DNA of 64,000 nt from an uncultured Acidobacteriota bacterium (lineage in GTDB: Bacteria > Acidobacteriota > Thermoanaerobaculia > Gp7-AA8). Positions 1 through 64,000 of the stretch are shown here, piece by piece. A model generated the notes under the pieces. It saw only the letters and a list, made by a program, of their open reading frames with translations. It had not been told where the DNA came from and ran no database searches. Location of the stretch: positions 992,001 through 1,056,000 of the forward strand of contig CAWGHO010000002.1 of assembly GCA_963822445.1 (NCBI GenBank), read 5' to 3'. Both the position numbers and the translations under genes were made by a program. Within the stretch, counting starts at the first letter, position 1. Every line of letters starts with the position of its first letter.

Positions 1-1
1 G

Positions 2-523
2 CTGATCGCGGCATCGCAGAAGGGTGACACGGGGGCGTACGACGCCCTCGTGTCACACTATTTGAGGCGGGTGATCTCGATCGCGTGGGGCATCGTGAGA
101 AACGCGCAGGATGCCGAGGATCTTGCTCAGGAGGCTTTCGTGAGTGCGTACCAGAACATCGGCCGGTTTCGCGCGGGAGAGCCGTTCGGGCCGTGGATCT
201 TTCGTATCGTCACGAATCGCGCTCTCGACCTGATGAAGCATCGCAACAAGTTCAAGAAAGTGGAACTGGCCGGCACCGAGCCTGTCGCCCGACGCGACGA
301 AGCACACCTCGGCGCCGAATCGAATGAGATCACCCGGCGCATCGACATGGCGCTCGACGAGCTTCCCGAGATGCAGCAGCTCGTGGCGCGGTTGCACCTG
401 ATCGAGGAAATGGAGCATGACCAGATCGCGGCAGTCACCGGTCTGAGCGGCGGAACGGTTCGCTCGCATCTGTCACTGGCGCGAGCGAAGTTGAAGCAGA
501 AACTGGCGGACCTCTATGAGTGA
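2..523 (+). CDS. ECF-type RNA polymerase sigma-70 factor (5' truncated by window edge)
   Basis: Frame is open from position 2 (LIAASQKGDTGAYDALV...). Region 2 motif DAEDLAQEAFV..W..RIVTN; region 4 motif EIAAV-like/GTVRSHLSLAR. Confidence 0.93.
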   Translation: MIAASQKGDTGAYDALVSHYLRRVISIAWGIVRNAQDAEDLAQEAFVSAYQNIGRFRAGEPFGPWIFRIVTNRALDLMKHRNKFKKVELAGTEPVARRDEAHLGAESNEITRRIDMALDELPEMQQLVARLHLIEEMEHDQIAAVTGLSGGTVRSHLSLARAKLKQKLADLYE

Positions 524-809
524 GAACGACCCATTCTTCGAGCGCCTTCGGGCGGACGCGCGGCCGTTGCGCTACGAGCCGGATGAATTCGCGCTGGCGC
601 GGATCCGGGCGAACATCCGCGCGCGGCTCGAGCGTCCCACGGTCGCGCAGCTCCTCGCGGCGTGGTTCCGGCCCGTTCTCGCCACGGTCGCGCTTCTCGC
701 GTCGATCGCGGTGTTCACGCTGACGAACCAGGAGCCGGCCGAGGAGAGCACGTTCGCCGAGGAGCGGCTGGAGATCGTGATGGCCGGAGACACGTATCGT
801 GTCGACTGA
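516..809 (+). CDS. Putative anti-sigma factor (single TM helix)
   Basis: Overlaps the sigma stop; one hydrophobic helix (VLATVALLASIAVF); typical position in ECF operons. Confidence 0.7.
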   Translation: MSENDPFFERLRADARPLRYEPDEFALARIRANIRARLERPTVAQLLAAWFRPVLATVALLASIAVFTLTNQEPAEESTFAEERLEIVMAGDTYRVD

Positions 810-1209
810 CCGCAGCAAGACCAGGACGATCGTCATCGCCGCGCTGGCACTCGTCGTGACGTTCATCGCCGGATTCGTCGTCGGCGCGGTCGTCGATCGG
901 TTCCTGACCATGCATCGCCCAGGGGTCCGTCGTCCGCCGGCGATGGTTGCCCACGCGATGCTCGAGCGGCTGGACCATCGTCTCGATCTCACCGATCAGC
1001 AGCGCGTGCAGATCGAGGCGATCCTCGAGAAGCGGCATGACCGCATCCATTCGCTGCAGGAGTCCATTCATCCGAAGGTGCAGGCGGAGATTCAGCAGAC
1101 CAACGCCGAGATCGAGCGCGTGCTCACGCCCGAGCAGCGGGAGAAGTTTCAGAAGCTGAAAATGCGGATGCATCCCAGAGGTAGAGGGCGAAAGGGATCC
1201 ACCAGATGA
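799..1209 (+). CDS. Periplasmic Spy/CpxP-like (heavy-metal-resistance-type) helical protein
   Basis: N-terminal TM anchor plus LDLTDQQ and VLTPEQ motifs (LTxxQ repeats). Confidence 0.8.
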   Translation: MSTDRSKTRTIVIAALALVVTFIAGFVVGAVVDRFLTMHRPGVRRPPAMVAHAMLERLDHRLDLTDQQRVQIEAILEKRHDRIHSLQESIHPKVQAEIQQTNAEIERVLTPEQREKFQKLKMRMHPRGRGRKGSTR

Positions 1210-1540
1210 AGTCGTTGGTCACGCAGAGGACGACGCTCTTCATCGGCCATGTGCCGTTCCAGAGCAACTGAGCGAGTCCGATCGGGCCGAGGACCTTCCC
1301 GAGGAGGCCTACCGCGGCGATGGCGAATCCGCGCTCCGGGTGACGCGCGACCTGCCAGTAGAGAAATCCGTAGACGCCGACCACCATCCCCAGGCAGGCG
1401 AAGATCTCCGGGTAGTTCATCGGCGGCATGCCGGCGAAGCGGAAGAGCCACTGCGGATCGGCCGCCGAATACGCGCCCCAGGCGAGGTTGTACGCGCCGG
1501 CGATCGCGAACACGACTTGATGGAAGCGGCGGCGCTTCAT
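1124..1540 (-). CDS. Small integral membrane protein of unknown function
   Basis: Four hydrophobic segments; ATG overlaps the upstream TGA; GLLGKVLGPIG and TNDFIWWIPF blocks. Confidence 0.75.
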   Translation of the reverse strand: MKRRRFHQVVFAIAGAYNLAWGAYSAADPQWLFRFAGMPPMNYPEIFACLGMVVGVYGFLYWQVARHPERGFAIAAVGLLGKVLGPIGLAQLLWNGTWPMKSVVLCVTNDFIWWIPFALYLWDASAFSASETSPAARA

Positions 1541-2334
1541 GCGAGAAACTCCAACAGCTCCTCGTGATCAAAGACGCTCGGCGAGAGACAGCCTTTCAAT
1601 CCATCGAGCCGATGCAGGGCGAACACGAGCGGGAGGATAGCGAAACGCTGGTCCTTTCCGCGTGCAACGGCGACGCGATCACCGGCGCGTACTTCCACTC
1701 CGCCGCCGCTGCTGCCGAATTTGAAAGGCCTCGCCCACCTGCTGATCAACTTCGCGACACGGATTCGCGCGTTCGGCGGAAGCAGGCCAAGGACGCGAAG
1801 CATCGGCCCGGCGAGGGGCATTTCGAATTTCACGCGCGTTTCGGCGTCGATGCCCAGCTCGCGACGCAGCAGCTCGCGATTCGGGCTGACGAGATTCGCG
1901 GCGCTGCTCATCGCGGCGGCGCCTTTTTCGTTCGCGTTTCCGATCTCAAGGGTGATGGTCGCGTTCTTCGGCGCACCCAGTTTGCGCACGAGCGCCCCAG
2001 CGACTGCAGGAAAACTGGAGAGGCCGGGGATCACCGCGACTTCTTTTTCAATTGCGAGCGCGTTCAGCGCTTTGTCATCGAGGAGATCGAAGAACCAGCC
2101 CGCGTCGTCGGCGATGTCGAGCCAGTGCGCGCCTGCTTCGACAGCGTCACGCACCATTGCGCGATCGAGATCCTGAAACGGTCCGGCCGCGCAGGCCACG
2201 GCGTAGGCTCCACGGAAATCGAGGTGCTCGCGCGTTCCGGCGATGACTTCGAAGTCGTTTTCGAGCTCGCGCACCAGCAGCGAGCCGAAGACGCCGCGAG
2301 CGCCGATTACGACGACTCGCCGCTTCGAAGCCAT
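1537..2334 (-). CDS. Saccharopine dehydrogenase-like NAD(P)-binding oxidoreductase
   Basis: Start re-called to MASKRRVVVIGARGVFG (Rossmann GxxGxxG); CAAGPF and HWLDIAD motifs. Confidence 0.8.
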   Translation of the reverse strand: MASKRRVVVIGARGVFGSLLVRELENDFEVIAGTREHLDFRGAYAVACAAGPFQDLDRAMVRDAVEAGAHWLDIADDAGWFFDLLDDKALNALAIEKEVAVIPGLSSFPAVAGALVRKLGAPKNATITLEIGNANEKGAAAMSSAANLVSPNRELLRRELGIDAETRVKFEMPLAGPMLRVLGLLPPNARIRVAKLISRWARPFKFGSSGGGVEVRAGDRVAVARGKDQRFAILPLVFALHRLDGLKGCLSPSVFDHEELLEFLA

Positions 2335-2915
2335 CGTGCGACGACCGTCATCCAGGCGATGAGGGAGATGAAAAGCAGCGCGGAGGTGATGGTCTGCAGC
2401 CGCGGATCGTGGCGCAGCGACGCGAGAGCCAGGGCGATGCCGCTTCCGGCGACCGGTCCCGCCAGCACCAACGCCAGTCTCGGCAAGACGCGCCAACCGG
2501 CGATCCCCAGCATCACAAACGCCGCGGTGTACAGGCCGTTCGCCGCGTAACCGATCAGCACTTCCAGCTCGCGATCGAGGCGCGCGAATTCATCGCCGCG
2601 AAGCTGGGGAAGGATGCCGATGTATTTCGCCTCGCAGGTGATGTCGAGCGCGAGACCAGCCGCCGCCACAGCCACCGCGGTGATGGAAAGGACGTCACGA
2701 AAACGGAGCGCGAGCGCGACGTACAAAGCGATCAGCGAGATCGCCGCCGCGTGCCACAACACCCACCCGCCCATCCACGCCAGCGGATGGGCGTTCATGT
2801 ACGCGAGCCGCTGTTCTTCGGGAAAGCCGGGCAGACCCTCGCGCAGAAACAGGAGCATGGCCGCCGCCGCGACGAAGTGCGCCGCCGCGGCGAACCATGC
2901 CACCCGTGCGTGCAT
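2307..2915 (-). CDS. Integral membrane protein of unknown function
   Basis: About six TM helices; co-oriented between cysK and the oxidoreductase. Confidence 0.75.
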   Translation of the reverse strand: MHARVAWFAAAAHFVAAAAMLLFLREGLPGFPEEQRLAYMNAHPLAWMGGWVLWHAAAISLIALYVALALRFRDVLSITAVAVAAAGLALDITCEAKYIGILPQLRGDEFARLDRELEVLIGYAANGLYTAAFVMLGIAGWRVLPRLALVLAGPVAGSGIALALASLRHDPRLQTITSALLFISLIAWMTVVARWLRSGESS

Positions 2916-2924
2916 GTGCGAGCC

Positions 2925-3935
2925 CTACGCGGTCGGCGGTGCTGATGCCGCAGCCTGCTGCGCCGCCAGCATCGCCGGCGTCGTCGCGGGCTGATTCACG
3001 AGGTCGGTGTATTCGAACAGCGCCGTCGTCAGATACCGCTCGCCGGTGTCGGGAAGCACGGCCACGACGCGCTTGCCGGGTCCGAGCTCTTTCGCAATCT
3101 CGAACGCCGACCAGGCCACCGCTCCCGCGGAGATGCCGACGAAGATGCCCTCTTCACGAGCGAGCCGCCGCGCAACCGCGACGGCATCTTCGAACGCGAC
3201 GTCGATGATGCGATCGACGACGTCGGCGCGATAGATCGACGGAATCATCCCCGCGCCGATGCCTTGAATCTTGTGAGGGCTGTGCGTCCCGCCCTTGAGC
3301 ACCTGCGACTCGACCGGCTCCACGGCCACGACCAGCGCGCCTGGAATCTCTTTCTTCAGAATCTCGCCAACGCCCGTGACCGTCCCGCCGGTACCCACGC
3401 CAGCGACGAACGCATCGAGCTTCCCGCCGCAATCGCGAATGATTTCCCGCGCGGTGGTCTCGCGATGGACTTTCAGATTCGCGGGATTGTCGAACTGCAG
3501 CGACAACCACGCGCCGGGCGTCCGCTGCGCGTACTCACCGGCCTGCCGCTGCGCTTCTTTCACTCCCATCGGCGCCGGCGTCAAAAATAACTCCGCGCCA
3601 AGGGCCTGGAGGAGCTTGCGCCGCTCGACGGACATGGAGTCGGGCATGAACAGCGTGCACTTGTAGCCTTTCGCCGCGGCGACGAACGCCAGCCCGATTC
3701 CGGTGTTGCCGCTCGTGGCCTCGACGATGGTCGAGCCGGGCTTCAACTCGCCGGCCTTCTCCGCCTCTTCAACCATGGAAATGGCGATGCGGTCTTTGAC
3801 GGACGAGAGGGGGTTGAACGCTTCGAGCTTGACCACCACCTCCGCCGCGCCTTCCGGCGCAACGCGGTTCAGACGGACCATGGGTGTGTTGCCGATGAGC
3901 TGGGTGATGCTGTCGTAGATCTTCCCGTGTTGCAT
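2925..3935 (-). CDS. cysK: Cysteine synthase A (O-acetylserine thiol-lyase)
   Basis: IGNTPMV, NPLSSVKDR (PLP lysine), ATSGNTGIG, GVGTGGT, HKIQGIG, PDTGERYL; GGAGG RBS. Confidence 0.96.
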   Translation of the reverse strand: MQHGKIYDSITQLIGNTPMVRLNRVAPEGAAEVVVKLEAFNPLSSVKDRIAISMVEEAEKAGELKPGSTIVEATSGNTGIGLAFVAAAKGYKCTLFMPDSMSVERRKLLQALGAELFLTPAPMGVKEAQRQAGEYAQRTPGAWLSLQFDNPANLKVHRETTAREIIRDCGGKLDAFVAGVGTGGTVTGVGEILKKEIPGALVVAVEPVESQVLKGGTHSPHKIQGIGAGMIPSIYRADVVDRIIDVAFEDAVAVARRLAREEGIFVGISAGAVAWSAFEIAKELGPGKRVVAVLPDTGERYLTTALFEYTDLVNQPATTPAMLAAQQAAASAPPTA

Positions 3936-3960
3936 TGAGTCCTCCGCTTGGCGACGCTCA

Positions 3961-4103
3961 GTCTATCCTTCGCGCGGGGTGGCGGCTGGCGGGCGCGGAG
4001 GATCTACGGTTACACCGCGACGGCGGAGCCAGAGACGCTACACGTTAGGTCACATGGACCCGGTAACCGTAGATCCTCCGGCGCTGCTGGGCGAAGGATA
4101 CAC
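3961..4103. repeat. Long imperfect hairpin (nested inverted repeats)
   Basis: Perfect 18-bp IR CGGAGGATCTACGGTTAC 3996-4013 / 4063-4080; outer IR GTCTATCCTTCGC 3961-3973 / GCGAAGGATACAC 4091-4103 with one mismatch. Confidence 0.85.
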
Positions 4104-4105
4104 GG

Positions 4106-4251
4106 GAGGCCTCCGGCGGCCGGGGCCACGGGCCCCGGACCCCGCTGGTTGGCCTAGCCTCCGCGACACTACTCCTCAGCAGCGACACTGTGTCGCGGAG
4201 GCTAGGCCAACCAAACGGGTCCGGGCCCGTGGCCCGGCCGCCGGAGGCCTC
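4106..4251. repeat. Long GC-rich hairpin, REP/MITE-like
   Basis: Perfect 24-bp core IR 4146-4169 / 4190-4213, extending with bulges to GAGGCCTCCGGCGGCCGG / CCGGCCGCCGGAGGCCTC ends. Confidence 0.85.
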
Positions 4252-4272
4252 TGGTCGTTCCCTTTTGCGAGC

Positions 4273-4989
4273 CTAGTGAGCCACAGCAGCGCCGGACGCC
4301 TGGCCCAGGTACCGGTACCCGATCTTGGCCACGGCCACGATCACCGCGGCATCCGTCCCCACCGCCTTCTGAAGCTTGCGGCGCAGGCGGGTCACGTGCG
4401 TGTCCACCGTCCGGCTGTTCAGATTCAGATCGACGCGGTAGTTCCAGACTCGCGAGAGCAGCTCGTCGCGCGGCACGACCCGTTCCTTGTTCTTGAACAG
4501 GTACATGAGCAGATCGAACTCTTTCGGGGAGAGCTTCAGCTTCTGGTTGTTCGCCGAAGCCTCGCGCGTCGCCGGATCGAGGCGGATCAGCTCGTCCTCA
4601 CAGACCGTCTTCGCGGTCGACGTCACGGCCTCGCTGCGGCGCATCACCGCGTCGATGCGGGCGAACAGCTCCTGCACGCCGAACGGCTTCGTCACGTAGT
4701 CGTCCGCGCCGCCGCGGAGGCCGCGCACCTTGTCCGTCTCCTGGCCGCGGGCGGTCAGCAGGATCACCGGCACTTTCGACATCTTGCGGATGTGGTCGAG
4801 GACTTCGAAGCCGCTCTTCTTCGGCAGCATCAGGTCCAGCAGCACGAGATCGGGCGATTCGGCGTGGAACAGCCGGATGGCCTCCTCACCGTCGCCGGCG
4901 GTCACGGTTTCGTAGTTCTCGTGGCGGAGGTTGATCTCCAGCCCCTGCCTGAGGCCTGCCTCATCCTCCACGATCAGGATCTTCGTCAT
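4273..4989 (-). CDS. OmpR/PhoB-family response regulator
   Basis: REC (IVEDE, LLDLMLP, LTARG, DDYVTKPF) plus winged-helix domain (SRTVDTHVTRLRRKL, GYRY). Confidence 0.95.
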   Translation of the reverse strand: MTKILIVEDEAGLRQGLEINLRHENYETVTAGDGEEAIRLFHAESPDLVLLDLMLPKKSGFEVLDHIRKMSKVPVILLTARGQETDKVRGLRGGADDYVTKPFGVQELFARIDAVMRRSEAVTSTAKTVCEDELIRLDPATREASANNQKLKLSPKEFDLLMYLFKNKERVVPRDELLSRVWNYRVDLNLNSRTVDTHVTRLRRKLQKAVGTDAAVIVAVAKIGYRYLGQASGAAVAH

Positions 4990-5037
4990 GTCATCGTCTC
5001 CGTTCGCATGTTACGGACGCTTGTTCGCAATAGTTTC

Positions 5038-6591
5038 TCAAAACGCAGCCTCGCGAGCCCGCGGCATAGCCACAACCTCCTCGGGCGCACTGAGCGCAAC
5101 CGGGAACATCAGGCGGAACGTCGAGCCCTTCCCCGCCTCCGACTCCACCGCGACCTGGCCGCCGTGGGCCTCGACGATCTGGCGCACCAGTGTGAGGCCG
5201 AGGCCGGCTCCGCGGCGGCTGATCGTGTCGGAGAACTTCGCGCGGAAGTACGGCTCGAAGATGTGTGACGCGTCCGAGCCCTCGATGCCGATGCCGCGAT
5301 CGCGGACCTCGATGATCACGTGCTCCGGCGTCTGGCGCAGGATCACGTCGATCGTCTTCGCGTCGTCCTTGTCCGGAGCCGAGTACTTGATGGCGTTGTC
5401 GATCAGGTTCAGCAGCGCACGCGAGACCGAATCGCGATCCCACATCTGCGCGCCGACCGTGTCGTCGATCTCCACGTTCACGGTGAAGCCTTTGCTCTGG
5501 ATCCAGGAGTCGTACGTCGTGACGAGCGTGCGAATCAGGTCACGCGGCTGCACGGTGGTGAAGGCCAGCGCCTTCTCCTGTTTGTTCTGGATGCGTGCGA
5601 CATCGAGCACGTTCTCGACGAGATGCGAGAGCAGGAGCACCTCGCGGAGGATCTGATCCTCGATCTGCACGCGCTCGTGGTCCTTCAGCTTGCGCTTCAG
5701 CGTTTCCGCGCCGAGGCGGATCATCGAGAGCGGCGTGCGGAGCTCGTGGGAAACGTTCGCGATCAGTGCGCCGCGCAGTTTCGCGGTCTCGGATTCCTTC
5801 TGCAGCCCGCGGAGCGCGAGGAGGGCGCCAACGCCGGTGAGGCAAAGGGCGAGGAAGCTGAGCCAGAGGCTGAGCAGGCGGTAGTTGCTCCAGCCCGTGC
5901 CGCCGACGTAGGCCGTGCGGACTTCCGCGCGGATTCCGAACTCCTCGAGCGGCTTCTCCAGTGGTGCGACGTAGACCAGGCCTTCCGGCACTTTGTGCAG
6001 TCCGTGTTGACGCGGTTTCTGCACGAGCGTCACGTCGCCGCGCTGCTTCGGGCCGGTGCGCATGAGGGGCTGCTGCCGCACGGTGGTGTGCACGGCGGCG
6101 AGAAGCCGGTTCGCGTCGTAGCGGTACTTGACCGATCCCGCCGCGGTGAAGAACTCGCCGGTCAGACTCACTTTCGGCGACGGGCGGTTCGCGAGCGACT
6201 CCGTGACGACGACCGAGCTGGCCGGATCATCGTCCGGCACATACACCGCGGCGACGATCCAGTCGTGAAGAAGGATCCATTCGCGCAGGAGGGAGAAGCT
6301 CGGCGCGCCGACGCGGCGCTCCATCTGCTGATATTCATCGGATGCGCGGGCCATCTCGGCGCGCGCTGCAGCGTCGACGCGGCGGGCGGTGATGTCGGCG
6401 GCATACGTCGCGTACTGCTCGGCGAGCGTCGTTGCCGTCTCCTCCATCTTCACGGAGAGGTAGTAGGAGCGCCAAGCCAGTGCGCCGAGGCCGAGGGAAA
6501 TGATGAGGAAGGGAAGGAGAATCGAGACGCGGTCGGGTCGGCCTCCACCGCGGGAGGCTCGTCTCAACTTCGCAAGAAGCTCGCGCACCAT
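5038..6591 (-). CDS. Membrane sensor histidine kinase
   Basis: Two TM helices, H-box VSHELRTPL, N-box NLIDNAIKYS, G-boxes DRGIGI and GAGLGL. Confidence 0.95.
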   Translation of the reverse strand: MVRELLAKLRRASRGGGRPDRVSILLPFLIISLGLGALAWRSYYLSVKMEETATTLAEQYATYAADITARRVDAAARAEMARASDEYQQMERRVGAPSFSLLREWILLHDWIVAAVYVPDDDPASSVVVTESLANRPSPKVSLTGEFFTAAGSVKYRYDANRLLAAVHTTVRQQPLMRTGPKQRGDVTLVQKPRQHGLHKVPEGLVYVAPLEKPLEEFGIRAEVRTAYVGGTGWSNYRLLSLWLSFLALCLTGVGALLALRGLQKESETAKLRGALIANVSHELRTPLSMIRLGAETLKRKLKDHERVQIEDQILREVLLLSHLVENVLDVARIQNKQEKALAFTTVQPRDLIRTLVTTYDSWIQSKGFTVNVEIDDTVGAQMWDRDSVSRALLNLIDNAIKYSAPDKDDAKTIDVILRQTPEHVIIEVRDRGIGIEGSDASHIFEPYFRAKFSDTISRRGAGLGLTLVRQIVEAHGGQVAVESEAGKGSTFRLMFPVALSAPEEVVAMPRAREAAF

Positions 6592-6608
6592 CGGATTTCA
6601 GCCATCGA

Positions 6609-7070
6609 TCAGTTCGAGCCTGCCGGATGCACGTGCGTCGCGAGATGGCCGGCGATGATCTTGTCCATCTGCTGCTTCGAGTACGGCTCGAGCCGGATGT
6701 CGAGCTTGCGGTAGCCGCCCTGGCGCCAGATGATCAGGCCGACCCGGCCCGTGTTGCGCGCATCGGCCACGAGCTGCTTGAAGTCGCGCGTGCTCGCGTG
6801 CGTCAGCGACTTGCCGTTGATGGCGATCAGACGGTCGCCGACGCGAAGGCCGGCCCGCTCGGCAGGGCTCTTCTCGGTGATCGACTTGACCACCAGGCCG
6901 GGCTTCTTTTCTTCGATCTGGGCACCGTGGTAGCGCCTGCCGCCGAGCATGTTGCGGATCTGCTGATCGCATTCACGAACGGCAACGTTGCACTTCAGAT
7001 CGTCGGCGTACACCGACGTGACGGCGGCGATGAGCCCCGCGATGGCGAGTCTGGAGAGGCGATGAACCAT
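6609..7070 (-). CDS. Secreted PDZ-domain protein
   Basis: Signal peptide from MVHRLSR; SPAERAGLRVGDRLIAING PDZ signature. Confidence 0.85.
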   Translation of the reverse strand: MVHRLSRLAIAGLIAAVTSVYADDLKCNVAVRECDQQIRNMLGGRRYHGAQIEEKKPGLVVKSITEKSPAERAGLRVGDRLIAINGKSLTHASTRDFKQLVADARNTGRVGLIIWRQGGYRKLDIRLEPYSKQQMDKIIAGHLATHVHPAGSN

Positions 7071-7192
7071 TGGCTGAAATCGTGTTCCTTGACCGCTCGA
7101 CACTCTACGGCGGTTCCTCCGGAACGCCATTTACAAATCAGAAAAAGTCAGCTGAATTCCAATGAGTTACGAGGAAATTGACACGATCGCGC

Positions 7193-9046
7193 TCAGTGCG
7201 CAACAGCCCGCCTCCTGCCGGTCGGCGGGGGTGGTGGCGGTGGCGGCGGGGTGGTGTCGGGTCCGTAGACACGCAGACGGTAGCGGTCGGCAATGACCAC
7301 CTTCTCCCCGGCGACCGACATCTGCATCGGCGAGGTGACGGCCATGCCGGTCTCGACGAAGGCCGCCCCGTCCGGCACAGCGAGGGTGTGCAGGAGGCCT
7401 TCGCGAGCCGCGAACACGGTCGTGTCGTTCGTGGCCAGCATCTCCAGCCCGCTGAGCGGCACGAACCCGACGTGGCGCGGCACGAAGCGGTCTTCGGCGA
7501 CGCTGTAGATCGCCACGCCCTGCTTCGACCGCAGCACCACGTGGTGCGCGAGCGGCGCGTTGGGCGGCAGCGTCTCGAGCTGAAAGTACTGGCCCTGGTG
7601 CACCGTGCGATCGACGACCTTCGTGCGATCGGTGATGTCGATGGTGAGGAAGGTGGCCTGCTGGATCGTGTAGATCACGTCATCGCCGGCGGCGACGTCG
7701 AGATAGTGGAAGATGCGGCCGGCGATCTGAACGGGATTCTGCGGATCGCTGTAGTCGACGACATGCAGCCCGCTGTGCTGATTGGCCTCGACGAATGTGT
7801 CTCTGGCCAGGGCCGCGAAGCTCGGGGCGTGCCCCTGCGTGTGCCACTTGCCGATGATCTTCGGCGCGCGAGGGCTGGAGACGTCGATGAGCACGACCCA
7901 GGTGCGGCCGTAGTTGATGGCCAGTCCGTTCTTGACGCGGATGTAGTCCTGAATGTCCGGCACGACGATCGAGGCCATCTCCCGCGGCTCGGTGGTGGTG
8001 GAGATGTCGAGCACGCGCAGGTACGGCGCGTCGATGACGTAGGCAATCGAGCCGTCGGTCCAGACGCCGCTGATCGGACCGGCCAGATCGCGATATTCGC
8101 CGAGGTGCATGGCCGCCGCGGGATTGGTGGTGTCGAAGACGCGCAGCGGCGCGCCAGTCTCGAAGGTGAAGCCTTCGTCATCGACCGTCGCCCCGGCGAG
8201 GAAGACCAGCGATCCGCTCGCCGCGAGAACGTTGATCCACTCCGTCACCGAGCCGATCAGCCGCGGCTCGGAAGGCTTCGAGCCGTCGAAGATGTGCAGG
8301 GTGTCGGGCGCTTCGATCGCGTAGACCCGTGAGCCGGAGGCCGCGACGCGCGACAGGCGCAGCTCGCCGCTGCCCGTCAACCCCACCGTGCTCCGCGTAG
8401 CCACATCAATCGCAAACAATCCTCGGATATCCGCAGCAGCCCAGAGCGTCGAGCCGGAAAGCGCGAGGTCGACCGCGCTGACCGGGATCGTGTTCAACGT
8501 CTCGCCGCTGTTCACGTCGATCGCATGAATGCCCATCTGCTCGATCGCCGCGAACGCCACACTGCCGCTCAACTCCAACGCGCGAACGTTGCCGCTGAAT
8601 GAAATCTGCTGACTGATGACCAGGCCGTCCGCCGTCCGTTCGAGGACCAGCAACGTGCGATCGGTGACGGCGGCGACGCGGCTGCTGGAGGCGGCGATGT
8701 GCGTCACGCGTCCGGACACGTCGGTCGTCGCGAGACGGGACAGCGTGCCGTCGGCGTTGATGGCGAAGCGATCGATGCCTTTCGACGTCGCCACGACGAG
8801 ATCGCGATCGCCGGCCAGCGCCAGATCGACGGCCTCGCCGTCGCCATTCTCAACGTCGATTCTCTGGATCGCCGCGGGATTCGTTACGTCGTAAACCGAA
8901 ACGCCGCGGCCATCGGCGGCGTAGAGCAGGTTGCCGCGCAGCACGAACTGTTTGCTGATGCCGCGCTCACCCCAGATGCCCTGGGGCTGGGCGGCGGCGA
9001 GGCTCGAGAGAAGAGAGAAAAGAAAGAGGACGAGGAGTTTTCGCAA
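7193..9046 (-). CDS. Secreted LVIVD-repeat / beta-propeller protein with poly-Pro linker and RRRAVAH tail
   Basis: TTG start before signal peptide LRKLLVLFLFSLLSSLAAA-Q; repeats such as GVSVYDVTNP, LRVFDTTNP, LRVLDIS, GLHVVDYSDP. Confidence 0.82.
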   Translation of the reverse strand: MRKLLVLFLFSLLSSLAAAQPQGIWGERGISKQFVLRGNLLYAADGRGVSVYDVTNPAAIQRIDVENGDGEAVDLALAGDRDLVVATSKGIDRFAINADGTLSRLATTDVSGRVTHIAASSSRVAAVTDRTLLVLERTADGLVISQQISFSGNVRALELSGSVAFAAIEQMGIHAIDVNSGETLNTIPVSAVDLALSGSTLWAAADIRGLFAIDVATRSTVGLTGSGELRLSRVAASGSRVYAIEAPDTLHIFDGSKPSEPRLIGSVTEWINVLAASGSLVFLAGATVDDEGFTFETGAPLRVFDTTNPAAAMHLGEYRDLAGPISGVWTDGSIAYVIDAPYLRVLDISTTTEPREMASIVVPDIQDYIRVKNGLAINYGRTWVVLIDVSSPRAPKIIGKWHTQGHAPSFAALARDTFVEANQHSGLHVVDYSDPQNPVQIAGRIFHYLDVAAGDDVIYTIQQATFLTIDITDRTKVVDRTVHQGQYFQLETLPPNAPLAHHVVLRSKQGVAIYSVAEDRFVPRHVGFVPLSGLEMLATNDTTVFAAREGLLHTLAVPDGAAFVETGMAVTSPMQMSVAGEKVVIADRYRLRVYGPDTTPPPPPPPPPTGRRRAVAH

Positions 9047-9068
9047 GCGGCCGTGGTCGCTGCAAACT

Positions 9069-9701
9069 TCAAACCTTAAAGCTGAGGACTCCGAAGGCCG
9101 CGGCGACATGAAAATCGGCCGGGTCCTTCCTCGTCGGCTGCCATGCGCTGTACTCATCACCCTCCTCGGGATGACGATCGATGCGGAACAGATTCGCGCG
9201 CCACGTCTCTCCATCGACGGGCGTCGTCCGCCCCAGACCGGCGAACGGAATGCGGATCACGGTTTCGACGGACATTTCATTGCCGTCCTGGCAGATCCGC
9301 ACCGCGGTCCACATGCCCTCGCATGTCCAGCTCCGATCGGCGCGCAGGCCCTCCCGCACGCCCCGCGGCGACTCGATGAGCGCGTCGAACATCGTCCCGC
9401 GCGGGTTCACCTCGAGCTCGAAGTAGCGGATGGGGTCGTCCATGCCGAGGAAGACTTCGAAGACGTCTTCTTCATAGAGGGAGGCGTCGTGCTCGAAGAG
9501 CGTGGCCTCGATGCGATCGTCAGTCGCGGAGAAGAGAACGGTGAGGTACTCGCTGTCGAACCAGACCGCGGCGTTCGTGGCCAACCGCGGTTCCACCCCG
9601 TCCGTCGCGCGCCACAGCCGGACCGGCGTGCAGCCGGCGGGCGCGGTCCACGGCTGCTCGATGTCGAACGGTGCGCGCGGAACGGCGAGGGTGTCGGTCA
9701 T
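9069..9701 (-). CDS. Carbohydrate-binding family 9-like protein
   Basis: LYEEDVFEVF, YFELEVNPRG, WRANLFRID, AWQPT..DFH motifs. Confidence 0.85.
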   Translation of the reverse strand: MTDTLAVPRAPFDIEQPWTAPAGCTPVRLWRATDGVEPRLATNAAVWFDSEYLTVLFSATDDRIEATLFEHDASLYEEDVFEVFLGMDDPIRYFELEVNPRGTMFDALIESPRGVREGLRADRSWTCEGMWTAVRICQDGNEMSVETVIRIPFAGLGRTTPVDGETWRANLFRIDRHPEEGDEYSAWQPTRKDPADFHVAAAFGVLSFKV

Positions 9702-9702
9702 T

Positions 9703-9812
<110 letters not shown>

Positions 9813-9852
9813 CCACGGCATACGCCGTGCAACCGGCCTCCGCGGGCAACCG

Positions 9853-10179
9853 ATGGTGGATCACGAACTGAACGAGTTGAAACGGGAGTTCCTCGCCGAG
9901 GCTCAGGACAAGGTGTCGGAGATGCAGACGGCGCTGGAGCAGGCTCCGAAGCCGGAAGCGCTGGACCGCCTGACCTATCTCGCTCACCAGCTCAAGGGCT
10001 CCGGCGGCAGCTACGGCTATCAGCGCATCTCCACCGATGCCGCGGAGCTGGAGCGAGCCGTGGAGACAGTCGTCGATGATGCCGGGCAGTATTCGGGGCT
10101 CGAGGCCAAGATCCAGCAGCACGTGGTGAATCTGCGGGCCGAGATCGACCGCTGCGCCCGCGAGCTGGCGACGGTCTAG
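9853..10179 (+). CDS. Stand-alone Hpt (histidine phosphotransfer) protein
   Basis: AHQLKGSGGSYGY..IS..A.ELE Hpt motif. Confidence 0.9.
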   Translation: MVDHELNELKREFLAEAQDKVSEMQTALEQAPKPEALDRLTYLAHQLKGSGGSYGYQRISTDAAELERAVETVVDDAGQYSGLEAKIQQHVVNLRAEIDRCARELATV

Positions 10180-11177
10180 CGAACGGCGGCTTCTTCTTTC
10201 GGCCGCGCTTCTTCCTTCGGACGCTCTTCCTTCGGCGTTCGCGTCACGCGCGACGGATCGCGGCGCTTCTCGGCCTGAATCTGATTCCTGCCGTTCCGCT
10301 TCGCGCGGTACAGGGCCTTGTCGGCGGCGATGATCAGCTCCTTCGCCGAATGAATGCGCGACTGAGGCACGCTGGCCACGCCGATGCTCACCGTCACGTT
10401 GACCGGGCCGGCCTGGGTATCGAGCGGCGTCGATTCGATGAGCGTGCGGATCTTCTCGGCGAAGGTGATGCCGTCGACCAGCTCCGTCTCCGGCATCATC
10501 ACCGCGAACTCTTCTCCGCCGTAGCGCGCGACGAGATCCGTGCTGCGCACCGATTCGCGATAAAGCGCTGCCGTGCGCTTCAGCACTTCATCGCCGACCG
10601 CGTGGCCGTACGTATCGTTGATCTTCTTGAAGAAGTCGATGTCGATCATCGCCAGAGACAGCGGCCGCTGATAGCGCTGCGATTCCTCGAACGCGCGGGC
10701 CAGCTCGTCCTGAAAATAGCGATGGTTGTGGAGCTTGGTCAGGCCATCGGTGATGGAGAGCAGCTCCAGCCGCTTGTTCGTCTCGGTCAGCTCTTTCTGC
10801 AGATCGACGATGCGCTTGCCGGCGCGGATGCGGGCCATGAGCTCGGGATACTGGAAGGGCTTGGTGATGTAGTCGTCCGCGCCCAGCTCGAGCCCTTCCA
10901 CCTTGTCTTCCTGCTCGTCCTCGCCGGTGAGCATGATGATGTAGCGCGCCCGGAACTCGGTCTTCGCCTTGATGTCGTGCGCCAGGACCACGCCGTCGGT
11001 GTCGGGCAGGCGGCGGTCGAGAATGGCCAGGTCCCAGGGCTCGGTGAAGAGGCGGTCGCGCGCTTCCGCCCCGGTCGTGCACTCGAACGTCTCGTATCCG
11101 GCGCGTTTCAGATAGAGCCGCACCAGCCGCCGGATCGCCGCATCGTCGTCAACGACTGCCACCGTAAAGTCCGCCAT
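10176..11177 (-). CDS. Response-regulator diguanylate cyclase (REC-GGDEF)
   Basis: REC domain, DGLTKLHN, DIDFFKKINDTYGH, RxxD I-site (RSTD), GGEEF. Confidence 0.95.
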   Translation of the reverse strand: MADFTVAVVDDDAAIRRLVRLYLKRAGYETFECTTGAEARDRLFTEPWDLAILDRRLPDTDGVVLAHDIKAKTEFRARYIIMLTGEDEQEDKVEGLELGADDYITKPFQYPELMARIRAGKRIVDLQKELTETNKRLELLSITDGLTKLHNHRYFQDELARAFEESQRYQRPLSLAMIDIDFFKKINDTYGHAVGDEVLKRTAALYRESVRSTDLVARYGGEEFAVMMPETELVDGITFAEKIRTLIESTPLDTQAGPVNVTVSIGVASVPQSRIHSAKELIIAADKALYRAKRNGRNQIQAEKRRDPSRVTRTPKEERPKEEARPKEEAAVR

Positions 11178-11212
11178 TCCACGGCCATGGCCGCAACGAA
11201 CGTGCCGACTCC

Positions 11213-12025
11213 TCAGGCTTTGATGCGCATCGAGATGTCGAGCGCGACCACGGAATGGGTCAACGCACCGACGGAAATCCTGTCGACACCGGTCTCCGCC
11301 ACGGCGCGAATGGTCTCCAGAGTGATTCCGCCGGACGCCTCGAGCGGAACGCGACCGGCGGTGCGATTCACCGCTTCGCGAAGCTGGCCGAGGTTCATGT
11401 TGTCGAGGAGGATGAAATCGGGGGTCAGGGCGAGGGCTTCGTCGAGCTCGGGCACGTCGCGGACCTCGATCATGATTTTCTGAGACATGCCCTTCGCGCG
11501 GATGCGCTCCACCGCCGCGGTGATCGAGCCGGCGCGGTCGATGTGGTTGTTCTTGACCAGAAACATGTCGTGGAGGCCGATGCGATGGTTCTCGCCGCCG
11601 CCCGCATTGACCGCGTATTTGTCGAGCACACGCAGACCCGGAGCGGTCTTGCGGGTGTCGTGAATCTTCGCCTTCGTCCCCGCGACGGCATCGACGTAGC
11701 GTCTGGTCGCGGTCGCGATCCCGGAAGCGCGTTGCATCAGGTTGAGCGCCGTCCGCTCCCCCGACAGGAGCGCAATCACGGAAGCCCCAACCTCGGCCAC
11801 GATGTCGCCTGGTTTGACCAGGTCGCCGTCGCGCATGGTCAACGTGACGGTCGCGCTCGGGTCGAGGGTTCTGAAGACGGTCTCGACGACAGCGAGCCCG
11901 GCGATGACTCCTTCCGCTTTGACCAGGAAGCGGGCCGAGCCGCGGTCGGAGGGCGCGAAGATCGCCTCGCTGGTGATGTCGGGGAGATCTTCCTCGAAAG
12001 CGCGGCGGACGATGTCATCGAACAT
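11213..12025 (-). CDS. nadC: Nicotinate-nucleotide diphosphorylase (quinolinate phosphoribosyltransferase)
   Basis: ERTALN, DTRKTAPGLR, NHRIGL, LLDNM, EASGGI, ISVGALTHS..LDISM. Confidence 0.96.
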   Translation of the reverse strand: MFDDIVRRAFEEDLPDITSEAIFAPSDRGSARFLVKAEGVIAGLAVVETVFRTLDPSATVTLTMRDGDLVKPGDIVAEVGASVIALLSGERTALNLMQRASGIATATRRYVDAVAGTKAKIHDTRKTAPGLRVLDKYAVNAGGGENHRIGLHDMFLVKNNHIDRAGSITAAVERIRAKGMSQKIMIEVRDVPELDEALALTPDFILLDNMNLGQLREAVNRTAGRVPLEASGGITLETIRAVAETGVDRISVGALTHSVVALDISMRIKA

Positions 12026-12083
12026 AACGTGCGAAATACTGGCACCTTACGTGCCGTTTTGATGGCCAGTTCGTTGACAACTT

Positions 12084-12435
12084 GGGGGCGCACCGGCTTC
12101 GACGGGGACACGTCGGGGTCATGGTTGCATGCCGAGCTCGGCCAGCTCGTAAAACCGGTCGAAAAACTTAAACGCGAATAACGATTTCGCCCTCGCGGCC
12201 TAAAAACCCGTGAGCGCTCGCCCGCCGCCTGCTCACGGCGTCGGGGTCGAGCGTCATGATGTGAGCTGGTGATGTGCGCAACGCCTACGCGTACGTCGCG
12301 AGATTAAGAGGCTGGTCTTCAGGTGGTTCCCGCTCTCCGGACAACCTGAGGACGAGATCAAGCGGAGAGACAAGCATGTAGTAGCCAGGCTGCCACTGTT
12401 TTCGGACGCGGGTTCGACTCCCGCCGCCTCCACCA
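12084..12435 (+). ncRNA. ssrA: tmRNA; tag ORF 12174-12203 encodes ANNDFALAA-stop
   Basis: 5' GGGGGCG pairs with 3' CGCCTCC-ACCA with the G3-U alanine identity pair; T-loop GGTTCGACTCC; tag ending ALAA; 352 nt. Confidence 0.97.
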
Positions 12436-12453
12436 AGTCAGATTCACGCCAAC

Positions 12454-12495
12454 AAGGGCCGCGAGACTCGCCAAACGAGACTTGCGGCCCTTTTT
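12454..12495 (+). terminator. Intrinsic terminator of ssrA
   Basis: AAGGGCCGCGAG...CTTGCGGCCC stem followed by TTTTT. Confidence 0.8.
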
Positions 12496-12535
12496 GCATC
12501 AGGCCGCATCGACCACCCTCGAAGGAGACCCCGGA

Positions 12536-14491
12536 ATGCGATTTCGCGTCATCGCTGCTGCCGCATGCATCGTCGCGGTAGCGGTCGCTGCATCCGCCAC
12601 GGAGGCGGAGCTCCGCGCGGTCGCGGAGGCGAACGGTCTCGTGCGCGTGATCATCAAGATCCGGCTCGACGAGCCCTTCGTGCCCGAGGGGCATCTTCGC
12701 CAGGAAGAGCGGGACCGGCAGCGCGACAACATTCGAGGCGTTCAGGACCTCGTCAAGGGCCGATCCCTTCTTGCCCGTCCCAACGAGGTGAAGCGATTTG
12801 CGACCATTCCTTTCCTGACGGCGTCGGCGGACGTCGAGGATCTTCTGAGACTCGCCTCCGATCCGGACGTGGAGTACGTGGCCGAGGATGGTTACGGGAC
12901 GACCGGGCTGACGCACACGCCGGGGATCGTTCAGGCAACCGGGAGCTGGGCTGCCGGCTTTTCGGGTACCGGCCAGATCATCGCCGTGCTCGATACCGGA
13001 ATCCAGGCCAGCCACCCGTTCCTGACGAACAAGGTTGTTTACGAAGCCTGCTTCTCGGAGACCAACGAGCCGCTGTCGATCAGCAGTCTTTGTCCGAACG
13101 GCGGGCCCGTGGCCCGCGGAACCGGGACGGGCGCTGCCTGCCCGGAGGCGGTGGCCGGATGTCATCACGGCACCCACGTGGCCGGCATCGCCGCCGGCAA
13201 AGGGAGCACGTTTTCGGGAATCGCGCGCGATGCCTCGATCATGGCCATTCAGATTTTCCATCGCCGCGATGCGCCGGCCGATTGCAGTCCCGGACCGGCG
13301 CCGTGTGCGCGTTACAGCTTCTCCGATCTCGCCGCCGCCCTCGACGACCTGGCGGTCTTGTACGACACCTATCCCGTCGCCGCGGTGAACATGAGCCTGC
13401 AGGATGGCAACCGCTGGTTCTCGCGAGCCGCCTGCGACGCCTTCCCGGCCTACGGCGCGATCAAGGAAGCGGTCGGCAATCTCGTGTCGCTGAAGGTTGC
13501 CGTCGTCGGCATCACCGGCAACTACCAGTGGGCGGACTCGATTACCGGGCCGGGCTGCCTCTCCGACATCGTGAGCGTCGGCGCCACGACGAAGGCCAGC
13601 GCCGTCCCGACGTTCTCGAATAGCTCGGGGTTTCTCGATCTGCTGGCGCCCGGTGACGGCTTCGCATCCAACTCCGGGGTGTTCTCCTCCGTCCCGTCGG
13701 ACGACTTCGACGCGCTCTGGGGCACCTCGATGGCGGCCCCGCACGTCGCCGGAGCCTTCGCGATTCTGCGGCAGCGCTCACCACTGGCTACCGTCGGCAA
13801 GTTGAAGTCGGACCTGGTGATGACCGGCCAGCCGGTGCTCGACTCGAAGAACGGAGTCACGAAACCGCTGATTCGAATCCTCGACGCCCTGGCCCGCGCG
13901 GACACGACCCCGCCGTCCACGCCGGCCGGCTTTCAGGCCACGGCCTCCGGCATCTCAGCGGAGCTGCAGTGGAACGCGTCGACGGACGACTACGGCATCC
14001 AGCACTACCGCGTGCAGCAGCGTCTCAGCCTGGCCGAAGCCTGGTCCGATCTGCAGACCACAACCTCGACGTCGAAGATGGTTGGTGGAATCACGCCGAA
14101 TGTGACATACCAGTACCGCGTGATCGCGGTCGATACATCCGGGAACGAATCCGCGCCGTCGCCGGCGGAGATCGCGACGTCGTTCTCGTTCACCGATCCC
14201 GTCCTGACCGTCGGCTCGTCACAGATGCGCGCCGTTCACCTGCTGGAGCTGCGGTCCGCGATCGACGCGGTCCGGCAAAGCGCCACCCTGTCCACCGGTC
14301 AGTGGAGCGGCGCGGTGCAAAGCGGTGCCATCGTTCGGGCAAGCGATGTGAGCGAGCTGCGCACGAAATTGTCCGAGGCGCTGAATCAGATCGGCGTGGC
14401 GTTTCCTGCGTTCACCGACGCCGTTCTGACCGCCGGTGCATCGCTGATCCGCGCCGTACACGTCAGTGAATTGCGAGCGAGGACGAACTGA
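12536..14491 (+). CDS. Secreted S8 subtilisin-like serine protease with FN3 domain and triple RAxHxxELR C-terminal repeat
   Basis: AAGGAG RBS, signal peptide, triad LDTG / HGTHVAG / GTSMAAPHVAG; FN3 segment DTTPPSTP..W...Y.YRV.A.D..GN.S. Confidence 0.93.
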   Translation: MRFRVIAAAACIVAVAVAASATEAELRAVAEANGLVRVIIKIRLDEPFVPEGHLRQEERDRQRDNIRGVQDLVKGRSLLARPNEVKRFATIPFLTASADVEDLLRLASDPDVEYVAEDGYGTTGLTHTPGIVQATGSWAAGFSGTGQIIAVLDTGIQASHPFLTNKVVYEACFSETNEPLSISSLCPNGGPVARGTGTGAACPEAVAGCHHGTHVAGIAAGKGSTFSGIARDASIMAIQIFHRRDAPADCSPGPAPCARYSFSDLAAALDDLAVLYDTYPVAAVNMSLQDGNRWFSRAACDAFPAYGAIKEAVGNLVSLKVAVVGITGNYQWADSITGPGCLSDIVSVGATTKASAVPTFSNSSGFLDLLAPGDGFASNSGVFSSVPSDDFDALWGTSMAAPHVAGAFAILRQRSPLATVGKLKSDLVMTGQPVLDSKNGVTKPLIRILDALARADTTPPSTPAGFQATASGISAELQWNASTDDYGIQHYRVQQRLSLAEAWSDLQTTTSTSKMVGGITPNVTYQYRVIAVDTSGNESAPSPAEIATSFSFTDPVLTVGSSQMRAVHLLELRSAIDAVRQSATLSTGQWSGAVQSGAIVRASDVSELRTKLSEALNQIGVAFPAFTDAVLTAGASLIRAVHVSELRARTN

Positions 14492-15069
14492 TGCGATTCC
14501 TGTTCGTTCTGGCCATCGTCGCGACATCGCTCGTTACTCCGATCTGCTTCGCCCAGGACATCTCCATCTCGAAAATCGGCGTTGAAGACTGCGGGGGAAC
14601 CGGCGGCGACGGTCCTGAGAGCACACCGTGCGGCTCGGGACTGATCATCTACAACGTGACGGTCACGAATAACGGGCCCCTGGCGGCGACGAACGTCACC
14701 ATTGAGGACGCTCTTCCGGGGTCGGTGCTGTTCGGCTCCGTGATTTCGCAGTTCCAGTGGTCGTGCACGGCACCGCCGCACCGCGGCACGGGGACCGTCA
14801 CGTGCAACCGCGCGACGCTGCTGCCCGGCGAATCGCGGCTGATCGCCTACACCGTGCTGCTTCCGCTGGGCTACCCGCAGCACGTGCCGCTGGTCAACAC
14901 GGCCACGGTTTCCGCGACGACGCCCGATCCGAATCCGGCCAACAACAGTTCCACCTCCACCCTTGCCGTGCATCTGCTCGCGCACACACCGACGCTCAGT
15001 GAAGCAGCCATCCTCGCTCTCGCTTTGGCGCTCGGAGTGGGTGGGTATCTCGTCCTGCAGCGTCGCTGA
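14491..15069 (+). CDS. DUF11 (conserved repeat) domain protein with IPTL-CTERM-like sorting signal
   Basis: YNVTVTNNGP..ATNVTIED.LP and NTATV...TPDPNPANN; C-terminus TPTLSE + TM helix + RR. Confidence 0.85.
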   Translation: MRFLFVLAIVATSLVTPICFAQDISISKIGVEDCGGTGGDGPESTPCGSGLIIYNVTVTNNGPLAATNVTIEDALPGSVLFGSVISQFQWSCTAPPHRGTGTVTCNRATLLPGESRLIAYTVLLPLGYPQHVPLVNTATVSATTPDPNPANNSSTSTLAVHLLAHTPTLSEAAILALALALGVGGYLVLQRR

Positions 15070-15094
15070 CCGCACGCGGTGAACGCGCTGAGCC

Positions 15095-15511
15095 TTAGAA
15101 CTCGCCGGCTGGGTGTGTGCTGACGCCGCTGTTCGACCACAGAAGGCCGCGGTTGTCGGCCGGACCGGTGCCGTTGTAAACCGCCAGATGTCCGTCGTCC
15201 TGCACGAGCGCGAAGTGGTCGCCCGTACTTGTCGCCCCGGAGCTCCACACCTGGCCGAGATTGTTCTCTGGTCCGGTTCCGCTGTAGAGGCAGAAGTTCC
15301 CGTCCGCCTGCATGATCACGAAGAAGTCGCTGGGGCTCCGCTCGGTAAGCGTGCTCCACACCAGGCCCTGGTTGTTGTCCGGGTTGCCCTGGTAGACGCA
15401 GAAGGCGCCGTCGTTCTGCATGAATGCGAAGAATTGCCCGTTCGCGGAAACGAGATACTGGCCTACAGTCAGAAACTGATCGGTCGTGATGAACGTCTTC
15501 CCGATTGCCAT
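15095..15511 (-). CDS. Stand-alone bulb-type (B-/GNA) lectin domain protein
   Basis: Three QxDxNxVxY-like motifs (QNDGAFCVY, QADGNFCLY, QDDGHLAVY), each followed by a WS; strong RBS; no signal peptide. Confidence 0.88.
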   Translation of the reverse strand: MAIGKTFITTDQFLTVGQYLVSANGQFFAFMQNDGAFCVYQGNPDNNQGLVWSTLTERSPSDFFVIMQADGNFCLYSGTGPENNLGQVWSSGATSTGDHFALVQDDGHLAVYNGTGPADNRGLLWSNSGVSTHPAGEF

Positions 15512-15639
15512 CGATGCCTCTCCTTCTTTGCCATGGCCGAGCATGAGAGGCGTAGCCCACACACCATCGCGAGGGCGGCTCCGTTCACGCATTGGATGGA
15601 GGATTTGCCGGCATCATGTCACATGTCCCGCCTGCATCC

Positions 15640-16449
15640 CTAAAACCGCAACTGCCCCGTGCGGATGATCGGCAACCACATCCCGATCGTGGCGCCGAAG
15701 ATGCCGATGGCCGTGATCACCGTGAGCACCACGAGCACCGTCGCCATCGCGAAGCGCGCTGATGGCCCGCTTTGTTGCGCGCGCAAATGAAGCTCGAGCA
15801 CCGCGAGCGGAATGAGCGTGTTCGCGAACGACACGAACGTCAGCGCCGGACCGCGAAACGTCGCCAGGTCGAAGCCCACCGGCCCGCCATTGACGAGCAT
15901 CCAGAAAAACAAGCCCACTCTGTAGAACCAGAAGCCGCTCACGGCCAGGAACAGGCGAAGCACCCAGCGGCGATGCGCGGGGAATTGCCGTCTCATTGCC
16001 GAACGCAGAGCGAAGAACGCGCAGACGAGAATCAGAATCGCATTGAGCGACCCGCCAATGTGTTGCCAGACGTCGCCACGCGTTCCGCGGATCCAGGTCA
16101 GGTACAGACCGGAAAGACTCCCCGCCACGGCCATCAGCAGGTAGATGCTGCCCATCCAGCGATGCAGGAGCGGAAAGCGCTTGCGCACCTGCGGAATGAG
16201 CTGCATCGCCCCGCCGATGGTGAGGATGAACGCGGCAAGCAGATGCCCGCCGATTGCGGCGTTCCCCGCCGTGTCGCCGCGTACATAACCGCGCGTGAGC
16301 ACGCCATCCCACGCCTCGAGCTGCCCCTGCAGCGCGGTCCCGCCATAAAACCAGGCGACGTAGCCGGCGAGCATCAACTGGCCGGTGATCGCCACAATGA
16401 ACCAGAGTCGCGCCGCGGCATCGTACGCGTGTTCGGCGGCGGTTCTCAT
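15640..16449 (-). CDS. DUF2306-like membrane protein
   Basis: HRWMG.IY and AHRRW.LR motifs; multiple TM helices; ATGA-coupled to the upstream gene. Confidence 0.8.
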   Translation of the reverse strand: MRTAAEHAYDAAARLWFIVAITGQLMLAGYVAWFYGGTALQGQLEAWDGVLTRGYVRGDTAGNAAIGGHLLAAFILTIGGAMQLIPQVRKRFPLLHRWMGSIYLLMAVAGSLSGLYLTWIRGTRGDVWQHIGGSLNAILILVCAFFALRSAMRRQFPAHRRWVLRLFLAVSGFWFYRVGLFFWMLVNGGPVGFDLATFRGPALTFVSFANTLIPLAVLELHLRAQQSGPSARFAMATVLVVLTVITAIGIFGATIGMWLPIIRTGQLRF

Positions 16450-17096
16450 GAGACCACTGGGTTCAGGACCCGCCGCCTCCGCCACAACGAAAAAATCATG
16501 TAGCCGAGCAGCAGGAACGCCGGCACCAGGAGCACGCCGGACCTACGCCACGCCTCCGGGAACAATCGCGCCTGACCGGGGAACAGCGACATCAACGCGA
16601 TCCAGAAGGCGAAACACATCCGCCACAGGTGGCGCGCGATGCGTTGTCCGCCGGCGACGCCGCCGCGACGAATCATGCGGATGTCGGCGATCACACAAAG
16701 CCAGATGAGGGAGCCGAATACGAAGAACACCGGCGCGGTTCGCGAGCTCGATTGAAAGCCCCACGTGAAGGCCATCACTGCATCGGTGAGGACCACCAGC
16801 AGCGCGGCCCAGTCGAAGAGGCCGATCTTCCGCTCCCTCCGTCTGGCGGCGACCCACGCGGTCGCCACCAGATAGAACGTGAAGATGGACATCATCACAT
16901 TGAGCTTGTTCGGCCTCTCGAAGAGGGCGACGTACAAGCCGCTCGAGGCCATCGACAGCATCGAGACGAAAAAGACGGTTCCCGCCGCGGCGTGCCACCC
17001 GGAGCCTTTGCGCATGAATACCGCGAAGGCTCCGGAAAGCAGACCGATCGTTGCGGCGCAGATATGAAGCAGCAGTAACGGTGAGGGCGTGGACAT
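16446..17096 (-). CDS. DUF2306-like membrane protein
   Basis: LHI..., KGS.WH...G..F, RIARHLWRMC motifs; TM-rich. Confidence 0.78.
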   Translation of the reverse strand: MSTPSPLLLLHICAATIGLLSGAFAVFMRKGSGWHAAAGTVFFVSMLSMASSGLYVALFERPNKLNVMMSIFTFYLVATAWVAARRRERKIGLFDWAALLVVLTDAVMAFTWGFQSSSRTAPVFFVFGSLIWLCVIADIRMIRRGGVAGGQRIARHLWRMCFAFWIALMSLFPGQARLFPEAWRRSGVLLVPAFLLLGYMIFSLWRRRRVLNPVVS

Positions 17097-17105
17097 GACC
17101 GGCTC

Positions 17106-17879
17106 CTACATGAGAGGCATCGCCGAAGGCGCGTGCTGTTCGTGCAGAGGCATGTGGACCACGCCGCCCGCGCGAAGGCGCCGGTCCTCCACGATCTTTC
17201 CGTCGAACAGCGACACCTGGCGGTCGGCACGCTCAGCGAAGCGCGGATCATGCGTGACCATCACGATGGTGCTTCCCTGCTCGTGGAGCGTGTCCAGCAG
17301 GTCCATCACCAGCTGCGCGTTCTTCGAATCGAGGTTTCCCGTCGGCTCGTCAGCGAGCAACACCTTCGGCCTTCCCACCAGCGCGCGCGCAATCGCCACC
17401 CGCTGCTGTTGTCCGCCCGACAGTTGCGCGGGGTAGTGCTTCTGCCGCTCGGGGATGTTCACCTGCTCGAGCGCGGTCAGAACCAGATCGCGGCGCTGTT
17501 TCCGGTCGAGGTCATTGCGGAACGTCAGCGGCAGCTCGACGTTCTCGAACGCGCTCATTTCTCCGATGAGATTGAAGGCCTGGAAAATGAAGCCGATCTC
17601 GCGATTCCGGACGCGGGCCTGTTCGGCCAGCGGCAGGCCGGTGACTTCCGCGCCATTGAGAAAGTATTTCCCCTCCGTCGCGGAATTCAGCAGGCCCATG
17701 ACCGACAACAGCGTCGATTTCCCGCAGCCGGAGGGGCCGCTGATCGAGACGTACTCGCCTTTGTCGATGGTCAGATTGATGTCATTGAGCGCCGTGGTCT
17801 CCATTTCCGCGGTATTGAAGATTTTCTTGATGTTCTGCAGGTCGATGAGATGTCGGGTAGTCATTGGTCTGTTCTCCAT
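17106..17879 (-). CDS. ABC transporter ATP-binding protein (MacB/LolD type)
   Basis: GPSGCGKST, LSGGQQQR, LADEPTGNLD, VTHD. Confidence 0.95.
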   Translation of the reverse strand: MENRPMTTRHLIDLQNIKKIFNTAEMETTALNDINLTIDKGEYVSISGPSGCGKSTLLSVMGLLNSATEGKYFLNGAEVTGLPLAEQARVRNREIGFIFQAFNLIGEMSAFENVELPLTFRNDLDRKQRRDLVLTALEQVNIPERQKHYPAQLSGGQQQRVAIARALVGRPKVLLADEPTGNLDSKNAQLVMDLLDTLHEQGSTIVMVTHDPRFAERADRQVSLFDGKIVEDRRLRAGGVVHMPLHEQHAPSAMPLM

Positions 17880-17895
17880 TGAAGGTTTTCGAGAG

Positions 17896-20322
17896 CTACT
17901 CGTAATGAAGCGCGTCGCCAGGCTCCAGCGCGACGGCGCGGCGCGTGGGCAGATAGGAAGCGGTAGAGATGACGAAGGCCATGAGCAGAACGACGGCCGT
18001 CGTCACCGGAGCCACATGGTCGAGAATGTTGGGAATGGCGCGGCTCAGAGGAGGCATCACCAGAATGCCGAGGAAGCCACCGACGATGGCGACGGTCAGG
18101 TAGAGCGCGCCTTTGCGCAGGAACATCGAAGTCGAGCGCCACGTCGTCGCGCCGAGGGCGCGGCGGATGCCCACTTCCTGAGTGCGTTGGGCCACCGAGC
18201 GGCTGATGAGGCCGAAGAGCCCTGTCGCCGCGAGAAACGCCGTAATGAGCGAGACCACAATGAACAGCGGGATCATCGCGGTCGTGCCCAGCTTGATGGC
18301 GCGCATGTAGTCATCGAGCGTCTGCAGGTTGTGCAGCGGCAGATCGCGATCGACGCCGAACGCGGCGGCGCGCAGCGCGGTTCGAGCGTCAGCCGCGCCA
18401 TTGGGCAGTTTCACAAGGACGTGGAACGCCGTCGGGATGGCCTGCCGCAAGGGCTGATACATCGATCCCACCTCGGCATCGGGCCGATAGACGCCGCCCG
18501 GAACGGTGGAGACGACGCCGACGATGGTCAGCCACGAATTGTCGTCCGTGGAATTCAGCCGGACGCGCTTGCCGAGCACGTTTTCGTCGGGCCAGTAACG
18601 CTCGGCCATCTTCTCGTCGACGATCGCGACCTTCAGTGAATCGCTGTTGTCGGTGCTGTCGAACAGCCGTCCGGAACGGAGGGTGATGCCCAGAAGCGGG
18701 AAATAGTTTTCCGACACGACGGTGACCGGCAGAGTCAGCGCACCCTGGTTCTCACCGCCCTGCCGGGTTTCGATTGAAGCCGCGATCCGGACCGGTCTCG
18801 AAGGCGGCGCAGTCGTGATGGCCACATCGGCGCCGGGAACCTTCTTTTCAATTGCCGCGAGCAGGTCTTCCCAGTACCGGAGCCGGCGCGTCGCGTCTGT
18901 CGATTTCGCGTCGAATTGCGTCGCAAACGTCGAAATCATGACCCCGTCGGTCACGATGCCGGAGGGCTTGTTCCCTTCCTTGTTGACGGCGACGACGACG
19001 TTTCCACAGGTCAACAGCACCAGGCAGGAGATGAACACCTGCAGTCCGACCAGGAGGCCAACGCTCTTGTTGCTCCCACGAACCGCCGCGCCTTTGCCAC
19101 TGCCCGCAAGCACGACCGCCGCGTCCTGTCGCGCAATCCGCCAGGCCGGAATCAGCGTGCTGAGAAGCCAGACTGCAATCGCCGCAATCACCGCAACCAC
19201 GAGGTCGAATGAACGCATCGTCGGGCGGTTGATCGAGCGGCCGCCGGCCATGACCTCCGCCATGAAATTGCTGATGCCGTGCGTCCAGCGGACGCCGAGG
19301 AACGCCAGACCATAGCCGGCCACGAGTCCGATGAGGACGATGAGCGCCGTCTCGAGCAGGCATTGACGCAACAGACGGCCGCGCGACGCGCCGAGCGCAT
19401 TCCGCAGAGCGAGCTCGCGGCTGCGCTCGAGCAGACGCGCAAAGAACACCATGCTGATGTTCACGCAGCCGAGGAGCAGCACGCCGACCGAGACGAGGCC
19501 GAGCATGGCCAGGATCGGCGTAACGCCGTGGTTGTACATGCGCGCCGCCGGAACCACTTCGACGCGGCGTCCTGCATTGAAGAGCTTCGGATAACCGCGA
19601 TTGACGTCGTCGACCGCCGCCTTGAGCTCATTGACGATCGGCTCGAGGCTCTGACCTTCGCGCAGGAGGATGAGCGGCGACACGGTCATCGTCGAATCCT
19701 GCGGGCGCGCCAGAGCGGGCATCTGCAGCGGCACCCATACTTCGTAATCGTCGAAGATCAGGTAATCGCGCGGCAGGACGCCGATGATCTGCACCGGCTC
19801 CGCGTCGATACGCGCGGTCTTGCCGATGATCTTCGGGTCGCCGGCGAAGTAGTTCTGCCACGTATCGAAGCTGATGATCGCTACAGGCGCGGCGCCCGGC
19901 TGGCCATCGCGCTCTTCGAACAGGCGGCCCAGCACGGGTGCGACGCGCGTCTCGGACAGGACGCGATGACTGACCGCAGTCCCGCGCAGGCTCGTCGTTG
20001 CCTGGCCTTCACTGAGCACCAGAGCGCGATTCGTGAACGCGCCGAGGTGATCCGCCGAACGACCGTGCTTCATCATTTCCTGCCACGTGTAGGCGTCGAC
20101 GCCCGGCCGCGCGCGGCCTTTTGCGTCAGGGGCCATCTGCACGCTGTACCAGCGCTCGGATGCGGGAAAGCCGAGAGGCTTGAAGACCTGGCTGTAGCCG
20201 AGGACGTTGGTCCAGACCGCCAGACCGACGCTGAGCGCAACGACGCTCGCGCACATCAGCGAATAGCCCCATGACTTGATGAGGAGGCGCCATGCGTATT
20301 TCAGATCGAATAGGAAATTCAT
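17896..20322 (-). CDS. ABC transporter permease, duplicated MacB_PCD/FtsX type
   Basis: Two periplasmic domain + FtsX halves, each with E..[LI]R.ALGA; ends P..AL.YE. Confidence 0.92.
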   Translation of the reverse strand: MNFLFDLKYAWRLLIKSWGYSLMCASVVALSVGLAVWTNVLGYSQVFKPLGFPASERWYSVQMAPDAKGRARPGVDAYTWQEMMKHGRSADHLGAFTNRALVLSEGQATTSLRGTAVSHRVLSETRVAPVLGRLFEERDGQPGAAPVAIISFDTWQNYFAGDPKIIGKTARIDAEPVQIIGVLPRDYLIFDDYEVWVPLQMPALARPQDSTMTVSPLILLREGQSLEPIVNELKAAVDDVNRGYPKLFNAGRRVEVVPAARMYNHGVTPILAMLGLVSVGVLLLGCVNISMVFFARLLERSRELALRNALGASRGRLLRQCLLETALIVLIGLVAGYGLAFLGVRWTHGISNFMAEVMAGGRSINRPTMRSFDLVVAVIAAIAVWLLSTLIPAWRIARQDAAVVLAGSGKGAAVRGSNKSVGLLVGLQVFISCLVLLTCGNVVVAVNKEGNKPSGIVTDGVMISTFATQFDAKSTDATRRLRYWEDLLAAIEKKVPGADVAITTAPPSRPVRIAASIETRQGGENQGALTLPVTVVSENYFPLLGITLRSGRLFDSTDNSDSLKVAIVDEKMAERYWPDENVLGKRVRLNSTDDNSWLTIVGVVSTVPGGVYRPDAEVGSMYQPLRQAIPTAFHVLVKLPNGAADARTALRAAAFGVDRDLPLHNLQTLDDYMRAIKLGTTAMIPLFIVVSLITAFLAATGLFGLISRSVAQRTQEVGIRRALGATTWRSTSMFLRKGALYLTVAIVGGFLGILVMPPLSRAIPNILDHVAPVTTAVVLLMAFVISTASYLPTRRAVALEPGDALHYE

Positions 20323-20349
20323 GTTCGTTCCTTGTCTATTGGTGTTTCG

Positions 20350-21600
20350 CTACTTGAGGAGAATCCGTTCCTGATCCTGGAACTCACCGAGCTCGGAGGT
20401 GATGATCTGGTCGCCCGCCTTCAGGCCCTGCAGAACCTGGAGGTGGTTGAGCGATACCTTTCCCGCCTGAATCCGGACTCTCGTCGCGTAACGACCGGCT
20501 GGATCGAGTTTGTAAACGGCGATTGCGGAGTCGTTCTTGACGTATGACGGCTTGCCGACGAACAGTGCGTTCGGCAATTGACTGATGTAGACGATTCCTT
20601 CGACCTGCAATTGCGGACGCGCACCCTCGGGCAGCGGTCCCTGTAGCTCGACGTCCACGACTACAGTGCCGTCGGTGACGCCGGGATCGACGCGCTTGAC
20701 GATGCCGCTCACCGTTCCATTGCGCGTGTCGATGACCGCTTTCTGTCCCGCCTGAACCTGTGTCGCTTCGCGCGCGGGAACCTTCAGCTCTGCATAAAGC
20801 CGGTCCTGTTGAGCAATGCGGCCGATCGGACTGCCCGGGTGCACCTGCTGTCCGACCTCGGCATGAATGGCCTGCACGATTCCGCTGATGCCGGCCGCGA
20901 TCTTCAAGTCAGCGACTTCCGTCCTGGCGCGCTCCAATGCGCGCGAAAGCTGTGCGACGCGCGAGCGTTTGACCGCGAGCTGCACCTGAATGTTGCCGCG
21001 GACTTTCTGCAGGCGCCTCGCTTCGATCTCGTACGTCTCTCGTAATTGCGTCAGATCGATCCGGGAGCGTTTCAATTCGAGATCGGAGATCAGGCCATTG
21101 CGCGCCAGGGCTTCGTCGGCTTCCGCTTTCGCCTTCGCTTTTTCGGCGTTGAAGCGCACCTGCGTCAGCACGACTTCCTGATTCATCATGCTGGTCTGCA
21201 GTTCGGCCTCGGCGGAGTGCAGCTCGGCCACTGCGCCTTCCAAAGCGGACTGCGCCTCTTCCGCGCTGGCAGAGAGTTGCGGATTGGCCAGTTCCACGAG
21301 CACTTGGCCGACCTCCACCACAGCGCCCGGCTTGATGTCCGCTTTCGCGACCCGGCCGGGCACACGCGCCGCCAGTTGCTCGATGTGCTGCGAGAGCAAT
21401 TGGCCGTTGCCGCTGACCTTGATCTCCATCGTGCCGTGCTGCACGGTCTCGATGCTCAGCTTCGTTCTGTCGACGCGCTTCGTGCTGAAGTCGATGTTGG
21501 CGAGCATTACGCCGCCACTGACCAGCGCGAAGACGGCCGTGGCAATCAGCGCCACGCGTTTCATTGGAGACACCTCGGGCTTAGGAATCACGCGATCCAT
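20350..21600 (-). CDS. Efflux periplasmic adaptor (HlyD/MacA family)
   Basis: N-terminal TM helix, lipoyl-like halves flanking a coiled coil, C-terminal GL..GDQII. Confidence 0.9.
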   Translation of the reverse strand: MDRVIPKPEVSPMKRVALIATAVFALVSGGVMLANIDFSTKRVDRTKLSIETVQHGTMEIKVSGNGQLLSQHIEQLAARVPGRVAKADIKPGAVVEVGQVLVELANPQLSASAEEAQSALEGAVAELHSAEAELQTSMMNQEVVLTQVRFNAEKAKAKAEADEALARNGLISDLELKRSRIDLTQLRETYEIEARRLQKVRGNIQVQLAVKRSRVAQLSRALERARTEVADLKIAAGISGIVQAIHAEVGQQVHPGSPIGRIAQQDRLYAELKVPAREATQVQAGQKAVIDTRNGTVSGIVKRVDPGVTDGTVVVDVELQGPLPEGARPQLQVEGIVYISQLPNALFVGKPSYVKNDSAIAVYKLDPAGRYATRVRIQAGKVSLNHLQVLQGLKAGDQIITSELGEFQDQERILLK

Positions 21601-21653
21601 TTGGGAGCCAGCTTTCTGTAGGAATTAGGTGGAGATTTTCTGAGCGCGCGGCA

Positions 21654-22487
21654 TCAGATCGGTTCGCGGCTTCGCCTCAGTCGTACCGCGGCCACAAGAC
21701 AGGCCGCGGCGAACATCAGACCGACCCATAAGCCGGGGGCACTGAGGAAATCGAGCGGTGCCAGCTCAGCGAACCGGGGGCTGTTCGTGCCGGGTTTTTT
21801 GGCAAAACCTTCCCGGATCGCGCCGCTCATGCGGTATTGCAGCATGTTCATGAAATACCAGGTGTTGAACGTCATCCGTTCGAGACCGGCAATCATCAGC
21901 GGCGGCAACAGTGCCCAGAGAATCGGCGCGCGCTTCGCCCAGGCCGACACTAGCAACAGATAGCAGAAGATCGGCGCGAACCAGAGGGTGTGAATGGTCA
22001 TGCCGTAAACCATGATCACCGGCTCGGGCAGAACCGCACTCAATTGCGCGCCGGTCGCGCCGCGCGACAGAGAGCCGAGGATGGCGACGGGCAACAGAAT
22101 GAGTTGCGCGATCGCACTCAGGATGAGCGCGATCGACGGCAACACGACGAGGGGAATCACGGCCTTGGAAAGGACCGTCGTAACGTCCGAGACCGGGAGG
22201 GACTTGAAGAACAGAATGCTGCGCTCGCGGCGTTCGCCGTAAAGCGCTTCGACGGCATAGAAGAAGCCGACGATGAACGTGGTCAGCATGATCGGAGCGG
22301 GGGCCATGCCGATCGGTTTGGAGATCGGCTTGCCGCCGGGACCGGTTGCCGCCGCCATCAGCGTGGACATGAACGTGCCGAAGAGCACGACTCCGGTCAC
22401 GATCAGCGGCGCGATGTAGATCGAGCGGTTCTCCCACAATTCACGGCGGATCGACCAGTACAGCGGGCGGGTCTCGGCGGGATTCAT
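21654..22487 (-). CDS. ABC-2-type transporter permease
   Basis: RRELWENR, LYGERRERSILFFKSLPVSD motifs; about six TM helices. Confidence 0.88.
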   Translation of the reverse strand: MNPAETRPLYWSIRRELWENRSIYIAPLIVTGVVLFGTFMSTLMAAATGPGGKPISKPIGMAPAPIMLTTFIVGFFYAVEALYGERRERSILFFKSLPVSDVTTVLSKAVIPLVVLPSIALILSAIAQLILLPVAILGSLSRGATGAQLSAVLPEPVIMVYGMTIHTLWFAPIFCYLLLVSAWAKRAPILWALLPPLMIAGLERMTFNTWYFMNMLQYRMSGAIREGFAKKPGTNSPRFAELAPLDFLSAPGLWVGLMFAAACLVAAVRLRRSREPI

Positions 22488-23353
22488 CGTGATGCTCCTT
22501 GTGCCTGCGGGTTGCTCATTACCGCGACGAAGACGTCGGCGACGCTCGGCGTGCGCACGTCGCCCAATGCGGCGAGTTGATTCCGGTCGCCGCGATCGAA
22601 GAGAAGAATGCTGCGGCCGAACACCTGCCGCTCCTGAATCGGTCCCAGCGAGCGCGCGGTTGCGACCTGATCGGGATGCACCATCACCTGCAGGTAGCGC
22701 TGCTCGACTTCCTCCATGCTGCTGGTGAGGACGACGCGGCCGCGATCGATGAAGGCGATGTCGGTGAGAACGTCCTGGATCTCTTCGACCTGGTGCGTGG
22801 TCACCACGATGGTCCGTCCGCGATCGAAGTAGTCGTTCAGCAGCGTGTCGTAGAACTGTTTGCGGAACAGGAGGTCCAGGCCGAGGGTCGGCTCGTCGAG
22901 GACGAGGAGTTTCGCGTCGATGGCCATCACCAGCGCGAGATGGAGCTGGGTGACCATCCCTTTGGAGAGCTCCCGGACCTTGCTGTGTCGCTGGATGTTG
23001 GTCTTCTCCAGTGACGCTTCCGCCTTGGCGCGGTCGAACCGCGGGTGGACGCCGGCCATGTAGTCGAGGAGCTGATGGACGCGGATCCAGCGCGGCAGGA
23101 CGGCGACGTCGGCGACGAACGCGATTTCGTTCATCAACTCATCGCGCTCGAGCCAGGGATCGCGTCCGAGGACCTTCACCTGTCCCTCATAGGGCGTGAG
23201 GCCGAGGATGACGTTCAAGGCGGTGCTCTTGCCGGCGCCGTTGGGACCGATCAGTCCGAGGATGCGACCCTCTTCGACGTGGAGATCGATGCCGTCGAGA
23301 GCGACCGTCGAACCGTAGGCCTTGCGCAGTCCGCGCGCTTCGATCAGTGCCAT
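22484..23353 (-). CDS. ABC transporter ATP-binding protein (YtrB-like)
   Basis: GPNGAGKST, LSKGM signature, LDEPTLGLD, TTH. Confidence 0.93.
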   Translation of the reverse strand: MALIEARGLRKAYGSTVALDGIDLHVEEGRILGLIGPNGAGKSTALNVILGLTPYEGQVKVLGRDPWLERDELMNEIAFVADVAVLPRWIRVHQLLDYMAGVHPRFDRAKAEASLEKTNIQRHSKVRELSKGMVTQLHLALVMAIDAKLLVLDEPTLGLDLLFRKQFYDTLLNDYFDRGRTIVVTTHQVEEIQDVLTDIAFIDRGRVVLTSSMEEVEQRYLQVMVHPDQVATARSLGPIQERQVFGRSILLFDRGDRNQLAALGDVRTPSVADVFVAVMSNPQAQGASR

Positions 23354-23357
23354 CGGT

Positions 23358-23741
23358 TCAGCGCTCCCTCTCGTCCGTTTCGGGCTTCGCACCGTGTCCA
23401 TTCAGCAGTTCCTCGGCCTTGAGACCGAGGCGCTGGATGGTTGCGTAGACCCGTGGCCACTGCTCGGCGAGAAACTTCTGGCGCTCGCCTTCCATGAGGA
23501 TGTTGCGCGCACCAGGCTTGACGAACATTCCGCGACCTCGCCTCATCTCGACCAGCTCCTCGTCCACCAGTTCCTGATAGCCCTTCATGACCGTGATTGG
23601 GTTGACCCGATATTCGGCAGCGACGTTGCGGACGGAGGGGAGTGGATCGCCCTCCTTGAGCACCCCGTCGAGGATCAGGTCGACGACCCGATCTCGAAGC
23701 TGCCGGTAAATCGGCTGTGTGTCGTTCCATTGGCCTTCCAT
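23358..23741 (-). CDS. GntR-family regulator, YtrA subfamily
   Basis: PIYRQL, G..LPSVR, VNPITV.K.Y..L, RGRGMFV; short C-terminal domain. Confidence 0.93.
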   Translation of the reverse strand: MEGQWNDTQPIYRQLRDRVVDLILDGVLKEGDPLPSVRNVAAEYRVNPITVMKGYQELVDEELVEMRRGRGMFVKPGARNILMEGERQKFLAEQWPRVYATIQRLGLKAEELLNGHGAKPETDERER

Positions 23742-23780
23742 TCAGATGTCCGGGTGCCCTTTTCTGCCGTGACTCAACTC

Positions 23781-23818
23781 AGGTGATGTAGTGAACTACA
23801 TCACCTAAACGGATGCAA
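23781..23818 (-). promoter_or_regulatory. Perfect palindromic operator overlapping the probable promoter of the YtrA-like operon
   Basis: AGGTGATGTAGT-GA-ACTACATCACCT at 23781-23806; TTGCAT -35-like box on the minus strand at 23813-23818, next to an A-tract. Confidence 0.8.
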
Positions 23819-23838
23819 GCTTTTTTTGTTTTAGGGGA

Positions 23839-23911
23839 CGTGTAGTGTGGGCCTCCGGCCTACCTTTGGGCGGGGGGAACGGAGGGGTAGGCCGGAGGCC
23901 CACACTACACG
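23839..23911. repeat. GTAG-type REP doublet (REPIN-like), intergenic copy
   Basis: Perfect 26-bp IR CGTGTAGTGTGGGCCTCCGGCCTACC 23839-23864 / 23886-23911, 21-nt spacer; each arm is GTAG plus a small internal palindrome. Confidence 0.9.
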
Positions 23912-24843
23912 GGCCAGGCCGCCACGATCTGATCGAGGGCCGTCTCGTAGGTCGCTTTCCCCTCGATCACAGGCTCCCAGTGTCGCGCGATCACGTCGCG
24001 ACAACCGGCGCCGCAGAAGTCGGCGTACATGTTTCCGGCGGTGGCCAGCTCCACGTAGCCGGGCACACCGTGCGCGGCGAGCACGCGGCGGGTGATCTCG
24101 CCAGCGTTGTAGAACAGCACGGCGTGCCAGAGACCGCGCGGCACTTCCTTGCCGTGACGCGCTTCCGCTTCCCTGATCTTCGTGGACAGCCTTCGTCCCC
24201 ATTGATGAGAGGCCTCGTGGAACACCGACTCCAGCGACGCCAGACCGCGCGTACTGAACTCCATCGAGGAGATGGTGATGTGCGGAGGGAACGCGGCGTA
24301 GGCGCCGTTCGGTCCGGCGGTCATGGTCAGGTCGACGGGGATCGGCTCGGCCGGCCACTGCTCGCCGTACGAGCGGGCCACCCACGGCCCGATGTTTTTT
24401 CCGTGCTCGCGCAGCAGCGGTTCGACCGATGCGATCCACGCGCGATTGGCGTTGTCATGCGCGGGCCACCAGTGACGGCGATAGATCGGGGCGGCGCTTT
24501 CGAGCGTCGCACGAAGGTCATCGCTGATCGCCGCACCTTCGAGTGACGACTTCTCCCGCGCATCTCGCAAGGCGACGCGAATCCCGCTCATCACCTCGTC
24601 GTGCAGCAGATCGCGCTGCGCGTAATTCGCTTTGTAAAACGCGACCGCGCGGTCCCACGCCGCGCGCTCGTCCGCGGTCAACTCAGCAGGAGCCGGCATC
24701 CCCCGGGCGGCCACCCGCAGGAAGTGATGAAGGTTCAGCCAGAAGTTGCTGTGAAACGCGAAGAATTTCTGTTCGCTCGGCGGCCCGGCGCTGGTGCAGC
24801 CGAGCAGGGCGATGAGGAGCAGCGCGATCGCTTTGCGTTTCAT
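23905..24843 (-). CDS. Lipoprotein with HExxH motif (putative zinc metallopeptidase-like)
   Basis: Lipobox LLGC after a signal peptide; VFHEASHQW. Confidence 0.7.
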
Positions 24844-24895
24844 GGCGCCATTTCGTTCAAGGGCCGCGCCTGCGATGCGTCGCTATACTCGCCCC

Positions 24896-25597
24896 TTGCG
24901 TTACGTCATCACCTTGCTCGTCGGCATCGTCATCGGCGGCGCTTCGGCTTTCTTCCTGGTCGGTACGCGCTGCCCGAAGTGCGGTGGGGAATCGGTCGCG
25001 CCGAGCAGTCCTGCTCCGGCACCGGTCGCCGCTGCCGTCAGCGTCCCGATCGCGCCGAACGAGGTGCCGATGGATGAGACGATCGCCGACGAGCCGGCGC
25101 TCAAGCCGACGCCGGCCCTCAACGAACCAGCCGGCCTCGACGCGGACGCGATCGTGATTCCCGTGGTCGGCGCCCGTCGCGAGGATCTGAAGGCGATGTT
25201 CAACGAGCGACGCGGCTCGCGCGAGCATCGTGCGATCGACATCATGGCTCCGCGAGCTACACCGGTGCTGGCGGCCATCGACGGCACGGTCGGCAAACTC
25301 TTCCTCAGCAAACCGGGCGGAATCACGATCTACCAGTACGATCCGACCAGGAGCTGGATCTACTACTACGCGCATCTCGACGGATACGCTCCCGGTCTGG
25401 TCGAAGGGCAGCAACTGCGCCGCGGCGACGTGATCGGTTACGTCGGCACGAGCGGCAACGCGCGTCCCGACGCCCCGCACCTGCACTTCTCCATCGAGAA
25501 GCTGACCGAGCCGGGGAAGTGGTGGCAGAGCGAGCCGATCGATCCCTACCCGCTTCTGATGCAGCGCGGCGTGACCGTGCATCGCAGCGCGGAGTAA
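24896..25597 (+). CDS. M23 family metallopeptidase
   Basis: HRAID (HxxxD), YYAHL, GYVG.SGN, PHLHF; N-terminal TM helix; TTG start 6 nt after TATACT (alternative ATG at 24875). Confidence 0.9.
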
Positions 25598-25680
25598 GAA
25601 CGCGAATTTGTCTCCGCGACGTTGCCGACGGCGGTGATTTCGCCGACATACAATTCCGCGTCCGAAACGGAGGCATTCAC

Positions 25681-28600
25681 TTGATTCGAAGACTCGCTTC
25701 GACCGCCTTGGCGCTGCTGCTCGCCGCTCCGCTCCTCTTCGCGGCCCCTGAAAATAGGGACGAGAAGAAGGACGAAAAGAAGAAGGAAGAGCGCAAGCCG
25801 GGCGCGTACGACTCGCAAGCCTTCACCGGCCTGGCCTTCCGCAGCATCGGGCCGGCCTTGACCTCCGGCCGCATCGGCGACATCGCCGTCGATCCGCGCA
25901 ATCCCTCGACGTGGTACGTCGCCGTCGCCTCGGGCGGCGTCTGGAAGACCACCAACGCCGGCACGACCTGGATGCCGATCTTCGACAAGCAGGGCTCGTA
26001 TTCGATCGGCTGCGTAGCCATCGACCCGAAAGACCCGCTGGTGATCTGGGTGGGCACGGGCGAGAACAACAGCCAGCGCAGCGTGTCGTACGGCGACGGC
26101 GTGTACAAGTCCGTCGATGGCGGCGCGACGTGGAAGAACGTCGGCCTCGAGAAATCGGAACACATCGGCCAGATCGTCATCGATCCGCGCGACTCGAACG
26201 TCGTCTACGTCGCATCGCAGGGACCGCTGTGGAACTCCGGCGGCGATCGCGGCCTGTACAAGACCACCGACGGCGGGAAGAACTGGAAGAAGATCCTCGA
26301 CATCAGCCCTGAGACCGGCGTGTCCGAGGTCGTGTACAACCCGCGCAATCCCGACGTGCTGTACGCCGTCGCGTATCAACGACGCCGCCACGTCTGGACG
26401 CTGATCAACGGCGGACCTGAATCCGCGATTCACAAATCGATCGACGGCGGCGCGACCTGGGCGAAAGCGGTCAGCGGCTTCCCCGACGTCCACCTCGGCC
26501 GCATCGGCCTGGGCATCTCCCCCGCCGATCCCGACAAGCTCTACGCGATCGTCGAGGCCGCGGACGGCAAGGGCGGCTTCTTCGCCTCGGCGAACGGCGG
26601 CGCGAAATGGGAAAAGCGCAGCGACTACAAGAGCGGCAGCCCGCAGTACTACCAGGAGATCTTCGTCGATCCGAAAGACGCCGACCGCATCTACTCGATG
26701 GACACCTGGATGATGGTCAGCGAGGACGGCGGCCGCACGTTCAAGAAGGTCGGCGAGCGGTGGAAGCACGTCGACAATCACGCGCTCTACATCGATCCGG
26801 ACGACACGAAGCACATGATCGCCGGCTGCGACGGCGGCGTGTACGAGACCTGGGATCGCGGCGCGACGTGGCGGTTCGTGCCGAATCTTCCGCTCGCGCA
26901 GTTCTACAAGCTCGCTGTCGACAACGCGCTGCCCTTCTACAACGTCTACGGCGGCACGCAGGACAACAACACCGTCGGCGGCCCGAGTCGCACGGCAACG
27001 GAAAACGGGATTCGCAATGCGGACTGGTTCGTGACGGTCACCGGCGACGGTTTTCAGCCGCGCATCGATCCCGAGGATCCGAACGTCGTTTACTCGCAGT
27101 CGCAGTACGGCGGGCTGGCCCGCTTCGACCGCCGCACCGGGGAGATGGTCGACATCAAGCCGGAATCGGCCAAAGGCGAGCCACCCCTGCGATTCAACTG
27201 GGACTCGCCGCTGATCATCAGCCCGCACTCGCGGACGCGGCTCTACTTCGCGGCACAGAGCATCTTCCGCTCCGATGACCGCGGCGATTCATGGCGCGCG
27301 GTCAGCGGCGATCTCACCCGCCAGATCGATCGCAACAAGTTGAAGGTGATGGGACGGGTCTGGTCCGCCGACGCGGTGGCCAAGAACGCCTCGACGTCGT
27401 TCTACGGCAACATCGTCTCGCTCTCCGAATCACCGTTGACCGAAGGGCTGCTGTACGCCGGAACGGATGACGGCCTGATTCAGATCAGCGAGGACAGCGG
27501 CGCGCGCTGGACGAAGATCGACAAGTTCACCGGCATCCCGACGGAGAGCTACGTCTCCGACATCGAGGCCTCGCAGCATGACGCCGGAACGGTCTACGCG
27601 TCGTTCGACAACCATCAGATGGGGGACTTCAAACCGTACCTGCTGCGCAGCCGCGACCGCGGAAAAACGTGGACGTCGATCGCGGGCGATCTTCCGCAGC
27701 GCGGAACGGTTTATTCGATCGCCGAGGATCACGTCGATCGCAATCTGCTGTTCGCCGGAACGGAATTCGGCGTTTTCTTCACCAGCGACGGCGGCGCGAA
27801 GTGGATCCAGCTCAAGGGCGGATTGCCGCCGATCGCCGTGCGCGACATCGCCATTCAGAAACGCGAAAACGATCTGGTCCTCGGCACGTTCGGCCGCGGC
27901 TTCTACATCCTCGACGACTACACGCCGCTGCGGCGCACGACGCCGGAGACGCTGCAGTCCGAGGCGATGCTGTATCCGCTGGGCCGCCCCGTCTGGGTCT
28001 ACAACCCCGCCCTTCCCCTCGGCCTCAAAGGCAAGAGCATGCAGGGCGACGATTACTACGTCGCCGACAACCCGCCGTTCGGAGCTGTGTTCACGTACTA
28101 CCTGAAAGAGCCGCTGCAGAGCCGCCGCAAGGCGCGCCTCGCGGCGGAGGTGAAGCTGGAGAAGGACGGCGAGGACATTCAGTATCCGACCTGGGAAGCC
28201 TTGCGCCAGGAGCAGCGCGAGCCGGAGCCGGCGATCGTGCTGACCGTGCGCGATGAAGAAGGAAACGTCGTGCGCCGCGTGACCGGGCCGGCCGAGGCGG
28301 GATTCCATCGCGTTGCGTGGGACCTTCGCTATCCGACCGTGACGCCGACATCTCTCGAACCGCCGAAGGACGACAACCCCTGGGATCCACCGGCGCGCGG
28401 CATGATGGCCTCAGGTGGCACGTACACCGTGTCGCTGGCGAAGTTGGTCGACGGCAAGTTCGTGGAGGTCGGTCAGCCGCAGAAATTCACGACCCGCTCG
28501 CTCGGCCTCGTGAATGTTTCCGATGAGGACGCGCGTGCGTCGCTCGACTTCGAGCGCAAGACCGCGAGCCTCCAACGCGCGGTGCTCGGCGCGGTCAGCA

Positions 28601-29001
28601 GCGTTGCCGATACACAAAGACGCGTCGACCTCTTGCAGAAAGCGCTGCTCGAAACGCCGCAGGCCGATCCGTCACTCGCGGCGACACTTCTTTCGATCGA
28701 GGATCGGCTGAAGAATCTCAACGAACGTCTCAACGGCGACGCGATGGTCGGCCGCTACAACGAGCCGACATCGACGTCGATCGTCCAGCTCGTGGCGCAC
28801 GTCGTCGAAGGGCAGTGGAGCACGAGCGCGGTGCCGACGAAGACCCAGCGCGACAGCTACGCGCTTGCGGCCGAGACATTCGCGCCGGTGCTGGCGGAAT
28901 TGCGCACGCTCATCGAGACGGATCTGAAATCGGTGGAGGTGCAGATGGAGAAAGCGGGCGCGCCGTGGACGCCGGGGAGGCTTCCCGACTGGAAGGAGTG
29001 A
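25681..29001 (+). CDS. Secreted BNR/Asp-box (VPS10/sortilin-like) beta-propeller glycosyl-hydrolase-like protein
   Basis: GGAGG RBS + TTG, signal peptide, RSIGPA..SGRI, many S.DGG.TW Asp-boxes. Confidence 0.9.
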   Translation: MIRRLASTALALLLAAPLLFAAPENRDEKKDEKKKEERKPGAYDSQAFTGLAFRSIGPALTSGRIGDIAVDPRNPSTWYVAVASGGVWKTTNAGTTWMPIFDKQGSYSIGCVAIDPKDPLVIWVGTGENNSQRSVSYGDGVYKSVDGGATWKNVGLEKSEHIGQIVIDPRDSNVVYVASQGPLWNSGGDRGLYKTTDGGKNWKKILDISPETGVSEVVYNPRNPDVLYAVAYQRRRHVWTLINGGPESAIHKSIDGGATWAKAVSGFPDVHLGRIGLGISPADPDKLYAIVEAADGKGGFFASANGGAKWEKRSDYKSGSPQYYQEIFVDPKDADRIYSMDTWMMVSEDGGRTFKKVGERWKHVDNHALYIDPDDTKHMIAGCDGGVYETWDRGATWRFVPNLPLAQFYKLAVDNALPFYNVYGGTQDNNTVGGPSRTATENGIRNADWFVTVTGDGFQPRIDPEDPNVVYSQSQYGGLARFDRRTGEMVDIKPESAKGEPPLRFNWDSPLIISPHSRTRLYFAAQSIFRSDDRGDSWRAVSGDLTRQIDRNKLKVMGRVWSADAVAKNASTSFYGNIVSLSESPLTEGLLYAGTDDGLIQISEDSGARWTKIDKFTGIPTESYVSDIEASQHDAGTVYASFDNHQMGDFKPYLLRSRDRGKTWTSIAGDLPQRGTVYSIAEDHVDRNLLFAGTEFGVFFTSDGGAKWIQLKGGLPPIAVRDIAIQKRENDLVLGTFGRGFYILDDYTPLRRTTPETLQSEAMLYPLGRPVWVYNPALPLGLKGKSMQGDDYYVADNPPFGAVFTYYLKEPLQSRRKARLAAEVKLEKDGEDIQYPTWEALRQEQREPEPAIVLTVRDEEGNVVRRVTGPAEAGFHRVAWDLRYPTVTPTSLEPPKDDNPWDPPARGMMASGGTYTVSLAKLVDGKFVEVGQPQKFTTRSLGLVNVSDEDARASLDFERKTASLQRAVLGAVSSVADTQRRVDLLQKALLETPQADPSLAATLLSIEDRLKNLNERLNGDAMVGRYNEPTSTSIVQLVAHVVEGQWSTSAVPTKTQRDSYALAAETFAPVLAELRTLIETDLKSVEVQMEKAGAPWTPGRLPDWKE

Positions 29002-29088
29002 GGGTCCGCTTCTGTCCCGTCCGGCGTATGTCCGCGCCGGCTTCGGCACCGCATTCGTGTCTGGCGCAGAGTATGAAGGCCCGATTGC

Positions 29089-32000
29089 ATGTTTCGCGCT
29101 GGATTCGAACCGTCTCGGTGCTCGTCAGGGCGGTTCGCACGTATTGCGGAAGCGGTAGTCGTCGCGATTTTCGCCCTCGCTATCGGCCTGGTGGTTTCGC
29201 TCGACGCAGAAGCAGCATGCGAGGCGGGCAGCACGACACCGAGCGTCTCGATTGGTTATTCGGGTCCGGATGCGAATGGACTCGGTACAGTCTCCATCTC
29301 GTACAACTTTCCGAATACCTCGAGCGGTAGCCAGCGAAGGCTCTGGTTTCAGGTCAACGGCGTCAACAAGAAGACGTTGTTTTACCCCAGTCAACCGCAA
29401 GGGGTGTGGACGTTCTCATACGACACTACCTGTTGGCTTCCGGGAACGTACCGCTTTACGGCGTGGGCGGAGGCGTGCGGTCGATGGGAGGATGGCTTCA
29501 TCGCATCCGCCGATCACGACGTCGTCGTGCAAAGCTCCAAGCCGAGCGTGAGTCTGTCCTACACCGACAGCGCTCCCGATCAGCTCGGAAAGATCGCCGT
29601 CAGGATCGATTACAACTTTCCGCGGACGGCCTCATCGACGCAGCGGAGAATCTGGTTTCAGGTCGACACGGTCAACAAGCTCACGAACTTCTACCCGGCC
29701 CAACAGCAGGGGACATGGAGTTTTGATTATGATCTTTCCTGTCTTACGCCTGGCTCTCATTTATTGACTGCATGGGTGGAAGCCTGCGGAAAGTGGGAGA
29801 CCGATTTCATCGAGAAGTCGGAGCAATCGGTCGAAGTAACGCAACCTTCCGTAACCTTGCTGTCCACCGATCCCGATCCTCTCGGCAAGATCGACGTGTC
29901 GATCGCCTACGACTTTCCGAACACATCGAGCCACATGCAGCGGAGAATCTGGTTTCAGGTCGATCAGGTAAACAAACTCACGAACTTCTATCCCACCACT
30001 CCGGCCGGAACGTGGAATTTCCAGTATGACCTCTCCTGCCTTCCGCCCGGCCCGCACGAGCTCACCGCCTGGGTGGAATCGTGCGGGAAATGGGAAACGG
30101 GATACATTGACTCGGCCGAGCAGAACGTTCAGATCGGCGCCCCGGAAGCGAATGTCAATCTAAGTCAGGCAACTGATGGGTCGTGGGACGCCATCGTCAA
30201 CTATGACTTTCCCCAGACCTCGTCCTTCTCGCAAAGGTACCTCCGGCTCGAATGGCTTCCCGCCGGGACGCTCATCGCGGAGCTGCGCCCGACCGATGTG
30301 TCCGGTCAGTGGGTCGTCGATCTCCCTGGCTGCGTAGTCGGCAGTCAGGAGGCGGTGCGGATTACAGCGACTTCCTGCAGTTCGGCAAGCGATGTCGATG
30401 AAGCTCCTGCTTTCCTACCGGATTGCGAGGTCGCCTGCTCGGTCGAATGTCCCGACTGTGTCGGCCAACCCGTACGCATCACCAGCGGCAACATGCGTCT
30501 CTCCGATGCCGAGCCACTGCCGGCGGGTGATCTCGGCGCGCTCAGTCGCACTTATGACAGTAAGGGGACCGCGGGTGTGTTCGGAAAGGGCTGGATGTCC
30601 CTATTCGACGCTCGGGCCACCATCCGTGGAGGGATCGACGGCAGGGAGACCGTATTCATCGTTACCGAAAGTGGCGATCGATACTTCTTCGTTCGTACCG
30701 GGAGTATCTACCGGCAGAAGTATCCAGCGGGCGAGAGACGCCCCACGATCCTCACTTACGATGCCACTCGCAATGCGTTCGTTCATCGCGGCGGCTCGAG
30801 CTCGCTAGTGCGAGTGTTCCGCGGATCCGATGGTCGCCTGTCTGCGATGCGACGCGTGTCGAATCCCGACGAAACGACGATCACCTACGACGCAAACGGC
30901 CGGCCTACAGGAATCCAGGACGGCCAGGGCGGCTGGGCATGGAGCATCACCACCAATACCGCGGGAAGGATCGAGACCGTGGCGGTTGCATCCCTTCCTC
31001 AATTGGTCTGGACCTATTCGTACGACGGCGATGGAAAAATGCAGTCGGTTTCGAATGCGAACGGTCTGTGGCGAACGTACACGTATGGTCCTTCCGGCAT
31101 CGAGGAGGCGCGCGATGGCGCCGGCCGCTTGCTGGAGGGACATCAGTACGATGGCACCGGCAAAGCCACGACCTCGACGGGTGCCTCGGATGACATCACC
31201 GAGATCGCATATGACCTGCCCGGTCGGATCACCGGCGAGAAGCTCACGCGCGTCACGGCGTCGAGCGGGCGAATCACGAACTACTACAGCCGTTACATCG
31301 CCGGGAAGATGCGAACGGTGGAAGTGGACGGAACCTGTGACTGTGGGGCCGAGGATGTGGTGTTCGGCTACGACGACGAAGGCCGCATCGTGCGCGAGCA
31401 GAATGCACGGGGTTTCATTACGACGCGCATTTTCGATGAGGGAAGGGTAATCGAGGAAATCACCTCACTGCGGCCGACAGCGTGCGTTCCGGAAACCGAT
31501 CCCGATCATTGCCGTCTGTCCCCGGACGACTTGAAGACGGTTTGGTTGACTTCTACAGGCGCGACCACGTCGACGTCGTTTGCTTATGGTGATTCCAACT
31601 GGGCGGATCGCGCAACTGCGATCTCTACCTCCAGTGTTCGCAATCCCGCGGAGCAACGACGACAGGAATACGTCTATGACGCCGCGACGGGTGAAGTGGT
31701 CGTCGATCGACTGATCGGGTGGACGGGCGAACCGTCCGTGCAGCAGATCCGAACCACGACCACGACGCTTTACGACGGAGCCGAAGCCGCAGCGTTCGAC
31801 CCGGGCGGGGCGTTCTCGGCCTGGGCCCTGCTGCCACAGCCGCGCGGCACGCGTAAATCGGTGAATGGATCGCGCACCGACGTCACCGACATCTCGACAT
31901 TCGTCCACTATCCTCATGACTCCGCGGTGCCCGCACTGCTCCGAGGAAAGCTTGCTGCTTCTCGTGATCCGCTCGGTCACATCACGCGATACGAGAGCTA

Positions 32001-34614
32001 CGACGTCTTCGGCGCGCCGACACGGATCGTCGACGCAAACGGTGTCGCCACCGAAATGACCTATGACGCCCTCGGGCGTCCGCTCACAACCACGGTGCGC
32101 GGTGTTCCGGGCTGTGACACTGTCGCCGATCCGCTGTGCACCCAGGACATCACGACGAGCCGCGCATACGAAGCGGGCAACGGCCCGCTCTCGCTGGAAG
32201 AACGCCCGGGCGGGGGCATCACCCTTTACGCGTACGACAACCGTGGGCGGATTCTCACGATCACCCGCGGCCCGGCCGTAACCGACCTTCGCGAGCGAAT
32301 GGAGTATCAATACGATCCCATTACGGGGCAAAAAACCCTCGAGCGCATTCTGGGTCATGAGGGCGGTGCGTGGGTCGAGACCCGGCGAGAGTCGAGCGAA
32401 TATGATGGGTCGGGACGTTTGATCCGCTCGGTGAACGCCGACGGCACATCGACTGGATTCAGCTACCAGGCTGGCGGCCTTCTCGCGTCGATCCGTGATG
32501 AAAACCACAGCTCACCGAACAACTTCCAAGAATACGACGCCGCCGGGCGACTAAGCCGCGTTCGCCAGATGCTCGGAAGCGGGGAGGTGGTGACGGCATA
32601 TGCGTATGACAGCCTCGGCAACCTCGTTTCCGTTACAGACCCGAACAGTAACGTCACTCTCTATCTGTACGATGACTTCGGTCAGATGCTCAGGCAGACC
32701 AGCCCAGTGACCGGCGTGACGAACTATCAGTACGACGCCGCCGGCAATCTCGTGGCCGTGACCGACGCAAACGAGGCCACAACGGCGCGGTCCTACGATG
32801 CGAGCAATCGGTTGATCGCAGCTGTGTCCTCGCGACCGGGCACGGCGACGGAGACCGTGACGTGGACGTATGGCGATGTTGCGGCCGGTCCGTTCGCGAA
32901 GAACCGGATGACGTCGATGACCGATCCGACAGGGTCGACGAGCTACACCTACGATCGACGTGGGCTGCTGGCGAGAGAAGCGAAGACGATCGGCCAGGCG
33001 ACGTACACGACATCCTTCACTCATGAGGCGAGTGGCAACCGCGCGACGATCACCTATCCGTCGGGCCGCCTGACCACCTACACGCATGATCACGCCGGCC
33101 GTCCCGTCTCATTGACGTCTGCCGGCGCAACGATCATTTCCTCGGCGAGCTATCTCCCCTTCGGACCGGCGACGCGGCTCGTTCTGGGCAACGGAACCAC
33201 GCAGACGTTCACACGGGATACACGGTATCTGCCGCTCCGGAACACTCTCAGTGGGACGGCGACTCTTGCTGATTACGATTACGGCCGCGACGCCATCGGC
33301 AACGTGACGCGCATCGACGACCTCCTCGACCCCGGATATGACCGCACCTTCGCGTACGACGGGCTCAACCGTCTCGTATCTGCGAACGGCGGAGCGAGCT
33401 TGTGGGGTGCGGGCTCATACTCCTACGACGGAATGGGGAATCAGCTCTCCCTCACACTCGGCACGACGCGCGCAGCGACCTTCACCATGGTCGGAACGAC
33501 TCCGAAGATCGCCGCGGCAACTGAGAACGGCACGGAACGGCTGGTTGGCTACGATGCAGCCGGAAATGAGACGACCGTAGGGGCGACGACCTACGCTCAT
33601 TCGGCACGGAACCAGTTACTTGCAGACGGGACAAGAACCTACGCGTACGACGGCCGCGGGATCCGGACCATCACATCGACCCCCAGCCAGCATCGGTACT
33701 CGCTCTACACGCCCGAACTGAACCTGCTCGCCGAAACGGAGACCACGGGCAGCGCCACCCCCTCGGTCATCTGGGAGTACCTCTGGTTCGCCGGCCAGCC
33801 AGCCGCGCAGATCGACAACACGACCGGCGCGATTGCCTGGTACTTCGTCGACCATCTGGGTACGCCAATCCTGCAAACGAACGGCGCGGGCCAGATCACC
33901 TGGCGTGTCGAATACGAGCCCTACGGCTCAATCTTCGCCTACCGCGCCGGCAACGGGGCGCACCAGCCGCTTCGGTTTCCAGGGCAGGAGCAGGAGGGCG
34001 TTGACGACAGCTACAATATCTTTAGATGGTATCGATCCGGGTGGGGACGGTATACCCAGGCGGATCCGATCGGCATCACGGGGATAGGGTCCAGCGCCAC
34101 GAATCCCTACGTTTATGTCAGTGGACAGCCGACACGGCTGTTTGACTCACTGGGCCTCTTCGAGATGCATGACAGTTGTGATTCTTGCATCACGAGGTCT
34201 TCCGCTGGACCGAGCGGGCCGCACAGTCCTGGTCGCTCACCCTCGGCAAACCAGTACAGCTACATCTATTCGCGTGTGCAAAATGCTTGTCAGACCGTCG
34301 TGCCGAGAATCACGAACGTCTCGTTGCGTCGCTGTTTGGAGAGACAGTGTAGGGACGGCATTATTGAATGTCGGGATAGTTGCCCCAGGCGCCAAGTTGG
34401 TGGCACGGTCGACACGGTCGCCGCAAGGATCTTCCGACAGCGAGGTGCGCCAATCTGCATCAACAACTGGAGAGACCTGCGATATCACGACCCCGGCCGC
34501 GTTGCTATTCATGAATGGGCACACGGTTGCGGCTGGCTCCATGGGCAGCCGGGCGGTGTTCCTGGACGATCGGGCGATTTCCAAGATGAGGATGGCGTTC
34601 CGCCACGCCGGTGA
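29089..34614 (+). CDS. Rhs/YD-repeat polymorphic toxin: signal peptide, four Cys-paired repeats, DUF6531-like domain, Rhs core, metzincin-type tip
   Basis: YD repeats; core end DHLGTP..YEPYG..RFPGQ..YNIFRWY...GRYTQADPIG...DSLGL; tip HEWAHGCGWLH. Exact start uncertain. Confidence 0.93.
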   Translation: MFRAGFEPSRCSSGRFARIAEAVVVAIFALAIGLVVSLDAEAACEAGSTTPSVSIGYSGPDANGLGTVSISYNFPNTSSGSQRRLWFQVNGVNKKTLFYPSQPQGVWTFSYDTTCWLPGTYRFTAWAEACGRWEDGFIASADHDVVVQSSKPSVSLSYTDSAPDQLGKIAVRIDYNFPRTASSTQRRIWFQVDTVNKLTNFYPAQQQGTWSFDYDLSCLTPGSHLLTAWVEACGKWETDFIEKSEQSVEVTQPSVTLLSTDPDPLGKIDVSIAYDFPNTSSHMQRRIWFQVDQVNKLTNFYPTTPAGTWNFQYDLSCLPPGPHELTAWVESCGKWETGYIDSAEQNVQIGAPEANVNLSQATDGSWDAIVNYDFPQTSSFSQRYLRLEWLPAGTLIAELRPTDVSGQWVVDLPGCVVGSQEAVRITATSCSSASDVDEAPAFLPDCEVACSVECPDCVGQPVRITSGNMRLSDAEPLPAGDLGALSRTYDSKGTAGVFGKGWMSLFDARATIRGGIDGRETVFIVTESGDRYFFVRTGSIYRQKYPAGERRPTILTYDATRNAFVHRGGSSSLVRVFRGSDGRLSAMRRVSNPDETTITYDANGRPTGIQDGQGGWAWSITTNTAGRIETVAVASLPQLVWTYSYDGDGKMQSVSNANGLWRTYTYGPSGIEEARDGAGRLLEGHQYDGTGKATTSTGASDDITEIAYDLPGRITGEKLTRVTASSGRITNYYSRYIAGKMRTVEVDGTCDCGAEDVVFGYDDEGRIVREQNARGFITTRIFDEGRVIEEITSLRPTACVPETDPDHCRLSPDDLKTVWLTSTGATTSTSFAYGDSNWADRATAISTSSVRNPAEQRRQEYVYDAATGEVVVDRLIGWTGEPSVQQIRTTTTTLYDGAEAAAFDPGGAFSAWALLPQPRGTRKSVNGSRTDVTDISTFVHYPHDSAVPALLRGKLAASRDPLGHITRYESYDVFGAPTRIVDANGVATEMTYDALGRPLTTTVRGVPGCDTVADPLCTQDITTSRAYEAGNGPLSLEERPGGGITLYAYDNRGRILTITRGPAVTDLRERMEYQYDPITGQKTLERILGHEGGAWVETRRESSEYDGSGRLIRSVNADGTSTGFSYQAGGLLASIRDENHSSPNNFQEYDAAGRLSRVRQMLGSGEVVTAYAYDSLGNLVSVTDPNSNVTLYLYDDFGQMLRQTSPVTGVTNYQYDAAGNLVAVTDANEATTARSYDASNRLIAAVSSRPGTATETVTWTYGDVAAGPFAKNRMTSMTDPTGSTSYTYDRRGLLAREAKTIGQATYTTSFTHEASGNRATITYPSGRLTTYTHDHAGRPVSLTSAGATIISSASYLPFGPATRLVLGNGTTQTFTRDTRYLPLRNTLSGTATLADYDYGRDAIGNVTRIDDLLDPGYDRTFAYDGLNRLVSANGGASLWGAGSYSYDGMGNQLSLTLGTTRAATFTMVGTTPKIAAATENGTERLVGYDAAGNETTVGATTYAHSARNQLLADGTRTYAYDGRGIRTITSTPSQHRYSLYTPELNLLAETETTGSATPSVIWEYLWFAGQPAAQIDNTTGAIAWYFVDHLGTPILQTNGAGQITWRVEYEPYGSIFAYRAGNGAHQPLRFPGQEQEGVDDSYNIFRWYRSGWGRYTQADPIGITGIGSSATNPYVYVSGQPTRLFDSLGLFEMHDSCDSCITRSSAGPSGPHSPGRSPSANQYSYIYSRVQNACQTVVPRITNVSLRRCLERQCRDGIIECRDSCPRRQVGGTVDTVAARIFRQRGAPICINNWRDLRYHDPGRVAIHEWAHGCGWLHGQPGGVPGRSGDFQDEDGVPPRR
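32507..34067 (+). repeat. Direct repeat copy 1 of the Rhs core 3' half (about 1.56 kb)
   Basis: Starts ACAGCTCACCGAACAACTTCCAAG; near-identical to 35361-36925 with scattered substitutions. Confidence 0.92.
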
Positions 34615-34618
34615 GCAC

Positions 34619-34972
34619 ATGCGCCCTCGAACGCTTATCATATCCACTCTCTGTTGGTTGATCGTTGCGTTAATGGTTAAGGTTTCGATCGACGCCTATG
34701 TGGGAGACACTCGATTCCGGCACATAGCTACTAATGTGGTGCTCTTCCCGCTTCCTTTGATTACCGCTGCGATGACGCGCAGTGCTAACGCCGTGCTGCC
34801 TCCTGATGGATCCGAATCCGCCGCCGCTTCTCTGGCGCCGGCAGCTCTTAACGTTCTACTGATCCTATCGCTCGTTATATATGGCTGCGCTGTTGCGCTG
34901 GCGATCAAATCAGTGAACTGGGGGCTGCGGTCCGTAAAACGCATGAGAGCGCGAAGTACCGTACGGGATTAG
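34619..34972 (+). CDS. Putative membrane immunity protein for the Rhs metallopeptidase tip
   Basis: ATG 4 nt after the toxin stop; 117 aa with 2-3 hydrophobic helices; more AT-rich than flanking core genes. Confidence 0.7.
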   Translation: MRPRTLIISTLCWLIVALMVKVSIDAYVGDTRFRHIATNVVLFPLPLITAAMTRSANAVLPPDGSESAAASLAPAALNVLLILSLVIYGCAVALAIKSVNWGLRSVKRMRARSTVRD

Positions 34973-34973
34973 T

Positions 34974-35307
34974 GATAACTACAACATGTTCAGGTGGTAC
35001 CGGCTGGGTGGGGGCGGTACACCCAGGCTGATCCGCTAGGAACGATCGGGAATGTAGCGCTCTTTGGCAGCGTCGGTTCGGCCGATGCTAGCCTGTACGC
35101 CTACGTTGCCGTACTTGGCGCGCCGCGCTTATCGTCGCCCATGCTATTGCCGAGCTGAGTACCCTTGCATTCAGCGAGTCGTTCGTGACCATAAGTTTTG
35201 AAAGCTGGGTTCGGGCGTGGTCCTTCGTGCTGCTAGCGTCTGCGCAGTGGTATTGGGTGGGTGGCCTCATCGCCTTTTGCTTAGCACGACGACGCGAAAC
35301 CGGATGA
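34974..35307 (+). pseudogene. Eroded Rhs-CT/immunity cassette
   Basis: DNYNMFRWYR / 1-nt deletion / AGWGRYTQADPLG...LYAYVA, joined to a startless hydrophobic ORF end (...WSFVLLASAQWYWVGGLIAFCLARRRETG-stop at 35307). Confidence 0.8.
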
Positions 35308-35310
35308 TGT

Positions 35311-35352
35311 GGATACAACATCTTTAGGTGGTATCGGGCCAGGTGGCGGCGG
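35311..35352 (+). pseudogene. Second Rhs core-end stub
   Basis: Encodes GYNIFRWYRARWRR, then is interrupted by the duplicated core at 35361. Confidence 0.72.
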
Positions 35353-35360
35353 TTAAGACA

Positions 35361-36925
35361 ACAGCTCACCGAACAACTTCCAAGAATACGACGCCGCCGG
35401 GCGACTAAGCCGTGTTCGTCAGGTGCTCGGAAGCGGCGAGGTCGTGACGGCATATGCGTATGACAGCCTCGGCAACCTCGTTTCCGTTACCGACCCGAAC
35501 AATAACGTCACGCTCTATCTGTACGATGACTTCGGTCAGATGCTCAGGCAGACCAGTCCGGTGACCGGCGTGACGAACTATCAGTACGACGCCACCGGAA
35601 ATCTCGTGGCCGTGACCGACGCAAACGAGGCCACAACGGCGCGGTCCTATGACGCGAGCAATCGAATGATCGCCGCTGTGTCCTCGCGATCGGGTGCGGC
35701 GACGGAGACCGTCACGTGGACGTACGGCGATGTTGCGGCCGCTCCGTTCGCGAAGAACCGGATGACGTCAATGACCGATCCGACAGGGTCGACGAGCTAC
35801 ACCTACGATCGACGCGGCCTGCTGGCTAGAGAAGCGAAGACAATCGGCCAGGCGACGTACACGACATCCTTCACTCATGACGCGAGTGGCAACCGCGCGA
35901 CGATCACCTATCCGTCGGGCCGGCTGGCCACCTACACGCATGATCACGCCGGCCGTCCCGTCTCATTGACGTCTGCCGGCGCAACGATCATTTCCTCGGC
36001 GAGCTATCTCCCCTTCGGACCAGCGACACGGCTCGTTCTGGGCAACGGAACCATCCAGACGTTTACCCGGGATACACGGTATCTGCCGCTCCGGAACACT
36101 CTCAGTGGGTCCACGGCTCTTGCTGACTACGATTACGGCCGCGACGACGCCGGAAACGTGACGCGCATCGACGACCTCCTCGACCCCGGATATGACCGCA
36201 CCTTCGCGTACGACGGGCTCAACCGTCTCGTGTCTGCGAACGGCGGAGCGAGCTTGTGGGGTGCGGGCTCATACTCCTACGACGGAATGGGGAATCAGCT
36301 CTCCCTCACACTCGGCACGACGCGCGCAGCGACCTTCACCATGGTCGGAACGACTCCGAAGATCGCCGCGGCAACTGAGAACGGCACGGAACGGCCGGTT
36401 GGCTACGATGCAGCCGGAAATGAGACGACCGTAGGAGCGACGACCTACGCTCATTCGGCACGGAACCATTTACTGGCAGACGGGACAAGAACCTACGCGT
36501 ACGACGGCCGCGGGATCCGCACCATCACATCGACCCCAAGCCAGCATCGCTACTCGCTCTACACTCCTGAACTGAACCTGCTCGCCGAAACGGAGACCAC
36601 GAGCAGCGCCACCCCCTCAGTCGCCTGGGAGTACCTCTGGTTCGCGGGTCAGCCGGCCGCGCAGATCGACAACACCACGGGCGCCATCTCCTGGTACTTC
36701 GTCGACCATCTGGGTACGCCAATCCTGCAAACGAACGGCGCGGGCCAGATCACCTGGCGTGCGGAGTACGAGCCCTACGGCTCAATCTTCGCCTACCGCG
36801 CCGGCAGCGCGACGCACCAGCCGCTTCGGTTTCCGGGGCAGGAGACGGAGGCGGGCGTTGACGACAGCTACAACATCTTCAGGTGGTACCGCTCCGGCTT
36901 CGGAAGGTACACGTCTCCGGACCCC
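35361..36925 (+). repeat. Direct repeat copy 2 of the Rhs core 3' half
   Basis: Offset 2854 nt from copy 1 at its start; homology ends around GRY..DP. Confidence 0.92.
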
Positions 36926-37426
36926 GTGACTCTCGGCATGTTGAGCGGTGGCACACCGCCGGGCGAGTACGGCATCTCGTTTTTCGGTCAACGGAGCCTG
37001 CGGAATTTCCGCATGCGCAACTCGCAGTGGGATCACGCCTACGGCTACGTTGCCGGCAATCCGTTGCGAGCTGTTGACCCGAAAGGTCTGTTCGGACCGG
37101 GTGACCTGGCTGGCGCCGGCGGCATCGTCTGCATGCTCGACTCACCGGTACCGGGGCCTGCTGACATCATCGGCGGAGCGATCATTCTGATCGCCGGAGC
37201 GTGGGCGCTCAGCGAGGGAATCGAGTGGGCCCGTGAGCGAGATCGGACGTGCCGCGAATGCGACGACACGCGCGAGAAGTGCAAGAAGCGATGTGACCGG
37301 ATTTATCAGGCCCTCGTGGATGACTGCTCACGTCGTTTCGCTAGTAACCCGAGAGGAGCAGCACTCTGCTATGCCGAAGCCGCTGAGGTCTACGCCGATT
37401 GCTTAAGAGACTGCGAGGGTCGCTGA
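35423..37426 (+). CDS. Orphan Rhs module with a different, Cys-rich C-terminal tip
   Basis: No signal peptide; in-frame TAA at 35354; GTG where the main gene has an internal ATG; DPKGL junction then a new 112-aa tip. Confidence 0.85.
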   Translation: MLGSGEVVTAYAYDSLGNLVSVTDPNNNVTLYLYDDFGQMLRQTSPVTGVTNYQYDATGNLVAVTDANEATTARSYDASNRMIAAVSSRSGAATETVTWTYGDVAAAPFAKNRMTSMTDPTGSTSYTYDRRGLLAREAKTIGQATYTTSFTHDASGNRATITYPSGRLATYTHDHAGRPVSLTSAGATIISSASYLPFGPATRLVLGNGTIQTFTRDTRYLPLRNTLSGSTALADYDYGRDDAGNVTRIDDLLDPGYDRTFAYDGLNRLVSANGGASLWGAGSYSYDGMGNQLSLTLGTTRAATFTMVGTTPKIAAATENGTERPVGYDAAGNETTVGATTYAHSARNHLLADGTRTYAYDGRGIRTITSTPSQHRYSLYTPELNLLAETETTSSATPSVAWEYLWFAGQPAAQIDNTTGAISWYFVDHLGTPILQTNGAGQITWRAEYEPYGSIFAYRAGSATHQPLRFPGQETEAGVDDSYNIFRWYRSGFGRYTSPDPVTLGMLSGGTPPGEYGISFFGQRSLRNFRMRNSQWDHAYGYVAGNPLRAVDPKGLFGPGDLAGAGGIVCMLDSPVPGPADIIGGAIILIAGAWALSEGIEWARERDRTCRECDDTREKCKKRCDRIYQALVDDCSRRFASNPRGAALCYAEAAEVYADCLRDCEGR

Positions 37427-38040
37427 TGGAGCGAGACGCGATCAAAGAAGCTCTCGACGCGGCGCAGCCACTTCTGTTCGAGCGGAACTACCCGGAAGCA
37501 TGCCGGCTGATGCGCGATAGGTTCGAGACGGCACGAGCGGAGGGAAGATCGGAGGATGCCGCCGCTTTGAGCGGCATCCTCGCTACATATCTGTCGCTCG
37601 CCGGCGATGAAGCCGCGGCACACGAGGCATACACTCAAGCGGAAGAGTTGCAACCAAACAACCCGCATCATTCGTTGGCAACGGCAAAGCATCTGTTCTT
37701 GCAGCTCGGTAAGAAGGCGAAAGCGCGGGAGAAAATCGATCAGCTGCTGGCGCGCGAACACGATCCGCTCTTCGGCTACAAAGCACGAATCATCATGGGC
37801 CGTTTTGCCCTCGCTGAAAAAGCGACCGAACGTGCAGCGGTGCATCTGAAGGAAGCGCACGATATCGCCAGCTCCGCGGACCTGCTTCCGATCTGGTGGG
37901 ACACGTATCTCGCGAAGAAGTTGCTCGACAAAGCGCCTGAAGCGCGCGCGTATCTCGACGATCTGCTTACGCGGGCACGCGCGGCCGGCGACGAGCGAGT
38001 TGTGAACGAGATCGAAGAACTCTTCGGCGCAGCGACCTAA
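37426..38040 (+). CDS. Putative immunity protein, TPR-like helical repeats
   Basis: TGATG coupling to the orphan tip; G....A...Y..A.EL.P.N TPR-like pattern; no signal peptide. Confidence 0.72.
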   Translation: MERDAIKEALDAAQPLLFERNYPEACRLMRDRFETARAEGRSEDAAALSGILATYLSLAGDEAAAHEAYTQAEELQPNNPHHSLATAKHLFLQLGKKAKAREKIDQLLAREHDPLFGYKARIIMGRFALAEKATERAAVHLKEAHDIASSADLLPIWWDTYLAKKLLDKAPEARAYLDDLLTRARAAGDERVVNEIEELFGAAT

Positions 38041-38069
38041 CGCAACGATCGCGTGAAAGCGACGGGCGA

Positions 38070-39101
38070 TCACTTCCGCGTCGACCGCCGCCGCCCCCCG
38101 GCACAACTGAACGCTTCGGCGTGCTCGGCATCCTGAATCGCGTACGACTGCGCCTGGTTTCGCGTGAATGACGTCGTCGCGTAGGACGAGACGATCAGAG
38201 CGCGATTGCGTTGCGGGTCGTACGGCTCGAGCAGCGTCGTGACGTCGCCGCCGAGGTTCGCGTGCACGTCGAGCATCCTCGCTTCGGCGGCACAGTCGAG
38301 CGGCAGCGCGTCCATGCGCAACGTCTTGCGCTGGCGATTGCGGTCGCTGACCCAGGAAATCTCCTTGCGCTTTGCGTCATAGACCACGCTCCAGCGCGTC
38401 GATCCCGGTTGGGCCACGCTCGACAGGATCTCGAATGCACGGTCCACCGACGCCGAGCCTGAACGAAGCATCGTCGCGGCGCGCGCGAAGCGGTCGAGTG
38501 AGCTGAACGTCGACGCCTTCGGACGCGAATTCAGATAGGACACCGAACGGGCGTAGCTGTCGTTGGTCAGGACCGCCGCGGGCAGCGACGCGCCGCGATG
38601 AACGACCAGGTTTCCGCCGAGGTATTCGATCGTCGCCGCGTCACCGGTGGCGTCGGCGATCAGGTAGTGAAGAGGCGTGCCGCCGGCGATGCGGGTGCGC
38701 TCGACGTGGGCGAGCATCTCCTCGACCGAGCCGTAGTTGTCGAGGCCGTACTGAATCCACTCCAGCACGCGCAGCGACGGGCGCTCGTCACGCGGGTAGA
38801 CCGTCTCATCGAGCCACATCAACGCGATCACCAGGCCGACCTCGTTCATCCCGTCCATCGGGAACTCGCGTCCCCACTGGTTGAACGTGACGCTGGCATA
38901 GCGCGTCGTCCAGCGCAGCGTCCCGGCCATCGAGGTCTTCGCGACTCCGCGGGCGTTGGTCATGACGTAGCCCTGGCCGATCTCGAAGTCGTAGTTGCGG
39001 CCGAACAACGCCTCGCCGTCGCCGGCCATGCAGAACGTGGTGCAGGGAAACGCAAGCGGCGCCGTGGAGAGGACGAGAGCGAGCAGCAACGCGCGATGCA
39101 C
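38070..39101 (-). CDS. Secreted linear amide C-N hydrolase (choloylglycine hydrolase / penicillin V acylase family) with RRRSTRK tail
   Basis: Signal peptide then CTTF nucleophile, GRNYDF, DGMNE.GL, LHYLIAD..G, LTN, S..RF. Confidence 0.9.
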   Translation of the reverse strand: MHRALLLALVLSTAPLAFPCTTFCMAGDGEALFGRNYDFEIGQGYVMTNARGVAKTSMAGTLRWTTRYASVTFNQWGREFPMDGMNEVGLVIALMWLDETVYPRDERPSLRVLEWIQYGLDNYGSVEEMLAHVERTRIAGGTPLHYLIADATGDAATIEYLGGNLVVHRGASLPAAVLTNDSYARSVSYLNSRPKASTFSSLDRFARAATMLRSGSASVDRAFEILSSVAQPGSTRWSVVYDAKRKEISWVSDRNRQRKTLRMDALPLDCAAEARMLDVHANLGGDVTTLLEPYDPQRNRALIVSSYATTSFTRNQAQSYAIQDAEHAEAFSCAGGRRRSTRK

Positions 39102-39211
39102 CCGCTCACTATGCAGCGGCGTCGGGCGGGCGCGGCCGGCGTTCACGCGAAGTTTGCCGCCGTGTCCCTCTTTTTTTCCGTTTTGCGCTTTCGGAGACAA
39201 GGAGGAAGTTC

Positions 39212-39822
39212 ATGAGATCTTCGAATACGCATTGGATTCTGTTTGCCGCATGCCTGCTGCTCTGCGCTCCCGGCGCTTCGGCGGAAACGCCGGGATACGA
39301 CCGGTACTGGACGACTGTCGGCTCGGCCGGGACCCTCGATGAAGATTCCGACGGGAAATCTTCTTCAGCCACGCCGTGGTGCAGAAGGGCGACATGCCCG
39401 AGATCGGGAAGGCCCGTCGCCAGATTCGGACCGACGGCGGGGTCGAAGAGACCGATTCCGCGGTCATTCGTTACAACGTCACGGCGGTGGATGGACTGTT
39501 CGGAGGACCCGACGTCGTGATGGCGATCCGCTTCCGCGACGAGGGGAAGAGCGCGCGGGTCGAGGCGCGGCTCATCGAGGTGGACCTGTACACCGGAGCC
39601 GAGGTGACGCGCCTGACGTTCGACAGCAACGCCGGCGTTCCCGAGGAGAGCGGGTACCACGTGCACGAGGTGTTCGACTGCCTCGGGCGCGGGGACGAGG
39701 CCTTCGATTTCACGCGGAAGGCCTACTACATCGAAGCGACCCTCACGACCAGCTCGTTCGTGCTGGAGAGCGTGGCCGGAATCGAGATCATTCACGTGCG
39801 CGCGACAACCTGCGACATCTGA
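39212..39822 (+). pseudogene. Secreted hypothetical protein split by a 1-nt frameshift near 39356-39358
   Basis: AAGGAGG RBS, signal peptide, ...DEDSDGK in one frame; continues IFFSHAVVQKG...ATTCDI in the -1 frame with host-like codon usage. Confidence 0.75.
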
Positions 39823-39837
39823 CGCGCTCCGACATTC

Positions 39838-39866
39838 CGTGTGGCGTCTCGCGGAGACGCCACACG
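39838..39866. terminator. Hairpin between convergent genes (possible bidirectional terminator)
   Basis: Perfect 13-bp IR CGTGTGGCGTCTC-GCG-GAGACGCCACACG; weak U-tract. Confidence 0.55.
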
Positions 39867-39871
39867 TTTCG

Positions 39872-40249
39872 CTACTCGCCCACGAGCGCGTGAATGTTGC
39901 CGTCGGGATCCTTGAACCACGCCACGCGCATGCCGTCGGATCCGTAGATGTCGCCCTCGCGTTTCATGTCGGGCATGTCGTAGTGCTCGAACTTCACACC
40001 CTTCTGTTTGAGCGAGTCGACGACGTCGACGATGTCCGGACCGACATCCCAGGTGACCGCGGTGGCCTGGTTCGTTCCCGCGTATTGCGAGCGGTAGACG
40101 AAAAGCGATGACGGCCCGGCGCTGAAGGTGAGCGCTTCCTCTCCCTCCGTTTCGGTCACGGTGAGACCGAGCACGCCCTCATAAAACTCGCGGGCGGCGG
40201 CGAGATCGCGAACGGCGGCGGTGGCGATGGCAGGTTTCGTTGCAAGCAT
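39872..40249 (-). CDS. VOC/glyoxalase family protein
   Basis: V.DL..AREFY..VLGL, L..KGV.F, AWFKDPDGN. Confidence 0.9.
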   Translation of the reverse strand: MLATKPAIATAAVRDLAAAREFYEGVLGLTVTETEGEEALTFSAGPSSLFVYRSQYAGTNQATAVTWDVGPDIVDVVDSLKQKGVKFEHYDMPDMKREGDIYGSDGMRVAWFKDPDGNIHALVGE

Positions 40250-40273
40250 CCGCACATCGTATTCTCCGTGGAC

Positions 40274-40726
40274 ATGAGTCTCATCGAAGAAGTCGGCCCC
40301 GGTCTCGACGGCCTGTCGCAACTGCGCGCCCTCATTGCAGCGGGGCGCAAGCCGGGAATCGCCCACTCGCTGCAATTCGAGCTGGTCGAGGTCGACCGCG
40401 GACGGGCCGTGTTCGCGGGCACGCCGGGCGAGCATGCGTACAACCCGCTGGGCACGGTGCACGGAGGCTACGCGGCCACGCTGCTCGATTCCGCGTGCGG
40501 CTGCGCGGTGCATTCGATGCTCACCGACACGCAGGCCTACACCACGCTGGAGCTGAAGGTCGCCTTTCACAAGGCCATCACCCGCGATACGGGCATGCTT
40601 CGCGCGGAAGCGACGATCGTGTCCATCGGACGGCGCGCCGCGTTTTCTGAAGGAAGACTCGTCGACGCGGAGGGGCGGCTGTACGCGTCGGCGACGTCGA
40701 CGCTGCTGATCTTCGAGCGGCGCTAG
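40274..40726 (+). CDS. PaaI family thioesterase
   Basis: NPLGTVHGGYAATLLDSACG; hot-dog fold pattern. Confidence 0.92.
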   Translation: MSLIEEVGPGLDGLSQLRALIAAGRKPGIAHSLQFELVEVDRGRAVFAGTPGEHAYNPLGTVHGGYAATLLDSACGCAVHSMLTDTQAYTTLELKVAFHKAITRDTGMLRAEATIVSIGRRAAFSEGRLVDAEGRLYASATSTLLIFERR

Positions 40727-40914
40727 ACCAGCATCGAGAACAACTTCAACGCGCGCCGCTCGATCCGGCTCAAAGCCCGCTCGAAGTGTTTGACGTCCAC
40801 CGGCTGGAGCTCGGCCGCCGACACGTCGCCGCGGAGCTCGCGGGCCTGCTTGAGGACCGTGTCCAGCAGCAGCATGGTGGACATCGTGGCGTGAGCCTGG
40901 GCGCCGGAGTCCAT
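40723..40914 (-). CDS. Small helical hypothetical protein (63 aa)
   Basis: TGATG coupling to the upstream response regulator; fills the gap up to the PaaI stop. Confidence 0.55.
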   Translation of the reverse strand: MDSGAQAHATMSTMLLLDTVLKQARELRGDVSAAELQPVDVKHFERALSRIERRALKLFSMLV

Positions 40915-41324
40915 CAGTGCGCCTCCACCGGCCCGCGTCCGCCGCAGGCCAGCACTTCGCCGACCAGCTCATCCAGCTCGAACGGTTTGCGCATCACCCG
41001 CCGAACCAGGCCGGCGTCATCGAAATCGCGCAGCGTCGATTGGGCAACCGCGGTCAGCACGATCGTGCGCGGCAGAAGGTCCGGCTCGCGGCTCTTCAAC
41101 TCCCGGATCACTTCGAAACCGTTCCTGACCGGCAGCATCAGGTCCAGCACGACCACGTCGTAGCGCTGCGCGCGCAATCGCTTCAAGGCCGCCTCACCGT
41201 CGCCGACGCATTCAGCGACCACGTCCGTCCTCCGCCTGAAGACGGTCGTCATCAACTGCTGGATCCCTTCGTCGTCGTCGACGAAGAGAAGCCGAAGTGC
41301 AGTACCGGGCGAGTTGGGGACCAT
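40914..41324 (-). CDS. Single-domain response regulator (CheY-like)
   Basis: FVDDD, VLDLMLP..NG, VLTA, RKPF; no output domain. Confidence 0.9.
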   Translation of the reverse strand: MVPNSPGTALRLLFVDDDEGIQQLMTTVFRRRTDVVAECVGDGEAALKRLRAQRYDVVVLDLMLPVRNGFEVIRELKSREPDLLPRTIVLTAVAQSTLRDFDDAGLVRRVMRKPFELDELVGEVLACGGRGPVEAH

Positions 41325-41534
41325 GGCGACGGGTGCTGAGTTCGATTTATCTATCCCGCAACCGTCGCGCTGTCGGTACGCTACCGAACCTTTTTGGAAC
41401 GCAATTCCACCTACCCTGCGCCGGTTGTTGCGTGGGCACCCACTCACTTCGGCATCCGGCCAGACACAAAGCGCGTGTCTCCTCTCCCGAATGTCGTCGC
41501 GGTTTTCGGACCCGGCGCTCATCAGGAGAAGGTC

Positions 41535-42269
41535 ATGACCACGTCCCACGAGGCAGTCTCGAGCGGTAACCCATTTCTGGACGCTCTATCAGCCGGCCTG
41601 GGAGGCCGCCTGGCAATCATCGAGGAAGAGCGGGTGAACCATGAGGTGCTCATCGAAGCGGACGAGCCGACTGAGTGGCTCTACTTCCCGCATCGTGGCG
41701 CGCTCATCTCGCTGACCCGCGCCAGCGACAGCGGCGCCACCGTCGAGGTTGGCATCGTCGGATTCGAAGGCCTGGCCACTATGCATGCCCTCCTCGCCCC
41801 GCAAAGCATCGGCGCGGAAGGGGTCGTTCAACTCAGCGGCCGGATCTCCCGTGTGGCATTGCAGGAAGTTCGCGACGCGATCAATGACAACGCGGAAGCC
41901 CGCGAGCTGATCTTCGCCTACGCCGGCGCGTTCCTGACGCAGGTTTCGCAGCACGCTCTCTGCAACCGCCTCCACACCATCGAGCAGCGCCTGGCCAAAT
42001 GGCTCCTCGGCGTCCGCGATCGAATCGACACCGACGAGATCGGCCTGACTCACGATTTTCTTTCGCACATGCTCGGCATTCGCCGCTCGGGAGTGACCGT
42101 GGCCATCGGCGCACTGGCGCTCGACGGTCTCATCCAGCATTCGCGCAGCAGCATCACCATCACCGATCGCGAAGGACTCGAAAGCCGTGCGTGCGAATGC
42201 TATGGAGTGATCGTGGAAGCGACGCGGCCGCTGCTCGAGCGTCTTCAAACCACCACCGTCACATCCTGA
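41535..42269 (+). CDS. Crp/Fnr family transcriptional regulator
   Basis: AGGAG RBS; cNMP-binding-like domain, CNRLH..EQRLA.WLL, LTHDFLS.MLG.RRSGVT HTH, ACECY. Confidence 0.92.
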   Translation: MTTSHEAVSSGNPFLDALSAGLGGRLAIIEEERVNHEVLIEADEPTEWLYFPHRGALISLTRASDSGATVEVGIVGFEGLATMHALLAPQSIGAEGVVQLSGRISRVALQEVRDAINDNAEARELIFAYAGAFLTQVSQHALCNRLHTIEQRLAKWLLGVRDRIDTDEIGLTHDFLSHMLGIRRSGVTVAIGALALDGLIQHSRSSITITDREGLESRACECYGVIVEATRPLLERLQTTTVTS

Positions 42270-44148
42270 CCTGCGCGCCGAGCTCGATCACCTGATTGGG
42301 CGGAAGCGAGAAGAACGCCGAGGCGCTGCTGGCGTTGCGGGTCATCGAGGCGAAGAGATGCTCGCGCCAGATGGCCATGCCCGGATGATCGGTCGGAATG
42401 AGCGTCTCCCGGCCGAGGAAGTAGCTGGTCGTCATCGGGTCGAATGAGACCGGCCCCTTGATCCGCTCGAGCAGAGCAGGGATGTCGGGATCTTCCATGA
42501 ATCCGAAGCGCACGATCAGGCGATAAACGCCCTGACCGAGCTCGAGCCACTCGCTGCGCTCTTCGTCAGCGAGGTGCGCGGTCTCCTCGACGTTCACGCT
42601 GAGCAGCACCACCTTCTCGTGCACGACCTTGTTGTGCTTGATGTTGTGCAGCAGCGATGTCGGGATGCCGTCGTGCTGCCGGGTCATGAAGATCGCCGTG
42701 CCGCGCACGCGGTGAACGCGGCCTCCCGCCAGCTCGGCGACGAACGCGTCGGTGCTGATCGCGCTTTCGGCAAGCCGCGACGTGAGAATCCGCCGCCCGG
42801 TGAACCACGTGGACATGATCGTGAAGATCGTCACGCCGACGAGCATCGGGAACCACCCGCCGTCGGCGATCTTGATGATGTTCGAGCCGAAGAAGGAAAG
42901 GTCGATGATCGCGAACGGCACCACCAGGGCGAGCACCTTGGGAATGCTCCAGCCCCAGCGCTCGCGCGCGACGACCGCGAGGAGCGTCGTGGTGACGGTC
43001 ATGGTCGTGACGACGGCGATGCCGTATGCGCCGACGAGGTTCGTGGCTTCGCGGAAGCCGAGAACCAGCCCGATGGCGCAGAGCATCAGCAGCCAGTTCA
43101 CGGAGGGGATGTAGATCTGGCCGATCTCGCGCTCCGAGGTGTGGCGGATGCGCATGCGGGGCAGATAGCCGAGCTGCACGGCCTGACGCGTGAGCGAATA
43201 CGCGCCGGTGATGACCGCCTGCGACGCGACCGCCGCGGCCAGCGTCGCCAGAATCACCAGCGGCAACAGAGCCCATCGCGGCGCGAGCAGGTAGAAGGGA
43301 TCGCTGGCCGCTTTCGGATTGTGAAGGAGCAGCGCCCCCTGGCCAAAGTAGTTCAGCAGCAGCGCCGGGAAGACCGCCGCGAACCAGGCCACGCGGATCG
43401 GCTTCGGACCGAAGTGACCCATGTCCGCGTAGAGCGATTCGCCTCCTGTCACGACGAGAAAGACAGTGCCCAGCACGAGGTAGCCGGCCAGTTGATGCTC
43501 CATGAAAAAGCGCACGGCCCAGATCGGATTCGCGGCCACGAGCACCTGCGGGACGCGAAGGATGTTGTAAACGCCGAGGACCGCCAGCGTGGAGAACCAG
43601 ATCAACATCAGCGGTCCGAAGAGCATCCCCACGCGCGCGGTGCCATGTTTCTGCACCGCAAAAAGTGCGATCAGGGCGATCACGGTCAGGGGAACGACAG
43701 CTTTCGCGAAAACAGGCGTGACCACGCTGATGCCCTCGATCGCGCTGAGCATGGTGATGGCCGGCGTGATCATGCCGTCGCCGTACAGCAGCGCCGCTCC
43801 GAACAGTCCGAGGGCGATGAGGACCGTGCGACGCTTGCCGCGGCGTTGCGATTCGCGCGGGCGCACCAGGGACAGGAGGGCCAGCGTGCCGCCTTCGCCG
43901 CGGTTGTCCGCGCGCAGAACGAAGACCAGATATTTGATGGAGATGACCAGGGCCAACGCCCAGGTGATGAGGGAGAGGATGCCCAGCACGTTGGCGGGCG
44001 TGACCGCGAGCTGATGCCCGTGATGGGGCATGAAGCACTCTTTGAGCGCGTACAGCGGGCTGGTTCCGATGTCGCCATACACGACACCGAGCGCGCCCAG
44101 CGACAGAGTGAGGAAGTAGCGCTTGCTGTGCTGCTCAGGCGCGGTCAT
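42259..44148 (-). CDS. kup: KUP/HAK/KT potassium transporter
   Basis: LGVVYGDIGTSPLY, ADNRGEGG, GDGMITPAI, LYADMGHF, GQIYIP.VN, FGFME, IELG. Confidence 0.96.
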   Translation of the reverse strand: MTAPEQHSKRYFLTLSLGALGVVYGDIGTSPLYALKECFMPHHGHQLAVTPANVLGILSLITWALALVISIKYLVFVLRADNRGEGGTLALLSLVRPRESQRRGKRRTVLIALGLFGAALLYGDGMITPAITMLSAIEGISVVTPVFAKAVVPLTVIALIALFAVQKHGTARVGMLFGPLMLIWFSTLAVLGVYNILRVPQVLVAANPIWAVRFFMEHQLAGYLVLGTVFLVVTGGESLYADMGHFGPKPIRVAWFAAVFPALLLNYFGQGALLLHNPKAASDPFYLLAPRWALLPLVILATLAAAVASQAVITGAYSLTRQAVQLGYLPRMRIRHTSEREIGQIYIPSVNWLLMLCAIGLVLGFREATNLVGAYGIAVVTTMTVTTTLLAVVARERWGWSIPKVLALVVPFAIIDLSFFGSNIIKIADGGWFPMLVGVTIFTIMSTWFTGRRILTSRLAESAISTDAFVAELAGGRVHRVRGTAIFMTRQHDGIPTSLLHNIKHNKVVHEKVVLLSVNVEETAHLADEERSEWLELGQGVYRLIVRFGFMEDPDIPALLERIKGPVSFDPMTTSYFLGRETLIPTDHPGMAIWREHLFASMTRNASSASAFFSLPPNQVIELGAQVRM

Positions 44149-44225
44149 CGAACGGGCGTGAAGTGTAGCAGTGAAGCGGCGGGCTGAAACTCAGCCGGAT
44201 TCGGCGCGTATTCGGTGCAACGTCC

Positions 44226-45089
44226 ATGCTTTCAATAACCAACCTCTCCAAGACCTACGCCAATGGCGTGCGCGCCCTCCACGATGTGACGCTGGAGATC
44301 GGCAACGGCCTCTTCGGCCTTCTCGGTCCGAACGGCGCCGGTAAATCGACGCTCATGCGGACGATCGCCACGCTTCAGGAACCGGACCAGGGGGCGATCA
44401 CTTTCGCCGGCCGCAACGTCGTGGCCGACCCCCGCTTCCTCCGCCGCCAGCTCGGCTATCTGCCGCAGGACTTCGGCGTGTATCCGAAGATTCCGGCGTT
44501 CGATCTCCTCGACCATCTGGCCGTTCTGAAGGGATTGGGCAGCCGCGCGCAACGGGTGTCGCAGGTCGAGTCGCTGCTGCATCTCACGAATCTCTACGAC
44601 GTTCGCAGGCGCGCGGTGAGCTCATTCTCCGGCGGCATGAAGCAGCGCTTCGGCATCGCCCAGGCCCTCCTCGGCGACCCGAGGCTGATCATCGTCGACG
44701 AGCCGACGGCCGGGCTCGATCCCGAAGAGCGCAATCGCTTTCACGATCTGCTCAGCGAGATCGGCGAGAACGTCGTGGTCATCCTGTCGACGCACATCGT
44801 CGATGACGTGAGCGATCTCTGCTCGCGCATGGCCGTGCTCGCGGGCGGGCGGGTGTTGCTGCAGGGCAGGCCGGCAGAGCTGATCGAGAAGCTCGAAGGG
44901 CGGGTGTGGCGGAAGACGATCCGCAAGGACGACATCCCGCGGTATCGCGAGTCGCACACCGTGTTATCGACTCGCCTGTTCGGTGGCGAGACGCGGATTC
45001 ACCTGCTCGCCGACGAACGTCCCGAAGAGGGATTCGAGGTCGTGCCGGCTGACCTCGAAGACGTGTATTTCTCCGTCCTCCGCGCATGA
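44226..45089 (+). CDS. ABC transporter ATP-binding protein
   Basis: GPNGAGKST, FSGGMKQR, VDEPTAGLD, LSTH, LEDVYF. Confidence 0.95.
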   Translation: MLSITNLSKTYANGVRALHDVTLEIGNGLFGLLGPNGAGKSTLMRTIATLQEPDQGAITFAGRNVVADPRFLRRQLGYLPQDFGVYPKIPAFDLLDHLAVLKGLGSRAQRVSQVESLLHLTNLYDVRRRAVSSFSGGMKQRFGIAQALLGDPRLIIVDEPTAGLDPEERNRFHDLLSEIGENVVVILSTHIVDDVSDLCSRMAVLAGGRVLLQGRPAELIEKLEGRVWRKTIRKDDIPRYRESHTVLSTRLFGGETRIHLLADERPEEGFEVVPADLEDVYFSVLRA

Positions 45090-48000
45090 TCAAAGACGTC
45101 GTCGCATTCGAATGGCGCTATCACACGCGCCAGGCGTCGTTCCTCGCCGCGGCGCTGATCTTCTTCCTCTTCGGCTTCGCGCTGACGGCGCGCGCATTCG
45201 GTCCGGCGAACGTGAACATCGACTCGCCGTACAGCATCACCCAGACCGTCGCGCTGCTCTCGCTGTTCTCGGTCTTCGTGCTCGCCGTCTTCTGCGCGAA
45301 TGCGGTCGTGCGCGATCGGGAGACGAGGATGGAGGAGATCGTCTTCACGACGTCGATCGAGAAACTGCCGTTTCTCTTCGGCCGTTTCACGGGATCGTTT
45401 CTCGCGGCGTTCACGGCGTTCAGCATGTCGGTGGTGGGGATGTTCGTCGCCCGCTTCATGCCCTGGCACGACGCGGACCGGCTCGGCGCGTTGAATCCGC
45501 TGCCTTATCTCTGGGCGCTGCTGGTGGTCGCGCTGCCGAATCTTTTCTTCGCGGCGGTGGTGCTGTTCGGGCTCTCGACGGTGACACGCAGCGTGCTGGC
45601 GAGCTACGCCGGATCGGTGCTGCTCTACGTTCTGTACTTCGTCGCCGCTGCCGCGACGGACTCGCCGTTGCTCGCTGCGTCAGCCCCATCAGCGAGTGAA
45701 GGGATGTCGCTGGCGGCGCTGCTCGATCCGTTTGGACTGTCGGCGTTTTTCGAGCAGACGAAGCATTGGACGCCGGCCGTTCGGAATTCGCGGCTGCTTT
45801 TGTTGAGTGGGTCGTTTCTGCTGAATCGCGTCATCTGGCTGGGGGCGTCGGTTGCGGGGCTGGCAGTGGTTTACCGGCTGTTTTCGTTTCGTGTGGTGCG
45901 GGCCTCTGGCCTACCTCTCAAGCCCCCACCGCCCAAAGGTAGGCCGGAGGCCCACACTACACCGTCGCGGCCGTTCCTCGCCCTCACCAGAATCGAGATC
46001 CGCACGCTCATCCTCAACCGCGCGTTTCTGGCGATGACGCTGTTGTGGGCGGGGCTCGCGGCATTCGAGCTGATCTCGGAAGTCACGCGCGGCGAGTACG
46101 GCTCGGCGACGTATCCGACGCCCGGCATTCTCTTCAGGACGCTCGCCCAGCCGCTGTCGATGCTGGTCACGATCCTCATCGTCTACACGAGCGCGGAGAT
46201 CGTCTGGCGCGAGCGCGCACTGCGCATGGCGGGCATTCTCAACGCGTCGCCGGTGAGCAACGGCGTGTTCGTCGCCGCGAAATGCACCGCGCTCGCGGTG
46301 ATGGTGTTGTTGATGACCGCCGTCGCGGTGATCACCGGCGCGATCCTGCAGCTCGGCCGCGGCTGGCCGATCGAGCCGGGCGCGCTGCTGGCCTTCGTCT
46401 ACTTCAGCGCGATGCCGCTGATCCTGCTGGCCATCGCCGCGGTCGTCATTCAGACGCTGAGCCCGCACAAGTATCTGGGCATGCTGCTGGTGCTGCTGTT
46501 CGCGGTGGTCAGTCAGCGCGGCGAGGTCCTGGGGCTGAACAACCCGCTGTGGCGCTTCGCGAATGCGCCGGGCGTCGAGTACTCGGACATGAACGGCTTC
46601 GGCCGCACCGCGCCGTTCCACTGGTTCATGCTGTACTGGGCTGCCTTCGCCGGCCTGGGTCTGCTCCTGGCGATCGCGCGCTGGCGCGGCACGCAGGTGC
46701 GCGTGCATCGGCCCGTCGCGATCACACTGGCCTTGATCTTCGTTGCCACCGGCGCATTCATTTACGCGAACACGAACACGCACGACATGCTCGCCTGGCG
46801 CGCGGAGTACGAGAAAAAGTACAAGCCGTTCCAGTCCCTTCCCCGGCCTCGCATCAGCGCGATCAAGGCGACGGTCGACCTGTATCCCTCGGCGCGCCGC
46901 TATCGCGTTCGCGGCGAGTACGTTCTGCTCAACGAGACCGCGAAGCCCGTCGACAAAGTGCTCGTGGCCCTGCGGCGCGGCGAGGATCCGACGACACTCG
47001 CGCTCGACCCGCCGCTCGCGCCGCGCGGACGCCGAACCGTGCGGTTCGACGTCACGCACGAGAATCGCGATTTCGTTGCGCCGGATCAGACCATCGTCGA
47101 AAACGGCTCGTACATCACCAGCATCCGCGCGCTGCCGGCGATCGGCTATCGCGCCGGATGGGAGATCGACGATCCCCGCGAGCGCCGCCGCCGCGGCCTG
47201 CCGCCCTCGACGCCGCGTCCCGAGTCAGAGATCCCGATCGCGGAATGGGTCGACGTCGACCTGACCGTGTCGACCGAGACGGATCAAACCGTCGTCGCAC
47301 CTGGAACGCTCGTGCGCGATTGGAAAGAAGCGACGCGCCGCTTCTTTCACTACCGCACCGCAGCGCCGATCCCGAATCAATTCGCAATCTCCTCGGCCCG
47401 CTACACGCTCTCGAAGCAGACCCACGACGGCGTGGCCATCGAGCTGTATCACCACCCGCGGCACACGCCGAACATCGAGCGGATGACGCGCGCGGCGGCA
47501 GATTCACTGCGTTACTACCGCGACAACTTCGGACCGTACGCGCATCCGCATCTGCGCATCGCGGAAGTTCCGATTCCGATGTTCTCCGCATTCGCGCAGC
47601 CAGGCGTGCTGTTCTTCGGCGAGAACCGCGGCTTTCTCATCGACGCGCGCGATGAGCGCCGCATCGATCTGGTTTACCGCCGCGTCGCGCATGAGATCGC
47701 CCATCAGTGGTTCGGCTACACGCTCATTCCGGCCGACGTGCCCGGTGCGTCGACGCTCGCCGAGTCGCTCACGAAGTACGCGGAGCTGATGGTGCTGAAG
47801 AAGGCCCACGGCCGCGAGCAGGTCGGCCAGTCGCTGGCGTATGAGCTCGACCTTTATCTTTCCGGCCGAACGACAGTCACCGGCGCGGAGCCTCCGGTGG
47901 TGAAAGCGGAGAGCGACCAGCCGTTCCTCTTCTACCGCAAAGGCGCGATCGTGCTGTACGCGATCGAGGAGCTTCTCGGCGAACAGACCATGAACGCCGC

Positions 48001-48412
48001 GCTGAGAAATCTGATCCGCGAACAGGGCGGTCCGAATCACAAGCCGACCACCGCGCATCTTCTGCAGCACCTGCACGCCGTCGCGAAGCCCGAGGAGCGC
48101 AAATTCATCGATGAGTGGCTGAATGACGTCGTGCTGTACGACGTGAAGCTCGAGTCGGCGGTCGCGAATGGTTCCAAGGTCACGCTGCGCGTCAGCGCTT
48201 CGAAGGAGCGGGCGAATGGAGAGCGGCTGCCGTTCGACGAGATGCTGGAGATCGCCGTCGGCGATCACGTCGCGAAGTACCGGGTGAAGGATGGAACGCA
48301 GGAGATCAAGGTCAGAGTCGCCGGCGAGGCCCACTTCGCGGAGATCGACCCGTTGAACACCCGGGTCGATCGCAACCGATTCGACAACGGAAGAGTGGTC
48401 ACGCAGCCCTGA
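45086..48412 (+). CDS. ABC-2 permease (two TM halves) fused to an M1 aminopeptidase domain
   Basis: Two TM blocks then HEIAHQW..(18)..E zinc motif and YRKG; ATGA-coupled to the ATPase. Confidence 0.9.
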   Translation: MIKDVVAFEWRYHTRQASFLAAALIFFLFGFALTARAFGPANVNIDSPYSITQTVALLSLFSVFVLAVFCANAVVRDRETRMEEIVFTTSIEKLPFLFGRFTGSFLAAFTAFSMSVVGMFVARFMPWHDADRLGALNPLPYLWALLVVALPNLFFAAVVLFGLSTVTRSVLASYAGSVLLYVLYFVAAAATDSPLLAASAPSASEGMSLAALLDPFGLSAFFEQTKHWTPAVRNSRLLLLSGSFLLNRVIWLGASVAGLAVVYRLFSFRVVRASGLPLKPPPPKGRPEAHTTPSRPFLALTRIEIRTLILNRAFLAMTLLWAGLAAFELISEVTRGEYGSATYPTPGILFRTLAQPLSMLVTILIVYTSAEIVWRERALRMAGILNASPVSNGVFVAAKCTALAVMVLLMTAVAVITGAILQLGRGWPIEPGALLAFVYFSAMPLILLAIAAVVIQTLSPHKYLGMLLVLLFAVVSQRGEVLGLNNPLWRFANAPGVEYSDMNGFGRTAPFHWFMLYWAAFAGLGLLLAIARWRGTQVRVHRPVAITLALIFVATGAFIYANTNTHDMLAWRAEYEKKYKPFQSLPRPRISAIKATVDLYPSARRYRVRGEYVLLNETAKPVDKVLVALRRGEDPTTLALDPPLAPRGRRTVRFDVTHENRDFVAPDQTIVENGSYITSIRALPAIGYRAGWEIDDPRERRRRGLPPSTPRPESEIPIAEWVDVDLTVSTETDQTVVAPGTLVRDWKEATRRFFHYRTAAPIPNQFAISSARYTLSKQTHDGVAIELYHHPRHTPNIERMTRAAADSLRYYRDNFGPYAHPHLRIAEVPIPMFSAFAQPGVLFFGENRGFLIDARDERRIDLVYRRVAHEIAHQWFGYTLIPADVPGASTLAESLTKYAELMVLKKAHGREQVGQSLAYELDLYLSGRTTVTGAEPPVVKAESDQPFLFYRKGAIVLYAIEELLGEQTMNAALRNLIREQGGPNHKPTTAHLLQHLHAVAKPEERKFIDEWLNDVVLYDVKLESAVANGSKVTLRVSASKERANGERLPFDEMLEIAVGDHVAKYRVKDGTQEIKVRVAGEAHFAEIDPLNTRVDRNRFDNGRVVTQP
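45890..45962. repeat. REPIN-like element copy lying in frame inside the permease/M1 gene
   Basis: Arms 45890-45915 (three substitutions) and 45938-45962 (identical) match the 23839-23911 element in reverse orientation; shared spacer end CCGCCCAAA. Confidence 0.9.
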
Positions 48413-48432
48413 TCTTGCATGGAGCCGGGCTC

Positions 48433-49587
48433 ATGATCCGGTTCCTGCCCCTCGTCGTCACAGTCGCGCTCAGCCTCTCCCTCGCAGCCCAGAACGTCGT
48501 CCTGCAACCGGTGGTCGGCAATCTCACCGCGCCGGTAGCGATCGCCCACGCCGGTGACGACCGGCTGCTCATCGTCCTGCAGGCGGGGCAAATCGTGATC
48601 TGGAACGGGACCAGCCTGCTGCCCACGCCGTTCCTCGACATCCGCCCGCTCGTCCTCGCCGGCGGCGAGCGCGGCCTCCTCGGCCTGGCCTTCCATCCCG
48701 ATTACGCGCAGAACGGCTTCTTCTATGTGAACTACACCAACCGGGCGGGAAACGGAGACACGGTCATCGCCCGCTACACGGTGTCGGCTGCCGACCCGAA
48801 TCGCGCCGACCCCGCCTCCGCGCGCACCCTCCTCACCATCGACCAGCCCTTCTCCAATCACAACGGCGGACAACTGCAATTCGGCCGGGATGGCTACCTC
48901 TACATCGGTATGGGCGACGGCGGCTCGGGCGGCGATCCGCAGAACAATGCGCAGAATCGTGCGCAACTGTTGGGCAAGATGTTGCGCATCGACGTCGACA
49001 GCGGCAATCCCTACGGCATCCCGCCGACCAACCCGTTCGTCGGGCAGTCCGGTGTGCGGCCGGAGATCTGGGCCACCGGGATGCGCAACCCCTGGCGGTT
49101 CTCATTCGACCGCATCACCTCCGACCTCTGGATCGCCGACGTCGGTCAGGGGGACGTCGAGGAGATCGATTTCCAGCCGGCTTCGAGCCGCGGCGGGGAG
49201 AACTACGGCTGGCGGATCAAGGAAGGCTCGGAGTGCTTCAACAGCAACAACTGCAACAGCGCGGGGCTGGTCGATCCCGTGGTCGAGTATGGCCACACGA
49301 ACGGCGCCTGCTCCGTGACCGGCGGCTACGTCTATCGCGGCACGCGCACGCCGCGCCTGACCGGGACGTACATCTACGGCGACTACTGCAACGGCGTGAT
49401 CTGGGGAGCAACGCGAAACGCGAGCGGCGCGGTCACGACGCGGGTCCTCATCGACACCAACCTGTTCATCAGCACGTTCGGCGAGGATGCGAACGGCGAG
49501 GTGTACGTCGCCGATCACAACGGCGCCATTTATCGCATCACCGATTCGATCCCGCTGCCGCCGCGACGCCGTTCCGTGCGCAAGTAA
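48433..49587 (+). CDS. Secreted PQQ-dependent glucose/sorbosone dehydrogenase-family protein with RRRSVRK tail
   Basis: Signal peptide, GERGLLGLAFHP, NHNGG.L.FG.DG.LY..MGDGG, GKMLRID, GMRNPWR, NYGW. Confidence 0.92.
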   Translation: MIRFLPLVVTVALSLSLAAQNVVLQPVVGNLTAPVAIAHAGDDRLLIVLQAGQIVIWNGTSLLPTPFLDIRPLVLAGGERGLLGLAFHPDYAQNGFFYVNYTNRAGNGDTVIARYTVSAADPNRADPASARTLLTIDQPFSNHNGGQLQFGRDGYLYIGMGDGGSGGDPQNNAQNRAQLLGKMLRIDVDSGNPYGIPPTNPFVGQSGVRPEIWATGMRNPWRFSFDRITSDLWIADVGQGDVEEIDFQPASSRGGENYGWRIKEGSECFNSNNCNSAGLVDPVVEYGHTNGACSVTGGYVYRGTRTPRLTGTYIYGDYCNGVIWGATRNASGAVTTRVLIDTNLFISTFGEDANGEVYVADHNGAIYRITDSIPLPPRRRSVRK

Positions 49588-49606
49588 CTGTACGATCCGC
49601 GGCCGC

Positions 49607-50263
49607 ATGCCTTCGTTCGACGGATTGATTCGCGAGCTCGCCGCGGCCGTGGTGTCGGATCGGGCCACGAATCAGTTCTCGGACACCGTGGGTGATCTGC
49701 AGGAAAACGCGATCCGGCGCCGCAATCTCAAGCTGTATCTGAGCGAGCTCGCGGCAATCGGTCCGCGCATGCTGCTCATCGGTGAGGCGGTGAGCTACCG
49801 CGGCGGACGGCTCACCGGCATCGCCTTCGTGAGCGAGACGGTGATGCTAGGCGGAGTGGAGATCAGCTCCGGCCGCATCCTCGGCGCCGATCACGGCTAT
49901 CGCAAGGCGACGCCCGGGCCGAGGCTTTCGACGGAGGCCAGCGCGACGATGGTGTGGGGAACGATTGCGGACATCAGGCCGCTGCCGCTGCTCTGGAACG
50001 CCTTTCCCTTCCACCCGTTCCACGAGGGAGAGCCGCTCACCAACCGAGTCCCCAGCGCCGCCGAGCTGCTCCTGGGCCAGCCCTTCATCGAGCGATTGCT
50101 GAAACTGTTTCCGATCGAGCAGATCGTGGCCATCGGCAACCAGGCCTCGCTGTCGCTCACGCGGCTCGGGATCGCCCACGAAAAAGTGCGCCATCCGTCG
50201 ATGGGCGGCAAAAACCAGTTCGTCGAGGGAGTGGCCCGGCTGTCGCAAGCTTCGAAGGCATGA
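49607..50263 (+). CDS. Uracil-DNA glycosylase superfamily protein
   Basis: IGEA.SYRG...TGIAF, WNAFPFHP, NRVP, RHPS motifs. Confidence 0.85.
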   Translation: MPSFDGLIRELAAAVVSDRATNQFSDTVGDLQENAIRRRNLKLYLSELAAIGPRMLLIGEAVSYRGGRLTGIAFVSETVMLGGVEISSGRILGADHGYRKATPGPRLSTEASATMVWGTIADIRPLPLLWNAFPFHPFHEGEPLTNRVPSAAELLLGQPFIERLLKLFPIEQIVAIGNQASLSLTRLGIAHEKVRHPSMGGKNQFVEGVARLSQASKA

Positions 50264-50439
50264 AGAAGAAGAGCCAGATTCAGGAGATCAAGGAAGGCCG
50301 GGCCATGCGCGAGCGGGTCTGGTCGGGACGCTTGCAGCCCGCCGGGCCGCGCGTCGATTTGAGGACGGAGAACGCCGTGAAGCTGACGACCGTGCCGAGC
50401 TCGGCGGAGGAGAAGTACAACGGGGGAAACGAGGACTAG
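50260..50439 (+). CDS. Small hypothetical protein (59 aa, MKKKSQIQE...GGNED)
   Basis: ATGA overlap with the UDG stop; fills the gap to moaA; host-like codons. Confidence 0.55.
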
Positions 50440-51446
50440 CCCCCGATGTGTGACATCTCCACTTTCCTGAGCTCCCGCGTGTTCTCCGACCGCACTTCCG
50501 AATAGCGATCCTCGCGGCCGCGCCACACATTGGCGATGGCCTCGGCGATGACGTCATCGCTCGCGCCGTTTCGCAGCAGCGCGCGCAGGTCGTGGCCGTG
50601 CGTCGCGAACAGACACAGATACAAATGGCCGTTCGCGGAAAGCCGCGCGCGCGTGCACGTGCCGCAGAACGGCTGCGTGACGGACGTGATTACGCCGATC
50701 TCGCCGCCACCGTCGGCGTATTGCCAGCGCTCGGCGACCTCGCCGAAATAGTTCCCATCAGCCGGCACGAGCGGCCATTCGCGCGAGAGCGTCTCGATGA
50801 TCTCGCGTCCCGGCACGACGTCATCGACGCGCCAGCCGTTGGTGTTGCCGACGTCCATGTACTCGATGAAGCGGATGATCGTGCCCGTGCCGCGGAAGCG
50901 CCGCGCCAGATCGACGATGCCGCCCGCGTTCATGTCCCGCCTGACCATCACGTCGATCTTCAGCGGCGTCAGGCCGGCCTCGATGGCGTGATCGATCGCT
51001 TCGAGCACGCGCGCCACCGGAAAGTCGACATCATTCATCGCGCGGAACACGGCGTCATCGAGCGAGTCGAGACTGATCGTCACCCGTGACAAACCGGCAG
51101 CCTTCAACGCCCGCGCCTTTTCGCGCGTCAGCAGCGATCCGTTCGTAGTCAGAGCGATGTCATCGAGTCCTTCGATGGTTGCCAGCTGTTCGACCAGCAG
51201 CTCGAGATCGCGGCGCAGCAGAGGCTCGCCGCCGGTGAGCCGCACCTTGCGCACGCCGTTGCGGACGAACAGACGCGCCAGACGCGTGATCTCCTCGAAC
51301 GTCAGCAGCTCATCGCGCTTCAGAAACGCGAAGTCGCCGCCAAACACGTCCTTGGGCATGCAGTACGGGCAGCGGAAATTGCAGCGGTCCGTGACCGAGA
51401 TGCGCAGGTCGCGGACGGGGCGGCCCAGTTTGTCCAGGGGGGACAT
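50436..51446 (-). CDS. moaA: GTP 3',8-cyclase (molybdenum cofactor biosynthesis radical SAM)
   Basis: [38 protein letters not shown]...LC, C-terminal MSHIGG. Confidence 0.96.
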
Positions 51447-51459
51447 GTATCCGGCGAAA

Positions 51460-52269
51460 CTACGCCGGAGGGAACAAAAACTCCAGCGCCAGCCGCACGC
51501 GCCGGGCCCAGGCCCGCTCGCTGTGATCGCCGCGCCGGTCTTCGTAATACCGCAGCGTTTCGTCGGTCCAGCCTTTGGCCTTCAGCCGATCGCGAAGCGT
51601 CCGCGCGTCGTCGAGCGTGTTCTGCCCTTCGCGACCGCCAACGTCGAGCCACATCCGCGGCCGCGGTCCGTCGAACGCGTCGACTTCCTTCAGGATCGCG
51701 CGATCGTTCCACCACACGGAGGGCGACATGATCACGGCACCGCGAAAGACCTGCGGATGTTTGAGCGCGAGGTAGAGCGAAACCAGTCCGCCGAGGGATG
51801 AACCGCCGACGGCCGAGTCATCGGGGACGGTCCGGTACTTCTTGTCGATGGCCGGCTTGATCACGTCGAGCAGGAACTTCGCGTACTCGTTCGCCCGCCC
51901 GCCGCCGGCGTGTTTCGGATCGACCGTGGGCGTGTATTCATCGATGCGCGCGGGTCCGGCGTGATCGATGCCGGCGATGATCATCGGCGCCGCGGTCCGC
52001 TCACCGATCGCGCTATCGGCCGCTTCCTGCAGTTTCCAGTGCTGGCCGGGGATGTAGGAGCGATGCGCGTGAAAGAGATTCTGCCCGTCGTGCATGTACA
52101 GCACGCGATAGCGGGGATCGTCGCGCTCGTCGTAGCCGGGAGGCAGATAGATGGTGACCTGCCGGCCTTCGACGTCGAACGAATCGACGCGGCCGGTGCG
52201 GATCGCGGAGCGGCGATTCTCAGGTTTGAAGATGCGGCGGAGAGCTGTCCTCAGCGAAGGTTCAGGCAA
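51460..52269 (-). CDS. Alpha/beta-hydrolase esterase (IroE/Fes-like putative esterase)
   Basis: [24 protein letters not shown] nucleophile elbow, HSE.AW; TTG start uncertain. Confidence 0.88.
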
Positions 52270-52732
52270 GTTCCCGATACCCGCTGCGGAAGTAGACCAA
52301 TGGCGCGCCCTCGCGCGTCCGGGCATGCTCGACGACGCCGACGAAAATCGAGTGATCCCCGCCGTCGAGTTGGTTGAAGAGGTTGCATTCGAGATTGCAG
52401 ATCGCGCCGCTGATGAGGGGGACGCCGAGCTCGCCCATTTCGTATTCGACGCCGGCGAATTTGTCGTCGCTGCGGGAGGCGAACTGCGCGGAAAGATCCT
52501 TCTGATCGAGGCCTAAGATATTCACTCCAAACCGTTTCGCGGCGGCGATGGCACCGTGAGTCTGCATGTTCCGGCCCACACAGATCAGGATCAGCGGCGG
52601 GGCGAGGGAGAGCGACGCGAACGAGGCCACGGTCATCCCGTACAGCTCGCCCTGGTGCTCGGTGGTCACGACCGTCACGCCGCTGGGGAAATGCGACATG
52701 GCCTGCCTGAAGAGCGATTCTTCGATCGGCAT
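52262..52732 (-). CDS. Flavin reductase family protein
   Basis: FRQAMS.F.SGVTVVT, GMT..SF.S.SL.PPL, GDH.IF.G.V, PL.Y..SGY. Confidence 0.93.
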   Translation of the reverse strand: MPIEESLFRQAMSHFPSGVTVVTTEHQGELYGMTVASFASLSLAPPLILICVGRNMQTHGAIAAAKRFGVNILGLDQKDLSAQFASRSDDKFAGVEYEMGELGVPLISGAICNLECNLFNQLDGGDHSIFVGVVEHARTREGAPLVYFRSGYRELA

Positions 52733-52784
52733 AGGGGCGTGAGTGTACTGCAAACTTTTTGGCAAACGAGGCGTATGAGAGGGC

Positions 52785-53759
52785 ATGCGCCGCACACTGA
52801 CTTTCGCCCTTCTCCTTCTCGCCGCCACGTCCGTCTTTGCAGCCGACGACGTCATCCGCAAGGGGTTCAACGTCACCGACGGCGGCACGCTCCGCCTGGA
52901 GGCCAACTACGGCGACGTCACCATCGTTTCCGGTGGGACCGGCCTGGCGGTGGAAATCATCCGCAAGGCCCGCGGGAAGGACGCCGCGGAGCGCCTGCGC
53001 GACCACAAGATCCAGTTTTCGCAGCAGGGGAACGACGTGGTCATCTCCACCGATGACGACGACCGTGACGACCGGAAGTGGTTCAACTGGTTCGACTGGA
53101 ACGACGACTTCGAGGTGGAGTGGAACATCCGCGTTCCGAAGAATTACAACCTGAACGTCCGCACGTCCGGCGGCTCGATCGAGCTCGACGACGTCGGCGG
53201 CGCGGTCGAGGCCCACACTTCCGGCGGCAGCATCAAGACCGGCCGCCTCGGCGGCATCGCGAACCTGCGCACGTCCGGCGGATCGATCTCCATCGACGGC
53301 GCGGCGGCGAAGGTCGACGCGCGGACTTCCGGCGGCTCGATCCGCGTCGGCGACACCGACGGACCCGTCGAGGTCCGCACCTCGGGTGGCTCGATCGCGC
53401 TGGCCCGGATTCGCGGAAGCATCGTTGCGCGCACGTCCGGCGGCGGCATCACCATCGAGGACGCGACCGGCAGCGTCGACGCATCGACGTCCGGCGGCTC
53501 CATCAAAGCAAGACTCTCCGGTCAGATGGTCGGCGACTCGAAACTGGCCACGTCCGGCGGCGGCATCACCGTGTCGATGGCGCCGAACGTCGCCGCGGAT
53601 CTCGACGCGCGAGCCAGCGGCGGCGGCGTCTCGTCCGATCTGCCGATCACCATTCAGGGCACGATGGACGACGACGAGCTGCGCGGAAAGATCAACGGCG
53701 GCGGCCCGAAGCTGACGCTGCGGACGTCCGGCGGCGGGATCAAGGTAAAGAGTTTGTAG
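52785..53759 (+). CDS. Secreted DUF4097-type beta-strand repeat protein
   Basis: Signal peptide; about ten TSGG[SG]I repeats. Confidence 0.88.
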   Translation: MRRTLTFALLLLAATSVFAADDVIRKGFNVTDGGTLRLEANYGDVTIVSGGTGLAVEIIRKARGKDAAERLRDHKIQFSQQGNDVVISTDDDDRDDRKWFNWFDWNDDFEVEWNIRVPKNYNLNVRTSGGSIELDDVGGAVEAHTSGGSIKTGRLGGIANLRTSGGSISIDGAAAKVDARTSGGSIRVGDTDGPVEVRTSGGSIALARIRGSIVARTSGGGITIEDATGSVDASTSGGSIKARLSGQMVGDSKLATSGGGITVSMAPNVAADLDARASGGGVSSDLPITIQGTMDDDELRGKINGGGPKLTLRTSGGGIKVKSL

Positions 53760-55110
53760 TTGCCAGAATTGTCTTCGCCGCCGCGCGGGCGCTGGCCAGC
53801 GCGGCGTCGGAGAGCAATCCTTCACTCCCCACCCAGTCACCGGCGATGTAGAGCCCGCGGATCGGCGTCGTGTGCGGCGGGCGCTGCGCGCCGGGCGTAA
53901 TCATCGCGTTGGCAACGGTCATGGCCGGCAGGAAGCGGCGATGCACGACTTCGTTCCGCCAGCCCGGCTGCACGCGATCGAGCAGCCCTTCCAGCTCGGC
54001 TTCGTCCTCGCTCATTCCGCCGCGGCGTTTCGCGCTGCTGTCGTAGTCGTCGGAGAGCGTGCGCTGATCCTTCAGATACTTCGCTGTGTGAATCAGCGCG
54101 CCGCCTTTCGGCGCGACCTGCGCAAAGGCCGAATGCACGGAGAGGTACAGGGGCCGGTCGACTCCGAGCGCGAAGGTGTTCTTCGGATCGGGCAACGTTC
54201 GCAGCGCCACATCGAGGCAGGCCGCGAGGATCGGCCGCAACGACGTCCAGCTCTGCGAGATCGCGGGATCTTCGATGAGCTCCGCGGCGGTCTGCGGATC
54301 GACGGCAAGAATCACAGTCGACGCCGGGATGCGCGCGCCGACGACATCCTCCGGCTTCATCTCCGGGTAGGCGATCGACTGCGTGTCCATGCGGTCGGCA
54401 TCGAACTCGAGGCCGCCCAGCTCGACCGATTTCACCTCGCCGTTCTCGTGATGCACGCCCACGATGCGCGAGCTGCTCACGAAATTGACGCCTGCCGCGA
54501 CCGCGGCGTTGTGCAGCGAGTCGACGAGCTTCTGCCAGCCTTCGTGAATGTACTTCGCGCCGCGCAAAGCGATCTTCGCCTGTGCCAGCGCCGGCGCCGC
54601 GCTCTCGATCTCCGCATGATTGGAGTAGGTGAAGAGCCGGAAGAAGGCCTGCATCAATTCACGCAGACGCTCATCGGAGATGTTCTCGTCGAGCCACTGC
54701 CGCAGCGTGATCGACGCATAGCGCGACGGATCGATGCGGCGCAGCTTCACCATCAATCCGAGCAACTGCATCTTCGCCATCGGACCGAGAAACGACGTGC
54801 CGAGAATCGACCAGAACGAGCCCGGGAACTTGAACTCGTCGTTGCCGGCGATGAGCACTCCTCGCGCGCGAGCCAGGCCACCGTCGGCGGGGATGCCCAG
54901 CTCGCGATACGCGGCCGAGGCGGCGCCCGTTCGATAGAGCGCGTGGGCGCCGAGGTTGAAGCGGAAGCCCTGGCGGAGATTGCTGATGGCGCGGCCGCCG
55001 AGGTGGCGGCGCTTTTCGAAAAGCGTGACGTTCCGGCCGCCGCGGGCGAGATAGATGGAGGCCGCGAGACCGGCCAGACCGCCACCCACGACGATCACGT
55101 TCTTGCTCAC
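53740..55110 (-). CDS. FAD-dependent oxidoreductase (phytoene dehydrogenase-like)
   Basis: VGGGLAGL, E.....GGR, FNLGAHALY, GLYIAGDWVG. Confidence 0.88.
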   Translation of the reverse strand: MSKNVIVVGGGLAGLAASIYLARGGRNVTLFEKRRHLGGRAISNLRQGFRFNLGAHALYRTGAASAAYRELGIPADGGLARARGVLIAGNDEFKFPGSFWSILGTSFLGPMAKMQLLGLMVKLRRIDPSRYASITLRQWLDENISDERLRELMQAFFRLFTYSNHAEIESAAPALAQAKIALRGAKYIHEGWQKLVDSLHNAAVAAGVNFVSSSRIVGVHHENGEVKSVELGGLEFDADRMDTQSIAYPEMKPEDVVGARIPASTVILAVDPQTAAELIEDPAISQSWTSLRPILAACLDVALRTLPDPKNTFALGVDRPLYLSVHSAFAQVAPKGGALIHTAKYLKDQRTLSDDYDSSAKRRGGMSEDEAELEGLLDRVQPGWRNEVVHRRFLPAMTVANAMITPGAQRPPHTTPIRGLYIAGDWVGSEGLLSDAALASARAAAKTILATTNSLP

Positions 55111-55256
55111 GAGCCGGCGATGGTACTCGATTTCAGCGTCTCCTCACGTCCACCTCGCGCGGCATGTGTGGCAGAATCGCCGAGGGTCACACAGGGCTGA
55201 AACCTCTGGTATACGGCAATTTGCCTCGCAGGCAGCCTGTTCAATGTCGGAGTTCA

Positions 55257-56354
55257 ATGCGTAGGTTCCTCCATGGATTCATCGGAGCTGTGCTGGTTCT
55301 TGCCGTCGCGTTGCCGGCGGCTGCTGCAACTCCGTCCGAGTTCTACCTGACGATGCTGAGAAGAGGCGTCAGTGCGTACGACGCCGGACGCTACGACGCC
55401 GCGGTCGGACCGTTGAAGATCGCCGCTTTCGGTCTGCTCGATTCGATCGACCATTACCAGATCGCGCAGGCGCATCTCGCGCTGACGCACGATCGGATGG
55501 GCAACGCCGAGCTGTCGCGCGAAGCCGCGCACCGTCTCGTCGTCGCCGAGCGCATCCAGCCGCGATACGCGTCGATTCCGCTGTCGGCAGCGACCCGCGC
55601 GAACTTCGAGTCCCTCGCCCGCCGCGTTCTCACCGCCGCCGACCAGACCGTCCTCGGCCGCTCCGCGCAAAGCGTCACCACTCCGCAGGTTCAGCCGCCC
55701 GCGGCCACGAACCCGAAGCCGGTGCCGCCGGCTCCTGTGAAGACCGAGCCGGTCGTGACGAAGCCGCAACCGGCACCCGTGAAGACTGAGCCCGCGCCGG
55801 TCAAACCGGAACCCGTCCCGGTCAAGCCCGAGCCGGCGCCGGTCAAGGTCGATCCGCCCGCCGTCAAAACGGAGCCGCCGCCGGTCAAAATCGATCCGCC
55901 CGTCATCAAGACCGAACCGGCGCCGCAGAAGAACAATCCGCCGGCGCCCAGGCCGCAAACGACAAATCCGCCGCCCACCCGCACCCGCCCTCCGGCCAAC
56001 GTGCCCGCGAGCTTCACCGCCGCGGAGCAGGCTCTGAACACGGCGCGGCTGGTCGACGCCCGCGCGATCTACCGCGAGCTGCTCGATTCTCCGTCGCTTG
56101 AGCGAAGCGATCTCCTCCGGCTGGCCGAGGGGTTCTACCGGGCTCGCGACTTCGCCAATGCCCTTCGCGCGTTCGAGAAGATCGGCCCGCTGCGCCGCGG
56201 CGAAGAGCCTTTTCGCTACTACATCGCCGTCGCGTTGTATGAAACCGCGCAGTACCAGAAGGCCAAAGAAGAGCTGGCAGCGGTGCTTCCGTTCATCGAG
56301 CAGACGCCCGACGTGACCCGCTATCGGCTGAAGATCGAAGGCGCGGTCAATTAG
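55257..56354 (+). CDS. Secreted TPR-like protein with a Pro-rich heptad-repeat linker
   Basis: Signal peptide; helical N- and C-terminal domains joined by PVK[TP]EP[AV]/PVK[VI]DPP repeats (about 55730-55925). Confidence 0.8.
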   Translation: MRRFLHGFIGAVLVLAVALPAAAATPSEFYLTMLRRGVSAYDAGRYDAAVGPLKIAAFGLLDSIDHYQIAQAHLALTHDRMGNAELSREAAHRLVVAERIQPRYASIPLSAATRANFESLARRVLTAADQTVLGRSAQSVTTPQVQPPAATNPKPVPPAPVKTEPVVTKPQPAPVKTEPAPVKPEPVPVKPEPAPVKVDPPAVKTEPPPVKIDPPVIKTEPAPQKNNPPAPRPQTTNPPPTRTRPPANVPASFTAAEQALNTARLVDARAIYRELLDSPSLERSDLLRLAEGFYRARDFANALRAFEKIGPLRRGEEPFRYYIAVALYETAQYQKAKEELAAVLPFIEQTPDVTRYRLKIEGAVN

Positions 56355-56429
56355 ATTCTTTCGCCCTTCCTCTCTTTTTGGTTAGAATCGCCGCCGATTC
56401 CAGCCGTTCCCATTTTGAAAAGGTGCGCA

Positions 56430-56888
56430 ATGAAAAAACTCGTCTTCGGGCTCGTTCTGCTCCTCACCGCGACCGCTGGGTTCGCCCAGACTCGTTCGAC
56501 TACTCCCGAGCTCACACCCCCGGCGAACGGCGAGGAATGGCTCAAGCTGAGCAGCACTGAGAAACTCTTCTGGGCGATCGGCTACTCGCAGGGATATCGC
56601 GAAGCCCTCGAGAAGATCGACGTGACCGCCGGCCCCACGTCCGCCTGCGCCGGTCTCGCCGAGCGCACCGAGCGCCAGACGTCGACGTCGGGCAAGGTCA
56701 GCGGCTTCGAGCTCGTCTCCGGTCTCGAGCGGTTCTACTCCGAGCCCGCGAACACGACCATCCCCATCGGCAGCGCGATCCGCATTTACCTGCTTCAGGC
56801 CAGCGGCAAAGATCAGACGACCATCCAGGAGCTGATCGACACCGCCCGTCTCCTCGGCCAGCAGGCGTCCGCTCGCCCGCGGCAGTAA
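56430..56888 (+). CDS. Secreted hypothetical protein
   Basis: MKKLVFGLVLLLTATAGFA-Q signal peptide; upstream TAGAAT. Confidence 0.8.
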   Translation: MKKLVFGLVLLLTATAGFAQTRSTTPELTPPANGEEWLKLSSTEKLFWAIGYSQGYREALEKIDVTAGPTSACAGLAERTERQTSTSGKVSGFELVSGLERFYSEPANTTIPIGSAIRIYLLQASGKDQTTIQELIDTARLLGQQASARPRQ

Positions 56889-57000
56889 AAATCAGTAGGC
56901 AGTAGGCAGTCCGCCGCTCACGCGGCTCGCAGCGGGCAGGCCGCCTACCGGCGGTCTTTAACTGCCCACTGCCCCCTGCCCGCTGCCTACCGTCCTCTGC
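56881..57000. repeat. Second inverted heptamer-repeat array (AGTAGGC / ACTGCCY)
   Basis: AGTAGGC x2 at 56894-56907; degenerate ACTGCCC-type units at 56961-56995. Confidence 0.75.
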
Positions 57001-57041
57001 GTTACACTCTCCGGTCATAAGGCTCCGGCCGGGAGGGTTGC

Positions 57042-57965
57042 GTGCGCACCAAGACAACCGCTGCCATCGTGACGATCGCGCTCGTGGGCGTCGTCGCATT
57101 TTCAGTGATCGGGCAGGAAGATCCGCTGCCGCCGGTCACGCCGAAAGCAAGCCTGGACCTCACCGCGATTCCGCTCGCCGAGCCGACCATCGTGCTCGCC
57201 GCCGAGCCGATTCGCGAGTACCGGCCGCCGACGCTCCTCGAGGCCGCGCGCCACAACGACTACATCACCTTTGACGCGCTGTATGCCGCGGCGAAGAAAC
57301 GCGGCGAGGACGTGTCGCAGTTCGATGCGCTGCACGAACTGTGGACGTATTCGGTCACCGATCCGATCGGCGCGTTTTACGGTCTCGAGTTGTACGAGCG
57401 CCTGAGTCGCGCCTATCCCGGCTACGCGAAGTACATCGAAGACTTCCGCGTCGTCGACAGCCGCGGCAACGTGTTCTATCCGACCAGCGAGACGCGGGCG
57501 TTTCTGCTCGATCGCGCCGTGGAAGGACGTCCCTCGCCGCGAGTGCTCGTGGCGGAAACGAAACCGGCGCCGGTACGCGCGACTCCGAAACGCACCGTCG
57601 TTGCGCCGGCACCTGTCGTTGAAAAGACAGCGCCGCCCGTTGTCGTTCCCGAGCCGATCGTCGTCGCGGAAACACCAGCAGTCGCGCCGCCGGTCGCCGA
57701 ACCGGTCGTGATCGCCGCGAAGGAAACCGCACCGGCGCCCGCGCCACTACCGGTTGCGGCCACCGTTCCGAACAAGACCGCCAGCCGCGGCATCCTGTTG
57801 ATGATCATCGGCCTGATCGGCGTCGGACTGCTCGCGCTGATCCTCCGCACGCCGCGGGAAGAGCCGCTCACCGTCATGCAACATCCGCACGTAAACAACG
57901 TCGAGCCGCTCAGGAAACCGCAGGCGACGGCGGGCGAGACTCGAGCGACCGGATCGCACGGATGA
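57042..57965 (+). CDS. Membrane-anchored hypothetical protein with Pro/Ala-rich stalk and C-terminal TM helix
   Basis: GGAGG RBS + GTG; N-terminal signal/TM, globular domain, PAPV-rich linker, TM GILLMIIGLIGVGLLALIL. Confidence 0.78.
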   Translation: MRTKTTAAIVTIALVGVVAFSVIGQEDPLPPVTPKASLDLTAIPLAEPTIVLAAEPIREYRPPTLLEAARHNDYITFDALYAAAKKRGEDVSQFDALHELWTYSVTDPIGAFYGLELYERLSRAYPGYAKYIEDFRVVDSRGNVFYPTSETRAFLLDRAVEGRPSPRVLVAETKPAPVRATPKRTVVAPAPVVEKTAPPVVVPEPIVVAETPAVAPPVAEPVVIAAKETAPAPAPLPVAATVPNKTASRGILLMIIGLIGVGLLALILRTPREEPLTVMQHPHVNNVEPLRKPQATAGETRATGSHG

Positions 57966-60900
57966 GCTGCCGCCCTTCGACCGGCTTCACGAAGTAATCC
58001 TCCGCGCCGAACGCCAGGGCCAGCTCGCGGTTGTCGAGAATCGAGACGATGATCACCGGCACGCTCGCCGTGATCGGGTCACCTTTCAGCGTCCGCAAAA
58101 CCTGCCAGCCCTCGACGCCCGGAAGCACGACGTCGAGCGTGATGGCCATCGGACTCACGACGCGCGCAAGCCTCAGCGCTTCCTCGCCCGTTCGCGCGCG
58201 AATCGGAACGTAGCCCGCCGATCGCAGGTCGTTGCTCAGCGTCGCGAACGACTCGTCTTCATCCTCGACCACGAGCACGCGCGCGCCTGCAGGAATCAGC
58301 ACGCCGTCTGGACCGACGATCGGACTGGGAATGGCCGTGCCGCGGAAGCGCAGGGGCAGGGTGAACGTGAATTCGCTCCCCGCGCCGACGACGCTCTTCG
58401 CCGAGACCGTTCCGCGCTGCAGCTCGACGAACTTCCTCACCAGCGACAACCCCAGCCCGGTACCGCCATGCACGCGGTTGATGCTCGAGTCGACCTGCCG
58501 GAACTCGTCGAAGATCACCTCGAGATGCTCGGCGGCGATGCCGGTCCCCCGATCAATCACCGACACCGCGAGCGTCTCCGTTTCGGCGATGCGGCGCGCG
58601 CGAATCGTCACCGTCGATCCGGCCGGTGAGAACTTCACCGCGTTCGAGACGAGGTTGTAGAGGATCTGCTTGAACTTCGCGAGGTCGGTCTCGATCTCCG
58701 CAACGTCATCGGCGACGTCGATCGCGAACGAGACCTGCTGCTTCGCGGAAAGGCCGCGCATGACCTGCGTAACGCTGTCGATCGCCGCGCGAACGGAGAA
58801 GGTCTCCGGATACAGCTCCATCTTCCCCGCCTCGACCTTCGAGAGGTCGAGGATGTCGTTGATGATGTTCAGCAGGTGCTGTCCCGACTGCAGGATCGAG
58901 CGGAGGAAGCCGAGATACTTCGGCTCGATCTGGCCGTGCAGGCGCTCGGTGAGGATCTCCGAGAAACCGATGATCGCGTTCATCGGCGTGCGCAGCTCGT
59001 GGCTCATGTTCGCCAGGAAGATGCTCTTGGCGCGATTGGCGTCCTGAGCCTGCTCGTTCTTCAGCTGCAGCTCGCGCAGGATCCGCGCACGTGAGATCGC
59101 CGACACGGCGTGCTCGCGCATGCGCGCCAGCTTCTGCAGATCGGATCTGCCGAACGCGTTCTCGTCGGTGAAGTTGTCGAAGATGAGGAAGCCTTCCGTG
59201 CGGCCGCCCAGGGTCACGGCCATGGCCAGCATCGACTTCGGTTTGGGGAGGTGCGCGGTCTTGTCGGCCGCGGCGAGATGGCGGAAGTCGGCGGAGCGGA
59301 TCAGATACACGCCCTCGCTGAGCTGCTCGGCGTGCTCGGAGTAGCGGCGCGTGGCCTCTTCGAACGTCAGCGAAACGCCTTTGAACAGCTCGGGATCGTA
59401 GCCCGACGCCGCGGCGACTTCCGTCCGTTGATGCTCGTGGTCGAACTTGAGAAAGACCGCTTTCTCGGCGTTCGGGAAGAGCTTCATCCCCTGCTCGAGA
59501 ATCCGCTCCAGCACGCGCTCGAGGACGACCTCGCGATTGATGATCTCGACGATCTGGTCGATCGTCTCCAGCTCACTGGCCTGCGCCCGAATCTCCTCGG
59601 TGCGAGCCATGACCAGGTCTTCCAGCGCGCGATTGCGCCGCTGCAACTGGGCCATGCGCAGCAGGTTGAAGATCCACAGCAGGATCGCCAGAGCGACCGC
59701 GTACAACAACACTGCCCACCAACGGAACCCGACCGGCGGCTTGATGGAGAAGCTGTACGACGCCGGCTTCGACCAGAGCCCATCCGCGTTGCGGGCCTTG
59801 ACCTGAAACACGTACCGGCGATCGAACAGATACGCCGGCAGGTTGGTGTAGCGGATCTTCACGTCCGTCGTTTCGGCCGACCAGCCGCGATCGAATCCGG
59901 CCAGGCGCGTCTGGTAACGGACCCGGGCCTCGTCGGTGAAGGTGAGCGCGGCGTATTCGAAATCGACTTCGTTGTCCGCGCCGATCCTCACGCCGCGCAA
60001 ACGGACGATCGGCTCGACGCGGTTCGTTTCACGCGCGGCAGGATTGAACATCGACACGCCGCTCGGCGTCGCGAGGTAGACCAATCCGTTGGGGCCCGTC
60101 GCCACCGGTCCGTTGGCCCAGGCTTCGTCGTCGACCAGGCCATCCGACTTCGTGACGCGCATGCCCGGCTCGAGCGTCGTGTCGTTGATCGCGACGAGGC
60201 CGCGGTTGTCGCTCGCCCAGACGCCGCGGCCGTCCGTCGCGACAGCCATCCCGATCACCGGCTGGTTTTTGATGACGTCGATGGTGCGCGCCCCGTCGAG
60301 CACCGACAACCCCGCACCGCTTCCGACCCACATCCGCCCTTTGTGAAAGAGCAGCGAGCGGATGTTGTTCGTCGGCGCGCCGTTCGCGGTGGTCCACACT
60401 GGCTTGAACGTGTTCGCCGTGCGATTCAACGGCGTGGTCGATCGATACAAACCGCTGTCGATCGTGCCGACCCAGAGATATCCGCGATCGTCGAGAGCGA
60501 GGCTGTTCGACGGAACCTTCAAAATCAAGCGCCGCCCGCCGTCGTCGCAACCCACGCCCCAGCTTCCGGCGAAGCACATCTGATCCCCGAACCTCCGAAC
60601 CGCGTACGTCGCTTCGGACGGATAGGCGGTGACCCTTCCTCCTTCGAGACTGTTCAAGCCCGCGGACGTGGCAATCCACATCCTCCCCTGCACGTCCTCG
60701 CCGAGGGCGTAGACCTGGTTGGAGAGGAGTCCGTCGGATGCGCGCCACGTCCTCGATTCGCGTCCCTTGATCGTGATCACGCCGCCGCCGGTCCCGATCC
60801 ACAGCTCGCCGGGCTTCGGCAGCACCGCGAACGCACTCGGGTCGGGCAACGCCGGCGAGGAGCGCGCCGTGTACGAACTGAACGCGCGATATCCCTTGCG

Positions 60901-61836
60901 CAGCCGCGAGGCGCCGGAGTTCTGTCCGAACCAGAGGTTCTCCTCGCGGTCCTCGAGGAGCGTCCAGAGCGTGTCCCCGAGGAGCCCGCTCGTGCGCGTG
61001 ACGACCAGACGCTCGTCGGGATTGCGGGGATCGAGACGAATCGCACCGGTGCCGAGGCTGGCCGCCCACAATTCGCCGCTGCGCGTGGAAAGGAGCGCGA
61101 CGATGCGCTCGGTCAGGTCGCGATTCACCACGATCGCGCTGTTGCCTTCGAGCTTCCAGATCGAGCCGTCGAGACTTCCACCCCACAACGTGCCATCGCC
61201 CGTCTCCGCGAATGCGATCGCCGGAGAGGCCGTGCGCGCGACCTCGCGGAACCGGCTGCCGTCGAACACATTGACCGTCGTTCCCTGCGAGGCGATGACC
61301 GTTCCGTCGCGCCGCACGAAGAGCGCTCCTGCGCCGAGATCGGCAACGCGCTGGCTTTCGATCTGCGCTCCGGCCCGATAGCGCACGATCGCGTTCTGGG
61401 TCGCCACCCACACCCACCCGTCCTTCGCGGCGACGATGCAATTGCGGCGGATTCGCGAGGGCGGAAGGCCTTTCGAGATGAAGCGGACGCGCTCGCCAGG
61501 CCGGTAGTCGCCCAGCGGCCTGTCCGAAACGACCAGCCCGGCCTCGGAACCGACCCAAAGCCGCCCGTTCGCGTCTTCCACGAGTTCCCGTACGGTCAGA
61601 TCGGCCAGCCCGTCGGCCACGCCGTAGCTCTCCATCGAATGGCCGTCGTACCGGGAAATGCCGGTCGAATAGAACGCCAGCCAGATGTATCCCTGCCGGT
61701 CCTGGATGATTTTCTGGACGCTCGCTGACGAGAGCGGAACGGCCTGTCCGCCGGGGGTGAAGTGGGTGAAAGGCAGCTCCTGTCCCAGCAGCGGGAGGGC
61801 GATCGCGAGAGCCACGAGCGCGCGCTTGAGGGACAT
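57910..61836 (-). CDS. Hybrid sensor kinase: periplasmic beta-propellers + Y_Y_Y, TM, GAF, HisKA, HATPase, REC
   Basis: Start re-called to MSLKRALVAL; repeated D..G.[IL]W, DGL motifs; Y..L.GFD..W..Y.NL; FLANMSHELRTP, NLVSNAVKF, GTGLGL; C-terminal REC. Confidence 0.93.
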   Translation of the reverse strand: MSLKRALVALAIALPLLGQELPFTHFTPGGQAVPLSSASVQKIIQDRQGYIWLAFYSTGISRYDGHSMESYGVADGLADLTVRELVEDANGRLWVGSEAGLVVSDRPLGDYRPGERVRFISKGLPPSRIRRNCIVAAKDGWVWVATQNAIVRYRAGAQIESQRVADLGAGALFVRRDGTVIASQGTTVNVFDGSRFREVARTASPAIAFAETGDGTLWGGSLDGSIWKLEGNSAIVVNRDLTERIVALLSTRSGELWAASLGTGAIRLDPRNPDERLVVTRTSGLLGDTLWTLLEDREENLWFGQNSGASRLRKGYRAFSSYTARSSPALPDPSAFAVLPKPGELWIGTGGGVITIKGRESRTWRASDGLLSNQVYALGEDVQGRMWIATSAGLNSLEGGRVTAYPSEATYAVRRFGDQMCFAGSWGVGCDDGGRRLILKVPSNSLALDDRGYLWVGTIDSGLYRSTTPLNRTANTFKPVWTTANGAPTNNIRSLLFHKGRMWVGSGAGLSVLDGARTIDVIKNQPVIGMAVATDGRGVWASDNRGLVAINDTTLEPGMRVTKSDGLVDDEAWANGPVATGPNGLVYLATPSGVSMFNPAARETNRVEPIVRLRGVRIGADNEVDFEYAALTFTDEARVRYQTRLAGFDRGWSAETTDVKIRYTNLPAYLFDRRYVFQVKARNADGLWSKPASYSFSIKPPVGFRWWAVLLYAVALAILLWIFNLLRMAQLQRRNRALEDLVMARTEEIRAQASELETIDQIVEIINREVVLERVLERILEQGMKLFPNAEKAVFLKFDHEHQRTEVAAASGYDPELFKGVSLTFEEATRRYSEHAEQLSEGVYLIRSADFRHLAAADKTAHLPKPKSMLAMAVTLGGRTEGFLIFDNFTDENAFGRSDLQKLARMREHAVSAISRARILRELQLKNEQAQDANRAKSIFLANMSHELRTPMNAIIGFSEILTERLHGQIEPKYLGFLRSILQSGQHLLNIINDILDLSKVEAGKMELYPETFSVRAAIDSVTQVMRGLSAKQQVSFAIDVADDVAEIETDLAKFKQILYNLVSNAVKFSPAGSTVTIRARRIAETETLAVSVIDRGTGIAAEHLEVIFDEFRQVDSSINRVHGGTGLGLSLVRKFVELQRGTVSAKSVVGAGSEFTFTLPLRFRGTAIPSPIVGPDGVLIPAGARVLVVEDEDESFATLSNDLRSAGYVPIRARTGEEALRLARVVSPMAITLDVVLPGVEGWQVLRTLKGDPITASVPVIIVSILDNRELALAFGAEDYFVKPVEGRQLIRAIRSLESRPPSPAVS

Positions 61837-61881
61837 GGCCGTCAGGGTAACCCGCTGTCCCATTGTCCGTACAATCGATGT

Positions 61882-62988
61882 GTGGCGCGCCTCCGCGATT
61901 GGCTGGACCTCGGCAAGAGCACCGTCTCGTCCCTGACGACGAACGACGTGGCCAATCTGTATTCGCTGGAATGGCCGGAAACGAAGAAGCGGCTCATCGC
62001 CGAGCACCAGGAAGGCATCGACAGCGATCCCCAGCGGCTCCGCCGGTGGATGCGCACGGTCAGCGCGATTTTCTTCGGCCTGGCCAAGCGGCTGGCACCG
62101 CACCGGCGCGTGCTGTTCGTGGTCTCGTTCCTGTTCTTCTTCGTCTGCGTCTTCTCGATCGCGAAGAACATGTCTTCGCCGCCGATCTGGACGTTCATCG
62201 AGCTCTCGGCGACGTTCATGGTCATGACCCTGCTGCTGGCGATGGAGCTGATCGACAAGATCAAGTTCCGCGATGAGCTGCAGCTCGCCCGCGACCTGCA
62301 GGCCAGCCTGATTCCGGCGGTGATGCCGAAGACCGAGGAGTGGGACATCGCCGCGTTCAACCGGATCGCGAACACCGTCGGCGGGGACATCTACGACTTC
62401 GTTCCGATGCCGAGCGGGCAGGTCGCCGTGCTGTTCGGCGACGCATCGGGACACGGGATGGCCGCCGGGCTGGTGATGGCCGTCGCGCACGCCGCGTTTC
62501 GCACGCAGCTCGAGGTCGAAGCGTCGCCGCCGGCGATCATGGCCTCGCTGAACCGCATCCTCTGCCGCACGGGCGGATCGCGATCGTTTTTCTCCTGCGT
62601 CTACTTCCTGTTCTCGCCGGACGGCACGTTCCTGGCGACGATCGCCGGCCATCCGCCGATCCTGAAAATCGACGCGGCCGGCAAAGTCACCGAGCGCCTC
62701 GGCCGCGGCGCATATCCGCTTGGCGTGAAGACGGGGCTGACGTGGGAAACGATCGGCGGCACGCTCGAGCGCGGCGAGAAGCTGCTCTTCCACTCGGACG
62801 GTCTGAGCGAGTCGCAGAATGCGATGGGACGCGAATTCGGCGACGAGTACATCGAGATCATCCCCGGCTGGCATCCCGAGGCCTCCGCGGCGGCGCTGGT
62901 GGAGAGCGTCGTTTCCGAGTGGCGCGTGTTCATGGGCGATCAGCCGCCCGAGGATGACGTCAGCGTCACGGTGATCGCCCGGCGCTGA
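61882..62988 (+). CDS. Membrane PP2C-family (SpoIIE/RsbU) Ser/Thr phosphatase
   Basis: Two TM helices; VGGDIYD, GDASGHG, AGHPP, HSDGL.E, EDDVSV. Confidence 0.92.
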   Translation: MARLRDWLDLGKSTVSSLTTNDVANLYSLEWPETKKRLIAEHQEGIDSDPQRLRRWMRTVSAIFFGLAKRLAPHRRVLFVVSFLFFFVCVFSIAKNMSSPPIWTFIELSATFMVMTLLLAMELIDKIKFRDELQLARDLQASLIPAVMPKTEEWDIAAFNRIANTVGGDIYDFVPMPSGQVAVLFGDASGHGMAAGLVMAVAHAAFRTQLEVEASPPAIMASLNRILCRTGGSRSFFSCVYFLFSPDGTFLATIAGHPPILKIDAAGKVTERLGRGAYPLGVKTGLTWETIGGTLERGEKLLFHSDGLSESQNAMGREFGDEYIEIIPGWHPEASAAALVESVVSEWRVFMGDQPPEDDVSVTVIARR

Positions 62989-63007
62989 CTGTGCATGCCC
63001 TCACGGC

Positions 63008-64000
63008 ATGCCGCGGCCGCTGACTGTGCTCCTCGACGTCACCGATCGCTGCAACCTCCGCTGCGTGATGTGCCACTTCGCGAACGTCGACCGGATCGGT
63101 TTTCCGCCGTTCGATCTGCCGCATGGCGCGATGCCGGTGGAGCTCTTCGAGAAGATCGCCGCTGATTTCTTCCCGCAGGCACATCGCGTCGGACTGGCCT
63201 GCGCTGCCGAACCGCTGATGCACCCACGATTCGCGCAGTTGATCGAGATCGCCGGCCGTCATCGCGTGCCGCAGTTGTGGTTTCCGACGAACCTTCTCGC
63301 GCTGACCGAGCCGGTTGCCGACGCAATTGCGAAGCATGTCCATACGGTCGCAGTGTCGATCGATGCAACGCGCCGCGAGACGTACGAGCGGATTCGCACC
63401 GGCGCGCGCTGGGACCTCCTGCTGGCGAAGTTGAAGATGTTGCGCAAGGTGAAATTGCGTTTCAGCTTCGCCTGGATGCGCTCGAACCGGAACGAGCTGC
63501 GCGAGCTGCCCGCGTTTGCCGCGGACCACGGCGCGTCGGAGCTGGATGTGCGCATGGTCGCGCCGACGGACGGCGTGGACGTGTCACGCGAACTGCTTTC
63601 GGATGAGGATCCGCGCGCTTTGCGAGCGGAACTGGCGGTCGTCGCACGCGATGCCGTTCGTCGCGGTCTGACTCTCGCCGCGTTTCCGCAGTTCGACGAG
63701 CGGCCGCGCGGCTTCCTCGATCGCGCGGCCTGGCGCTTCTGGCGCATCCGCGCCGGCCTCGATCGCATCGAGCACCTCGGCATCGCCAGACACGAACGCG
63801 AGATCGGCTGCCGGTATCCCGGTCGCAATTACGTGATCCGCCCCAGCGGCGCGGTGTTCCCCTGTCACTACTTCGACCAGCCGCTCGGGTTCGCCGGAAA
63901 AGAGCCGATGCTCGACATCGCCCGCCGCGTGAAGCCGATCAGCGAAGGATTGCAGTGCGGCGCGCCGGTGGGTGCGTGTGGAACGTGCGGAAATCGGAAA
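63008..64000 (+). CDS. Radical SAM protein with SPASM/twitch-like C-terminal domain (3' truncated; absent from ORF track)
   Basis: MPRPLTVLLDVTDRCNLRCVMCHF (CxxxCxxC), EPLMHP, VSIDA...TYERIR; C.YP....IRPSGAVFPC ... CGTC; open to the window end. Confidence 0.9.
   Translation, partial: MPRPLTVLLDVTDRCNLRCVMCHFANVDRIGFPPFDLPHGAMPVELFEKIAADFFPQAHRVGLACAAEPLMHPRFAQLIEIAGRHRVPQLWFPTNLLALTEPVADAIAKHVHTVAVSIDATRRETYERIRTGARWDLLLAKLKMLRKVKLRFSFAWMRSNRNELRELPAFAADHGASELDVRMVAPTDGVDVSRELLSDEDPRALRAELAVVARDAVRRGLTLAAFPQFDERPRGFLDRAAWRFWRIRAGLDRIEHLGIARHEREIGCRYPGRNYVIRPSGAVFPCHYFDQPLGFAGKEPMLDIARRVKPISEGLQCGAPVGACGTCGNRK

Follow-up and report, generated by a model that had tools for sequence, protein, structure and literature searches.

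The window analysed here, a stretch of 64,000 nucleotides from an uncultured acidobacterium of soil, contains three genes for proteins that end in RRRAVAH, RRRSTRK and RRRSVRK. The features of the window that bear on these tails are:

4273-4989: response regulator, after the histidine kinase gene (context)
5038-6591: histidine kinase, after the PDZ gene (context)
6609..7130, minus strand: small exported PDZ protein with a signal peptide, C-x6-C and a PDZ domain; its gene immediately follows that of copy 1 (context)
7193-9214, minus strand: LVIVD open reading frame with tail 1, ending RRRAVAH
7193..9046, minus strand: gene for a secreted LVIVD-repeat beta-propeller protein (Pfam LVIVD), carrier of tail 1
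7196..7216, minus strand: tail copy 1, RRRAVAH (AGG AGG CGG GCT GTT GCG CAC), stop codon TGA at 7193-7195
7217..7255, minus strand: Pro-rich linker TTPPPPPPPPPTG, from the LVIVD propeller to tail 1
38070-39200, minus strand: Ntn hydrolase open reading frame with tail 2, ending RRRSTRK
38070..39101, minus strand: gene for a secreted Ntn hydrolase of the CBAH / C45 family (Pfam), carrier of tail 2
38073..38093, minus strand: tail copy 2, RRRSTRK, stop codon TGA at 38070-38072
48415..49587, plus strand: gene for a secreted PQQ-type glucose/sorbosone dehydrogenase (GSDH; Pfam GSDH), carrier of tail 3
49564..49584, plus strand: tail copy 3, RRRSVRK, stop codon TAA at 49585-49587, in the coil beyond the final strand of the predicted propeller, with pLDDT falling to 65

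The original prediction held that three secreted proteins of different families share this ending, and the translations agree. Pfam assigns the carriers to the unrelated LVIVD, CBAH/C45 Ntn hydrolase and GSDH families, all three have an N-terminal, Sec-type signal peptide, and the codons differ among the copies exactly as claimed (CGG CGG CGG TCG ACG CGG AAG for tail 2 and CGA CGC CGT TCC GTG CGC AAG for tail 3; stops TGA, TGA and TAA). The tail had also been said to be absent from the cytoplasmic proteins of the window, and of the 46 genes reported by a crude gene caller it is carried by 3, exactly these three. Tail 1, RRRAVAH, is a member slightly off consensus, and from the homologue consensus the real start of its gene is probably slightly downstream of 9046; in tail 2, a two-residue GG spacer follows the domain's last conserved Cys.

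The tail was further claimed to involve neither a transmembrane helix nor a folded domain. The residues that precede it are Pro-, Gly- or polar-rich, with no hydrophobic helix, and in the predicted model of the GSDH the last strand ends at residue 371 and residues 372-384, including the tail, are coil with falling pLDDT, as expected from that claim. The model places the tail outside the fold as a predicted unstructured segment. The linker between the LVIVD propeller and the tail varies among homologues in sequence and length and is Pro-rich throughout.

Arg-rich C-termini could arise by chance, from high G+C or from miscalled reading frames, and this explanation draws on a genome of 64.5% G+C and on DNA-level searches full of Arg-rich matches in non-coding frames. 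Counts over the whole 6.0-Mb genome exclude it. Thirty-six called genes end in [RK]-R-R-[AS]-[VAIT]-R-[HK]?-stop, and 20 of the 4,356 genes called genome-wide terminate in the strict form RRR[AS][VIT]R[HKRSQ]?-stop. Internally, the strict motif occurs 7 times in 1,657,970 residues. At that density 0.04 C-terminal copies are expected, so that the 20 observed represent an enrichment of ~500-fold; the same motif ends 0 of 10,334 shadow (non-coding-frame) ORFs, despite their 18.6% Arg content. Because 20 real genes stand against 0.04 expected and none among the shadow ORFs, a chance origin is excluded. The difference in codons from copy to copy, the retention of the tail in hundreds of homologues down to 44% identity and its association with signal peptides are likewise at odds with an artefact. 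We conclude that the tail exists as a genuine, enriched C-terminal feature, and that chance or artefact, already refuted by these counts, has a vanishingly small probability.

A census of the tail by DNA pattern in 150 genomes of the class and 300 genomes of the phylum was discarded as too noisy, with spurious Arg-rich matches in non-coding frames; its match-to-control ratio was ~1.5 in each family summed (rough hand sums), and the source genome's own genus alone stood out. We replaced it with a match-by-match check for real gene ends, in which the fractions of strict DNA-pattern matches that proved to be real gene ends were, by genus, 7/10, 7/12, 2/5, 1/6 and 1/5. The abundance of the tail is unequal among genera.

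Two details of the original prediction required adjustment. Its consensus, R-R-R-[AS]-[VT]-x-[HK], is refined to P-[RK]-R-R-[AS]-[VAIT]-R-[HKRQP], and its length of exactly seven residues holds for 17 of the 36 tail genes of the source genome, the tail having 6 residues in the other 19, which stop at the position-6 R; the last residue is K in 5 of the 36. Among the 240 homologues examined, the motif anchor located 232 tails, of which 217 have seven residues.

The check proposed with the original prediction, enrichment of the tail on exported proteins, was passed: a strict signal-peptide rule selects 26 of 36 tail proteins vs. 891 of the remaining 4,320 (p=5e-11 at an odds ratio of 10), and the 10 tail proteins that fail the rule are mostly gene fragments or proteins with a visible signal peptide. 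The results establish an association between the tail and signal peptides. Since just 26 of the 917 soluble proteins predicted to be exported have it, the tail cannot be a general export requirement. The carriers span >20 Pfam families, mostly exoenzymes. A Pfam scan covering 36 tail or near-tail proteins assigned 7 to the S8 subtilases and left 9 without a match; other carriers include PL8 lyase, Cu amine oxidase, FG-GAP, Kelch, BNR, GSDH, DMFA2_C, DUF4185, DUF3500 and C70 peptidase proteins. The only tail-like gene with a helix (C2:905724-907574, a multi-pass TPR protein) was left out of the set. Per genome, there are about 36-40 Sec-exported tail proteins, mostly exoenzymes, beta-propeller or Ig-domain proteins.

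The tail ends nearly all GSDH and LVIVD homologues (119 and 120, respectively; 44-93% identity), preceded by a linker that varies. Counting residues from the C-terminus, with no motif filter, we find R or K at position -7 in 118/119 GSDH and 116/120 LVIVD homologues, R at -6 in 105/119 and 109/120, R at -5 in 115/119 and 114/120, A or S at -4 in 109/119 and 94/120, and R at -2 in 112/119 and 81/120; position -3 is V, A, I or T, and the commonest last residue is H (119/239). Lys is frequent at -7 (91/239) and at -1 (43/239), but occurs in 0/239 at -5, 9/239 at -6 and 4/239 at -2. Retention across these homologues, together with the differing codons of the three window copies, upholds the proposal that conservation is at the protein level, and the alignments show that the tail is under purifying selection. 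Such residue specificity, combined with a length that stays fixed, speaks for a specific reader.

The main alternative to a protein reader, and a serious one although we consider it rather unlikely, is an electrostatic surface anchor that needs no dedicated machinery: the tail would bind anionic envelope material (LPS phosphates, acidic or sulfated exopolysaccharide, or anionic lipids) non-covalently and keep exoenzymes near the cell. The tail sits on a flexible linker and has a net charge of +4 to +5, and its four to five arginines would attach to anionic polymers of the envelope with no enzyme involved; the data do not require a protein reader. The consensus, as P-[RK]-R-R-[AS]-V-R-[HK], fits residue for residue, as a match of sequence, the Cardin-Weintraub consensus for binding of polyanions such as glycosaminoglycans, X-B-B-B-X-X-B-X. 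The C-terminal polybasic motif of human GBP1 is reported, in excerpts of PMC7240152 and PMC7327485, to be needed to detect bacteria, and GBP1 to bind LPS directly. However, the Cardin-Weintraub and GBP1 motifs tolerate Lys and a variable position, and the tail is position-specific and of fixed length. An electrostatic anchor should likewise tolerate Lys, yet Lys is excluded at -5, -6 and -2 and accepted at -7 and -1; it should vary in length, yet homologue tails are overwhelmingly of one length; and it should vary in position, yet the whole proteome holds only 7 internal copies. Position -4 is moreover A or S, and -3 is V, A, I or T. The preference for Arg alone could still reflect binding to phosphate or sulfate.

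The orthologues of the carriers in other lineages, as the original prediction had anticipated, are without the tail, for both the GSDH and the Ntn hydrolase. None of 150 best cluster representatives of GSDH from other lineages has it; among 91 representatives scanned, 14 have a T9SS Por_Secre_tail, 2 a dockerin and 1 a LysM module, and the GSDH orthologue of one genome of family f7 ends in a 'FADGFE' tag. Ntn-hydrolase homologues at 67-69% identity end directly after the last Cys, and more distant ones have a hydrophobic helix at the C-terminal end, a plain helix that favours the electrostatic explanation insofar as it marks the site of an anchor and not of a processed signal. These comparisons show that the tail occupies a site where homologues hold known sorting or anchoring modules and, because close Ntn-hydrolase homologues are without it, that it is modular, gained and lost as a unit. 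In five genomes of other families, we found no orthologues of the DMFA2_C and DUF4185 tail proteins and only distant paralogues of the LVIVD protein. The tail is lineage-restricted; among the genomes tested, it is confined to one family of Thermoanaerobaculia. The source genome has one weak match to the 'FADGFE' tag and nothing more, and the Arg tail and the 'FADGFE' tag appear to be used by different families. To our knowledge, none of the organisms that carry the tail has been cultured.

The tail corresponds to no described sorting model, as had been proposed. Searches with NCBIfam sorting-signal models (three window proteins, E<=1) and with Pfam sorting-signal models (36 tail proteins) gave no match, and as a positive control PF18203 matched a different window protein. 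Full-text literature searches, including searches with literal tail strings, returned no description of such a tail in the portions of text retrieved, the string matches being to unrelated papers. The tripartite architecture of C-terminal sorting signals is set out in excerpts of PMC11980579 and PMC6219818. Like the tail, the tripartite signals (PEP-CTERM/exosortase, IPTL-CTERM, MYXO-CTERM/myxosortase, GlyGly-CTERM/rhombosortase and LPXTG/sortase) lie at the extreme C-terminus of signal-peptide proteins of many unrelated families, number dozens per genome, are lineage-specific, end in a basic cluster, and have homologues elsewhere that carry other such tags. They also have a motif and a hydrophobic helix, whereas the tail has neither, only the basic end, and, having no helix, it cannot retain its carrier in the inner membrane until an intramembrane enzyme acts. 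Derivation of the tail from IPTL-CTERM, which is present on about 13 proteins of the source genome, was rejected, the basic ends of those proteins being unlike the tail.

The T9SS CTD (Por_Secre_tail, PF18962) resembles the tail in being a helix-less C-terminal label on exoenzymes, but it is a folded domain of ~70-100 residues, which PorU cuts and exchanges for a lipid-linked glycan, and the tail is 7 unstructured residues; PF18962 matched no tail protein, nor did TIGR04183 match any of the three window proteins. Excerpts of PMC12860637 concern the T9SS CTD and LPS anchoring, and not the tail motif. The 'FADGFE...W' tag (~20 residues) is, like the Arg tail, a helix-less feature of Thermoanaerobaculia on the same kind of carriers, but it is acidic and aromatic where the Arg tail is polybasic, and the sequences are unrelated. 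Two further comparisons show differences only: Lpp is attached to peptidoglycan through a C-terminal Lys, and the tail ends in K in a minority of cases (5/36 and 43/239); the Tat signal is N-terminal with a hydrophobic region after it, and the tail is C-terminal with nothing after it, on carriers with Sec-type N-termini.

Closer in operation are the eukaryotic signals PTS1 (-SKL) and KDEL/HDEL and the OMP C-terminal signal read by BAM and by the DegS PDZ domain, in each of which a very short stretch, set at a constant distance from the free carboxylate, serves as an address that a soluble receptor domain reads. The tail's fixed length and position-specific conservation suggest a PTS1/KDEL-like mode, as an analogy of operation only: these signals differ from the tail in sequence, compartment and organisms, and the OMP signal has an aromatic last residue in the last beta-barrel strand, whereas the tail is basic or polar at its end and sits on soluble enzymes and propellers. 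By this analogy, the tail would operate in a manner nearer to PTS1, KDEL or the OMP C-terminal signal than to the sortase-type tripartite signals.

We propose that the three tails are copies of a genuine lineage-specific C-terminal tag on exported proteins, read by a protein partner in the envelope, a proposal whose chances we judge to be about even. The tag has the consensus P-[RK]-R-R-[AS]-[VA]-R-[HK]-COOH, is 6-7 residues long and sits on a flexible and often Pro-rich linker. According to this proposal, Sec would export the carrier and signal peptidase I would cut the signal peptide; the tail, a short linear motif whose distance from the free C-terminus is constant, would then be read by the envelope partner. 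This partner, a receptor or else a processing or transpeptidating enzyme with specificity for Arg, would address the carrier to the cell surface or exterior or retain it there. We infer the protein nature of the reader, the destination and any cleavage of the tail. The original prediction of a lineage-specific signal for outer-membrane export, surface attachment or processing therefore stands as to lineage and as to occurrence on signal-peptide proteins; its role we infer, and no machinery for it was found.

The analyses run identified no candidate for a dedicated reader, protease or transporter, a result that favours electrostatic anchoring. The genes that recur within 4 genes either side of the 36 tail genes are of two-component, ABC-ATPase and subtilase type only. 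Peptidase C25 (gingipain/PorU-like, Arg-specific) turned up in 25 of the family's 35 genomes and also in many from other families; we rejected it as obligatory machinery, since it was not found in four genomes of the family (G027, G047, G095 and G143) whose GSDH orthologues keep the tail (in G095 in a degenerate form).

The neighbourhood of the copy-1 gene bears on another alternative, that the tail is not an address but an element recognised in proteolysis or in sensing: a site of maturation cut after R-R-R, a ligand of periplasmic PDZ or S41 C-terminal-processing proteins, or a cytoplasmic C-terminal degron that clears non-exported exoenzymes. [RK]-R-R followed by a small residue resembles a basic-residue protease site, and a degron would resemble the basic ClpX 'C-motif 2' of MuA. 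All five of the family's other genera that were checked share the order of copy-1 homologue, exported PDZ protein, histidine kinase and response regulator, and in 4 of the 5 the upstream protein has a basic tail; N-terminal PDZ sensor domains occur in 4 signalling proteins of the source genome, and S41 peptidases lie close to two tail genes. The PDZ protein, found in 5 of 5 genomes of the family, was rejected as a family-specific marker, since family f12 includes a genome that has no tail and yet encodes a distant homologue beside a kinase, which indicates that the PDZ module predates the tail and counts against this alternative. Two S41 neighbours among 36 loci are weak evidence, removal of 3-4 residues has no obvious purpose, and a degron would leave unexplained the secretion or anchor modules at the same site in homologues. 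Complex prediction with the PDZ protein and the last 40 residues of the copy-1 protein gave a score of 0.00 and the program verdict 'no answer', an outcome that speaks neither way on binding. We consider a role in proteolysis or sensing improbable.

The tag with a protein reader has a more far-reaching form, possible though doubtful, in which a helix-less Arg tag of seven residues is the whole address in an undescribed envelope sorting pathway, with interchangeable minimal tags across the families of Thermoanaerobaculia. The reader in such a pathway could be a soluble or outer-membrane receptor that feeds a translocon, a bacterial counterpart of PTS1/KDEL-type signals. Alternatively, it could be a transpeptidase specific for Arg: cleavage after R-R-R would be followed by coupling of the carrier to a glycan or lipid of the surface, in a sortase- or PorU-like reaction with a leaving group of 3-4 residues. 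At the same step, the sister families within Thermoanaerobaculia would rely on another short tag.

The well-described bacterial C-terminal sorting signals known to us are all tripartite with a membrane helix, or folded domains. In our reading, the tail is a new tag for addressing or retention that lies at the C-terminus and needs no helix; a conserved tag of seven residues on dozens of exoenzymes would show that a far smaller label suffices, and would imply either unknown machinery or simple electrostatic docking in Acidobacteriota, an abundant and almost uncultured soil phylum. In practical terms, the motif offers an inexpensive way to predict extracellular or surface enzymes from metagenomes of the group that carries it, and the tail is a candidate minimal display or retention tag. 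If the sorting-pathway reading is true, the class Thermoanaerobaculia would possess several minimal sorting tags that can stand in for one another.

Examination of the window bears out the original prediction that three secreted proteins of different families end in the same short Arg-rich tail: the three ORFs exist, and their tails are encoded by exactly the codons that had been quoted.

7193..9046, minus strand: LVIVD-repeat propeller (copy 1), ending RRRAVAH, stop TGA
38070..39101, minus strand: Ntn hydrolase of the CBAH/C45 family (copy 2), ending RRRSTRK, stop TGA
48415..49587, plus strand: GSDH (copy 3), ending RRRSVRK, stop TAA

The families are as assigned by Pfam. None of the three proteins matches a curated sorting-signal model in NCBIfam, even at E<=1, and no other tail end occurs in the window, among 46 genes called with a home-made crude caller. 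No Pfam or NCBIfam model fits the tail, and full-text literature searches, literal tail strings included, returned no description of such a tail. An ABC ATPase followed by a 1,108-aa protein that fuses an ABC-2 permease to an M1 aminopeptidase domain (44226-48412, plus strand) lies upstream of the tailed GSDH; because the fusion ends 2 bases before the GSDH ORF start (48415), the arrangement may be an operon. An RHS-repeat protein (PF05593, PF03527; 35423-37426, plus strand) is encoded near the copy-2 gene.

The source assembly comprises 6.0 Mb in three contigs (64.5% G+C), in which a home-made codon-usage model called 4,356 genes with approximate start sites. Of these genes, 20 end in the strict pattern RRR[AS][VIT]R[HKRSQ]?-stop; internally the motif occurs only 7 times in 1.66 million residues, corresponding to 0.04 expected C-terminal occurrences, and it ends none of 10,334 non-coding-frame ORFs, despite 18.6% Arg. 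Chance origin of the tail is excluded. A relaxed pattern (first residue also K, plus a few conservative substitutions) ends 36 genes, spread across all three contigs; their tails are 6 residues long in 19 cases and 7 residues long in the other 17. One of the 36, C2:905724-907574, encodes a multi-pass TPR membrane protein probably unrelated to the tag. The expected enrichment of signal peptides is pronounced: a strict rule is satisfied by 26 of the 36 tail proteins vs. 891 of 4,320 others (odds ratio 10, Fisher p=5e-11). Most of the ten that fail it have a visible signal peptide, and two are subtilase fragments; under a laxer rule, 25 of 29 tail proteins pass vs. a 40% background. No convincing lipobox was found in the tail proteins, and the tail is carried by 26 of the 917 predicted exported soluble proteins. 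An internal copy (..NPG-RRRSVRH-DFNNDG..) stands at a domain boundary, at residue 826 of a 2,399-aa secreted protein (C3:1849988-1857187, minus strand), and may be a gene-fusion fossil or a processing site.

The tail is conserved in homologues. Nearly all of the best 120 GSDH matches (the query and 119 homologues of 64-93% identity, the named ones being Thermoanaerobaculia or Acidobacteriota MAGs) have a terminal tail after a variable linker, and the best 120 LVIVD homologues show the same near-universal tail and variable linker down to 44% identity.

Residues in homologue tails, counted from the C-terminus without a motif filter (119 GSDH and 120 LVIVD homologues)
Position -7: R or K; GSDH 118/119, LVIVD 116/120
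Position -6: R; GSDH 105/119, LVIVD 109/120
Position -5: R; GSDH 115/119, LVIVD 114/120
Position -4: A or S; GSDH 109/119, LVIVD 94/120
Position -3: V, A, I or T; GSDH 114/119, LVIVD 102/120
Position -2: R; GSDH 112/119, LVIVD 81/120
Position -1: H, K, R, P or Q in nearly all; rare exceptions S, F, A, N, G

Lys is common at -7 (91/239) and -1 (43/239), rare at -6 (9/239) and -2 (4/239), and absent at -5 (0/239). Measured from the first basic residue, 217 of the 232 homologue tails found with a motif anchor are 7 residues long; this anchor forces R at position 3, so that the unfiltered table is more reliable. From the Arg-only positions, the small and then beta-branched residue, the Pro before the tail and its constant spacing from the carboxylate, we favour a protein partner that recognises the tail. 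This partner, which could be a receptor or an enzyme with Arg-specific processing or transpeptidating activity, would address the tailed protein to the cell surface or hold it there, a reading in which we have moderate confidence. The strongest alternative is electrostatic anchoring, with no enzyme involved, to LPS or to acidic or sulfated polysaccharide; the charge of the tail speaks for it, as does the fit of the tail to XBBBXXBX, a polyanion-binding consensus, and we consider it possible but rather unlikely. That the tail serves as a protease site, a sensor ligand or a degron seems to us improbable.

In the AlphaFold2 model of GSDH (mean pLDDT 91.2), the last strand ends at residue 371; from there through the tail (residues 372-384) the chain is coil, and pLDDT block means drop to 82 and then 65. 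Lying beyond the last strand in low-pLDDT coil, the tail is modelled as an unstructured appendage, not as part of the fold. Among Ntn-hydrolase homologues, 57 of 120 have the strict tail; several close ones of 67-69% identity (P0419, P0427, P0432, P0443, P0447) have no tail and end within 1-6 residues of the last conserved Cys, and those at 50-56% identity have degenerate tails RRxR-A-[VL]-R-[PHR]. Below ~49% identity, most (one of them named Pyrinomonadaceae) have a Ser/Thr linker and a terminal hydrophobic helix with no basic cluster, and others end shortly past the conserved Cys. In many of homologues P0482-P0510 the helix reaches the very C-terminus without a basic cluster, unlike classical tripartite signals.

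In four other genera of the family, GSDH orthologues (60-63% identity) end in PRRRAARR, PRRRAVKK, KRRRGVR and a degenerate PARRRLTRRGAD. Consistent with the lineage restriction originally predicted, GSDH orthologues from three further families of the class (55-59% identity) have no tail: one forms part of a larger fusion protein, the second, from genome G004 (flagged unpublished), ends ...RPRPTARVIERN, and the third ends in ...FADGFESGDATAWS and then another, different basic stretch. By one uniform rule, strict 7-residue DNA-pattern matches are real gene ends in 7 of 10 cases in the source genome and in 7/12, 2/5, 1/6 and 1/5 in the four other genera; across five genomes of families f9, f12, f13 and f15, 1 of 15 passes, reading RSRSVRK, and none of the 15 is canonical. 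The tail is absent from all of the best 150 GSDH cluster representatives (50% identity). The orthologue ends, the gene-end counts and the tail-less representatives therefore limit the tag, among the genomes searched, to one Thermoanaerobaculia family, with uneven abundance between genera. Some tallies, including the C25 peptidase profile, include unpublished genomes G135, G104, G004 and G291; only the G004 orthologue underlies a claim. We conclude that the tail is an unstructured C-terminal tag that is under selection, specific to this lineage and present on some of the Sec-exported proteins.

A Pfam scan of 36 tail or near-tail proteins identified seven S8 subtilases; pairs of FG-GAP, Kelch and BNR/sortilin proteins; and single copies of a PL8 polysaccharide lyase, a copper amine oxidase, DMFA2_C, DUF4185, DUF3500, a C70 peptidase, a PhoX-like protein, a haem-peroxidase-like propeller and a second GSDH with dockerin; nine of the 36 had no Pfam match. 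PKD, Calx-beta, fn3 or TIG modules directly precede the tail in many carriers, and the set is a typical extracellular and surface protein population. The tail stands where homologues carry secretion or anchoring modules. In the 91 shortest of the 150 GSDH representatives, a domain scan found the T9SS Por_Secre_tail domain in 14, dockerin in 2 and LysM in 1; the orthologue of family f7 has at the tail position an unrelated helix-less tag of ~20 residues (FADGFE), which the source genome lacks (one weak match only). Together with the Ntn hydrophobic helix, these replacements read, in the sequences compared, as the tag exchange characteristic of sorting or anchoring signals.

Other C-terminal modules recur in the genome. 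A ~35-residue module, G[LI]xxxxFTDPxLTxGxTxxKAxHxxELRxxxx-stop, ends ~24 large secreted proteins, including many S8 subtilases: a window copy (12482-14491, plus strand), in which Pfam found nothing besides S8 and fn3, and ~23 other genes. An end of this type also occurs on GSDH representatives P0249, P0310 and P0311, and the module is a candidate second tag or domain. A third module, GRVTAYGSVIDxxTxDPTYVPAQ-stop, ends eight proteins of 559-6,947 aa (e.g. C1:183847-192069 and C3:1305401-1326244), of which six exceed 1,300 aa and seven pass the signal-peptide rule. A DUF11 protein in the window (14491-15069, plus strand) has an IPTL-CTERM signal (PF18203), which occurs on ~13 proteins of the genome beside the other tags; therefore at least four C-terminal tag types coexist.

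A search for a reader of the tail found no recurrent neighbours of tail genes beyond two-component, ABC-ATPase and subtilase-type families. No C25 peptidase (Arg-specific, PorU family) was detected in four genomes keeping the tail (in degenerate form in G095); such peptidases are common in tail-free families. That no machinery was found counts in favour of the electrostatic anchor. The copy-1 gene heads a four-gene arrangement (4273-9214, minus strand) that continues with a small, exported C-x6-C/PDZ protein, then a histidine kinase and finally a response regulator. Five other genera of the family share this order, four of them with a basic tail on the upstream protein, and the arrangement may be a module for envelope sensing. 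However, in another family, a tail-free genome encodes a distant homologue of this PDZ protein beside a kinase. The genome encodes ~16 PDZ proteins, including four membrane signalling proteins (one histidine kinase, two SpoIIE/PP2C phosphatases, one Ser/Thr kinase) with an N-terminal, presumably periplasmic, PDZ sensor domain.

N-terminal-PDZ signalling proteins of the source genome
C2:1411253-1414015
C2:1501096-1503879
C2:1503914-1506688
C1:484197-487007

S41 peptidases lie near two tail genes. We treat the neighbours, the PDZ proteins and the S41 peptidases as leads, not evidence.

The tail shares with tripartite sorting signals its C-terminal position, carrier population and basic cluster, but has neither the signature motif nor the membrane helix, the two features that define them; nor is it a T9SS CTD, which is a folded domain. 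We class the tail as a new form of a known kind, the C-terminal sorting or anchoring tag. If the protein partner that we favour exists as a dedicated reader, the tail system would be a categorically new pathway.
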